From: Myxococcota bacterium
GTDB taxonomy: Bacteria; Myxococcota_A; UBA796; GCA-2862545
Direction: 5' to 3'
Length of the DNA: 44,276 bases
Assembly (NCBI GenBank): GCA_039208735.1
Contig: JBCCQY010000064.1
Span: 1 to 44,276 of the forward strand
Positions within the stretch are counted from its first letter, which is position 1; each line of letters starts with the position of its first letter. The position numbers and the translations under genes are program-made. The notes under the pieces are model-generated. The model was not told where the DNA came from, ran no database searches, and was given only the letters and a program-made list of their open reading frames with translations. Positions 1 to 44,276 of the stretch are shown here, in pieces.

Positions 1-173
1 CGTCGGTCTCCACCGTCCGTGCAACGTGGACGCCCGATGCGCAGGGGCGGATGTGGCTCGAAGTGTCGGCGGTGGTGCCCTTCCAATCGCTGTTTGGCAT
101 TGTCGCGAGTACCGATGTTTCGCGATCGTTCGTGCTATACACCCAGGAGCAAACCGACCCGAGCGCACCCTGA
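1..173 (+). CDS. 3' end of a gene truncated by the window edge, possibly the C-terminus of a TadE-like protein
   Basis: Frame 3 is open from the edge to TGA 171-173: ...RMWLEVSAVVPFQSLFGIVASTDVSRSFVLYTQEQTDPSAP*. The TadE resemblance is weak. Confidence 0.4.
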   Translation, partial: SVSTVRATWTPDAQGRMWLEVSAVVPFQSLFGIVASTDVSRSFVLYTQEQTDPSAP

Positions 174-205
174 GGCGCGTTCATCGCCATCGGCGAGCCG
201 TACCC

Positions 206-1249
206 TCAGCGCGCCTGGGTCGACACGGTCGTCCAAAGGGGGAGGTTCGAGGGGGCTTGGCCGGGAAACCGAACTTGACCGGACGTCCCCAGCGTGACGA
301 CCTCGTCTTCCTCAAGTTTGCGGAGCCGCCCTGAACGGAACAGCGTCGCTGCTCCGCGGCCCTGGATGGTCCACACCCGCTCCCGAATGCCCCCCAGCCG
401 TTCATCGAAGATGGCGACCGCGTGGAGTTCGAGGCTCCCCTTTTCCGTCAGTTCGCGACCATCCTCGGAATTGTCGTCGGGCAAAAAGCGGTCGGCGGCT
501 CTTCCAAACCGTCCCTGCAGACCATCCCGGGACGGGCGTCCAATGAGGCCCATCTCCGTCACGACGCCCACTACGACGGTCCGCTCCGCTTGGGCGAGGG
601 TCTGGATGACCCGCTGACCCTCGTGTTCGTTGGCGTAGTGCACTCCTTTTTCAAACCCGTACGAGCCGAAGTTGCGATTCAGCTGCAGGAGCGGTTCCAT
701 CGGGGTGCTCCATTCCGCGCCGTCCTTCCAGCCACCTTCCGGAAACTCGATGTGGAAAGCCTCGAGTGCGGGGCCGATCACTTGACTGGCGAGTTCCTTT
801 GTGTCGGGTTGTTCCTTTGCGATGGTGATCGTGCCGAGTTCGTGAACCCGAAACCGAATCGCGTGGCCTTGCAACTCCGTGGCGGCAAGGGCCAGGAAGC
901 GGTCCACCCGTTTGCGGTCCTTTGGGTGTTGCCAGTGGTCAACGGTCACGATTCGCATGGCGGCTTGCTCCACCGTGCATTCGACCCAGCCCCCGCGACG
1001 CTTGGGATCGGTGACCGTGCACTTCACGATGGCCTCGGCCTGCCAGGCGGGTGCGATGAACGACTGTCCGTCCAGTGAAAGTCGCATCGGATGGCCCATG
1101 GTCTCGCTCGTGACCCACCACCGCGTGTTCTGCCAAGGGGCGAGGGCATCGCCATAGACGATGATCGAGGCATCCGCCTTTTCGGTCGCCGGGGACTGTG
1201 CCTGCGCCACTCCGAGGTCGACACCCAAGCAAAGAAGCCAATGTACCAC
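206..1249 (-). CDS. Secreted hypothetical protein, paralogue of 34323-35246
   Basis: 347-aa ORF with an N-terminal signal-like segment (..LGVAQA). It shares several motifs with the protein at 34323-35246. Confidence 0.8.
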   Translation of the reverse strand: MVHWLLCLGVDLGVAQAQSPATEKADASIIVYGDALAPWQNTRWWVTSETMGHPMRLSLDGQSFIAPAWQAEAIVKCTVTDPKRRGGWVECTVEQAAMRIVTVDHWQHPKDRKRVDRFLALAATELQGHAIRFRVHELGTITIAKEQPDTKELASQVIGPALEAFHIEFPEGGWKDGAEWSTPMEPLLQLNRNFGSYGFEKGVHYANEHEGQRVIQTLAQAERTVVVGVVTEMGLIGRPSRDGLQGRFGRAADRFLPDDNSEDGRELTEKGSLELHAVAIFDERLGGIRERVWTIQGRGAATLFRSGRLRKLEEDEVVTLGTSGQVRFPGQAPSNLPLWTTVSTQAR

Positions 1250-1317
1250 CGCCCCTCCAGACTGCCTTATTCGGTGAACGATGACCGACCGACGTTAACC
1301 AATCCGCACGCGTGGGG

Positions 1318-3843
1318 TTAAGGCCGGCGTACCAGTCGAATCCCAAGGAACGGATTGCGAGTATCGTCGTCGAGGGGCGGACGACTGCAGAGCCGGGCTT
1401 CCCATTTGCGGCTCCCCCAAGATGCCCCTCGGCCGACGCGTCGTTCGGTCCCTACCGCGAGGCGCGCAAGGTCGGGAGGTTCAACCTGATCGGTCGATCC
1501 TCGATCTTCGAGACACCAATTGCGAACATTGCCCACGACGTGGCGCATGCCGTACACGCTACGGTCGACGGGGAAAGCATCCACGTCTGCGAAGAAGGTG
1601 CTCCCGGTTCGGCTCGTGGGCCTCGACGTGCGCATGTTGGACCAGGAGGGATCCTGGTGATCGCCCCAAGGCAGGAGTCGTCCGTCGACCCCCCGTGCGG
1701 CCTTTTCCCACTCCAGCTCAAGCGGAGGGCGCCACGGGTGGCCGGTCTTGGCGGCCAGCCACGCCGCATAGGCCACTGCACACGGCCACACAAGCATCGT
1801 CACCGGCCCGCGAAGGATGAGATTGTGGCCGTTGGGCGAGACGGTCGGAACGAATCGGCCGCGTTCGTCCCGTTCGACGAGCCGGTCGGGCTGGTCGGTT
1901 TCACTTAGGCCATCGCCGGTGCGCACGCCGAGTGGAGCCAGGGTTCGAGCCTCCTCTTCACGGCCCTGCGCGACCAGGTCGTCAAGGAACTCGAGGTAGG
2001 CCTCCGTGGTCACGCTGTGTTGCTGGATGATCAGGGCATCGCACCACAGTCGACGGGGCGGGTGGGCGAAGATCGTCGCCGGATCGCCCCCCGATTGAAA
2101 CCAGCCCGCGGGTACGTAAAGCTCGTCGGCTCCAAGGGTGCCAGACTCGAACAACCGGATCGGGAGGGGGGTCTTCGTTCCCGGACGAATCCCGTCCCAG
2201 TGGGCCTGGCGCGAGATCGAGACCGGGTAGCGCACGTCGTCGAAGCCAGGCTTGCGCAAGATGCAGAGGTAGCTGCCCATGGCCAGCGGATGAGCGACGA
2301 GTGGGGTCGTGCCAAGCGAGGCCTCAAACTGCGGCACGAGCCTGCGGTTCTGCAGCACGTAGCGATGAAGGAGGACCTCTGCGCCAGGGGGATCCGTCAC
2401 AAGAGAGAGTGCGCCAATGCCCTCGAGGTAGGCCGCGTAGCGTCCCGCGGAGTCATGTTCCTGGATTCGGACGGCTTCCTGCGCTGCGCCTGTGGCATCT
2501 CGAGCCGCTTCCGCCTCGCGATGACGGGCCGCATGGTGGTCGGCTAAGCGATGATGGGCTTCCTCAAGGGTGGGGACGCGTTCCAACGCGCTCGCCAAGG
2601 TCTGCAAACGGCGGGCCTCGAGCAGGCTTGCGGCTTGGCGAAGGGCGGCCGCCCGGTCGGCCTTCTCCCAATGCGGCGCCTTCGTCGACTCATCTGCCCA
2701 CGGCGGGAGGGTGGCGAGGGCCTCGTCCGCTTCCGCCGCGAGCTGATGTGCCTCGGCGAGCTGGACTCGCTGGTCGGCGTCTTGACGGTCGGCACGGGCA
2801 ATCAGTTCGAGGGCTTCGGTTCGAAGGAGTTCTCCGTCGAGCCACGCGCGGGTCTGGTCTGCGAGATGTGCCGCCTCCTCAAGCCGCTCCGCGGGCTCCC
2901 GTGCCATCGCTGCCTCACAGAGGGCCGCCAGCGCCGGCGGGGTATTCGGAGGCAGAGCCGCTGGAGGACCCCTGCGCACCTGATCCAGGACCGCCCCCGG
3001 GTGGGTGGCGACGTACGGGTCTCGCCCCGCCAAAATGGCGTACAAGATGGCACCCAGCGCGTACACATCGGTGCGGGGCTCGGCGGACGCCCCTAAGAGG
3101 CGCTCAGGAGCCAAGTACGCAGGCGTTCCGGCCAAGCTCGATGGATCCTGTTGCACCATGCGGGCGAGCCCCCAATCCAGCACCCAGGTCTCACCGGACG
3201 TGCCGAGCATCACGTTCGAGGGCTTTAGATCGCGGTGGAGGATGCCCCGGGTGTGGGCGAAGACCATCGCCCGACAGATCTGTTCGAAGGCCGTGACCAA
3301 ACGGCGGAGCGTCCAACCCTCGGCATGGTCGATGGCGCGGGCGAGTGTTTGCCCTTCGATCACGGCCATGGTGAGGTAGGGTCGGCCATCGGGCAGTTCC
3401 CCTCGCTCATAGACGGGCACGATGTTGGGGTGCTGCAACGAGGCCTGGATCTGGGCCTCGGCCACGAACCGCTCGGCCATGCGCTGGCGATGGGCATCGT
3501 CGGGGTGGGTGTGGTGCTGCGTTTGCAGAAACTTGAGGGCCACCCGACGGTTGAGGAGCGGGTCGTGAACCTCGCGGACCTCTCCGATACCGCCCGTCCC
3601 GAGCAGGCGATGGTCCTCGTAGCGGGTGCCCAAGAGCGGGGCGGGGCTGGGGCCCTCGCCTTCCAAGCCGTGAAGGTTCATCGGAGCCGAAGCACGAGCT
3701 TCGAACGCGAGAAAGGACTGCACTGCGGCATGAAGCGGCGGATCGCGGTCGGACAGCTCCGACAGCCACGCCGCGCGTTCGGCCACGGAAAGCCCTTGGA
3801 CGGCGACGAAGGCAGCCTTCAGATTGGCGAACGAATCAGCCAT
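1318..3843 (-). CDS. Ser/Thr protein kinase fused to a C-terminal FGE-sulfatase (SUMF1-like) domain
   Basis: Hanks kinase motifs LGTGGIGEV, VALK, HRDLKPSN, DWG, GTPAYLAPE and DVYALG. FGE-domain motifs EWEKAARG, PWGD, GNVRNWC and RGASW. ATG at 3843 overlaps the ECF stop codon (ATGGCTGA). Confidence 0.93.
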   Translation of the reverse strand: MADSFANLKAAFVAVQGLSVAERAAWLSELSDRDPPLHAAVQSFLAFEARASAPMNLHGLEGEGPSPAPLLGTRYEDHRLLGTGGIGEVREVHDPLLNRRVALKFLQTQHHTHPDDAHRQRMAERFVAEAQIQASLQHPNIVPVYERGELPDGRPYLTMAVIEGQTLARAIDHAEGWTLRRLVTAFEQICRAMVFAHTRGILHRDLKPSNVMLGTSGETWVLDWGLARMVQQDPSSLAGTPAYLAPERLLGASAEPRTDVYALGAILYAILAGRDPYVATHPGAVLDQVRRGPPAALPPNTPPALAALCEAAMAREPAERLEEAAHLADQTRAWLDGELLRTEALELIARADRQDADQRVQLAEAHQLAAEADEALATLPPWADESTKAPHWEKADRAAALRQAASLLEARRLQTLASALERVPTLEEAHHRLADHHAARHREAEAARDATGAAQEAVRIQEHDSAGRYAAYLEGIGALSLVTDPPGAEVLLHRYVLQNRRLVPQFEASLGTTPLVAHPLAMGSYLCILRKPGFDDVRYPVSISRQAHWDGIRPGTKTPLPIRLFESGTLGADELYVPAGWFQSGGDPATIFAHPPRRLWCDALIIQQHSVTTEAYLEFLDDLVAQGREEEARTLAPLGVRTGDGLSETDQPDRLVERDERGRFVPTVSPNGHNLILRGPVTMLVWPCAVAYAAWLAAKTGHPWRPPLELEWEKAARGVDGRLLPWGDHQDPSWSNMRTSRPTSRTGSTFFADVDAFPVDRSVYGMRHVVGNVRNWCLEDRGSTDQVEPPDLARLAVGTERRVGRGASWGSRKWEARLCSRPPLDDDTRNPFLGIRLVRRP

Positions 3844-4441
3844 GGGCCGATCCGAGGTGTTTGCGGAGCCAGGTGAGGGCAAAGGCCCACTCGCTTTGGA
3901 CCGTTGCCCGACTGATCGCTAGAGCCTGCGCCACCTCGTGCGCGGTGCTCCCGCCGAACACGCGAAGCTCCACGATTTCAGCCACCCGAGGGTCCAAGGT
4001 GGCGAGTCGATCGAGGAGCGCGTGGAGAGTCAGGACGTCGATGTCGACGCCGTCTTCTGCAAGGTCGCGCTCGGAGTACGTCACCCGCACCAGGTTACCG
4101 CCTCGTTTGTCAGCCTTTCGGGCCCGGGCGCGATCGACGAGCACATGGCGCGTCACGTACGCCACGAGCCGTCGCAGGTGCTGATGGTCCTCGATGCTAA
4201 GGCTCTGACCTTCGACGAGTCGGAGAAAGACCTCGTTCGCGAGGTCGCCGGTCTCTAGGGAGTTCGCCCGCTCGCGTCGCAGAGCGCGATGAGCGGCGTG
4301 CTGGAGTACCCCCAGGAGCGCCGACGACGAAAGCGGTAGGTCGCGTCCTTGGCTTAGCAGTGCCCGGAGGTCGTACGAGTCCATCAGCGTCCCGCTAACA
4401 TGCGCGCCAACGCCGGGTTCATCGAAGCCTGGAGGAAACAT
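3836..4441 (-). CDS. ECF sigma-70 factor (TIGR02999 / kinase-associated type)
   Basis: Motifs DLANEVFLRL, RHVLVDRARARKADKRGG and AEIVELRVFGGSTAHEVAQALAISRATVQSEWAFALTWL. Alternative start at ATG 4384. Confidence 0.92.
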   Translation of the reverse strand: MFPPGFDEPGVGAHVSGTLMDSYDLRALLSQGRDLPLSSSALLGVLQHAAHRALRRERANSLETGDLANEVFLRLVEGQSLSIEDHQHLRRLVAYVTRHVLVDRARARKADKRGGNLVRVTYSERDLAEDGVDIDVLTLHALLDRLATLDPRVAEIVELRVFGGSTAHEVAQALAISRATVQSEWAFALTWLRKHLGSAHG

Positions 4442-4494
4442 TGGACAGTTGAGGCACCGGCTTCGCCTTCTCGGATGACCCCGTGAGGTGAAAC

Positions 4495-5454
4495 ATGGCG
4501 CTGCGTTCGTTCCTGGTATTGCTGTTCCCGATGCCCGCTCTTACCTCTTGCTTCCTCCCCGATTGCCAAGCCGTGTACTACGACGATGACGATGGCGATG
4601 GGTTTGGGGTGGGCCAAGGAGTTCCCAAGTGCCCTGCGGCCGTCGATCGCAATGACGTGATGGTGTCGGGGGACTGCGATGATCAAGACCCCAACACGTT
4701 TCCCGGGGCTCCCGAGACCTGCGATGGCATCGATCGGGACTGTGACGGAGAGCTGCCACTCGACGTCGTGGATTTTGATGCCGACGGGTTTTCGGTGTGT
4801 GATGGGGACTGCAACGACGCAGACCCCATGGTGTTTCCGGGGGCTCGGGAGCGCTGCAACGCGATCGATGACGACTGTGATGGGGCCATCGAGTCCGACC
4901 TGCTTGCTCTGGACCAGGATGACGATGGGTTTACGGGCTGCGACGGAGATTGTGAAGACACCAATCCCCTTGTGAATCCCGGGGCGAAGGACCTCTGCAA
5001 CGGCATCGATGACGACTGTCGCGATGGGGCCGACTCTCTGCTTGACGTCTTCGAACCCAATGACTCGGCGCGGGAAGCGGTCTTCTTGGGCTCGGGGTCC
5101 GCGCTCTCCGAAGTGGTCATGGGTGCGTTTTCAAGTGTGGACGACCCCGCGGACTGGTTTGAGGTCGAAGCGGTCGACAAAGAGAATGTGTTCCTGCAGT
5201 TCTTTGCGATCGATCTCGTCCTCGAGATCCAGGAGTCCGACCTCGAGGCGAGGGTTAGCCTCCTCGATGAGGCAGGCCAGGTCCTCGCTTCCGATGAGGC
5301 GCAGGGTCCCTATGGCGTGGCCTTCGTGTCGCTCGAGGCCCCCATCGGAACCGACGAGGCCTACACGGGCATTTACCGCATCGAAGTTACGCCGCTGGGT
5401 GGCGCGCCGAACTGCGAGGCCCGCTACACCCTGTTGGTAGACGTCAGCGACTAA
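4495..5454 (+). CDS. Lipoprotein with MopE-related putative metal-binding repeats and a C-terminal PPC-like domain
   Basis: Signal peptide with lipobox LTSC. Three repeats of DxDxDGF..GDCxDxxPxxxPGAxExCxxIDxDCxG. FEPNDS motif precedes a beta-sandwich-like segment. Confidence 0.88.
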   Translation: MALRSFLVLLFPMPALTSCFLPDCQAVYYDDDDGDGFGVGQGVPKCPAAVDRNDVMVSGDCDDQDPNTFPGAPETCDGIDRDCDGELPLDVVDFDADGFSVCDGDCNDADPMVFPGARERCNAIDDDCDGAIESDLLALDQDDDGFTGCDGDCEDTNPLVNPGAKDLCNGIDDDCRDGADSLLDVFEPNDSAREAVFLGSGSALSEVVMGAFSSVDDPADWFEVEAVDKENVFLQFFAIDLVLEIQESDLEARVSLLDEAGQVLASDEAQGPYGVAFVSLEAPIGTDEAYTGIYRIEVTPLGGAPNCEARYTLLVDVSD

Positions 5455-6055
5455 GTGCGTGGACGACCGCCGCATACGCAGCGTTGGCGACCTCGACGGA
5501 TAGGGCAAACGTCCGAATCGGCGCTCCGGTGGGCGTGTAGGCGAACCGACGCCAAAGGGCCAGACTGTGCTCATCACCAGACCGGCCTTCGATGCGTTCG
5601 GCCAGGTCGTAGATGTAGGCCACCAGTGCGGCGTCCCGGCGCAGAGGGAACTCGGAGACGAGCGTTCGGGCTCGTGCCGCGTCGAGGGGCTGACGTTGGT
5701 GCCGAGCTACTCGCATCAACGCGTGAGCCGAGGCCTCGGTCGCGGCGCGCTTGGCGCGGCTGCCCAAGCGTCGTGGCCGCAGCGCGGACGCGCGCACCAA
5801 ACGGGCACAAAGCGGGCAGAGGCATCCATGCAGAGGAGCCAGATGTTGGCCGGGATTGTCGCGTAGCTCAAACGAAACCAGCAGGTAGGAGCTGAAATAG
5901 CTCGCCATCTGGCGTAGATAGGTGGCGTCGTCAAGCGTGGGGGGCCGCGCCTCGTTGGGCAGGAATGCGTACAGCTCTCGAATCCAGGTTTCCGCCGCTT
6001 CGATGTCATCGAGGGAGTGGCGAACGAGGGGAACGGGCAACTGCGTCCGGTGCAT
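5444..6055 (-). CDS. Hypothetical protein with a CxCxxC motif
   Basis: 203-aa ORF filling the gap between flanking genes; contains GCLCPLC. Confidence 0.65.
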   Translation of the reverse strand: MHRTQLPVPLVRHSLDDIEAAETWIRELYAFLPNEARPPTLDDATYLRQMASYFSSYLLVSFELRDNPGQHLAPLHGCLCPLCARLVRASALRPRRLGSRAKRAATEASAHALMRVARHQRQPLDAARARTLVSEFPLRRDAALVAYIYDLAERIEGRSGDEHSLALWRRFAYTPTGAPIRTFALSVEVANAAYAAVVHALSR

Positions 6056-6189
6056 CGCATTGCGAAGCCATCTCAGCAGCCGGTAGCTGCGGCGTTGGAT
6101 GTCGATGGCTCGTGAGATGTCAATGTCGAAGAAGACCTCCAGGTTTGGTGAGTGGGGTCTAACGCGTAGGATGCGCCAGGAGGTCCTGC

Positions 6190-6585
6190 ATGCCTGAAGT
6201 CACCGCTGTCGTTGCTGCGATTTGCGCGCTGTTCTACGTCGCGATGAGTGCCGACGTTGCCTACCTGCGCAGACACCATCGGGTCGCCCTGCAGGGCCTC
6301 GGAGACAACAAACACGTCACGCGTGCGGTGCGGGCCCATGGCAACTTCTCGGAGTACGTTCCGCTCGCCCTACTCCTGATGCTGATCATGGAGCAAATGG
6401 GGATTCCAAAGTGGGCGGTTGGACTCGCCGGGGGAACGCTTTTGTTGGGGCGGCTCCTGCACTGGATTGGCATCAAAGGGTCTTCCGGGCCCTCCACCGG
6501 TCGCCTGGCGGGCATGGCGCTGACGTGGACCGCATTGACGGGCGAGGCGTTGGGACTCCTCGGCTGGGTTTTCGCGAATCAGTAG
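6190..6585 (+). CDS. MAPEG family membrane protein
   Basis: RAVRAHGNFSEYVP and GRLLH motifs, four hydrophobic helices, SD-like GGAGG upstream. Confidence 0.92.
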   Translation: MPEVTAVVAAICALFYVAMSADVAYLRRHHRVALQGLGDNKHVTRAVRAHGNFSEYVPLALLLMLIMEQMGIPKWAVGLAGGTLLLGRLLHWIGIKGSSGPSTGRLAGMALTWTALTGEALGLLGWVFANQ

Positions 6586-8174
6586 CGTTCGAGGTGCGCG
6601 CGTGCGGAGGGCAGTTGGGCATGTTCGAGGGCGAGGGCCTTGAACTCGCGCTTCGCGGACCCCTTCTCACCGCTCGCTTCGAGCCGGACCGCCTCGGCCC
6701 ACACGTCTTGCGTCTCGCGGGCCAAGGCTTCGAGGACCTGCCGCCAGCTCGCCAGCACCTGTTCTCGGAGGGCGGGCTGTTCGGTCTCGCGAATGAGGTC
6801 GGCCAACATGAGAGCCGCTTCGTCCACCTCGCCCAGTTCAACCTTCGACTGCGCCTGAGCGGCCTTCTGTTGTTGCTTGACGAGGGCCTCGGGTACCTCT
6901 TCGAGTTCCTTGATGACCAACGGGTCCGTCGAGAACTTGTTGCGCAAGGTAAACCAGGCCTTACGGCGTTTGCGCTGTGACTTTGACTTCAATTGTTTGA
7001 GATAAGTGTCACGCTCCCGGATGGCCCGGCTCTTCACTTCTTCGCGACGCGAGAATTCGGTGTCCAGCTTCTCGAAGACAAGCGCTTCGCCGGCCGCGAA
7101 GGTGAACTTTCCCAAATCCGAATTGCTTGGGTCGCGATTGAGGGCGCGGTAGAAGTCCTGCAGGGCAGCCCGATGGTCTCCATTGGTCATGTTGTCGCGG
7201 CCCTGGCGGAACAGCTTGGCGGTCGTGCTGGAAGGCAGGTTGGGCAAGTCGAGTCGCCAACGCGGGGGCGTCGGCGTGTAGGCGATCGCGGATTCACTAC
7301 TGCCATACCACCACACCGCGAGCCCGACGACGATGAGGAAGGACACGAACGTCCCGCCCCCAACCACCAACAGAGCGACCACCCGAAGAATCGCGTTTGA
7401 TGTGGCCTGGATGCCTTGTGGTTTCGGTGTTGCACGAGAGGGAATCGCGGGCTGGCTTGGGGCAGGCTGACTCGGAGGGGGCGTCCGCGGAGGCGGCCGA
7501 GGAACGCTGGGCGCAGGAGCGGGGCGGGGCGCGCTCTGCATCGAAAACCGCATCTCGGTATTGCCGATGCGAATCACGTCGCCGTCGGCGAGTACGCATT
7601 CTCGAATGCGAGTACTGTTGACATAAAGGCCATTGGCGCTGCCCATGTCTCGAAGGACGTAGTCTGTGCCTCGCGGCGAGAGTGTTCCATGGTGGCGAGA
7701 CGCGGCAGGGTCAGAAATGACAACATCCCGCTCGTCGGCACGCCCGATCGACAAGCCTTGGGCTGTGATCGGGAAGGTGGTGCCGGCGCCTCCCAGCAAC
7801 TGGAGGCTCGCGGTAGCGGAGGATGCTCCAGCGTTGGTCGAGGCTCCATGGACCCGGAATCGCAGCACGAAGGGGTCGATCACGTACTCGTGACCGTCCG
7901 CAATCGACTGCCGCTGGATGCGCCGACCCGCTTGGTACGTGCCGTTTCCGCTTCCCAGATCTTCGAAAGTGACATCGTTGGGGCCGACCTCGATCTGAGC
8001 GTGACGACGCGACACGCCCGCATCAGAAAGCACCACCTCGTTGTCGTCGGCGCGCCCGAGGCGGGTCAGGCCAGGGGCTAAGGACACGATGCGATCGGGT
8101 TGGTGCGGGGTCTGGATGACCAGCTCGACAGATGTGACCCTGGGAGCGTCAACCGACCGGCGCTCTCGATGCAT
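6579..8174 (-). CDS. Double-FHA domain membrane protein with a Pro-rich linker and C-terminal helical/TPR-like region
   Basis: Two FHA motif sets: GR..SRRHA..DLGSGNGT and GR..SRHHG..DMGSANG. Then a Pro-rich linker and one TM helix. ATG 8174 is preceded by GGAGGT. Confidence 0.9.
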   Translation of the reverse strand: MHRERRSVDAPRVTSVELVIQTPHQPDRIVSLAPGLTRLGRADDNEVVLSDAGVSRRHAQIEVGPNDVTFEDLGSGNGTYQAGRRIQRQSIADGHEYVIDPFVLRFRVHGASTNAGASSATASLQLLGGAGTTFPITAQGLSIGRADERDVVISDPAASRHHGTLSPRGTDYVLRDMGSANGLYVNSTRIRECVLADGDVIRIGNTEMRFSMQSAPRPAPAPSVPRPPPRTPPPSQPAPSQPAIPSRATPKPQGIQATSNAILRVVALLVVGGGTFVSFLIVVGLAVWWYGSSESAIAYTPTPPRWRLDLPNLPSSTTAKLFRQGRDNMTNGDHRAALQDFYRALNRDPSNSDLGKFTFAAGEALVFEKLDTEFSRREEVKSRAIRERDTYLKQLKSKSQRKRRKAWFTLRNKFSTDPLVIKELEEVPEALVKQQQKAAQAQSKVELGEVDEAALMLADLIRETEQPALREQVLASWRQVLEALARETQDVWAEAVRLEASGEKGSAKREFKALALEHAQLPSARAHLERY

Positions 8175-8475
8175 CAGACCTCCTCGGCGCCACGACGTAC
8201 CGCGAGAGGTCAGATGTGACAACGGCGCGGACGCTATGGTCGACGTAATTCACAACCGGTCCAAGTTCCATACGGCGCCTGGATCGTGGGTCTGAACAAA
8301 CGTTGAGGGTATGGCAAGATCTGTAGCGAATGGCAATTTTTTGGCGCAGATTTTAGAGCAAACGCCGCAAGATCTGCGTACAGTATTCACGTTGTTGGGT
8401 TCGAGGCGTCACGGAGTTCTGTTCAATAGGTCGAATCGTCCAGGTTCAGAGCGATTGTGAAGCGCGGAGAGGACC

Positions 8476-9159
8476 ATGAGCGATGCGACACCAAAGGCTG
8501 CGTGGCAACTCCGTTCCTGGCGGTCGAACGCCGATGCGTGGGCCGAGGTCATTCGGACCCATGGGATCGCGAGTCGAACGGTCACGAATCGTGCCATCGC
8601 CGAGGCGGTAAGGCGAGTCGACGCCGACCGAGCCGTTGATCTTGGCTGTGGTGAAGGATGGTTGGTGCGGACGCTTCTCGAGGACGGCATAGACGCCATG
8701 GGCGTTGACGCTACCGAGGAGCTGATTCGACACGCTCAGACGTCGGGCCCCGGACGCTACGTGGTGGCGACCTACGATGAGATTGCCGAGGGAGCCCTCG
8801 GTGAGCTGCGCACGGACTTGGTCATCAGCAACTTCGCGTTGCTTGATGAACTGGGAACGGCCCGTCTCGTCCACCACGTTCCCAAGCTATTGAGGCCCGC
8901 AGGGACATTTCTCATTCAGACGGCTCACCCTTGGTCGGTGGGAGGGCTCTACCAGTCGGGTTGGCGAACGGGGTCTTGGGAAGGCTTTGGCGACGCGTTC
9001 GTCGACCCTGCGCCATGGTACTTCCGGACCCTTGCGAACTGGTTGACGCTGTTCACTGCAGCAGGGCTTCGGCTCATCGAGGTGCTGGAGCCCATGTCGG
9101 ATGCAACAGGCCAGCCCGCCTCCATCCTCTTCCGGCTGCAGACGGACGCCTTACAGTGA
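8476..9159 (+). CDS. Class I SAM-dependent methyltransferase
   Basis: Motif I VDLGCGEG, GVD, and LLRPAGTF. Confidence 0.92.
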   Translation: MSDATPKAAWQLRSWRSNADAWAEVIRTHGIASRTVTNRAIAEAVRRVDADRAVDLGCGEGWLVRTLLEDGIDAMGVDATEELIRHAQTSGPGRYVVATYDEIAEGALGELRTDLVISNFALLDELGTARLVHHVPKLLRPAGTFLIQTAHPWSVGGLYQSGWRTGSWEGFGDAFVDPAPWYFRTLANWLTLFTAAGLRLIEVLEPMSDATGQPASILFRLQTDALQ

Positions 9160-9281
9160 ATGTAAGCCGACGTTGCAGGCGATCGGGCGCTCAACGAAAG
9201 ATGAGGGTTCCCTCCCGAGGCCGACGACTCCATGCAGGTCGGGACAGGCCACTTGCAAGGCCGAAGTAGTACTCCCTTGTC

Positions 9282-10727
9282 ATGTGGTTCTTCGTCGTTG
9301 GCGCGCTCGCGGTGGCGCGGCCGGAGTGCGAGACTCCCTGGCATCGGGCACTGCCGGAATCCCTCGCCCGTGCCTTGGCGGAAGGTTCGCCAGAGCGTCG
9401 GGAACAGGCTCTCAACTGGCTGCGCGAGGACCCTGACGATGCCGACCGGTGGGTGGCGCTGGCCCGGGCTGGAGGACGGGCCGCAGAGCGCGTCTGGGCG
9501 CTCCGAGAGGCTCAGGACCGCAATCCCGAGCATGTGATGGCCCAGATTGAGGCGGCCGATCAGGTTTGGAGGGAGGGCCGATCGTCCGAAGCGCGGACGA
9601 CCCTCGAACAACTTGCCTCGCACGAAGGCTATTCGTTCGAAGCGTCCTTTCGTGTCGCGTTGGTCGACCGGGACTCCGAAGCCCTGAAAACGTTGTTCGA
9701 TCGGTGCCCTGGACGAAGCGATGTGGCGCTGGCATGGGCAGACCGTGTACCAAGTGAAGAAGCGAAGGATGGGCTCGAACAATCGGGGAATGTGCAGGCG
9801 GCGGTGGTTCGGCGGCAGGTGGAGTTGGCCGTGATGACGGAGACCGTCCAGCCTGAGGCGGCCCTTGAGGCCCTGACCGCATCGGATGCGGCGACCCAAC
9901 GCCTCCGCGGCTGGGTGTTGTGTCTGAATGCGGGCACCGTGACCGCCCGCGACGTGGCCAGCTTCTGGGCTCAACGTCGGGCCAAGGCGGTGGGCAACGT
10001 ACCGGAAGGGAACGTTTTACCTTCGTTGAATTGTCCCGTCGCGCGACAGCGTCCCAAGGCGGAACCGTGGGACGATGAGCCCTTCGTGCGTCCCTTCATC
10101 GAAGGGGTGGACTCGGACATTCCCGAAATCGTGGTCATTGCGGAGGGGCCCGATGCCTTGCGGGACAAAGTGCGGGCCAAGCTAGAGGAGCTTGGGTACC
10201 AGAAGGGCCGACGCAAGGGGGACCGGGTGGTGTATCCAGCGGATGGCTTGGCTCGTCCCAAGGTCGTGCTCTACGACGATGGGGCCTTCAAGATCGAAGC
10301 GGTCACGGTGGTGCCCCCGAAACCTGAAAATCCCCAGATGTCGATTGCGAGTCCCCGCCAACGCCGCGACTCTCGTGCCCAAATGATGGAGGAACTCGGC
10401 GGTGAGTTACGCGCGTGGCGGACGGCGGTGTTCGACCAAGCGACGATCGAGCAGTTGCCGCAACGCTTGGGCCGTCGGCTCGATCAGATCTGGAAGCAGG
10501 GTGACGGTCCCGAAGGACCGTTGCTCGCCTGGAGCCAGCGCCGGCGCGCGTTGCTTGACCTTTGGGGGAGCCGCGCATGCGATGGGCTCGGAGTGCGGGC
10601 CCGGCAGATCATTGAGGCCTACTTCGATCTGGTTGTCATGGCGTCAGACCATCCGTTCACAAGCCATGAGGTGGCAGCCGTCGATTCGGCTTGCCAGGGT
10701 CGGCTCGTCGTGGCTGGAGCCGAATGA
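9282..10727 (+). CDS. Secreted hypothetical protein with TPR-like N-terminal half
   Basis: 481-aa ORF with signal peptide MWFFVVGALAVA and helical TPR-like repeats (DPDDADRWVALARA). Confidence 0.75.
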   Translation: MWFFVVGALAVARPECETPWHRALPESLARALAEGSPERREQALNWLREDPDDADRWVALARAGGRAAERVWALREAQDRNPEHVMAQIEAADQVWREGRSSEARTTLEQLASHEGYSFEASFRVALVDRDSEALKTLFDRCPGRSDVALAWADRVPSEEAKDGLEQSGNVQAAVVRRQVELAVMTETVQPEAALEALTASDAATQRLRGWVLCLNAGTVTARDVASFWAQRRAKAVGNVPEGNVLPSLNCPVARQRPKAEPWDDEPFVRPFIEGVDSDIPEIVVIAEGPDALRDKVRAKLEELGYQKGRRKGDRVVYPADGLARPKVVLYDDGAFKIEAVTVVPPKPENPQMSIASPRQRRDSRAQMMEELGGELRAWRTAVFDQATIEQLPQRLGRRLDQIWKQGDGPEGPLLAWSQRRRALLDLWGSRACDGLGVRARQIIEAYFDLVVMASDHPFTSHEVAAVDSACQGRLVVAGAE

Positions 10728-10758
10728 CGTTGTAAGCTACAGACCACGCGTCGTCTGC

Positions 10759-11310
10759 ATGGCTGGATGTGCCTTGGTTCCAAACCTACGAGACGTGGCA
10801 GAATCCGTGGAACTCGTGGCCGAGCGGCCGCTCCTCAGACCCGGTCTTCTGTTTCGCGGTGGGACGGTCAACCGGTTGTTTGACGAAACCGAGCTGCCTC
10901 CCATCGAGACCATCCTCAACCTTCGCAAAGGTCCGGATCGGTTGTTTCGGGGCGTGGTCAACCTCCACCATCCCGCCCAGGATCGAAAAGACAACTACCT
11001 CACGTCTGCATCGAGCGTTCAGCGCTGGCTGCAGGAGGGCCTCGTCAAGGTGACCCAGGCGAGATGGCCCTTGCTGGTGCATTGCACGAGTGGTCGGGAC
11101 CGTACCGGCGTTTTCATCGGACTGGTGTTGTTTGTTGTAGGCATTGAGCCTTCGATCATCATGGATGAATACGAACTGTCGGACGGCGTGACGGCCGGAC
11201 ACCGGCAACTCTTCGCCAAGAGCTTGGATGGGTTCACGGCCCACCAAGGCTGGCTTGTACCTGAACTTGCAACGGCACTTCGACGCCGTTTGCGCCTCGA
11301 CGAGGCCTAA
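10759..11310 (+). CDS. Tyrosine/dual-specificity phosphatase (Y_phosphatase3 / PtpB-like)
   Basis: PNLRD, LFRGG, ILNLR, CX5R loop HCTSGRDRTG and IMDEYELS. Start placed at ATG 10759 because the upstream part of the ORF overlaps the previous gene. Confidence 0.9.
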   Translation: MAGCALVPNLRDVAESVELVAERPLLRPGLLFRGGTVNRLFDETELPPIETILNLRKGPDRLFRGVVNLHHPAQDRKDNYLTSASSVQRWLQEGLVKVTQARWPLLVHCTSGRDRTGVFIGLVLFVVGIEPSIIMDEYELSDGVTAGHRQLFAKSLDGFTAHQGWLVPELATALRRRLRLDEA

Positions 11311-11367
11311 AGGTCCGGGTCTCCCCCTCTGCCCCCCCGAAAACCCAAAGTAGTTTTGGAAACCGAG

Positions 11368-11394
11368 CATCTTCATCGCAAGGAGATGAAGATG
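11368..11394. terminator. Perfect 10-bp hairpin between convergent genes, possible terminator or RNA stabilising element
   Basis: CATCTTCATC-gcaagga-GATGAAGATG lies between the stops at 11310 (+) and 11448 (-). No clear U-tract. Confidence 0.4.
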
Positions 11395-11447
11395 TCTACG
11401 ACTCTCGCGTTGGTACTCATCGGTAATCCGGGTCAGCTGTCCATGAA

Positions 11448-12296
11448 CTACGGGCTGTCTTCCGCGAAGGTTCGTGGGTCCTCGACGCTGTCGGAGTAGA
11501 GGCTGACGGGAAACACCGCCGTGCTGATCTGATACACCCGATTCGGAGATTCCTGGGCGGACGCCGAGAGTGTCTGCACGACGACCTCCTCGAATCGGTT
11601 TTTCAATTCCTGAAAGTCGCTCTCGGAGAGGGCCAGGCTGGCTCCGAGGAAGAGGCGGTCCGAGGGGGGCACCGTGGTCAGCGCTCGCTTCGCGAGTTCC
11701 AGCGATAAAAGGTGGTATTCGGCGATGTCGTTGGATTTCCTGCCGGGCTCGACCTCCCGATCCGTCCCTGCGTCCGGCGCATCGGCCACCAAACGAAAGT
11801 CCGCATCGAGGTAGCCGTACGTCGTCAGGCAACTCAACGCGTGATGGGCCTGGTCGACGGTAATGCGCGGACGCAATGTTGCTGCGACCCAACCGGGATC
11901 AGCTTGGTACTCCTCGCATCGGGCCAATTCAAGGACCGCCCCGATGTGCCAAGCACTCAGCTGTCGCTGGAATTCCGGTCGCGTCACGCTTGCGACCTCC
12001 GGCTTGCGAATGCCGCTCAACAGACGCTGGGCCCGTCCTCGAATGATGGTGGAATTGCCCACCTCGCGTTCCACCAACGAAAGAAACTCCAACCGTTTGC
12101 GTTCACTGAAGTCAAGCGCATCTGCACAGCGCTCGGCGAGTTCTGGGTCAAGTTTGCGGCGGCCGTTGAGAATTTGGCTCAGCCAAGCGGGGGACATCGC
12201 CATTTTTCGCGCGAGTGCGATTTGCTTGATGCCCAGTTCCTTCAGGGCATTTCGTAGATACGCTCGATAGTCGGAGAAATGGGATGTGGCACTCAT
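11448..12296 (-). CDS. TIGR02147 family protein (XRE-type HTH plus DUF4423-like domain)
   Basis: N-terminal FSDYRAYL and HTH (LARKMAMSPAWLSQILNGRRKL). Family motifs WHIGAVLELA, DPGWVAATLRPRIT and RVYQISTAVFPVS. SD GGAGG upstream. Confidence 0.88.
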   Translation of the reverse strand: MSATSHFSDYRAYLRNALKELGIKQIALARKMAMSPAWLSQILNGRRKLDPELAERCADALDFSERKRLEFLSLVEREVGNSTIIRGRAQRLLSGIRKPEVASVTRPEFQRQLSAWHIGAVLELARCEEYQADPGWVAATLRPRITVDQAHHALSCLTTYGYLDADFRLVADAPDAGTDREVEPGRKSNDIAEYHLLSLELAKRALTTVPPSDRLFLGASLALSESDFQELKNRFEEVVVQTLSASAQESPNRVYQISTAVFPVSLYSDSVEDPRTFAEDSP

Positions 12297-12341
12297 GTCG
12301 TTCCCTCCTAGGCCCGATCAAGGAAAACCAGGAGACAACCC

Positions 12342-12374
12342 ATTCACAACCCCATTAATTCACAACTTGTGAAT
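12342..12374. promoter_or_regulatory. Candidate operator: palindrome ATTCACAA-C-TTGTGAAT plus an extra ATTCACAAC half-site
   Basis: Perfect 8-1-8 inverted repeat at 12358-12374 and a direct half-site copy at 12342-12350, 46-78 bp upstream of the TIGR02147 start. Confidence 0.6.
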
Positions 12375-12426
12375 ACTCCCAAACACCTTGGGGATTCGAG
12401 TTTACCCCACTTTGAGCCTGACCATT

Positions 12427-13056
12427 TCATGACGGTAGGACGGCCACCAAATCTGGAGGGACGTCGAGGTCGTAGGCGGCCCGGGCCGCGAGTCCGGTGG
12501 GGGTCCAGTAGATCAATTCCTCATCATCGCGCTGGAACACGCCATGGCGCAATGGCGCTTCCCAAACCAAGTCGGTGACCCCAAGTGCGGTGAGGACGTC
12601 CCAAATTGGAACCGTGCCATCCGCGCGCAGTCCGGCCTGGAGGGAAGCCATGATCGAGATTCCATCAGGATGGTCGTCGAGGACCAGGTTGAATGCTTCG
12701 TCGATGGCCAATCGGTAGGCCCCGTCCACCTGGCGGGGAGTGCGCAGGGGAAGCGTCAACTCGTAACCGTCATCTCGAATGGCGTCGATCTGCGGTTGGC
12801 TCGGGTATCGAAAGACTTCCCAATTGCCGTAGCGTCCAAGCGGCAGGAGGCCACGTTGCAGGGCGTGCCGCCGAAGGACTTCGCCGTAGAAGGCGCCCCA
12901 CGGGGAGGCGATGAGTTCGCGACTATAGCAGGTACCAAACTGATTCTGCTTGCGAGCATCGTCCTCTGGTTTCAGCAAATACGGCGCCAAGTGCATCCAC
13001 TGGCCCTGCAAGGACACCACAGGGGCGCCAGACAGAAAGCTTTTGGGCAGGCTCAT
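12427..13056 (-). CDS. Hypothetical cytoplasmic protein divergent from the large toxin-like gene
   Basis: 209-aa ORF with ATG and upstream GAGGA, globular composition, no recognised family. Confidence 0.72.
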   Translation of the reverse strand: MSLPKSFLSGAPVVSLQGQWMHLAPYLLKPEDDARKQNQFGTCYSRELIASPWGAFYGEVLRRHALQRGLLPLGRYGNWEVFRYPSQPQIDAIRDDGYELTLPLRTPRQVDGAYRLAIDEAFNLVLDDHPDGISIMASLQAGLRADGTVPIWDVLTALGVTDLVWEAPLRHGVFQRDDEELIYWTPTGLAARAAYDLDVPPDLVAVLPS

Positions 13057-13200
13057 GGGGTATCCTCAAGCGATATGTAAGGTTTGAGTTACGGCCCTGG
13101 GAACAGTGGATGTTGCAAGGCGAAGCCGAGTTCGGTACGGCCGTGCTAAGCTCGCTCGGAGCTTCGGCGTAAAGCTTTCGGCCCTCCTTATCGGAGCGAC

Positions 13201-16200
13201 ATGCTTAAGCACCGGCGAAACCAAGGTCATCTGCAATCCGAAACTCGGGAGGCGGTCAACGCACCGGATCTAGGCTCCACCGCGGGATCCAGCAATGGCG
13301 AGTTCGCGGAATGGGTGGGGCAAGGCGACCTGGAGGACGACGCTCTAGAAAGCGAGCCGTGGTGGGCTCAAAGCGTCGAGGCCGAAACTTCGACGGAAAC
13401 CGTCATTGACGATCCTGCGCCGGAAGTGGACGGCGACCAAGCCTTGACCGAAGTGATTCCCGACCATGGGGGCGATGGGGATGGCGGGGCCGAAGATGAC
13501 GAAACGGGAGGAGCTGGCGATTCTGGAGGGGGCGGGGCACCGGGAGGCGATCCCGTGGAGCCCCCACCGGCGGACCCGGGGGGAGGCGGGGCTCCAGCCC
13601 CGTTGGATCCAGGCGGGGACGGAGGCTCCACCGCAGAGCCCCCACCCATCCCCGTGGGCGCCGCGGTTGCCATGGCCTCGGTCGGGGTGACCTTTCGACC
13701 TGCGGCCTTCGAACCTCCCGCCGTCGCAAGTATGCGGGTCGCGTCCGCGGCGATCCTCACCCGGTTTCTGACGGACAACGCCCTGCAGGTCGAAGCGCTT
13801 GCGGTTCGAGGCGAGGAGGTCGGGGCCCAGATTGACGCGTCGGTACAGATTGCCGCATCGGCCATCGATGCGGCCATCGCCGCCCAAGTGTCGTTGGTTC
13901 GACAAGAGATTGGCAACGCACGAGCCACAACGGAGGAGCAGGCCCAAGGGTTGCGAACTCACATCGCCGCTGAGCAAGAAGGGGCCAAGGTCAATCTGTC
14001 CGCCAATGTCGAGGCCGCTCGGCAGGAGGTCGCCACTGCCTTTGATGCCGCCGTGGTCGTGGTGAACGAAAAGGCGATGGTGCACCGGGGTAAGGTGGAG
14101 GGAAGCTACGCGACGTCTGCCGAGGTGATTCGGGGAATGGGACCCGAATTTGGCGAGAAGGCGACGGCGCTGGGGAGTCGACGGGCCAAGGGGTACCGAG
14201 ACCAGAAGAACGGAGAATCGAACTGGCAGGATGGTCCCATTCATGACAATCGGATGGAAGCCAGCGCGAAAGCGGCGGAACAGGTCGGCAAACAGTATTC
14301 GGAAGGCCTGTCGAAGGAAGGAGAAGGTCAAGCCACCGCCCTTCTTGAAGGCAGGACTCGGGATCACGAACTGGGCGACTCGATTTCCACCCAACTGGAA
14401 GGGATGCTCGACGAGCAGCGAACCACGGCCACCGATACGCTGACGGACTCCGAGGTGGAGGGCCACAAGGCCGTCGACCAAACGTCCACGGCGCTGACCG
14501 GCTCGGTGGATGCCCGCGCGGAGGGGTGCCTGGCGGAGCTTGCGACCTACGAGGCCACGCTGCCGCAACAGGTCGAAGACTACGGCGCTCGCCAGCGCGA
14601 TGCGTTGGTCGGGCAAGCGACGGATGCTCGGGTGGCGATGACGCAGGGGATTGCGGAGGCCGTCACCACGCTCACCGAAGTCCTCGGCCTCGTACAGGCC
14701 AGCTTCAACGGGCACGAAGCGCCCGATCCGCTCACCCTGTCCGCCGATCTCGCGACGGCCCAGGCCGAGCTTGATGCTCAGCTCATCTTGGCCCACGAAC
14801 AGGTGAACACGGGGTTGGCGTCCGCCCTTGAAGCGATCGGGGATGGCGAGTCCACGACGGTGGGACGCATCGAAGAGCTTGCAGACACCAGCACAACCCA
14901 TGCCCAAGGGTTGGGAGAGCGCTTCGAAGAGTGGGCCTCCCAGCTCTTCGAGGGCACGACCAAGACACTGGGCACGGTGGTCGAGGAACACCGGAAGTCC
15001 GTCGAAGCGGTTCGGGACAACGCCAAGACGGGCCTCCTGGATGCGGCCAGTGGTGCGGAGGCGGTGTTTGGCGAGGTGCACGGGCAGCTCGACAGCCAGC
15101 TGGATGCCTCTCAAGGGGCCCTTCGCGAGGGCCTGCAGGGAGCGCTCGACAAGGAAGACAGCGACATCACCGAACATGCCAAACAGGCCGCGGCACAGGT
15201 CCAGCCTCGATGGAAGACGGTGCTCAAGGTCGTGCTGGTCATTGCCGTGTTGGTGGTGGTCGCGTTGGTCGCCGGCCCGCTAGTCATCGGCGCTGTAGGG
15301 AGCTTGGCGACCGCATTGGGGGCGTCTGCGGCCGCCTCGTCGGTGATTGCCGCCGTGGTGGGCGGCGCCATCGTGGGGGCCGGCGCAGGCGCGGTCATTC
15401 AGATGGGCAACAACCTTATCGACGGCAAGTCGCTCTTCGATGGGGTTGTCAAGGCCATGATCGTGGGGGCCATCGGCGGTGCCTTCGGGGGAGCCGGTGC
15501 CGCCTATGCCACCGGCTTTTCGAGTGCGGCGGCCCGCTTCTTCATCGAGCTGGGCATTGATGGCATCGGGGGGGTGGTCGGAGACCTTGTGGTGGGCAAC
15601 CCCATCACGCTGCAGAGCATCCTCATCGGAATGGGGATCGGGGTCGCGATGGGGCAAGCGGTCCGGGTCGCCGGCATTCTAAGGCCGAAGGTCAAGGCGG
15701 ATGCCGACGTTGATCCGAATGTACGGCCCGAGGTCGACCCTCCGGCGGTGCGACCCGAGGGCGAGGTGCCCACGAACACTCGTCACATCGACGAGCCCTC
15801 GGCGCGGACCGATGACGTGGATGCCACCACCGGCCGGGCGATGGCGGATGGTCCGCGAATGGAGGTCGAGGCTCACACCATTCAGGGTCGAACGGAGACA
15901 GTGCGGTTTCGTGACCTGTCGGGCAGGGCCCAAGGCTTGGTCCGTAAGCTCGAGACGGATGGCGCGATCCGCATCGATTCCATCGAGCCTGACGACCTCA
16001 TTGCGATCTCCAAGTTCCTCAATCGCGAAGTCGCGGTGGTGCAGCACGTCGATTCCCAACAAATGCGTGTGGTGGTGGGGACGGGGCGCACGATTCCCGC
16101 ATCGGTGGTCAAGCCGGGTGAGGTCTACATCAGCCACACCCATCCGACGTACACGTCGACCCGAGACCATTTCACGACCGACCTGGCCAATACCCAAGGC

Positions 16201-18684
16201 CAAAAGCACATGGAATCGGTCATCGATTGGAACGGTACCGAGGTGTACTACCGCGATGGCCAGATCTTGAATCCGCGCCATTCCGATGGCTCGTATGCGC
16301 CGATGCCCGAGGGGTTTCGTGCGCCGTGGAAGGGCGATGATGGCAGCATCATTGGCCACAGCCGATTCCGCAACGGGATGCCCGATCACAAGGGCCATCC
16401 CGGGAGTCGAGCTAGCGAAGAAGCTGTGTTGGTCAACGGAAAAGCCATTCCTAAGGATGCGGTCGACGACCTTTCGGCATCGGGAATGCGCGACACGCGG
16501 GATTCTCCGCTCGACGCGGACGACTTTCCCACGCCCGAGCTGGCGTTCAAGGGCGATCCTGCGAGGATGGATGCGGGCCGGATTCGTGGGTTTGCCGACA
16601 CCCAAGCCCAAGGGACTCAGAAGGCGCTGGATCAGATGAACGCCCGCCTCGATGAGGGGACGGATCCCGTCGATGCGGTGCGGCTTCTCGAGCAAGACCT
16701 GCGGGATTGGCGCTATGGCTTGCAGGCAGGAAAGGAGGGGTCACACAAACTCAAGGACCCCATTCCCGCCAACGATCCCAACCGCGATCCCTTCGGAGAT
16801 GCCGCCTACTGGGGCGCCGACATGACGCGGGACCGGGGCCAGCGGCGCGTCATCGGTGAACTCATCGAAAAACGCTTTGCCCATCATTCGGGCGATGGGA
16901 CCACCGATGTCCTGCTGCCCCCCGTGGGCGACAAGCCCGCGACGACGTTCAAGGCTCCCGCGGGTGACGTGATTCAGAACCGGGTTCAGCTGCCCGACGG
17001 TCGCCTGGTCGATGGAAACAAGCTGCTGCGGGGAGATGCGGTTGAAGGCATCCGTCAATTCCGGGCGGACAACGGAAAGAGCTCCTACAACTATTGGGAC
17101 CCGAAACAGCGCTACATCGCCGAGACGGGAGCCCCAAAGGCCCGGGCGGAGATTCACGAGGCGGGCGTCGAGGAGCTAGGGCGCCTGATTCGCATGTCGG
17201 ACTCGATGGCCGACAATCCGTCCGCGATTCTGGAGGCCAAGCACGACTTCGCCAATGCGGCGTATTTGCTGTTTCAATCCCCCATGATCAACCGAGGCAC
17301 AGACGCCACCACCCGCATGATGCTCGTGGCGACCTACAAACGCATTTTCCGTCATGCGCCCAAGCTGCCTCAAGACATCGACATTCAGGCGTATGCACGG
17401 AGTCAGGACGACTTCATTGCCTGGCTGCTGCGGAACATCGAAGCCGACGTGCCGCGTCCTCGTTCGTCGCCGGGGTCGCGCGCCATCACCAACGGAGAGC
17501 CGGGGCTTAGGGCTGCGTTGGGGGATGACGTAGTCGATGCGATGTCGACCCCGGTAAAGAACGCACTGATGTCGCTCGACGATGCGGCGGTTGCCGCTCT
17601 CAAGGGGTCGGACGCGACCCGGCTGGCTCGCATCGGCGAGATGATCCACGCGGGTCACACCGTAGAAGTCGTCTCGGACAAGCTGATTCGTGTCGCCGGC
17701 AACGACATCAAGCTGGTGGACCTCGATCGGATGGCCGAGGTGAGGTTCCGGCACTTCATGGACGGCGGTGAAGTGCCCGTTCCCACCCGGCGACGGTTGG
17801 GGGGACCGGTCAAGAAGAAGGTTGGCGAACACTACGAAGCCCAGAAGGCCAAGGTGGCAGTTCGGGCGCATCGTCAGGTCAAAATCGTGATGTTCGAGGT
17901 TCCGCCGCAAACCCATCCGGACTGGCCGAAGTACCGGGCCTCACAGGCCTCGGCGGAACAGAAGATCAAAGCCTTCGAACAAATGGGGCTGGAGCCCGAG
18001 TTGGTGATCTTGGACCGCGACATCGGCCAAGGCGACTTTGAACGTCAGCTTGATGCGTTCAATGCCAGTGACGACGTTGTGGGCGTCATTGTCCAGCTCC
18101 CAACCCCGGGGCCGCTCAAGGGTTCAGTGGGGCGAATTGCGCCAACCAAGGACCTCGATGCGCTTAGTGCCGATCCAGCCCGACCCCACGCCTACCCCGC
18201 GACCTCCGAAGGCGTGGTGAGGATGGCGATGCCGTTTTTGAACGCGGGCGACACCGTAGCGGTGGTCGGTGGCAAAGGGTTTGTGGGCGAAGGCGTGGTC
18301 AAGATGCTGGAGGCCCAAGGGTTCAACGTCAAGATCTTCGATCAGGGCGATGATCTGAGGGGACTGTTGCAGTGCGATGTCGTACTTTCGGCCGTCGGCA
18401 AGCAGGTCATCGAGCCCCAGCATCTCAAGATCCTGCACAAGATCGTGGTCGACACGGGGTTCGTCCCCGTCAACATCGTCGATGGCAAGTTGCAGGTGAC
18501 GAGCGACATATCGCCAGACGCAGTCGGCATTTCCGAGAACATCACCCCGGTCCCGGGCGGGACGGGCCCGGTCGAGATGGCGGTCTTGATGGAGCGAATG
18601 GCCAAGATGCTGGGCATTGACAACTCGACGTGGAGGGCGTCGGTCAACGATGAGGGCAAATTGGAGGTCACGTTTGACCCATGA
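13201..18684 (+). CDS. Large multi-domain polymorphic-toxin-like protein: acidic/Pro-Gly N-terminus, helical stalk, hydrophobic segment, then JAB-like, AvrB/Fido-like and FolD-like modules
   Basis: Uninterrupted 1827-aa ORF. Hydrophobic Gly/Ala-rich helices at about 15215-15680. E..HTHP..D at 16027-16185. QSPMINRGTDA..DIQAY..QDDF at about 17275-17420. FolD motifs VIVQLP, KDLDA, VVDTG and ITPVPGGTGP at about 17790-18620. Confidence 0.88.
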   Translation: MLKHRRNQGHLQSETREAVNAPDLGSTAGSSNGEFAEWVGQGDLEDDALESEPWWAQSVEAETSTETVIDDPAPEVDGDQALTEVIPDHGGDGDGGAEDDETGGAGDSGGGGAPGGDPVEPPPADPGGGGAPAPLDPGGDGGSTAEPPPIPVGAAVAMASVGVTFRPAAFEPPAVASMRVASAAILTRFLTDNALQVEALAVRGEEVGAQIDASVQIAASAIDAAIAAQVSLVRQEIGNARATTEEQAQGLRTHIAAEQEGAKVNLSANVEAARQEVATAFDAAVVVVNEKAMVHRGKVEGSYATSAEVIRGMGPEFGEKATALGSRRAKGYRDQKNGESNWQDGPIHDNRMEASAKAAEQVGKQYSEGLSKEGEGQATALLEGRTRDHELGDSISTQLEGMLDEQRTTATDTLTDSEVEGHKAVDQTSTALTGSVDARAEGCLAELATYEATLPQQVEDYGARQRDALVGQATDARVAMTQGIAEAVTTLTEVLGLVQASFNGHEAPDPLTLSADLATAQAELDAQLILAHEQVNTGLASALEAIGDGESTTVGRIEELADTSTTHAQGLGERFEEWASQLFEGTTKTLGTVVEEHRKSVEAVRDNAKTGLLDAASGAEAVFGEVHGQLDSQLDASQGALREGLQGALDKEDSDITEHAKQAAAQVQPRWKTVLKVVLVIAVLVVVALVAGPLVIGAVGSLATALGASAAASSVIAAVVGGAIVGAGAGAVIQMGNNLIDGKSLFDGVVKAMIVGAIGGAFGGAGAAYATGFSSAAARFFIELGIDGIGGVVGDLVVGNPITLQSILIGMGIGVAMGQAVRVAGILRPKVKADADVDPNVRPEVDPPAVRPEGEVPTNTRHIDEPSARTDDVDATTGRAMADGPRMEVEAHTIQGRTETVRFRDLSGRAQGLVRKLETDGAIRIDSIEPDDLIAISKFLNREVAVVQHVDSQQMRVVVGTGRTIPASVVKPGEVYISHTHPTYTSTRDHFTTDLANTQGQKHMESVIDWNGTEVYYRDGQILNPRHSDGSYAPMPEGFRAPWKGDDGSIIGHSRFRNGMPDHKGHPGSRASEEAVLVNGKAIPKDAVDDLSASGMRDTRDSPLDADDFPTPELAFKGDPARMDAGRIRGFADTQAQGTQKALDQMNARLDEGTDPVDAVRLLEQDLRDWRYGLQAGKEGSHKLKDPIPANDPNRDPFGDAAYWGADMTRDRGQRRVIGELIEKRFAHHSGDGTTDVLLPPVGDKPATTFKAPAGDVIQNRVQLPDGRLVDGNKLLRGDAVEGIRQFRADNGKSSYNYWDPKQRYIAETGAPKARAEIHEAGVEELGRLIRMSDSMADNPSAILEAKHDFANAAYLLFQSPMINRGTDATTRMMLVATYKRIFRHAPKLPQDIDIQAYARSQDDFIAWLLRNIEADVPRPRSSPGSRAITNGEPGLRAALGDDVVDAMSTPVKNALMSLDDAAVAALKGSDATRLARIGEMIHAGHTVEVVSDKLIRVAGNDIKLVDLDRMAEVRFRHFMDGGEVPVPTRRRLGGPVKKKVGEHYEAQKAKVAVRAHRQVKIVMFEVPPQTHPDWPKYRASQASAEQKIKAFEQMGLEPELVILDRDIGQGDFERQLDAFNASDDVVGVIVQLPTPGPLKGSVGRIAPTKDLDALSADPARPHAYPATSEGVVRMAMPFLNAGDTVAVVGGKGFVGEGVVKMLEAQGFNVKIFDQGDDLRGLLQCDVVLSAVGKQVIEPQHLKILHKIVVDTGFVPVNIVDGKLQVTSDISPDAVGISENITPVPGGTGPVEMAVLMERMAKMLGIDNSTWRASVNDEGKLEVTFDP

Positions 18685-19204
18685 ACGCGCCTTTGAACCC
18701 CTCATTACGGACGAAGTCACCCAATTGCGGGGCGTGGTGGCGTGGTCCCACCGAACCCGGACGGCACGTCGCCCCGATGAGGGCGGGCCCAACCGCAATG
18801 AAGCTCATGCATTGGTGCGATTCTTGTCATGGAACGGTGATGCGCACCGCGTCGCCGTTGTGAGCGAGCTGCAGACGAGCCCGGAGGGGCTCTACGTCAC
18901 CGAGGATCTGCCGGGCGTCATCGAAGCGGCGAAAGATTGGGTCGCCGGTCTGCTTGTCACGCCTCTTGACCGGTTCGTCTGGCTCATTCACCATGGGCCC
19001 TTTTCGGCGATCGGCGCGTTGCAACAGGAAGAGTTCACGGAAATGGGCGTCACGTGGCACGACGGCCGCCCTCAACCCGTCGCAGTCGACGACCGCCACA
19101 GACTCAAGGGAGCCGCCCTTCAAGACCGGTTGCGAGACGCCCCTCTTGAGCCCGTCCTCACCGTGCTTTCGCGGCTGGGAGCGCCGCTGCCGAAGGAATG
19201 GTGA
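18674..19204 (+). CDS. Candidate immunity/partner protein for the upstream toxin-like gene
   Basis: GGAGG at 18663-18667 and TTG start at 18674 overlap the toxin stop (18682-18684). 176-aa soluble protein with VVSEL and VWLIHHGPFS motifs. The function is inferred from position only. Confidence 0.7.
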   Translation: MTHERAFEPLITDEVTQLRGVVAWSHRTRTARRPDEGGPNRNEAHALVRFLSWNGDAHRVAVVSELQTSPEGLYVTEDLPGVIEAAKDWVAGLLVTPLDRFVWLIHHGPFSAIGALQQEEFTEMGVTWHDGRPQPVAVDDRHRLKGAALQDRLRDAPLEPVLTVLSRLGAPLPKEW

Positions 19205-19211
19205 GGGCCCG

Positions 19212-19487
19212 TCAGGTAGCCGAGGCGGAAAGCCAAACAAAGGCCAAGCCACCACGCACAATGCCACCATGGCCCCGGACCAGAGCATGCTGCGCAGGTA
19301 AGGGATGCTCGACGTGGTTGCGCACGGTTCGCTGAAGGCGCGCCCCCGCTGCGTTCACCTCTTGCCCATCACGATTCCCCAGCGTCCAAGGGATGCCCAT
19401 TGCGACGTCGTGGTGAAGCTGCTGTACGAAAATCAAAAGGAAGAGCAGGCCTGCGTTCACCGCTACCGCGACCAGTTCGACCGACAT
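19212..19487 (-). pseudogene. MAPEG family pseudogene with internal deletion and frameshift
   Basis: The N-terminal part (LGNRD..ARLQRTVRNHVE) joins at about 19307, in another frame, to the typical C-terminal helix IPYLRSMLWSG. The middle helices are missing. Confidence 0.7.
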
Positions 19488-19627
19488 GAGACCCTCCGAA
19501 CGAAGACCTCCCGAAGGTAGGCTGCGCCTTGCGTTTCGAGAATGGCCGGTCCGGTGGACACTGCGTGTCGAATCGTGGCCCTACCGCTGGGACGCCGCCC
19601 TGGCTAGGACCGGAGGGCGAGGGAGCC

Positions 19628-19954
19628 ATGGTCAACCCCTACGAATCCACCGAGATTCCACCTTCCGAGGGCCTGGGAAGCTTCATTGGGGGGGGATTGA
19701 TCGGGCTCATCGCATGGGTTCCGATGGTCTTCATCATTGGCCTGATCGGCTATGTGTTCGATCTCGATGGCGGCGACTTTTCGGCCGGCTTTTTCAGCGT
19801 CTTCATTCCGGGCATCATCCAGTTGCCTCTGGTGGCGGTGGTGTGGTGGCGCACCCGAGGTGCCGTGCGGCGAGGTCTCGCGGTAGGAGCCGGCATCGTG
19901 GCCTTCATCAACGCAAGTTGTTGGGGCGTCCTTGTCTTGCCGCAGACGTTTTGA
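19628..19954 (+). CDS. Small membrane protein (3 TM)
   Basis: 108 aa from ATG 19628 (upstream GAGGGAG), three hydrophobic segments, N-terminal NPY motif. Its stop overlaps the next start (TTGA). Confidence 0.75.
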   Translation: MVNPYESTEIPPSEGLGSFIGGGLIGLIAWVPMVFIIGLIGYVFDLDGGDFSAGFFSVFIPGIIQLPLVAVVWWRTRGAVRRGLAVGAGIVAFINASCWGVLVLPQTF

Positions 19955-20676
19955 GCCCGCGATTGGAGCCCCAACTCCACCCCTGGTGGCCGTTTTCAAT
20001 CCACCCGCACTTCATGTTCGAGGCACTTGGCTGGCTTACGGGAGCCCTCGTTGCGTTTGCCCTAAGGCCCAAGGAGGACCCCGCGGGAGGGCCCGTCCAG
20101 CGGCAACAGGTGCTGGTGGGCGCGGTGCTCGGCGGATTGGTTGGAGCCAAGGGGCTCTTCGCGTTGACAGACCCCGCTATCCTCGCAGACCCGACCCAGT
20201 GGCTTGCGGGCAAGAGTGTCGTGGGGGCCTTGCTGGGAGGATGGGTCGGGGTCGAGGTGGCGAAGCAGCAAGCGGGCATCGTATCTCGAACTGGGGATCG
20301 GTTCGTCTGGCCATTGGCCATCGGAATTGCCGTAGGCCGACTCGGTTGCTTCTTTTCCGGCGTGGATGACGGTACGCACGGCATCGTCACCGCGTCCCCC
20401 TTCGGCATGGACCTGGGAGATGGGCAACTCCGTCACCCCACGGCGCTGTACGAGATTCCGGCTGTGGTTGGGCTCGCCGCCCTGGCGCACGCGCGGCCAG
20501 GTCCGCCAGGAGCGGTGTTTCGGCGTTGGCTCGGCGGCTACCTTGCGTGGCGACTTCTCACCGAGCCGTTGAAGACCCAACCGATCGTTGGAGCGGGCCT
20601 GACCACCATTCAATGGGCCTGTGGGTTTGGACTGGCCGCGCTGTTCATCGAGGCGGCTATGCGGAGGGAACGGTGA
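19951..20676 (+). CDS. Prolipoprotein diacylglyceryl transferase (Lgt)-like membrane protein
   Basis: GKSVVGALLGG, GRLGCF, RHPTALYE and RLLTEPLK motifs. It lacks the canonical Lgt signature region, so it is probably a paralogue rather than housekeeping lgt. Start uncertain. Confidence 0.85.
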   Translation: MSPRLEPQLHPWWPFSIHPHFMFEALGWLTGALVAFALRPKEDPAGGPVQRQQVLVGAVLGGLVGAKGLFALTDPAILADPTQWLAGKSVVGALLGGWVGVEVAKQQAGIVSRTGDRFVWPLAIGIAVGRLGCFFSGVDDGTHGIVTASPFGMDLGDGQLRHPTALYEIPAVVGLAALAHARPGPPGAVFRRWLGGYLAWRLLTEPLKTQPIVGAGLTTIQWACGFGLAALFIEAAMRRER

Positions 20677-22079
20677 CGCGAGCTACGAGATCCGGGGTGT
20701 TCTACGACATTGCCCGGGGCGTTTGTCCGACCTGCTACCGCCGTTGCGATGGCGTCATCGAAATCCATGGCAACGACGTTTGGCTGATCCTTCGATGTCC
20801 AGAGCATGGGGAACATCGAGGGCTTCTCGCAGATGACGCCGACTACTGGCGGAATGCTCGGGAACAGTGGCTCAAGCCTCCCGAACTCCCTCACAAGTTT
20901 GCCAGCGAGGTCCGCTGGGGCTGCCCCTGGGATTGCGGGCTTTGCACCGACCATCGACAGCACAGTTGCCTCACCTTGATCGAAATCAACGAAGCGTGCA
21001 ACCTGACGTGTCCAGTGTGCTTTGCGAACTCGGGGACCCATCGGACCACCCATCGTCCCCTCGCCGAGGTGGAAGCCATGTTGGACGCCGCCGTCGCCGC
21101 GGAAGGCGAGCCCGATGTGGTGCAGATTTCAGGCGGCGAGCCAACCCTGCATCCACAGCTCTTCGAGATTTTGGACGCGGCGCGGCAACGACCCATCCGC
21201 CACCTCATGATCAATACGAACAGCCTGCGTATTGCTTCAGAAGAGGGGTTCGCGGAACGCCTGGCGGGCTACATGCCCGGGTTCGAGGTCTACCTGCAGT
21301 GCGACAGCCTGCGGGACGACCGGCTCATGGTGCTTCGAGGGGCGCGCCTCGCCGATGTCCATGAGCGCGCGTTGGAGCGACTGGAGGCGGCCGGGGTCTC
21401 CACGACGCTCGTGGCCACCATCGCCGAAGGCGTCAACGACGATGAGATCGGGGACTTGGTGTCGTACGCGCTGCGGTGGTCGTGTGTGCGCGGGGTGACG
21501 TTGCAGCCGGTCCAGCGCGCAGGAAGGGTTCCTAAGGAGGAGGGAGGGCGCCCCATTCCGCTGACCGGCGTGCGACGACGGTTGCTCGAACAGCACGATC
21601 TGTTTGAGCCCGAAGACGTCGTCCCCGTGCCGTGCCACCCGTCGGCGTTGGCCATGGCTTACGCGCTGCGCACGCCCGATGGCGGGGCCGTACCGCTGAC
21701 CGGGTTGCTCGACCGGGAGCGATTGATCGACGCAGCGGGCAACACGATTGCGTTCGAACGTCTGCCTGAAGCTCGCGAAGCGGTAGCTGGGGCGTTTTCT
21801 GCGGCCCTGTCCCCCGCTTCGCGTGCGGATCGGTTGGGGCGACTGCTCTGTTGCCTTCCCGCGTTGGATGCGCCGGACTTGACCTATCGCGATGTCTTCC
21901 GGGTGTTGATCGTTCGGTTCGCAGATGCCTGGGACCTCGAATTGCGCTCGCTGAAGCAGAGTTGCATCGCGTTTGCGCAACCCGATGGCCGGATGATTCC
22001 CTTCGAGACCTACAACCTCTTCTACCGCCAGGGGCTTACCGATCGATTGGTCCAGGGCCGTGCCGACGCGCGGCGTTGA
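20673..22079 (+). CDS. Radical SAM enzyme of the MJ0619/Tes (COG1964) family
   Basis: N-terminal CPTC..CPEH, CPWDCGLCTDHRQHSC, radical SAM CNLTCPVC, SGGEPT and C-terminal DGRMIPFETYN. GTG start overlaps the upstream stop (GTGA). Confidence 0.9.
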   Translation: MTRATRSGVFYDIARGVCPTCYRRCDGVIEIHGNDVWLILRCPEHGEHRGLLADDADYWRNAREQWLKPPELPHKFASEVRWGCPWDCGLCTDHRQHSCLTLIEINEACNLTCPVCFANSGTHRTTHRPLAEVEAMLDAAVAAEGEPDVVQISGGEPTLHPQLFEILDAARQRPIRHLMINTNSLRIASEEGFAERLAGYMPGFEVYLQCDSLRDDRLMVLRGARLADVHERALERLEAAGVSTTLVATIAEGVNDDEIGDLVSYALRWSCVRGVTLQPVQRAGRVPKEEGGRPIPLTGVRRRLLEQHDLFEPEDVVPVPCHPSALAMAYALRTPDGGAVPLTGLLDRERLIDAAGNTIAFERLPEAREAVAGAFSAALSPASRADRLGRLLCCLPALDAPDLTYRDVFRVLIVRFADAWDLELRSLKQSCIAFAQPDGRMIPFETYNLFYRQGLTDRLVQGRADARR

Positions 22080-22080
22080 A

Positions 22081-23259
22081 TCAAATCTCGACGGTGCGGG
22101 CGTAGTAATCGCGGTCCAAGCGACGGGTCTGCACCGCCGGATCGTCGATGGTGAGGGTCAGTCGAACGGAGCCCCGAAAGCGGTTGGGCAAGGTGATGGA
22201 CCATAGGGCCCACGTGTCGGCTGTGTCTTCGTCGCAGGGCTCGACGAGGCCCAGGTCTTCGCCATTCGCCCATAAGCGAGGCACCGGACGTGGTTCCGTC
22301 CCTCCCCAGACCAACCCGATGACCCGCACCCGGCGTCGTCCGTCAACGTCCCACACCTCGACGCGGACCGGCGTAGCCGCGACATCGTTGACCGCTGGCG
22401 TAAAGTCCCTCGCGAGGTCATGCACCGCGGTCTGCTCGGTGCGTTGGGCAAACTCCTGCATCTGCGACGTTGCGGGGCTGTCCGCAGGGACCCAACGGAT
22501 CGACTCCACCCATTTGATGCACGTACATCCGTACCACCCGGGCACCATCAAGCGCACGGGCGCACCATGGTCTTCCGAGAGCGGTTCGTCGCCAATGTGG
22601 GTTGCCACAAACGCGTTGGTGAGGTCTTCGGGGCGAAAGATCCACGCTGCGCCGGGGGTGGAGCTGCCCTCAGGAGGGGGATGCTCGTCGTATCCCGCCA
22701 CTTCGATCAGTCCTCCGTCCAAGGCTGAAACCTGGTCGAGAAACCATGAGATCGGCACGCCTGCCCACACGACGGCGCCCTGGAGACCGTACCCTCCGAA
22801 ATCGGTGTTGCCCGAGCACTCCATGTGCACCGCGCCGCGGTCCGCGGTTTCGGTCAGGATCGCATCGACGGGCACGTCGACCGCATCACCGTCGCCTTCG
22901 ACTCGAACCGACCAGCCCGCCGCGATGCGGTCCGCCAATCCGATGGGCGCCTCCGTCCGTACGAACAGACGCGCTTGGTCCAACACAAGGTCTTCCGTGC
23001 TGAGTTTCGTAAGGTCGAGAACCCACCGGGCGTCGAGGCCGGCTCCGGTCTTGGCTTCCAGCGTCCGCTCCCGTTCGCCCACGAACGGAGCCACGCGTTC
23101 AAGGATGCCTCCGTCAAGGCTTCCCAGACACCGGTCGAGGACGTTCGAGCCGGAGGGACCGGTGTCTCCCGACGCCTGGTTCATGGACGGGTCTCCTCCG
23201 CAGGCGAGTGCGGTGGCGGTGGCCGAGACAAGCAGGTCGCGTCGGGAGGGGTGCGCCAT
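22081..23259 (-). CDS. Molybdopterin-dependent oxidoreductase (sulfite oxidase family), Tat-exported lipoprotein
   Basis: Tat signal SRRDLL with lipobox ALAC, Mo-ligand motif MECSGN, and HGAPVRLMVPGWYGCTCIKWV. Start placed at ATG 23259. Confidence 0.9.
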   Translation of the reverse strand: MAHPSRRDLLVSATATALACGGDPSMNQASGDTGPSGSNVLDRCLGSLDGGILERVAPFVGERERTLEAKTGAGLDARWVLDLTKLSTEDLVLDQARLFVRTEAPIGLADRIAAGWSVRVEGDGDAVDVPVDAILTETADRGAVHMECSGNTDFGGYGLQGAVVWAGVPISWFLDQVSALDGGLIEVAGYDEHPPPEGSSTPGAAWIFRPEDLTNAFVATHIGDEPLSEDHGAPVRLMVPGWYGCTCIKWVESIRWVPADSPATSQMQEFAQRTEQTAVHDLARDFTPAVNDVAATPVRVEVWDVDGRRRVRVIGLVWGGTEPRPVPRLWANGEDLGLVEPCDEDTADTWALWSITLPNRFRGSVRLTLTIDDPAVQTRRLDRDYYARTVEI

Positions 23260-23478
23260 TCGAATCTCCGTGGTGTGTGCATGGTGTGTCGCCACGGGGC
23301 CCTTCGTCAATGTTGAATGACCGGCCGGGTGGCTGGCGGTAGGCTCCGCGCGATGCCATTGCGAGCACACGGAACCGCCCAACCCGGTGGAGGCGTCACG
23401 GACGCGTAAGCCGAAGCGTTCCCCAAGACCGCTGCACGCGGTATCTCTGTTCGTTGCCAGGAGGGGAGGTCTTCGCAC

Positions 23479-25584
23479 ATGGTGAAGCAAGCGCTGTACG
23501 TTGCTGCCGTCGTTCTGCTTGTCATCGCCGGTGCCTTCGCATGGGACTACGCGTCGTTTCTGCGGTCGCGGAGCGTTCGAGCCCAAAGCGAAGGGGCCGC
23601 AACCACTGCGGAACTTCGGGCCCAACTGGATGAGGTGTTGTCCCGCATTGGGAACGAAGCCACCCAGCTGGCCGAACGACTCGGACGCGACCTGGGGCCC
23701 GAGGACGTGCAGCGAATCGTCCGGCAAGGCGCCCTCGCGATACCCGAGCTGCAGGGGGTCACGGCTTGCTATGAGCCCTTCGCATTCGATCCCGACCGAC
23801 GGTTGTACTGCCCTTACTACGACAAGGGTACCCAACGATGGATCTACGTCGAAGACAGCTACGACTACACCGTTGAGGATGACCCAGGAACGGCTTGGTA
23901 TGTGGATGTGCGCAAACATGGCGCTCGCTGGGTCGAGCCGTACTATGCGCGCGCGGGCAAGGACTGGTACGTCGACTACGGCGTTCCCTTCCATTACGGT
24001 TCAGGACCAAAGAAAGGTGAGGTTCGCGGAACCATCACGATGAGTTTCGTCGTACGAGGGTTCAAGGAACTCGTGCACGGCATGGCGCTGGGCCGCACCG
24101 GCTACGGCATCATCACGTCCCCCAAAGGAAAGTTTCTCGCTCATCCCTTAGATGGCCACGTGGGAACCGCGACCCTAAGCGAGGTCCACCCCAATGTTCC
24201 GGAGCCACTCGGAGAGGCGTTTGCGGCCATGGAGCGCGGGGAGTCTGGGCAAATCGTGTTCCACGATGTGGAGCATGATGACGAGGGGCTCTTCTTCTAT
24301 GACCGCATCCCGTCTTCGGGGTGGGGACTTGGGGTGATGTTCTTCAAGGACGATTTGCTCAACGATCGGCACACGTTGGACCAGTATACGATACAGTTGT
24401 CGTTCGTCATTTCCTTGGTCCTCGTATGTCTTCTGGCGACCTGGTTTGCCCGCGACTACCTCGATCCGATCGAGATTGGCGCCCTCTCGCTTCTCGGCAG
24501 CCTGTTGTTGCTCGGCAACATCGCGCTGGTTGGCTATTTGCGGCACTCGGCAGAACGCACGCTCGAGCCTGATGAAAGCCCACCCGTTGTCGATCTCGAT
24601 AGCATCGATCGCTTCGTGGCCCGCCTGCATCAAGTGGCCGATGAACGACGAGACCAAAAGCTCATCCCCGTGCCCACCGGCCTCTACGTCGAACGCATGG
24701 AATTCGTCGACGGCTACAACGTCAATCTCTCCGGGCGATTGTGGCAGAAGTACCCGGTTGAAATCGTCGATAAGGTGGAGCCCGGGTTTCGATTCACCCA
24801 GACGTCTCCGTTCGCGGAGGCGGCCAACATCATTCTGGCCAGTCGGGAACGCATCGCGGGAAAAGAAGGCGAGCAGCAGTATGTCCTCGTCGCATGGGAC
24901 TTCCGCGTCACGCTGTTGATGAATTTCGACTACTCGGAATACCCGCTTGACAAGCGCCACATCGACATTGCGATTGTCCCGATGCACCGACGCGACAACC
25001 TCATGTTTGTCCCGGATCTAAGCAGCTACACCTCGACCGCCCCCTCGGACCGAATTGGCCTTTCTCCTCGGGTGGCGGTGCCAGGAAGCCAGGTGGTAGC
25101 AAGCTACTACAGCTTCTCGATCGAGGGTTACCCCACTGACTTTGGGGTGGGCAACAAGGGGCAATTCGAAGCGGTTCCGATTCTACGGTTCAACGTCGAT
25201 ATGCGGCGCCGATTGTTGAACGAATTCGTCACGTACCTGATTCCCATCATCGTGGTGCTCCTGATGATGTTCATGTTGATCTTGGCGTGTCGCAAAACAA
25301 ACAACCGCCAGGGCATCATCGAGAGCATGGCGGCATTCTTCTTCGTGCTCACTTTCTCGCACATCGATTTGCGAAGTGCGACGTTGTCGCCCGATCTCAT
25401 GTACATGGAACACTTCTACTTCGTGACCTACACCATGATCGTGCTGTCGACGTTCAACTTGATTTCGTACACGGGAGAGCGGCCGAGTGTATTCGATCGC
25501 AACCACAATCGGGCGTACAAGGCGCTCTTCTTCCCAGTGTTCTTCACGTTGATCTTCGCGGGAACGGTTTGGCGGTTCTACTGA
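23479..25584 (+). CDS. Cache-domain-fused prokaryotic pentameric ligand-gated ion channel-like protein
   Basis: N-terminal TM, then dCache-like domain (YDY..AWY..WVEPYY; GYGIITSPKGKFLAHP), 2 TM, a beta-rich domain with the Pro-loop YPLD (24940-24951) and 4 C-terminal TM helices. Confidence 0.8.
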   Translation: MVKQALYVAAVVLLVIAGAFAWDYASFLRSRSVRAQSEGAATTAELRAQLDEVLSRIGNEATQLAERLGRDLGPEDVQRIVRQGALAIPELQGVTACYEPFAFDPDRRLYCPYYDKGTQRWIYVEDSYDYTVEDDPGTAWYVDVRKHGARWVEPYYARAGKDWYVDYGVPFHYGSGPKKGEVRGTITMSFVVRGFKELVHGMALGRTGYGIITSPKGKFLAHPLDGHVGTATLSEVHPNVPEPLGEAFAAMERGESGQIVFHDVEHDDEGLFFYDRIPSSGWGLGVMFFKDDLLNDRHTLDQYTIQLSFVISLVLVCLLATWFARDYLDPIEIGALSLLGSLLLLGNIALVGYLRHSAERTLEPDESPPVVDLDSIDRFVARLHQVADERRDQKLIPVPTGLYVERMEFVDGYNVNLSGRLWQKYPVEIVDKVEPGFRFTQTSPFAEAANIILASRERIAGKEGEQQYVLVAWDFRVTLLMNFDYSEYPLDKRHIDIAIVPMHRRDNLMFVPDLSSYTSTAPSDRIGLSPRVAVPGSQVVASYYSFSIEGYPTDFGVGNKGQFEAVPILRFNVDMRRRLLNEFVTYLIPIIVVLLMMFMLILACRKTNNRQGIIESMAAFFFVLTFSHIDLRSATLSPDLMYMEHFYFVTYTMIVLSTFNLISYTGERPSVFDRNHNRAYKALFFPVFFTLIFAGTVWRFY

Positions 25585-25674
25585 CGTTCGCCGGCTGAAC
25601 GCACGTCACCTGCGGTTTAACGAGGTGCGCCGAGGGATGCAGTTCAATACCCCCCTTAGACAAAGGAGGCACCT

Positions 25675-26199
25675 TTGCTCTGGCTCGCGTTACCCCAAGC
25701 TTTGGCCCAACCCACTGTCCCGCCGTCTCCGCCGGACCGACCCGTCGAGGTGTTTGCTGAGCTCGATGGCATCTGGTCTGGCCAGTTTGTAGGGTATGAC
25801 GCCCAAGGCAAGGAACTCTACCGAATCGATGTGCGCCAGGAGTACACCACCGTCGACGCCCACACCCAGAAGGTCGAGATTCGTGATGCCATGCAGGATG
25901 GCATGGTCATCACGGGCCGAGGGGTGAACGTAGCAAAGCTCGTCGATGGACGGTTGAGTTTGTCGTGCGTTGTCGACAAGTCGAACGGGGACCACGTCGA
26001 GCATCAGGGTCGCATCGTCACACTACCCTCAGGTGAGCCAGGGTTGGTGTGGTCCAGCGTCCGCAAGGGTCGCAGCGAGACCTTCCTGGAGTACGTCACC
26101 GAAGAGAACGGGAAGGCGGTCTATCGGATTCAGGGCACCGGTCGGTATGGAGACACCCTCATCGTCATGAGTGGCCGATACGTCAAGGGCGGCACGTAG
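25675..26199 (+). CDS. Secreted hypothetical beta-strand-rich protein
   Basis: AGGAGG SD with TTG start, signal peptide ending ALA, and a GxW motif followed by alternating beta strands (barrel-like). Confidence 0.78.
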   Translation: MLWLALPQALAQPTVPPSPPDRPVEVFAELDGIWSGQFVGYDAQGKELYRIDVRQEYTTVDAHTQKVEIRDAMQDGMVITGRGVNVAKLVDGRLSLSCVVDKSNGDHVEHQGRIVTLPSGEPGLVWSSVRKGRSETFLEYVTEENGKAVYRIQGTGRYGDTLIVMSGRYVKGGT

Positions 26200-26275
26200 G
26201 TGGCACGCATTCGTCGCTCGCAGATCGATGCGCGAGATTGACAATGTGGTAGCTTTCGCTTCGCTTGGAGGGCGT

Positions 26276-28237
26276 ATGCCGACCGATTTCCGCCACCGAC
26301 GTCTTCTTGCTGCGCAAGGTCTGTTTGCGCTTCACGCCGTCCTTTATGGTTGTGGCTTCTTTTCTTCGTGTTTCGTGCGAGGCACCCGCATCGCGACGCC
26401 CAAGGGGCCTCGGCCTATCGAGGACCTGCAAATCGGTGATGAGGTTCACAGCTGGTCGTTCGAGGCATCGACGGTGGTCACCCGCAAGGTAACGGCCTGT
26501 TTGAACGCGCAAGCGGCGGAGACCCTTCGGGTGGAGGCGGGTGAACTCGTCATCGAAGGGGTGAGCCCCGAGCATCCGTTTTGGGATGTCAAAGGCCAGC
26601 GTTGGGTACGGGCCGACGAACTCCATGAAGGTACCGCGCTGTGGGCCTGGATCGGGGCCGATGCTCGCGAACAGCCCATCACCCGCATCGTGCGTGGCGA
26701 GGGGGCAGAGGTCTTCAACCTCACGGTTGACGGAGAGCACAACTACTTTGCCGAGGGACTGTTGGTTCACAACAAGTCCCCCGTCGACGACACCGACTTC
26801 CGCGACACTGCGACCGTCGCCCCGACCGACACCGATCGCGATGCTCCGGTGTGTTTTCAGCAACGCGCGGTCGACAACGGCCAGGTCTCGGTCACCGAGA
26901 CGGTCCTGGCGTTAAGCGACACGCTCGCCGTGCTGACCGATGAGCCCCCGCCGGCGACTCCTTTGCCGACAGGCTTCGAAAGTGCGCCCTTCTACGGAGC
27001 GGTCGACCCCGCCTCCGCCGAGGCCTGGTGGGAGGGATGGACGGCCATCGATCCTGCGTTCGATGGAGGGTTGCCGGGAGCCCGGTTTCATCCCCTTCAG
27101 GCCGAGATCGGCTCGGGAGTCATCATGGCTTCGGCCCAAAACAACTGCGGCAAGCTCGATCCTGCGTACCAAGACGGGGGAACGGTGCAGGTGTTTGGGC
27201 AGACCTTTCCCGTCTGCATCGTGTCGGAGCGAATCACAAGCGATGTCGCTTGGCCGAACTCCCACGTGTTCTTCGTCACTGAGGCTGTGGTGGTGGGCAC
27301 GGGCGATGCACAGCTCGGGGAGGGTGAGCCCTCGACCAACGTGACGTTGACCATCCAGGCGGGCACCCAGGTCTACTTTGCCCCCGGCGACACGACACTC
27401 GTGGTTTCGCGTGGTTCAAAGCTCAACGCCCGCGGGACGCCGGACCTGCCCATCGTGTTCGCTGGGGTGCCTGGCGATGCACTTGGGATGACCGGCGATC
27501 CCACTGACCTTACGGATCGTTCTGCCTGGGGGGGCCTCATCTTTTCGGCCTACGGCCTTACGAATACGGGTGGGGGAGACGAAATGGAGGCGGAGGATGC
27601 CATTCCTCGCACCGAAGAGCGATGGTTTGGTGGAGACGACAACGACGACGATAGCGGCATCCTCCGGTATGCCATCATCGCCGAGGCGGGCTTCGAGTCT
27701 GGCTCTGGCGAGGAGTATGACGGACTACGTCTTGAGGCGGTGGGGTCGCGCACCCAGATCGACCACGTCCAGATCATTGGTTCTGGAGACGACGGCATCG
27801 AGTGGCACGGCGGGGCGGTGAATCTGTCCCACGTCATCTGCAACGGAGCCTCGGACGACAGTCTGGACCAAGACCTTGGCTACGTGGGGTTGGTGCAGTT
27901 CGCTCTGGTGATCTTTGGCAGTGAGAGCGGCGATCGAGGGATTGAGTCCGACAACAACGGCGCCAACTTCGATGCCGCACCTCAAACCGCCCCAGTGCTG
28001 GCCAATCTCACCATCATCGGGGATGTGGGTGGCGATTTTGAATCGGTGGGCGCTTTGCACCGCGAAGGCTGGCGGGGTCAGGTTCTTCGGTCGGTCTTCA
28101 TGGACGGAGACAACGGGATTGGAGGTCCCTTCGAAGACGGCTGTCTCGACATCGATGACACGCTTCCTTCGGAGCTAGTGTACCGCGACGTGCTCTTCGA
28201 CTGTGCGTCGCCTCTGGTAGAGTGCGACGACGACTGA
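26276..28237 (+). CDS. Lipoprotein with N-terminal Hint (bacterial intein-like) domain and C-terminal beta-helix-like passenger
   Basis: GGAGG plus ATG 26276 and lipobox LYGC. Hint runs CFVRGTRI..SPEHPF..VFNLTV..HNYFA..LVHN. The passenger has GGDDNDDDSGILRY, DDGIEWHGG and GIESDN motifs. Confidence 0.87.
   Translation: MPTDFRHRRLLAAQGLFALHAVLYGCGFFSSCFVRGTRIATPKGPRPIEDLQIGDEVHSWSFEASTVVTRKVTACLNAQAAETLRVEAGELVIEGVSPEHPFWDVKGQRWVRADELHEGTALWAWIGADAREQPITRIVRGEGAEVFNLTVDGEHNYFAEGLLVHNKSPVDDTDFRDTATVAPTDTDRDAPVCFQQRAVDNGQVSVTETVLALSDTLAVLTDEPPPATPLPTGFESAPFYGAVDPASAEAWWEGWTAIDPAFDGGLPGARFHPLQAEIGSGVIMASAQNNCGKLDPAYQDGGTVQVFGQTFPVCIVSERITSDVAWPNSHVFFVTEAVVVGTGDAQLGEGEPSTNVTLTIQAGTQVYFAPGDTTLVVSRGSKLNARGTPDLPIVFAGVPGDALGMTGDPTDLTDRSAWGGLIFSAYGLTNTGGGDEMEAEDAIPRTEERWFGGDDNDDDSGILRYAIIAEAGFESGSGEEYDGLRLEAVGSRTQIDHVQIIGSGDDGIEWHGGAVNLSHVICNGASDDSLDQDLGYVGLVQFALVIFGSESGDRGIESDNNGANFDAAPQTAPVLANLTIIGDVGGDFESVGALHREGWRGQVLRSVFMDGDNGIGGPFEDGCLDIDDTLPSELVYRDVLFDCASPLVECDDD
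26369..26773 (+). other. Hint/BIL autoprocessing domain (135 aa, no endonuclease)
   Basis: Cys1 at 26369, block B SxxH, terminal His-Asn at 26768-26773. The +1 residue is Lys. Confidence 0.88.
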
Positions 28238-28246
28238 GAGGTTTCG

Positions 28247-28933
28247 ATGCCCACCTTCGTCTCATCCCCCGCTCGCGACCGCGCGGCCAGTCTCGAGTAC
28301 TGGACGCGGCTGGGCTTTGCCGTACGCTCAGATACGGACGACCACTGTGTTGTTGCGGATGCGGGGATCACCTTGGTCCTCGACCCGCGACCGTTCGCCC
28401 GGCCAGCGCTTGGGCTGATGGGATCGGATTGGGATGCTCGGGTGCCTGCCCTTCGTGAGCTGACCGGCGTGATGGAGACGGACTACGGTTTTCTGACCAG
28501 CGATCCGAGTGGCGCGTGGATCGAGCTACGTCGTGAATTCAACCACGGCAGTGGGGAGCCAGCCGGTTCGTCTGCCCTAGGAACGTTTGCTGGCATGAGC
28601 CTTGAGATGGTTGATGTGGTCAGAGGGCGGGCACTGTATGAGGCTTTGGGGTTCGTTCACACCAAGGGCGATCTGGAGCAAGGTTGGGTGTCGCTTGCCC
28701 ACCCCGAAGGCCTCACGGTGAGTCTAATGAAACCGTTTGCCTGCCCCCACTCATTCGTGAATCCTTCGCTCACCTACTTCAATGGTGGGAACAACCCGTC
28801 GATCATCGCGGATCTTCGGGCTCGGGGAGTACCGTTCGCCGAAGAGGTGACGGTCTTCAACGATCAGGGCGAAGTGGACAATGTGATCCTGCGGGATCCG
28901 GGAGGTCTCGGCGTGTTTGTGTTTAATGATTAG
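28247..28933 (+). CDS. VOC/glyoxalase superfamily protein (two-module)
   Basis: Repeated VOC pattern: SLEYWTRLGF..DPSGAWIEL and ALYEALGF..LRDPGGLGVFV. Confidence 0.82.
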   Translation: MPTFVSSPARDRAASLEYWTRLGFAVRSDTDDHCVVADAGITLVLDPRPFARPALGLMGSDWDARVPALRELTGVMETDYGFLTSDPSGAWIELRREFNHGSGEPAGSSALGTFAGMSLEMVDVVRGRALYEALGFVHTKGDLEQGWVSLAHPEGLTVSLMKPFACPHSFVNPSLTYFNGGNNPSIIADLRARGVPFAEEVTVFNDQGEVDNVILRDPGGLGVFVFND

Positions 28934-28944
28934 CGAGCGGACGG

Positions 28945-29562
28945 ATGGAAAAGAACCTGGGGTCTCTCCTGAGGAGGCTCTCCGACACCGATCCGCTCGG
29001 TGCGGCGTGGTGCACGGCATTGTGCGCATGGACGCGCCACCATTTGCTACCTTCAAACGAGTACCGCCCCGCGACGCTGTTTCGGTTGGTCATGCTGTCC
29101 GCTCAAGGGGTGCCCGTATCTCGCGAACGCTTGGGCACTGCGGCCTTTGAAGCGTGCGATGCGGTCGCCGCGTATGCGCAGTCTTCCGCCTCGGGCAGTT
29201 GGGATGCTGCATACGCGGCCAATGCGGCTGCGAACGGGGTCTACGACGTCAGAAACCACGCAATCGCCTACATCGCAGCGTGCGCGGCCCGGGTCACTGA
29301 CGACATTGGTTTCGCAGAGATGCCGCTTCTTCGTCTCGTTGAGCATCAGCTGACTCCGTTGGCACACCCTGGGCATTTGCCAATCGGCGACTGGTTGCTC
29401 GAACGCAATGCGAAGCCGGGTCGGGTGGGCACACTCGGCGCGTCGTTGTCCTGGGCTCGCCAGCACCACCTTCGGTGGTGGGCGCCTGCCCAACGCTGGG
29501 CTGCCGAACACCGCATCCTTCCACCTTCCGAGTTGTTGAGGAGGTTGCGGGGTCGGGCGTGA
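28945..29562 (+). CDS. Hypothetical Ala-rich helical protein
   Basis: 205-aa ORF starting 11 bp after the VOC gene; AAYAANAAA-type segment. Confidence 0.62.
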   Translation: MEKNLGSLLRRLSDTDPLGAAWCTALCAWTRHHLLPSNEYRPATLFRLVMLSAQGVPVSRERLGTAAFEACDAVAAYAQSSASGSWDAAYAANAAANGVYDVRNHAIAYIAACAARVTDDIGFAEMPLLRLVEHQLTPLAHPGHLPIGDWLLERNAKPGRVGTLGASLSWARQHHLRWWAPAQRWAAEHRILPPSELLRRLRGRA

Positions 29563-29594
29563 TGAGCCGGACACATGGCGAGTGCCAACCTGCT

Positions 29595-30353
29595 TCAAAG
29601 GGACTCACTGCCCTCGCTGATCGCCCACCAGAGATCACTGGAGCGCCGAAGAACCGAAGCGCCGACCGCTGGTACGAGTAAGCTTTCATCGTCGTACTGC
29701 GCACGGAGCGCGGAGTACTCCTTTTCGTCGAGGGGAGCTGTGAAGACGAACACCCCGTCTGGTACAGCAGGAACTCCAGGAGACGGAAGAGCCCACGGTC
29801 GGCCTGGAATAGTCCCAAATTGCTGCATGCAATCCTGGATACAGCCAGGCTCTCCGAACGCCGGCTGACTGGCCTCCCCAGCGGGCGCAACCGAAGCCAT
29901 CATCCAACAAGGAAACTCGTCACAGGACACGAGGATGAGTTCTTCGGCACAGCCGCAGTCGGTGTCTAGAAGACGCTCTGCTGCTGCCTGGGCCGTGTCA
30001 GGGTCCCACCCTGGCGGCGGTTCGATGGGATGAGGTATCCAGGACTCAGCCATGTGAAGGGTGACCTGCACGACCTCGGACATCGTGCGCCGCGCAGCTT
30101 CTGTGGCGAGGTGTCTTGGAGTTTCGTTGGTTTGGCCGGCCCCGGTTTGGGGCAACGGGTTTTCATTGAATTGTCGAACGGTCGCCTGCTTGGGTTCACC
30201 ATCGGTCGACCCAACCGCGGGAGCGGGAGGGGCCACAGGACCCTCGGCCACAGGGCCATTCGAGCCGAAACGCAACGAGATGGACAGGAGCGCGCCAAGC
30301 CCCAGTAGCGACACGAGCAGGAGCAGGATGCCGAGGCGTTGCCATCCCATCAA
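29595..30353 (-). CDS. Membrane-anchored hypothetical protein with Cys-rich C-terminal domain
   Basis: N-terminal TM helix, Pro-rich linker, and CGC..CDEFPC..CIQDC. Confidence 0.72.
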   Translation of the reverse strand: MMGWQRLGILLLLVSLLGLGALLSISLRFGSNGPVAEGPVAPPAPAVGSTDGEPKQATVRQFNENPLPQTGAGQTNETPRHLATEAARRTMSEVVQVTLHMAESWIPHPIEPPPGWDPDTAQAAAERLLDTDCGCAEELILVSCDEFPCWMMASVAPAGEASQPAFGEPGCIQDCMQQFGTIPGRPWALPSPGVPAVPDGVFVFTAPLDEKEYSALRAQYDDESLLVPAVGASVLRRSSDLWWAISEGSESL

Positions 30354-30659
30354 GGCGACTTCAAGCGACTCGATCGAAGCCGTCCTGCGAGTCGCCGCCG
30401 AAAGCCACTCTCGAACGCCCTGGCGAGTCCAGACCCCCCATACAGGTGTGGGCCCCGCCCGCCGAACACTGGTGATTCCCTAGGCATTGGTGAGCTTCTC
30501 CTAAGCAAACCTCTTCTTCGTACCAGTGGGTATGACACATGAAATTCCGGCTGTCACCTGCGGAACCGCACCGGTGACTATCCCCGCATGAACGATCTGC
30601 CGGTGACAGCCGACGCCGCGGCCATCAGAGGGGCGCGGCGACTCGCTCGGGTGGCTCAC

Positions 30660-31724
30660 TCATGGGCGCGTTGGTTCGACATTCCAACTGGGAGGGGCGA
30701 CCCGGCGGAAGTCGAACCACGGTAATCCGATGTGGAGGACGGTCACGTACTCCTCGAGTTCGAGGAACGAAGGCTCTTGGGGCTCGACTGCTTCCATGAC
30801 TTCTGCGGTCTCTTCAGGCGTGAAAGTGACGATCGGGGCGGATGGGAATCCAGCACGAGCGATCCCATCCAGAACCCCTGCGAGATGGCCCCACAGCACT
30901 CCGGAATGCAGCCCGAAGATCGCGAACCGTCCTGCCGGCCCTCGTGCCATCATAGATGTTCCAAGCGACACCATTTCCTCTGTCGCGTAGCCACCTGCAC
31001 AATCAGCCTCTGGACAGGGAACAACCTGATGAACTGGCTCGGTGCCCGTGCCCAGAAAATCGATGGTCAGGTTGTGGGGAGTCGGGAGTACGAAGAAGAG
31101 GTCGTTGACCTTGCCCCCAGAGGGGTTGGCTTTGTGCATGGGTGCTCGGCTTGCCGCTCCAGGATCTTCAACGAGCATGAAGTACTCGCTGTAGGAGGCT
31201 CGGCCGGCGGTATAGAGGAGCGCCCGCAAGGTGCTTCCGGGAATTCGTGTATCGACAGCGAACAAAAGCCTCGACGGATCTCCGACTTCATCGGGTGAGG
31301 CCCACGGGCGGCAGTACTCGGAGACGCGGTCGATCCGCTCCCGCAGCTCTGAGAGTCGGTCGCCGAGCGCAATATGGTAATATTCGCCATCAATTTCGCC
31401 TGGATCGAGTTGGCCACGTGCGTCGAGTTGGCCGACGACCTCACCCGCAAAGGTCAGGGGACCATTGGGAGAGGCATGAATGATGGCAGGGGCCAGTGGG
31501 AGCCCTGTTCCCGTCGAGGCGCACTCCGCGAGTGCGTCTGGAGACGGATTCGTCGACGGAAACGAGAACGCCGCAATTGGGAAACGCTGACCCGCGGTGA
31601 CCAGAGGAAGAGTCACGCTTAGCCGGGGTTCGGAAGCCGAAGCATCGACAACTTGGGGTAGCGTCGGGGGTTTCGAACAGGCCAAAGCCCCCAACGTCAG
31701 CGTTGGCCAAATACGATACAACAC
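30660..31724 (-). CDS. Lipoprotein with ExbD/TolR-like periplasmic repeats
   Basis: GTG start and lipobox ALAC. Segments LLFAVDTRIPGSTLRALLYTAGRA and FGLHSGVLWGHLAGVLDGIARAGF resemble ExbD C-terminal folds. Confidence 0.62.
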   Translation of the reverse strand: MLYRIWPTLTLGALACSKPPTLPQVVDASASEPRLSVTLPLVTAGQRFPIAAFSFPSTNPSPDALAECASTGTGLPLAPAIIHASPNGPLTFAGEVVGQLDARGQLDPGEIDGEYYHIALGDRLSELRERIDRVSEYCRPWASPDEVGDPSRLLFAVDTRIPGSTLRALLYTAGRASYSEYFMLVEDPGAASRAPMHKANPSGGKVNDLFFVLPTPHNLTIDFLGTGTEPVHQVVPCPEADCAGGYATEEMVSLGTSMMARGPAGRFAIFGLHSGVLWGHLAGVLDGIARAGFPSAPIVTFTPEETAEVMEAVEPQEPSFLELEEYVTVLHIGLPWFDFRRVAPPSWNVEPTRP

Positions 31725-31932
31725 TGCATCCTCGCGCAATTTCGAGGCTACCCTATCCGGTTCCGCATGCACCGGGTTTGGAATCTGAGGCGCTTTCGCG
31801 ACTTCCTATCCGTGGTACTCCTCGGCGTTCCCCACATCGACGATGATGAGGATATGACCTTAGAACAGGCGCTCTTGGACTTGCAGGCCGCCTTGACACA
31901 CGATCCCCGAACCGCTGCAGGTCTCCTAACAG

Positions 31933-32664
31933 TCATCCGATCGGCCGACGGTTCCATACGCCAGTCGCTAACTCCGCCTTTGGCAGGACGTCCGCCAACG
32001 GATGGTTCTCGGCCAAGGCGTCACCGCACTGGGGAGCGGCGATCCGGTCCATGCGAAACAAACGCCGCGCGTCCTTTTCGAGGTCCCAAGACAGGATGTA
32101 CCAAATCGGAGCGTGGAGCACGAGGGCGATGCATTCGACGTGCCGAGATGAAGGGGTCCCGGCTGCGTCAACGTAGTCGAAGGTCATGGACAGGTTGCCG
32201 GTAAAGCAACGCTCAAACACCGACAACAGGGTGTCGTCGACCGTACCGAGCGACTGTTCGACACGCTCGCTGGCGGGGGCCCCGATCAGGATGCGTCGCT
32301 CGAGCCGCTTCATCGCCCGCTGACGCTCGGGTGACAACGCCATGCGGGCCCGGTCCAGCGCGGCCTCGGCACTTCCCCCGAAAGGAAGGTGGGGTGTGGC
32401 CTTCAAGATGGCGACGGACAGCGCGAGGCCGACGATCTCGGCGACCTCGAAGTGCACCGCACGCGGGCGACTGTTGGGCGCAACGCGTACGCCCCCTCCG
32501 GGTCCCGGCGTGGCACGGATGTCGTGGCCCGCGTCGCGCAAGGTGGCGAGATCGCGGTAGACCGTGCGCTCGGACACGCCAAGGGTCCTGGCAACGGCGG
32601 GAACCGTCGTGGACCCGCGGTACAAGAGAGTGAGGAGCCGGTCTCGGCGCGCAGCGGTTTTCAT
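31933..32664 (-). CDS. YafY-like HTH-WYL transcriptional regulator
   Basis: HTH_11 motif LGVSERTVYRDLATL, GPGGG, and WYL-domain motifs WYILSWD and RLFRMDRI. Confidence 0.93.
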   Translation of the reverse strand: MKTAARRDRLLTLLYRGSTTVPAVARTLGVSERTVYRDLATLRDAGHDIRATPGPGGGVRVAPNSRPRAVHFEVAEIVGLALSVAILKATPHLPFGGSAEAALDRARMALSPERQRAMKRLERRILIGAPASERVEQSLGTVDDTLLSVFERCFTGNLSMTFDYVDAAGTPSSRHVECIALVLHAPIWYILSWDLEKDARRLFRMDRIAAPQCGDALAENHPLADVLPKAELATGVWNRRPIG

Positions 32665-32686
32665 GATTGCACCATTGCTCCCATCC

Positions 32687-32747
32687 CTGACCGTTTCTGT
32701 CAGTGATTATCGTCGCGCCGCGGAGTCCCTGACACGAATCGTCAGGG
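32687..32747. promoter_or_regulatory. Two palindromic CTGAC-N7-GTCAG boxes, probable WYL regulator operators
   Basis: CTGAC-cgtttct-GTCAG at 32687-32703 and CCCTGAC-acgaatc-GTCAGGG at 32727-32747, in the divergent promoter region. Confidence 0.75.
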
Positions 32748-32830
32748 TTCGAGGTGAGAACTGGGGTGGCCACGGAAGGCCTGAGGCGGCGCGCGAACGC
32801 GTTGACTCCAAACCACCACGAGGGCTAGCG

Positions 32831-33763
32831 ATGTTCGACCCCACCACCTTTCCCGACCCGATCCGCGTTCCCGTCAATGGCGTAGAGCTGGAGGTCTTCG
32901 AAGCCGGCAAACAGGACGCAGGAAACCCCATCGTCCTGTGCCATGGTTGGCCGGAGCACGCCTTCTCCTGGCGCTACCAGGTGCCCGCCCTTGTCGAGGC
33001 TGGCTACCACGTCATCGTCCCAAACCAGCGGGGCTACGGCAACTCCTCTCAACCGGCCGAGGTGACCGCCTACGGCCTTGATGAGCTGACCGGCGATCTC
33101 GTTGCGCTGCTCGATCACTACGGGTACGACAACGCGACGTTCGTCGGCCACGACTGGGGGGCGATGGTCGTCTGGGGGCTCGCGCTGTTGCACCCCGACC
33201 GTGTCCGCCGGCTCATCGCACTCAGCGTGCCGTACCAGGTGCGCGGGGAGAAGCCATGGATCGAATTCCTCGAGGACCTGTTCGGAAGCGACGTCTACTT
33301 CGTCCACTTCAACCGCCATCCCGGCGTCGCAGATGCCATCTTCGAGGCCAATACCGCCCAGTTCCTACGCAACCTGTTCCGGAAGAATGAGCCCTCCATT
33401 GAGCCTCAGCCGGGCAATGCGATGATTCATCGCGCTCTTGCAGAGGTCCCCCTTGGAGAACCGGTGATGAGCGACCGTGAGCTGGCCGTTTTGGTTGCGG
33501 CCTTCGAAAGGTCTGGCTTCACGGGCAGCATCAACTGGTACCGGAACCTCGACCGCAACTGGCACCGCCTCGCGGACGTGGATCCCATCATTCACCAGCC
33601 CGCCCTCATGATCTACGGTGAGCGGGATGGCGTTCAGAGGTCCGACCTCCTGGTGCAGTTTGTGCCGAACGTGGACGTCGTTGATCTGGATTGCGGCCAT
33701 TGGATCCAACAAGAGCTGCCCGAAGCGACGAACCGAGCCATCCTGGACTGGCTAAAAACTTGA
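32831..33763 (+). CDS. Alpha/beta hydrolase, epoxide hydrolase family
   Basis: HGWPE, QRGYG, nucleophile elbow GHDWG, NWYRN and GHWIQQE. Confidence 0.93.
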   Translation: MFDPTTFPDPIRVPVNGVELEVFEAGKQDAGNPIVLCHGWPEHAFSWRYQVPALVEAGYHVIVPNQRGYGNSSQPAEVTAYGLDELTGDLVALLDHYGYDNATFVGHDWGAMVVWGLALLHPDRVRRLIALSVPYQVRGEKPWIEFLEDLFGSDVYFVHFNRHPGVADAIFEANTAQFLRNLFRKNEPSIEPQPGNAMIHRALAEVPLGEPVMSDRELAVLVAAFERSGFTGSINWYRNLDRNWHRLADVDPIIHQPALMIYGERDGVQRSDLLVQFVPNVDVVDLDCGHWIQQELPEATNRAILDWLKT

Positions 33764-33818
33764 GAGACGTCCGCAACGGTTCGCGACGCTCCAAGACCGA
33801 CAAGCAAGGAGGTGCGAT

Positions 33819-34220
33819 TTGTTTGGAATCCTCATGGCCTCGATGATGACGCTTGCCCAGGCCGAAGCGCCTACTTGCGGAAAGACGCATGCGAAGGTTG
33901 GTCAAACCGCCACGTTCAGTAATCTGCAGCATAAGGTGGGAGGGAAGGCTACCATCATCGATGATTGCACCCTCGAAATCAAGAACTTTACCTACGATGG
34001 TCAGGGCATCGACGTTCGGATCTACGGTGCGGTTGGAAAAACGTTCGATCGGGGGTTTCCGATGACCGGAGACCTCGTCCGCTCCAAGCCTTACCAGGGC
34101 GAAACCCTGAAGGCCAAGCTTCCGAAAGGGAAGACCTGGGACGACGTGACGCACTTGAGTGTGTGGTGCGTGGACTTCAGTGTGGACTTTGGAAATGGGG
34201 TTTTGCGGAACGCGTCCTGA
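33819..34220 (+). CDS. Secreted DM13 domain protein
   Basis: AGGAGG SD with TTG start, signal peptide, and motifs H.V.G, NFTYDG and LSVWC..F.VDFG. Confidence 0.85.
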   Translation: MFGILMASMMTLAQAEAPTCGKTHAKVGQTATFSNLQHKVGGKATIIDDCTLEIKNFTYDGQGIDVRIYGAVGKTFDRGFPMTGDLVRSKPYQGETLKAKLPKGKTWDDVTHLSVWCVDFSVDFGNGVLRNAS

Positions 34221-34322
34221 TTCGCGCCGCACGGGAAAGGTGCGACGAAGCCTCAGTTGCCATGTGAACAGAGGGCTCACCGGATACACTTTGACGTTGA
34301 CGCAATCCGTTCGGAGGCTCTC

Positions 34323-35246
34323 ATGCTGTTTACGCTTTCTGCAGTCGCGATGGCGCATCTCCATCCGCAGCCGACGGATCCTTTCATCGTGTGGGATCAG
34401 CGGTGGCTGGTCCAGACGGAGGTGCAGTTCCCCATGCCGAGGGTGCTGCACGCGACGTGGCACGAAGGTGCCCGCGCGAACGCGATTCGCATGCGGGCAG
34501 TGGTTGACTGTGACCGAGATGAAAAGCGCGGAGCCCGACGTTGGAAGGTGACGTGCACGATTCAAGACCTCGCCTTGCAGGCCCAGGCCACAGCGCCCCT
34601 GAATGCGGTCCAGCGCGCGACAATCGAGGAATGGGATGCGTTGCTGACGGGGATGCCCATTGCGTTGGTCGTGCGGGATGACGGATCGATCCTCGACACG
34701 GCGTTGCCGCGTTTGCGTCGAGGAACGCCGGCCGAGCGTGAACGTCACGAGTTCATGCGGCAGTTGACACGTCGGTTGGTGGCGCCGCTGCAGCTCGATC
34801 TGCCCGAACGGGTCTCGGAGGGCGTCACGTGGTCCGAGCCAAGTCCCGAGCAGTTCGAGATCCCCACCTTCGAGGCGTCATCGGCGATGTCGCAGGTGGT
34901 TCACCGACTGGATGAGCGTCCAGATTACTGGCACGTGCAGTCCCGGGGAGAAGGGCTACAGTTGCCGCGTCCGCTCACGATGGCCATGCCCACCGCGCGC
35001 GACGTGTTTCGGATGCAGTACGAAAGCCGCGCCCGTTTTGATGCGGATACGAAAATGATGGTCGAGCGCGTGTGGAAGGTGGGCGGTCGCGCCTCGCCCC
35101 TGGGCCGAACGCCGGGCCGCTACTCGACGTTTGGCCAGCTGCTGTGGCTCTCCGAGGACGATGCGCCGAGTTTGGGGGCGAGCGGTTTCGTGTCGGGTGA
35201 GGAGTGGAGCCGCTCGGCGTACGCCCCTGGCGTTTCGACGCTGTAG
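34323..35246 (+). CDS. Secreted hypothetical protein, paralogue of 206-1249
   Basis: GGAGG plus ATG 34323, signal MLFTLSAVAMA, and motifs shared with 206-1249. Confidence 0.8.
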   Translation: MLFTLSAVAMAHLHPQPTDPFIVWDQRWLVQTEVQFPMPRVLHATWHEGARANAIRMRAVVDCDRDEKRGARRWKVTCTIQDLALQAQATAPLNAVQRATIEEWDALLTGMPIALVVRDDGSILDTALPRLRRGTPAERERHEFMRQLTRRLVAPLQLDLPERVSEGVTWSEPSPEQFEIPTFEASSAMSQVVHRLDERPDYWHVQSRGEGLQLPRPLTMAMPTARDVFRMQYESRARFDADTKMMVERVWKVGGRASPLGRTPGRYSTFGQLLWLSEDDAPSLGASGFVSGEEWSRSAYAPGVSTL

Positions 35247-35307
35247 CGCGGGCCCGGGAGCGAAGAACCTGGGTTCGTGGCATCATGGCAGCCCTTTGGA
35301 GGCGCAG

Positions 35308-36150
35308 ATGAACCTGCTCCCTTGGTGGTCTCTCGCGACAATGCAGCTGGGTTGCAGTGCCAAGCAACCCGTGGCGACCGCGGCCCCGACGCCCTCGTGG
35401 CAGGTCGACTTCTTCGATGACTTTGATACGTTCAACCCAGATCATTGGCAAGACCAGCTGCTCTGGGTGAACCAGGAAGACCAGTGCTACGTCGCAGGCA
35501 ACGAAGCGGGCACGCGGGAGGTCAGCGATGGCACGCTCAAGCTTCGCGTGATCGATCTGGGGGCGCCCCGCCCGTGCGACAACCTGAGCAAGCACGGCGA
35601 GCTGCATCCGGACACGCGCTACATCGCGGGGCGGATCGCATCGAAAAACCGCAGGGAGTTTGTCAAAGGACGGTGGACGGCTCGGCTTCGGGTTCCGAGT
35701 AGTGGGACGTCCGGGATGTTTCCGGCGTGGTGGCTGCTTGGGGCCTACAACAACGAGCCCCCCGTCGAGGAGCCCGATGAGACGGTCTGTTGGCCACTTC
35801 CCGGCTCTGGCGAAATCGACATTTTCGAGCATCACAGCGATGGAGGACCTGACCACTACGCGGCGCGAGTCATCGAGAGCCTCGGGGCCTGTGACAAAGG
35901 CGATTGGCAGGCCCGCATGCTGGTGCAAGCCACTTCGCTCGCCGAGTTCCATGACTACGCCGTCGAATGGAGCGGTGCAGACCTGCGATTTCTGCTCGAC
36001 GGGCTGGAGGTCTACCGCATCGCAGGAGGGGGCGAGGTCTTATCAGAGCCAATGTTCGCCATCCTCAACTTCGCGAAGATCAACAACGCGACGATGTCGG
36101 AGCCCTGGGTCATGGAGGTGGATTGGGTCAAGCACGAACACCTGCGTTGA
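35308..36150 (+). CDS. Glycoside hydrolase family 16 lipoprotein (laminarinase-like)
   Basis: Catalytic GEIDIFE, FPAWWLLG, FHDYAVEW, MEVDWV and lipobox LGC. GGAGG plus ATG 35308. Confidence 0.92.
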   Translation: MNLLPWWSLATMQLGCSAKQPVATAAPTPSWQVDFFDDFDTFNPDHWQDQLLWVNQEDQCYVAGNEAGTREVSDGTLKLRVIDLGAPRPCDNLSKHGELHPDTRYIAGRIASKNRREFVKGRWTARLRVPSSGTSGMFPAWWLLGAYNNEPPVEEPDETVCWPLPGSGEIDIFEHHSDGGPDHYAARVIESLGACDKGDWQARMLVQATSLAEFHDYAVEWSGADLRFLLDGLEVYRIAGGGEVLSEPMFAILNFAKINNATMSEPWVMEVDWVKHEHLR

Positions 36151-37081
36151 TGCTCACGACGACCTTGCCTTTGGCCCTTCGAGTTTCCAGGTGACGATGG
36201 CCGGCCGATGCCTCATCGAGCGAGACCACCCGGTCGACGACGGGTCGGAGCGTTCCTGCTTCGATCCATGCCGCAAGTTGCTCGAGGTCACGGGTGTGGC
36301 TCTGCACGATCACCAATGCGGCACGATGCAGCCCCACCCGACGCAGTACGCCGCGCGCCACGTGGCTCAAGCGTGGGATGGTCGTGCAGAACCGCCCCTT
36401 GGGGCTCAACATGCGTCGGGCGGCCGGCCATCCCAGGTTTCCGAACACGTCGAACACCTGGTCGAGACCCCGCTCCCGGCGGGGGTCTGTCTGGGTGTAG
36501 TCGAGTACGCGGTTCGCCCCGAGGGAGCGGACGAGTTCGGCGTTCCGCCCCGAGCAGACCGCGGTCACGTCGGCGCCGAGCGCCCGAGCGATTTGCACGG
36601 CCAGCGTACCGACGCCTCCCGAAGCGCCATTGATCAGTACGTGATGGCCAGGCCGAACGTCCAGTTCGTCTCGCAACGCCTGGAGCGCCGTCAGGCCCGC
36701 CAAAGGAAGCCCCGCTGCGTCGGCAAAGGACAGGCCACGCGGCATGCGGGCGAGTTCGCGGGGGCGAAGGACGGCGACTTCTGCGCACGCGCCGCCGCGT
36801 TGGCTCTGGATCATGCCGTAGACCGGCATGCCTTCGGGCTGCCCTTCCCAAGGGTCGAGGGTGACGCCCGCTACGTCGTAGCCCGGAACCCGTGGAAAGG
36901 GACCGCGCGACATCCAGCGCATTCGTCCTTTGCGAATGAGGACGTCCTTCGGATTGAGGCCGGCGGCATGTACCTGAACGCGCACCGCTCCCGAGCGCGG
37001 GCTTGGAACAGGAACGTCGCGAACCTCGAGTTCATCGGCGGGTCCGTAGCGATGGTACACGCTGGCTTTCATGGTCTGCAT
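36128..37081 (-). CDS. NAD(P)-dependent MDR oxidoreductase (zinc-independent, quinone reductase-like)
   Basis: AAGLNPKD, GYDVAG, AGLTALQAL, INGASGGVG and GKVVV. Confidence 0.93.
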   Translation of the reverse strand: MQTMKASVYHRYGPADELEVRDVPVPSPRSGAVRVQVHAAGLNPKDVLIRKGRMRWMSRGPFPRVPGYDVAGVTLDPWEGQPEGMPVYGMIQSQRGGACAEVAVLRPRELARMPRGLSFADAAGLPLAGLTALQALRDELDVRPGHHVLINGASGGVGTLAVQIARALGADVTAVCSGRNAELVRSLGANRVLDYTQTDPRRERGLDQVFDVFGNLGWPAARRMLSPKGRFCTTIPRLSHVARGVLRRVGLHRAALVIVQSHTRDLEQLAAWIEAGTLRPVVDRVVSLDEASAGHRHLETRRAKGKVVVSINAGVRA

Positions 37082-37157
37082 GCGCAAAGCCTAGCGCCTT
37101 TCGCGATAATGAAGCCTCATATACGCGCATAGCAGCCATGTGCAAATGGAGGAGAGG

Positions 37158-38027
37158 ATGCCAGGGCGGCTCGAAGATCTACAGCTGCTCGTGGCCGTCG
37201 TACGCTACGGAACGTTGACGGCCGCCGCGGCCCATACCGGCACGACTCAATCTCGGGTGAGTCGGGCGTTGAAGCGCCTGGAGGACGACGTCGGGCGGGT
37301 GCTTGTCCGTCGGTCTTCGCGCCAGGTTGCGCCGACCGAGGCAGGGCGTAGGCTGGCGTCTGAGGCCGTACACGCCATTGAGCGGATCGATGCCGTGCGA
37401 TCGGAATTGCAAACCGGTCAGGCCCTGGCGGGGCGGTTGAGGCTCAGCACGCCTCCTGCGGTGGGACGTCGGGTGCTATCACCCGTGATTCAGACCTTCT
37501 GCCAATCCAATCCAGGAATCCGTCTCGATTGGTCTCTCGGGTCCCGTCGGGTGGATGTCATCGCCGAAGATGTGGACTTGGCGATTCGATTTGGGCCGCT
37601 TGCGCCAACCTGGCAGCGGGCCATTCGATTGATGGGAGGGCGCTATGCGGTTTTCGGAAGTCCCACGCTCCTCGGCGAGCGTGAGTTGACCGCTGCCCAG
37701 CTTCCAACGTGGCCCACCATCGGTTTGCACACGACCCATCTCCGCGATCGCTGGCCGGTTTACGAAGCGGGCCAGCTGCAGTGGATCAACGTCGATCCGC
37801 AGCACTGGGTGGACGATGCGGAAGCGCTGATCACTCTGACCCTTTCGGGGCTCGGGCTTGCGTTGGTGCCTGACATTTTGGTTTGCGACGAGGTGGCGAA
37901 GGGGCATCTGCGTCTTGCATTGCCTTTGGCAACCGCGGTGCCATTTGATCTCTATGCGGTATTAGGCCCTCATCGTCCGTTACCGCGAGCCGAAGCGTTG
38001 GTGGATCATTTTCGCCGCCATTTGTGA
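37158..38027 (+). CDS. LysR family transcriptional regulator (CrgA-like)
   Basis: HTH GTLTAAA..QSRVSRALKRLE, PTEAG, GRLRLS and DLAIRFG. Divergent from the MDR gene. Start chosen at the SD-supported ATG 37158. Confidence 0.93.
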   Translation: MPGRLEDLQLLVAVVRYGTLTAAAAHTGTTQSRVSRALKRLEDDVGRVLVRRSSRQVAPTEAGRRLASEAVHAIERIDAVRSELQTGQALAGRLRLSTPPAVGRRVLSPVIQTFCQSNPGIRLDWSLGSRRVDVIAEDVDLAIRFGPLAPTWQRAIRLMGGRYAVFGSPTLLGERELTAAQLPTWPTIGLHTTHLRDRWPVYEAGQLQWINVDPQHWVDDAEALITLTLSGLGLALVPDILVCDEVAKGHLRLALPLATAVPFDLYAVLGPHRPLPRAEALVDHFRRHL

Positions 38028-38162
38028 TCCGTTTTGCCAAACGCCCATAGTCCTCTCAGTAGGAGGGGTCCGAGACGGGCTCTTCGCAGCCCACCAAAAC
38101 CGCAAACACGCTGGCGATGGCACGCATCGGAGACTCCAGGTCGAGGTGGCGAACTTCAGAGA

Positions 38163-39770
38163 CTACGGCGACAACACGATGGTCTGAAGACTCGCCGGAG
38201 CGATGTCAAGCCTCGCCTGCTCACCCTTGAATACGACAGTGGCTGCCACTGCGGCATCTGACTCATTGAACACATGGATGGCGATGTCTCTATCGGGGTT
38301 CTCAATGGCCACCGTGTGCAGTGAAGGTGGGCCATCGAGGGAGGTCGTGAGGACCTTGCCACCTGGTCGGGAGTGACGCGAGACTTGCTTGAGGATGTAG
38401 TAAAGCGGGGTGTAGTAGACCGTATCGGATTCGCCATCCACCATGACGGGTGCAAGGCAGTAATTTCCGACGTGGTTGGGGCCTCCGCGTTTGTTCAGCA
38501 CAATGTTCCAGTCCACCCAGCCGGCGAGCCAGTGGTTCATGCCGACCACCAGGTCGCGAGCGTACCGAAACGCGGGTGCGTACTTGGGGTGGTCCACTTC
38601 GCGGTTGGGCGCCCAGTCCCAACCCCAGTCCGTGGCCTCTTTCTTCCAGTACCAGGCGTCGTCCTGCCACCATGCATAGAGGTCTTCACAGCCGCAAGGT
38701 GGGTTGGAACAGGTGTTCTCGCACGATGCCTGTCCGGCTACGCTGTCGATCGTGCCTTCGCTGTGGACGATGAGCCGGTTGGGATATTTCTGGTGTTGCG
38801 CGTCGAGGACATCCTCGTAGACGCGGAACGTGCTGTTGTACCAGTGCACGGCGGTGCCTCGGACATGCTCCGCCGCAAGGGGGTCGTTGAAGATGACGTC
38901 GGTGAATTCCGCCATCTCGGCTCGATTCTGATCGAAAATGAGGATGTCGGTGTCGAGGCCGACACTTCGGAGCTGAGGCCCGAGGATGCGGAGAAAGTCC
39001 CGTTGCTCTTCGGGGGTCATCTCCATGCTTTCCCAGGTGCCCGCGTTGCCTTGAGGCTCGTTGACCGGCGTGATGGCCCAGATGTCGATGTTGCGCTTTG
39101 CGTAAGCCTGAAGGTAGGCCACGAAGTAGCGAGCGAAGGTGTCGTAGTGCTCACGCAGAAGCGTGCCTCCACGACCGCGTTCCGGTTCGTAGAGCTTGCC
39201 ATTGTCCTTCATCCACGCCGGAGCCGTCCATGGCGACGCAATGAGCTGGAAGTTCGCGCCCGGGATGGCCTTGGCGTCCTGGATGAGTTGGATGAGCCCG
39301 TTGCGTTCGTCCTCGGCCACCGAAAAGCCTGCGAGAGACGGATCGGCATCCGGCGCGTAGCTGTAGCTGTACTCCGAGAAGTCGGAGCTTCCGATATGGG
39401 TTCGAGACAGAGCATACCGTGCTCCGTCTGTGCCGAAGAGGGCCGCGAGCACCTCGGTGCGCTTGGCCGGTGAGAGTTCGCGAAGTGCCGCGGCAGACGC
39501 TTGGGTTAGTGAGCCGCCCACGCCGAGAAAGGTCTGTCGAACCTGATCGAGATGGACTTCGAGCCGGACTTCGGCGGGCGCGACCGACGCGGCAAAGCGC
39601 AGGGGCTCGGCTTCGCGCATCGCGTCGCCTTGGCTCGACGTCACGAACACCTGCGCGGTGCGGGACGGTCGAGGCGCTTCGACGGGCGTCCGTGCACAAC
39701 TCGTGATCAACAGGGCCGTGGCCCACCCAACCGCCGCAAGGTGTCGGCGGACGTGTTTGAACTTCAACAT
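38163..39770 (-). CDS. Glycoside hydrolase family 30 lipoprotein
   Basis: Q.F.G.GGS, RTHIGSSDFS, ASPWTAPAWMK, acid/base NEP, HWY, nucleophile SEG, W.DWN and GGPNH. Lipobox ITSC. Confidence 0.93.
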   Translation of the reverse strand: MLKFKHVRRHLAAVGWATALLITSCARTPVEAPRPSRTAQVFVTSSQGDAMREAEPLRFAASVAPAEVRLEVHLDQVRQTFLGVGGSLTQASAAALRELSPAKRTEVLAALFGTDGARYALSRTHIGSSDFSEYSYSYAPDADPSLAGFSVAEDERNGLIQLIQDAKAIPGANFQLIASPWTAPAWMKDNGKLYEPERGRGGTLLREHYDTFARYFVAYLQAYAKRNIDIWAITPVNEPQGNAGTWESMEMTPEEQRDFLRILGPQLRSVGLDTDILIFDQNRAEMAEFTDVIFNDPLAAEHVRGTAVHWYNSTFRVYEDVLDAQHQKYPNRLIVHSEGTIDSVAGQASCENTCSNPPCGCEDLYAWWQDDAWYWKKEATDWGWDWAPNREVDHPKYAPAFRYARDLVVGMNHWLAGWVDWNIVLNKRGGPNHVGNYCLAPVMVDGESDTVYYTPLYYILKQVSRHSRPGGKVLTTSLDGPPSLHTVAIENPDRDIAIHVFNESDAAVAATVVFKGEQARLDIAPASLQTIVLSP

Positions 39771-39849
39771 CGCTTCGGATGGTAGCCCAACTCCCCGTCT
39801 CATGGCCCTCGACGGCTGCATCTTCGCATTGGGTCGGACAGGGCGGGCG

Positions 39850-41199
39850 CTACGGGGCGACCAGCGTGTACAGGTCGTCAATGACCTGGCAACGCCCCAG
39901 CCAGTTGTCGTAGGTCGCGCGCCACGCGACTTCGCCGTCGGGCGTGACTTCGTACACGCGGCCGGTGGGTCCGAGCGTGTGCAGGGTGTTGCCGCTGGGC
40001 AGGCGGTGGGCCCACGACCAGCTTACGTCGCCGTATCCGGAGTCAAAATTCCAGACTTCGCGCATGGCCATTTCGTTGTCATCGATGACGTACTCGCGCA
40101 GCCACACCGTGCCCGTGCCGTTGTCGATCGAAGATGCGAGCAGGTTGCCGTTGGCCAGGAACTCGATGCCGTGCTGGTTGTTGAGTTCGGCGGTGGTGGG
40201 CTGGAAGCTGTAGATGTCGATGCCGGGCATGCCGGGCGCGGACCACAGCGGGTCTCCCGTCGGGCGGTCGAGAATGGCGATCGACTGCGTGCTGAAAGCG
40301 CTGACGGCAAATCGGTCGCTGAGCGGGTCGTAGGTGATGCCGTTGATGTAGGAAATGTTGGAGCTGGACCAGATTTCTTGCCGGCTGGTGGCCCCCGGAG
40401 GAAGCTCGTACAACGTGCTGCCGCCGTCCCAGACGATCGTGCCATCCGGGAGTCCCGCCATGGCGTGGTAGTGACCGCGGGTCTCGAAGTCGGCAATGCG
40501 CTCGTCGAGGTACGACCGGTACGCACGGTCGCGGTCGGTATCGCCCCAAAGCAAGCCATCGCCCGAAGCGGACAGCTCAGCGTAAAGGATGTTCGAACCG
40601 CCGGTCGCCCAGACGACGCGCCCATCGCGGTCCATGATGATCAAGTATGCGTCGTTGAACTCGTTGATCGGTAGCAACACGTACTTGCCAGAGGGCGCCC
40701 ACTCTGCCGGCTCATTGACCTGGAGATTCGGCATGGGAAGCCCCGCCGGCACCGGCAGCGCTTCGAGTTCACTGCTTCCGTTCACACTGGCGGAACCATC
40801 GGCCAGCGTGACCCGGTAGGGGGCTGTCGTAGCCGCAGGTACGCCGATGACCGTGGTCTCGTTGGTCCCCATTTCGCCGTCGATGGTGGGTGTCCGGAGC
40901 CACTCGCCATCGACCTGGTACTCGACGTACACCGCACCCGCGGCGGACTGGTCCCACGTGACGGAGAAGGGCCCGAGGAAAGTCGGGTTGTTCGCCCACG
41001 CGAGGTTGCTGATGGTGATCGGGCCCGGGTCGGGATCGGGGTCCGGATCGGGGTCAGGGTCGGGATCCGGATTGGTTGTCGGGTCGGGACCGGGCCCCGG
41101 ATTGGTTTCCCCCAGGTCCGCTGGTGGGCCTGCGGGATCCATTGGGCATCCTGCCAGCATGATCAGGGCCAGGACCATTCGAGTCACGATCGCCTCCAT
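39850..41199 (-). CDS. Lipoprotein with arylsulfotransferase-like beta-propeller domain and Asp-Pro linker
   Basis: Lipobox LAGC and (DP)n linker. Propeller motifs IMDRDGRVVW, YINGI, QHG, RLPSGNTL and EVTPDGEVAW. Confidence 0.75.
   Translation of the reverse strand: MEAIVTRMVLALIMLAGCPMDPAGPPADLGETNPGPGPDPTTNPDPDPDPDPDPDPDPGPITISNLAWANNPTFLGPFSVTWDQSAAGAVYVEYQVDGEWLRTPTIDGEMGTNETTVIGVPAATTAPYRVTLADGSASVNGSSELEALPVPAGLPMPNLQVNEPAEWAPSGKYVLLPINEFNDAYLIIMDRDGRVVWATGGSNILYAELSASGDGLLWGDTDRDRAYRSYLDERIADFETRGHYHAMAGLPDGTIVWDGGSTLYELPPGATSRQEIWSSSNISYINGITYDPLSDRFAVSAFSTQSIAILDRPTGDPLWSAPGMPGIDIYSFQPTTAELNNQHGIEFLANGNLLASSIDNGTGTVWLREYVIDDNEMAMREVWNFDSGYGDVSWSWAHRLPSGNTLHTLGPTGRVYEVTPDGEVAWRATYDNWLGRCQVIDDLYTLVAP
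41021..41100 (-). repeat. Coding Asp-Pro/Gly-Pro low-complexity repeat
   Basis: Encodes PGPGPDPTTNPDPDPDPDPDPDPDPGP with synonymous codon variation. Confidence 0.8.
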
Positions 41200-41213
41200 T
41201 GTCGAGCTTCGGC

Positions 41214-42383
41214 CTATTGGATGTTGAGAGTCACATTGCCGGTGTTGTTGTAGCCGTCCACCACCACGATGATGGTCTGGCCTGCGGTCATGGGCAGTGA
41301 GATACGAGATTGTAGGCCCAACCCGGCGGTATCATCGTTGCAGGCAAGTTCAACTCCCCCGCATGAGTCGAGGGCGTACAGAACGGTGTCATATGTGGAC
41401 CCGTCCGTATCGAATGTATAGGTGGCGTTGGCGGGAGCTGTAAAGTCGAATGTCAGCTCTCCCGCCGTCGCGCCGACGCAGGTGGGCTGGTAAGTATCGA
41501 GTAGGCCTGCGGTGCTGCCGTTGTAGGTGCCGGGACCATTCGTGGTCTGCAGGGGGCAGCACGACGGGTCGGCCTGACAATCACTGTCGAAACAGTCGTC
41601 GGTGCCATCGCCATCGTTGTCGAAGCCGTCGTCACACACCTCGGGACCGCAAATGCCGACCCCCGCGCAGTCGCTGTCGGCGCAGTCCGCATCGGAGTCC
41701 CCGTCGTTGTCGACACCGTCATCGCAGGTCGACTCTGCGGTTTCACCTGCAATGATGTCGAGCTGGAAGGGCCCATTTCCTAGCCCGGAGAACCCCTCTG
41801 CGACGACCAACACCGTCTGTCCCGCGGTCATCGTTTGCGCGACGGTGGCATTGTTGAACGTCGCGTCGCAAGCGAGTTCAACGCCTCCACATTGGTCTTG
41901 CAGCGAGATCATGACGTCCGTAGCGCCCGAGCCTCCGACGGTGAAGAGGTAGTCGCCATTTGAGGGAGCGGTAAACTCGACGCTGTAGTCGTTGCCGCCT
42001 CCAAACGCACAGCTCGCCTGGTGAACGTCTGGTGCAGTGGACAGGTCACCGGTGATCCTAAAGGGGAACGTAGAGGTGGCTTCCTGAGGACAGGGCCCAA
42101 GAGGTCCAGTGTCCATCATCTCGCCCGTATCGCTCATATCCGCGTCCGTATCGGCGTCGGTGTCCGCGTCCGCGTCCGAATCGGTGTCCGCGTCCGAATC
42201 GGTGTCCGCGTCCGAATCGGTGTCCGCGTCCGAATCGGTGTCTGCATCTGCATCCGCATCCGAGTCGGCGTCCGTATCGGTATCCGTGTCGGCGTCCGCA
42301 TCCGGATCGAGTGTTCCGTCGGTTTCTCCGGTGCACGCGAGCAATCCGCCACCGATGAAGAGCACCATTGCGATTCCGCGCAT
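41214..42383 (-). CDS. Lipoprotein with D-A/D-T/D-S repeat stalk, two PPC-like domains and Cys/Asp-rich repeats
   Basis: Lipobox LLAC and acidic stalk. Duplicated [21 protein letters not shown] domains flank two CDDGxDNDGDxxxDCxDSDC repeats. Confidence 0.88.
42168..42242. repeat. Perfect 18-bp tandem repeat (about 4 copies) encoding DADTDS units
   Basis: Unit TCGGTGTCCGCGTCCGAA at 42181, 42199 and 42217, with partial flanking copies. Confidence 0.9.
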
Positions 42384-42583
42384 CCTCGGCCTCCTGCAAG
42401 AGATGGAGGCTAGCTGACATTCCTAGGACTCCGCCAGCCCCGCAGCCCCCACAGGACCCTGGCTTGCCGGTTGCGTTCACCATGCCCGGGGAAACGCGCG
42501 GCCTTACACCGAGCGTCAAGCTCCTGTAAGACAAAAGGCTTGCCAATTTGGTTCAAAGCGTTCGTGGACTTTTTGGCTTCTGA

Positions 42584-43594
42584 TTACTCTGGATTGGAGC
42601 GAAGAAATTCGCGGACTAGGGTCTGAAGCTGGCGTTGAGCCACCACGCTCTCCCGCAGATCGTCCAGGGCCAAACCCGCTTCGTCTGCGCGTTGGTGCAA
42701 ATCGAGCATCGCCTTCAAATCGATGCGGGTCGACAGGTCGAGAAGGACCCGTTCGATGCCTGGATACGCAACCAAGACGTCTTTCCGAGCCAAGGGAGCC
42801 GGACGGTAGTCAAGAAAATAGGAACGGTCGTCCTCGACCCGCACAAGGGCTGGGTTCTCGGAGAGTTCCGGGTCGGTCGTGTACGCAATTCCCACGTCAG
42901 CGCGTTGGTCACGCATCCGTTCGTAGAGCAACTCGTGCTTGTCGATATTGTGGTTCATTAATTCGATGCCTGGATACGCTTTGATTAGCCCGGGCAGCGC
43001 GTCGCGACGTCGGAAGAAATCGGGTGAGGCTCCCAACGTAAGGCCAGGTGCGTTCGCCGCCAGCTCGCTGAGTCGAAGGGTCCCATCCGACAGCAATCCG
43101 AGTTCCTCCGCACGTGGGCGCAACATCACAGGTTGGTAGTTGCTCGAATACTGGAAGGGGGTCAGCCACGTCAGATCGGACTGTTCCGCCTGCAGAATGG
43201 AACGAACCCACTCGGGGTCACCATGATTGGCGGCGGTACTCACCGATGGATCTTGGCCAAGCAGTTGAACCACCAGGGTGGAGCTGTACTCGGGGTAGAG
43301 ATCGATGTCACCTCGATCCAGCCCTGTCAGGAATTCGGCATTCGGGATGCGCGGGTAATCGATGGGGTCGACGGGGTAGCCCGCCTCCAACAGCGATTGG
43401 GCCATCAGCTCGGCAAGAATGGCTGACTCGAGGAAGTTTTTGCCGACGATTCGGATGGGACCTGGAGGGCGACCGACCATCGAGGGTGGAATTGCGAACC
43501 AGATGAGCAGGCCGAGTGCGAGCGCGCCCAGGAGCAAGGGCCCCCGGTGCGAAGGCTCCGCATCGAGCGGTTCTTGGAGGTTGGCCGTAGTCAA
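42584..43594 (-). CDS. OpuAC/OsmF-like quaternary-amine substrate-binding protein, membrane-anchored, no transporter genes adjacent
   Basis: GKNFLES.IL, DIDLYPEYSST, FFRRRDALPGL..Y, YTTDP and EDDRSYF..Y. One N-terminal TM. GGAGG plus TTG start. Confidence 0.85.
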   Translation of the reverse strand: MTTANLQEPLDAEPSHRGPLLLGALALGLLIWFAIPPSMVGRPPGPIRIVGKNFLESAILAELMAQSLLEAGYPVDPIDYPRIPNAEFLTGLDRGDIDLYPEYSSTLVVQLLGQDPSVSTAANHGDPEWVRSILQAEQSDLTWLTPFQYSSNYQPVMLRPRAEELGLLSDGTLRLSELAANAPGLTLGASPDFFRRRDALPGLIKAYPGIELMNHNIDKHELLYERMRDQRADVGIAYTTDPELSENPALVRVEDDRSYFLDYRPAPLARKDVLVAYPGIERVLLDLSTRIDLKAMLDLHQRADEAGLALDDLRESVVAQRQLQTLVREFLRSNPE

Positions 43595-43673
43595 CGAGCC
43601 TCCTCAGGTGTGGCGGTGATGCCCCAACAGCGCCACGCGGGTATCGCGACCTGAAGGCCGTGTCGACGGCGGC

Positions 43674-44156
43674 TTACTCGTCGAAGCTCAGGGTTAGGGT
43701 CGCCCGATCGTCCGCTGGATCCAGCTCGCGAACTACACTTTCTTGAGACACGATGGCATCGCCCGACAATTCAAGCGTGACCGGCTCGGTACCCGCTCGG
43801 GAAACCAGAAAGCGGACCTCAACCACGCACATCTCTTCGTCGCATGGGCGGTAGACGCCCTCAACGTTGAGCTGGTTTTCTTCCTGAAACCTGACGAGTC
43901 GCCCTGGCGCGACATTGGGGAAGGCGAGGACCCAGCCCTGGGGAGGGTCGGACTCGGCCGTCAGGCGCAGCGCATTGCTGACCTCCAGATCCTGCCTGGG
44001 TAGCCCGTCGGACGCGTACGTCAGGGTTGCGGTTCCGCCGATTTCGGTCACGCCTTCGGCCACCTGAAGGGAGGCCATGTCGTCTGGAGCAAAGATCCAG
44101 GTCTCAGTTGTGCATGCCATCGCACCAATTGTGACGCCGCACAGTAGCCAACGCAT
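43674..44156 (-). CDS. Hypothetical lipoprotein
   Basis: ATG 44156 with upstream GGAG and lipobox AMAC. The frame is also open to the window edge, so the start is not certain. Confidence 0.7.
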   Translation of the reverse strand: MRWLLCGVTIGAMACTTETWIFAPDDMASLQVAEGVTEIGGTATLTYASDGLPRQDLEVSNALRLTAESDPPQGWVLAFPNVAPGRLVRFQEENQLNVEGVYRPCDEEMCVVEVRFLVSRAGTEPVTLELSGDAIVSQESVVRELDPADDRATLTLSFDE

Positions 44157-44276
44157 TCGTTCTCCACGGGTGGGGCCGTTTCGCACTCGGTCGGTTCCGT
44201 CTATGACCTGACCATCATCCCGCGCGGCAAAGCCGCAGATGATGCCCTCAGCTGTGATTTCTACGAGGTTGCGAAC

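Follow-up and report, generated by a model that had tools for sequence, protein, structure and literature searches.

Known interbacterial toxins act on walls, membranes, nucleic acids, NAD, ATP and translation. Our literature searches found no toxin made from a one-carbon enzyme and no description of the domain reported here, in agreement with the initial annotation, which knew of no FolD-type toxin domain. The closest known system is FolD/MTHFD, the methylene-THF dehydrogenase-cyclohydrolase (PF00763 and PF02882; PDB 1B0A, 1A4I, 2C2X), and its residue roles were taken from sections of PMC3368264, PMC6443876 and PMC11647893. The section used from PMC3368264 defines the Arg/His/Ser site of FolD for the NADP 2'-phosphate; in that from PMC6443876, the Tyr-to-Ala change at the YxxxK position left silkworm MTHFD with no measurable dehydrogenase or cyclohydrolase activity.

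We describe a FolD-derived module that occupies the exchangeable C-terminal end of an eCIS-type carrier, likely a toxin for rival cells, encoded in the window (the whole 44,276-nt stretch of DNA that was analysed). The module is very probably a new polymorphic-toxin domain; from its sequence, we lean somewhat towards its using NAD+ to divert reduced folates.

The fused reading frame and its FolD-derived domain

Table 1. Features of the fused gene and the adjoining gene, with nucleotide positions in the window
Feature	Position	Strand	Remarks
Multidomain polymorphic-toxin-type protein (P0001), 1827 aa	13201..18684	+	GGAG 4 nt 5' of ATG
N-terminus, acidic, Gly/Pro-rich (aa 1-164)	13201..13692	+	from sequence
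Helical and hydrophobic carrier (aa 165-830)	13693..15690	+	common to 48 proteins
HxH-motif domain, ISHTHP at 16129	15853..16425	+	also in the closest carrier, P0269
AvrB/AvrC-like Fido domain, QSPMINRGTDATTR at 17275	16588..17490 (bounds approximate)	+	ESM Atlas feature matches
FolD-derived domain (aa ~1524-1827)	17770..18684	+	S1584, K1588, Q1632, D1653, A1667, GGKGFVG 1690-1696, D1714, E1792
FolD motif ASQASAEQKIKAF	17938-17976	+	in frame
FolD motif FNASDDVVGVIVQLP	18058-18102	+	in frame; Gln at 18094
TKDLDAL	18145-18165	+	in frame; second Asp at 18157
PATSEGV	18196-18216	+	in frame
VAVVGGKGFVG	18256-18288	+	in frame
VVDTG	18445-18459	+	in frame
ITPVPGGTGP	18541-18570	+	in frame
Partner gene, 176 aa, candidate immunity protein	18674..19204	+	TTG start, overlaps toxin stop

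The reading frame has no internal stops, GC3 is 0.64-0.81 in all bins along it, and the FolD-like domain ends it in frame, with every motif first quoted for the domain located as originally read. The initial annotation placed the domain correctly and set its start, at 17790, slightly too late, the profile match beginning at aa 1524. The acidic N-terminus is a possible eCIS loading signal. The HxH-motif domain appears JAB/deaminase-like by motif only and has no Pfam match. The Fido domain is a second candidate toxin domain in the frame, with ESM Atlas feature matches (0.94-0.95) to clusters where PF05394 occurs in 28-50% of the members, and with no Pfam HMM match.

The FolD-derived domain passes the cut-offs of PF00763 (38.7 bits, cut-off 32.8) and PF02882 (49.8 bits, cut-off 27). 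The top Foldseek matches of its AlphaFold2 model (pLDDT 96.7) are all FolD (TM ~0.75), and VIA-align gave Z 25.7 to FolD vs 14.4 for the next family; the two-domain fold and both Pfam domains of canonical FolD are present. NCBIfam equivalog scores among the 25 matches listed are 44-72 bits vs cut-offs of 333-515, outside the range of canonical FolD. The genome has a separate canonical folD elsewhere, 31% identical to the domain (66/213). The domain is not an ordinary FolD.

That an ordinary FolD was joined to the carrier by read-through or mis-assembly is barely credible. Pfam and automated names do say FolD, and GAGG lies 12 nt 5' of ATG 17758, from which additional translation is possible, the fused form being present regardless. 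Against it stand the equivalog scores, the low identity to the genome's folD, the many independent fusions, and contigs of two other studies that span the 5' junction of the domain (X2, 17654-17931; X3, 17634-17956) and so disfavour an assembly artefact. The whole stretch is also present without differences in one contig of run X1, which may itself be the source. The recurrence of the domain, the junction-spanning contigs and both trees described below already contradict this explanation.

Clade, carriers and partner gene

The domain does not nest among housekeeping FolD, as had been raised against the toxin reading, and forms its own clade in both trees: a quick tree with 20 canonical rows (separating branch ~2.35, SH-aLRT 100) and a FastTree tree with 54 canonical rows (SH-like 100; three viral rows cut at the wrong PGG), the canonical rows coming from one phylum and viral contigs, with the archaeal and yeast solved-structure sequences left out. 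Its closest relatives in the tree are DUF4157 fusions. None of 300 other genomes of the same phylum has the domain (best 143.6 bits vs 375.9), so we call its distribution sporadic. No clade member was found on viral contigs in the best 80 of 441 loci (identity of at most 31% and profile score of at most 133.9, canonical-level). Short members that branch deeply (P0185, P0191, P0203, P0231 and others) are singletons.

Other toxin-type proteins also end in a domain of this clade, a recurrence that the initial annotation had proposed to check, and the domain follows carrier domains of several secretion systems. Among the 22 longer relatives, 20 belong to the clade, 14 have DUF4157 and one is an Rhs protein, in which the domain directly follows the DPLGL core end. 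WXG100_2 carriers were also detected (P0148, P0187, L065), and L065 combines the domain with ART and Gln-amidase toxin domains. Conversely, the carrier region of the window protein (aa 165-830) is common to proteins with other C-terminal toxin domains: 29 of the 48 proteins that have it contain the DUF4157/eCIS core (PF13699), the C-termini of the carrier relatives vary (Ntox1, PT-HINT, EndoU, AHH, RelA/SpoT), and none of the 48 has a FolD-like domain. The closest carrier, P0269, aligns at 52% with aa 40-1091 and carries another domain at its end.

The window protein itself has no DUF4157, and no DUF4157 or eCIS gene was found among the scanned ORFs of the 44-kb window, neither within two genes nor as a nearby eCIS core. 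The link to eCIS comes from the homology of the carrier to DUF4157 effectors and from machinery on other contigs of the genome (three Pvc16 and six DUF4157 matches).

The partner gene starts 5 nt after GGAGGT (18663-18668) and belongs to an unnamed ~155-aa family with conserved S-E and W-x-x-H-x-G-x-F-S. Its homologues adjoin the clade in 64 of 80 GTDB loci, which are mostly Streptomyces and not independent; the initial annotation had proposed to check for such a pairing. The partner lies upstream of standalone forms (55 loci) and downstream of long fused forms (nine loci, 9/11 of these forms). The 16 loci that lack it comprise 14 of cyanobacterial type, nearly identical to one another, and the DUF4157 fusions L004 and L005. 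A member is also found on an Acaryochloris plasmid (89 bits). The reverse search with 14 closer partner sequences, which biased the result towards actinobacteria, gave 16 partner loci: eight with an intact FolD-like neighbour, one with a scored fragment, one with a remnant seen by eye, five with no FolD-like gene and one cut by a contig end. Use of the complete partner alignment in this search gave no usable pattern. The partner thus also occurs as an orphan. The fragment and remnant neighbours fit immunity kept after toxin decay, whereas the loci with no FolD-like gene count against the pairing; the partner is probably an immunity protein.

No Pfam family matches the window copy of the partner; across 62 members the leading family is TruB_C, found in eight, and ESM Atlas matches are unnamed or low-count only. 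No PDB match of the partner model exceeds Z 5.7. The best, RnlB antitoxin (PDB 6Y2P chain D; 107 aligned, rmsd 3.6, 10% identity), is at that value, under the tool's meaningful level, and serves as a lead only. We also weighed the downstream Lgt and radical-SAM genes, the latter with a pterin-methyltransferase-type zinc ribbon, as possible partners but dismissed them, since none clustered with any ORF of the 80 loci.

The majority of relatives stand alone on conjugative elements; a VirD4/TraG coupling protein is nearby in 32/80 loci, and conjugative or mobilizable plasmids make up 14 of the 15 plasmid records. An amidase gene with an intact GGSSAGS/GSDGAGS signature accompanies the pair in 37/80 loci, among them the T7SS-type fusions L060 and L065; in L124 it lies in frame with the pair. 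A GT2 gene is present in 14/80. These conserved accessory enzymes could form a small pathway with the FolD-like gene and its partner, or the set could be a recipient-conditioning factor of conjugative elements, a passenger that toxin carriers took up. The predominance of standalone copies suits such non-toxic cargo, which we nevertheless consider improbable: eCIS, Rhs and WXG100 carriers, which are unrelated to one another, repeatedly took up the domain at the toxin position, the partner shifts downstream in the long fused forms, and decayed copies adjoin orphan partners.

Active site and proposed mechanism

Repurposing of a housekeeping enzyme at the toxin position, the core of the initial proposal, appears well supported by the comparative evidence (separate folD, own clade, recurrence, swapped C-termini and partner). 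The substitutions read in the window copy (Ser for Tyr, the loop GGKGFVG, and SDI for GDV) are as described, SDI being peculiar to this copy since the clade has G in 95% at that position. As in canonical FolD, Lys and Asp are kept in 235/235 clade sequences and Gln in 232/235, and in the folate pocket the PGGxGP loop is conserved. The YxxxK Tyr is Ser in 235/235 vs Tyr in 29/30 canonical sequences; the canonical Thr (29/30) is Glu in 190/235 or Gln in 25/235. At the NADP 2'-phosphate site, Arg is replaced by G/A/S and the second Rossmann strand ends in D/E in 232/235, a departure from canonical FolD for which D1714 was mapped onto the His/Ser phosphate site by HMMER alignments and placed differently by MAFFT.

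The further suggestion that the toxin drains 5,10-methylene-THF through the normal FolD reaction is weakened, because Tyr loss abolished silkworm MTHFD activity and the clade is invariantly Ser. An altered reaction on folate or pterin seems more likely than the canonical one.

We propose that the protein would be loaded into one of the genome's eCIS particles and that in the target the kept Lys, Gln and Asp would bind the pterin ring edge. NAD would be used rather than NADP, because GxxGxxG and an acidic residue replace the Arg/His/Ser site. Off-pathway or uncoupled oxidation, with Tyr lost and Thr changed to Glu beside the nicotinamide, would convert reduced folates to a dead-end form and starve thymidylate, purine and fMet synthesis. 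The partner would neutralise the toxin by direct binding, and the producer is likely protected.

Folate may no longer be the substrate, by analogy with the silkworm enzyme, which Tyr loss inactivated. The Asp-read pterin edge is similar to the guanine edge. A toxin with an immunity partner could instead destroy or modify NAD(P) via the new Glu near the nicotinamide, or attack a guanine-like base or macromolecular amine (e.g., by transferring a one-carbon unit or ADP-ribose), and the amidase would be the reversing enzyme. This non-folate chemistry, rather unlikely in our judgement, gains from that edge, from the invariant loss of the pABA-stacking Tyr, from Glu/Gln at the Thr279 equivalent and from the frequent intact amidase. 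Conservation of Lys, Gln, Asp and the PGGxGP loop in the folate pocket argues against it, as do Gln, a poor catalytic acid, at the new position in 25/235 members, the fusion of one deep-branching member with an FchA-like cyclohydrolase (109 bits vs a cut-off of 275), and the window gene, beside which no family amidase was found (the best amidases of the genome reach at most 171 bits vs more than 420 for full-length family members).

A pseudoenzyme toxin, sequestering folate or poisoning the target's FolD dimer, is very improbable. In its favour, the Tyr and the PCT Cys are absent, the cofactor-site strand has been remodelled, and FolD is a stable homodimer via its Rossmann strand according to the relevant section of PMC3368264; against it, the invariant Lys and Asp, the nearly invariant Gln and the fixed new residues (Ser, Glu/Gln and W1811, the last at 95%) fit selection on catalysis.

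Tentatively, the family may be a widespread toxin-immunity system in which FolD was rebuilt as an NAD-dependent, folate-destroying enzymatic antifolate. Its delivery would rely on eCIS, Rhs and T7SS carriers and, for forms with C-terminal tails, on conjugative elements, whose recipients would survive only with the partner, plus the amidase or glycosyltransferase detoxifying the product.

Significance and relation to described systems

If the domain corrupts folate, it would be a protein antifolate, a housekeeping enzyme weaponised by a few fixed substitutions. It would account for many plasmid, ICE and toxin-protein genes annotated FolD and would assign a function to the unnamed partner family, and the standalone forms suggest toxin-immunity pairs on conjugative elements.

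The window protein resembles known eCIS/PVC DUF4157 and polymorphic toxins (PMC3482391, PMC8213781, PMC11297309) in its conserved carrier with variable C-termini, its several toxin-like domains in tandem and its small downstream gene. It differs in lacking DUF4157 and in its FolD-type domain, which was not found in the parts of those surveys that were covered: "folate" and "cyclohydrolase" have no occurrences in the searched text portion of Zhang 2012 (PMC3482391), THF_DHG_CYH has count 0 in eCIS loci in the table of Geller 2021 (PMC8213781), and no FolD-type domain is among the rows listed from the supplement of Danov 2024 (PMC11297309).

The yeast NAD-dependent methylene-THF dehydrogenase (PDB 1EE9), a housekeeping enzyme with the same fold (Z 23.2) and 20% identity to the domain, is a precedent for NAD use within the FolD fold. 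We know of no toxin context for it.

With FolD/MTHFD the domain shares the whole two-domain fold (Z 25.7, 263 aligned, rmsd 3.2) and, by the residue set in the consulted section of PMC3368264, six of seven key substrate residues (Lys, Gln, Leu, Asp and both PGGxG glycines). Unlike FolD/MTHFD, it has Tyr changed to Ser, Cys to Ala and Thr to Glu and the NADP 2'-phosphate site replaced, and it forms a sporadic clade of its own, fused to toxin carriers and paired with a small gene.

A FolD-derived domain at the end of a long open frame

The FolD motifs that the initial annotation had read as one fused series all prove to be in frame and correctly placed in the 1827-aa ORF. Its C-terminal ~300 residues score above the cut-offs of both FolD Pfam domains, and the AlphaFold2 model of the domain (pLDDT 96.7, built on 110 relatives) finds only FolD/MTHFD proteins as its best structural matches (Foldseek TM ~0.75; VIA-align Z 25.7 vs 14.4 for the next family). 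Every bin of the ORF has a GC3 within 0.64-0.81. One contig of the sequencing run X1, possibly the DNA's own source, carries the whole stretch unchanged, and mis-assembly is unlikely because contigs of two other studies (17654-17931 and 17634-17956) cross the domain's 5' junction. A GAGG sits 12 nt upstream of ATG 17758, which may serve as an additional translation start.

The separation from housekeeping FolD, raised earlier as a matter for phylogeny, is clear: 86 relatives split from 20 canonical rows (quick IQ-TREE, branch ~2.35, SH-aLRT 100), and FastTree reproduced the split against 54 canonical rows, of which viral contigs supplied 41. A separate canonical folD with YxxxK, KDVDG, PCTP and GRSNLVG is indeed present in the same genome (contig C40, gene cut off at the locus end), next to what we take to be glycine-cleavage-like genes. 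The toxin-position domain is 31% identical to it (66/213) and reaches 44-72 bits with NCBIfam FolD models vs cut-offs of 333-515. Judged by these sequence comparisons, it is not a housekeeping FolD. The profile of its clade of remodelled domains scores 375.9 bits on the window gene, and its best score across 300 further genomes of the phylum is 143.6; the clade is therefore sporadic there.

Features of the window, and contractile-injection (eCIS) marks elsewhere in its genome
Feature	Position	Strand	Remarks
TIGR02147 family HTH protein	11448-12296		
1827-aa ORF	13201-18684	+	no stop inside
HxH domain (ISHTHP)	15853-16425	+	common to carrier relative P0269; JAB-like by motif; no Pfam match
AvrB/AvrC-like Fido domain (QSPMINRGTDATTR)	16588-17490	+	feature search only
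FolD-derived domain	~17770-18684	+	
Partner gene	18674-19204	+	TTG start after GGAGGT
Lgt-like gene and radical SAM gene	19486-22079		directly downstream; radical SAM gene with HMPTM (pterin methyltransferase-type) zinc ribbon
688-aa protein	26171-28237		N-terminal Hint domain (PT-HINT 39.3 bits), then unannotated acidic region
Pvc16/DUF4157 matches (L083-L091)	contigs C63, C55, C12, C27, C143		

The window also has MopE repeats and FHA/kinase genes; together with the TIGR02147 family protein, these would suit a host resembling a myxobacterium. The Lgt-like/radical SAM genes were not found among 80 related loci.

Toxin position and delivery context

The clade does recur at the C-termini of other secreted-type proteins, which was one of the checks proposed earlier: 20 of 22 longer relatives are clade members. 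Among the 22, DUF4157 of the eCIS core occurs in 14; in one Rhs protein the FolD-like domain follows directly on the DPLGL core end, and one relative carries a Scabin-like ART domain as well. In the quick IQ-TREE, the window domain clusters with the DUF4157 fusions (15 rows, support 100). Further clade members have WXG100_2 N-termini (P0148, P0187, L065), in P0195 the domain lies on the N-terminal side of a PAAR-Rhs protein that has its own C-terminal tip, and P0231 fuses an FchA-like cyclohydrolase to a deep-branching member.

The reverse search, started from the carrier (aa 165-830), found 48 other proteins, 29 with DUF4157 and none with a FolD-like domain; it agrees with a toxin position because these relatives end in other C-terminal domains (Ntox1, PT-HINT, EndoU, AHH, RelA/SpoT or unnamed). 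The closest, P0269 (labelled Myxococcales), matches over aa 40-1091 at 52% and then has a different end. HxH and AvrB/Fido-like domains stand beside the FolD-like end, and the protein therefore appears to be a multi-warhead carrier; adjacent genes offer no obvious antidote candidate for the AvrB/Fido-like domain. Pvc16 is matched three times and DUF4157 six times on other contigs of the genome; two of these matches lie in open frames of ~1800 aa, and such frames are candidates for further eCIS effectors. We infer the delivery route, since DUF4157 is absent from the ORF and eCIS genes from its vicinity.

The partner gene as a candidate immunity family

The partner belongs to an unnamed ~155-aa family with invariant W, H, F and S. 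Its co-occurrence with the clade, earlier set as a check, was found in 64 of 80 GTDB loci (mostly Streptomyces and not independent), within ~1.3 kb of the FolD-like gene, upstream in 55 and downstream in 9; all 9 downstream partners belong to long fused forms (9/11 such forms). The pair also occurs in Desulfococcus, Microscilla and an Acaryochloris plasmid. The 16 loci lacking the partner comprise the DUF4157 fusions L004 and L005 and 14 near-identical cyanobacterial-type loci with a 76-80-aa ORF upstream, possibly a second immunity family, and a GT2 gene downstream. According to the available part of Zhang 2012 (PMC3482391), an immunity gene next door is missing for many PVC-delivered toxins. 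In cyanobacterial plasmid-type loci (L068-L070, L072-L082, L219, L221) the upstream ORF is unrelated to the partner and GT2 is usually downstream; Acaryochloris L218 has GT2 together with the usual partner.

With 14 of 62 partner sequences as queries, 16 metagenome loci were retrieved: the FolD-like neighbour is intact in 8, a scored fragment in 1, a remnant by eye in 1 and absent in 5; one further locus is cut by the contig end. The partner genes L125:1698-2195 and L137:4396-4839 persist next to decayed remnants of the FolD-like gene. The closest match to the partner model (pLDDT 89) is the RnlB antitoxin, at a Z of only 5.7. The partner is a candidate immunity protein that may bind the domain, and the two very probably form a toxin-immunity pair.

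In the majority of GTDB copies the domain stands alone, in a 300-550-aa gene with a low-complexity C-terminal tail; many tails terminate in DRGMEL- or GGGHTR-like motifs, presumably akin to conjugative transfer signals. A VirD4/TraG gene lies near 32/80 loci, and 14 of 15 plasmid records are conjugative or mobilizable. An amidase-signature gene, found beside 37/80 loci, is regarded as accessory because its subfamily has no close representative in the window's genome; in a single case (L124:4168-6714) it shares one open frame with the FolD-like domain, which could reflect a lost stop. MAGs labelled Chloroflexia, Planctomycetota, Deltaproteobacteria and Acetobacteraceae (L022, L051, L052, L082) hold copies that appear actinobacterial or Nostoc-like; mis-binning or recent transfer is possible, so they were not counted as additional phyla.

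Active-site changes, proposed chemistry and known systems

Key FolD substrate residues are Tyr52, Lys56, Gln100, Leu101, Asp125, Gly273 and Gly276, with Tyr stacking on pABA and Asp holding the pterin head; the NADP 2'-phosphate site consists of Arg, His and Ser (from passages of PMC3368264). Comparison of 235 clade with 30 canonical sequences detected that K (235/235), D (235/235) and Q (232/235) are kept, while Tyr (29/30 canonical) is Ser in 235/235. Cys is replaced by Ala in 230, the Arg of the 2'-phosphate site by A/G/S, and the strand end is D/E in 232. Thr (29/30 canonical), which touches the cofactor (PMC6443876 and PMC11647893, in part), is E in 190 or Q in 25.

That the domain still runs the normal FolD reaction is doubtful, because activity was not measurable after Tyr-to-Ala in silkworm MTHFD (passages of PMC6443876). 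With these residue changes, we favour an NAD+-linked, off-pathway conversion of reduced folate or pterin, which would starve one-carbon metabolism. The chief competing reading is that the toxin acts instead on NAD or another amino-oxo-pyrimidine substrate. The clade profile also matches SAH hydrolases and epimerase-type enzymes weakly, and these additional matches lie at the rebuilt GxxGxxG loop. If the toxin-immunity pair holds, folate-directed chemistry is the likelier reading.

A full-text search, with subscription literature mostly outside it, returned no relevant paper joining a folate-enzyme domain to toxin, DUF4157, Rhs, immunity or conjugation. 'Folate' is absent from the available text of Zhang 2012 and from the accessible main texts of the Nachmias preprint and Iyer 2017, whose supplements could list the domain. 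THF_DHG_CYH occurs 0 times in eCIS loci in the available part of the Geller 2021 supplement (PMC8213781), and the passages and supplement rows available from Danov 2024 (PMC11297309) contain no FolD-type domain; the comparison also took in part of PMC3338484. Taken together, this is a new FolD-derived domain family in a system of known kind; a candidate immunity family accompanies it, and its putative chemistry is easily testable.
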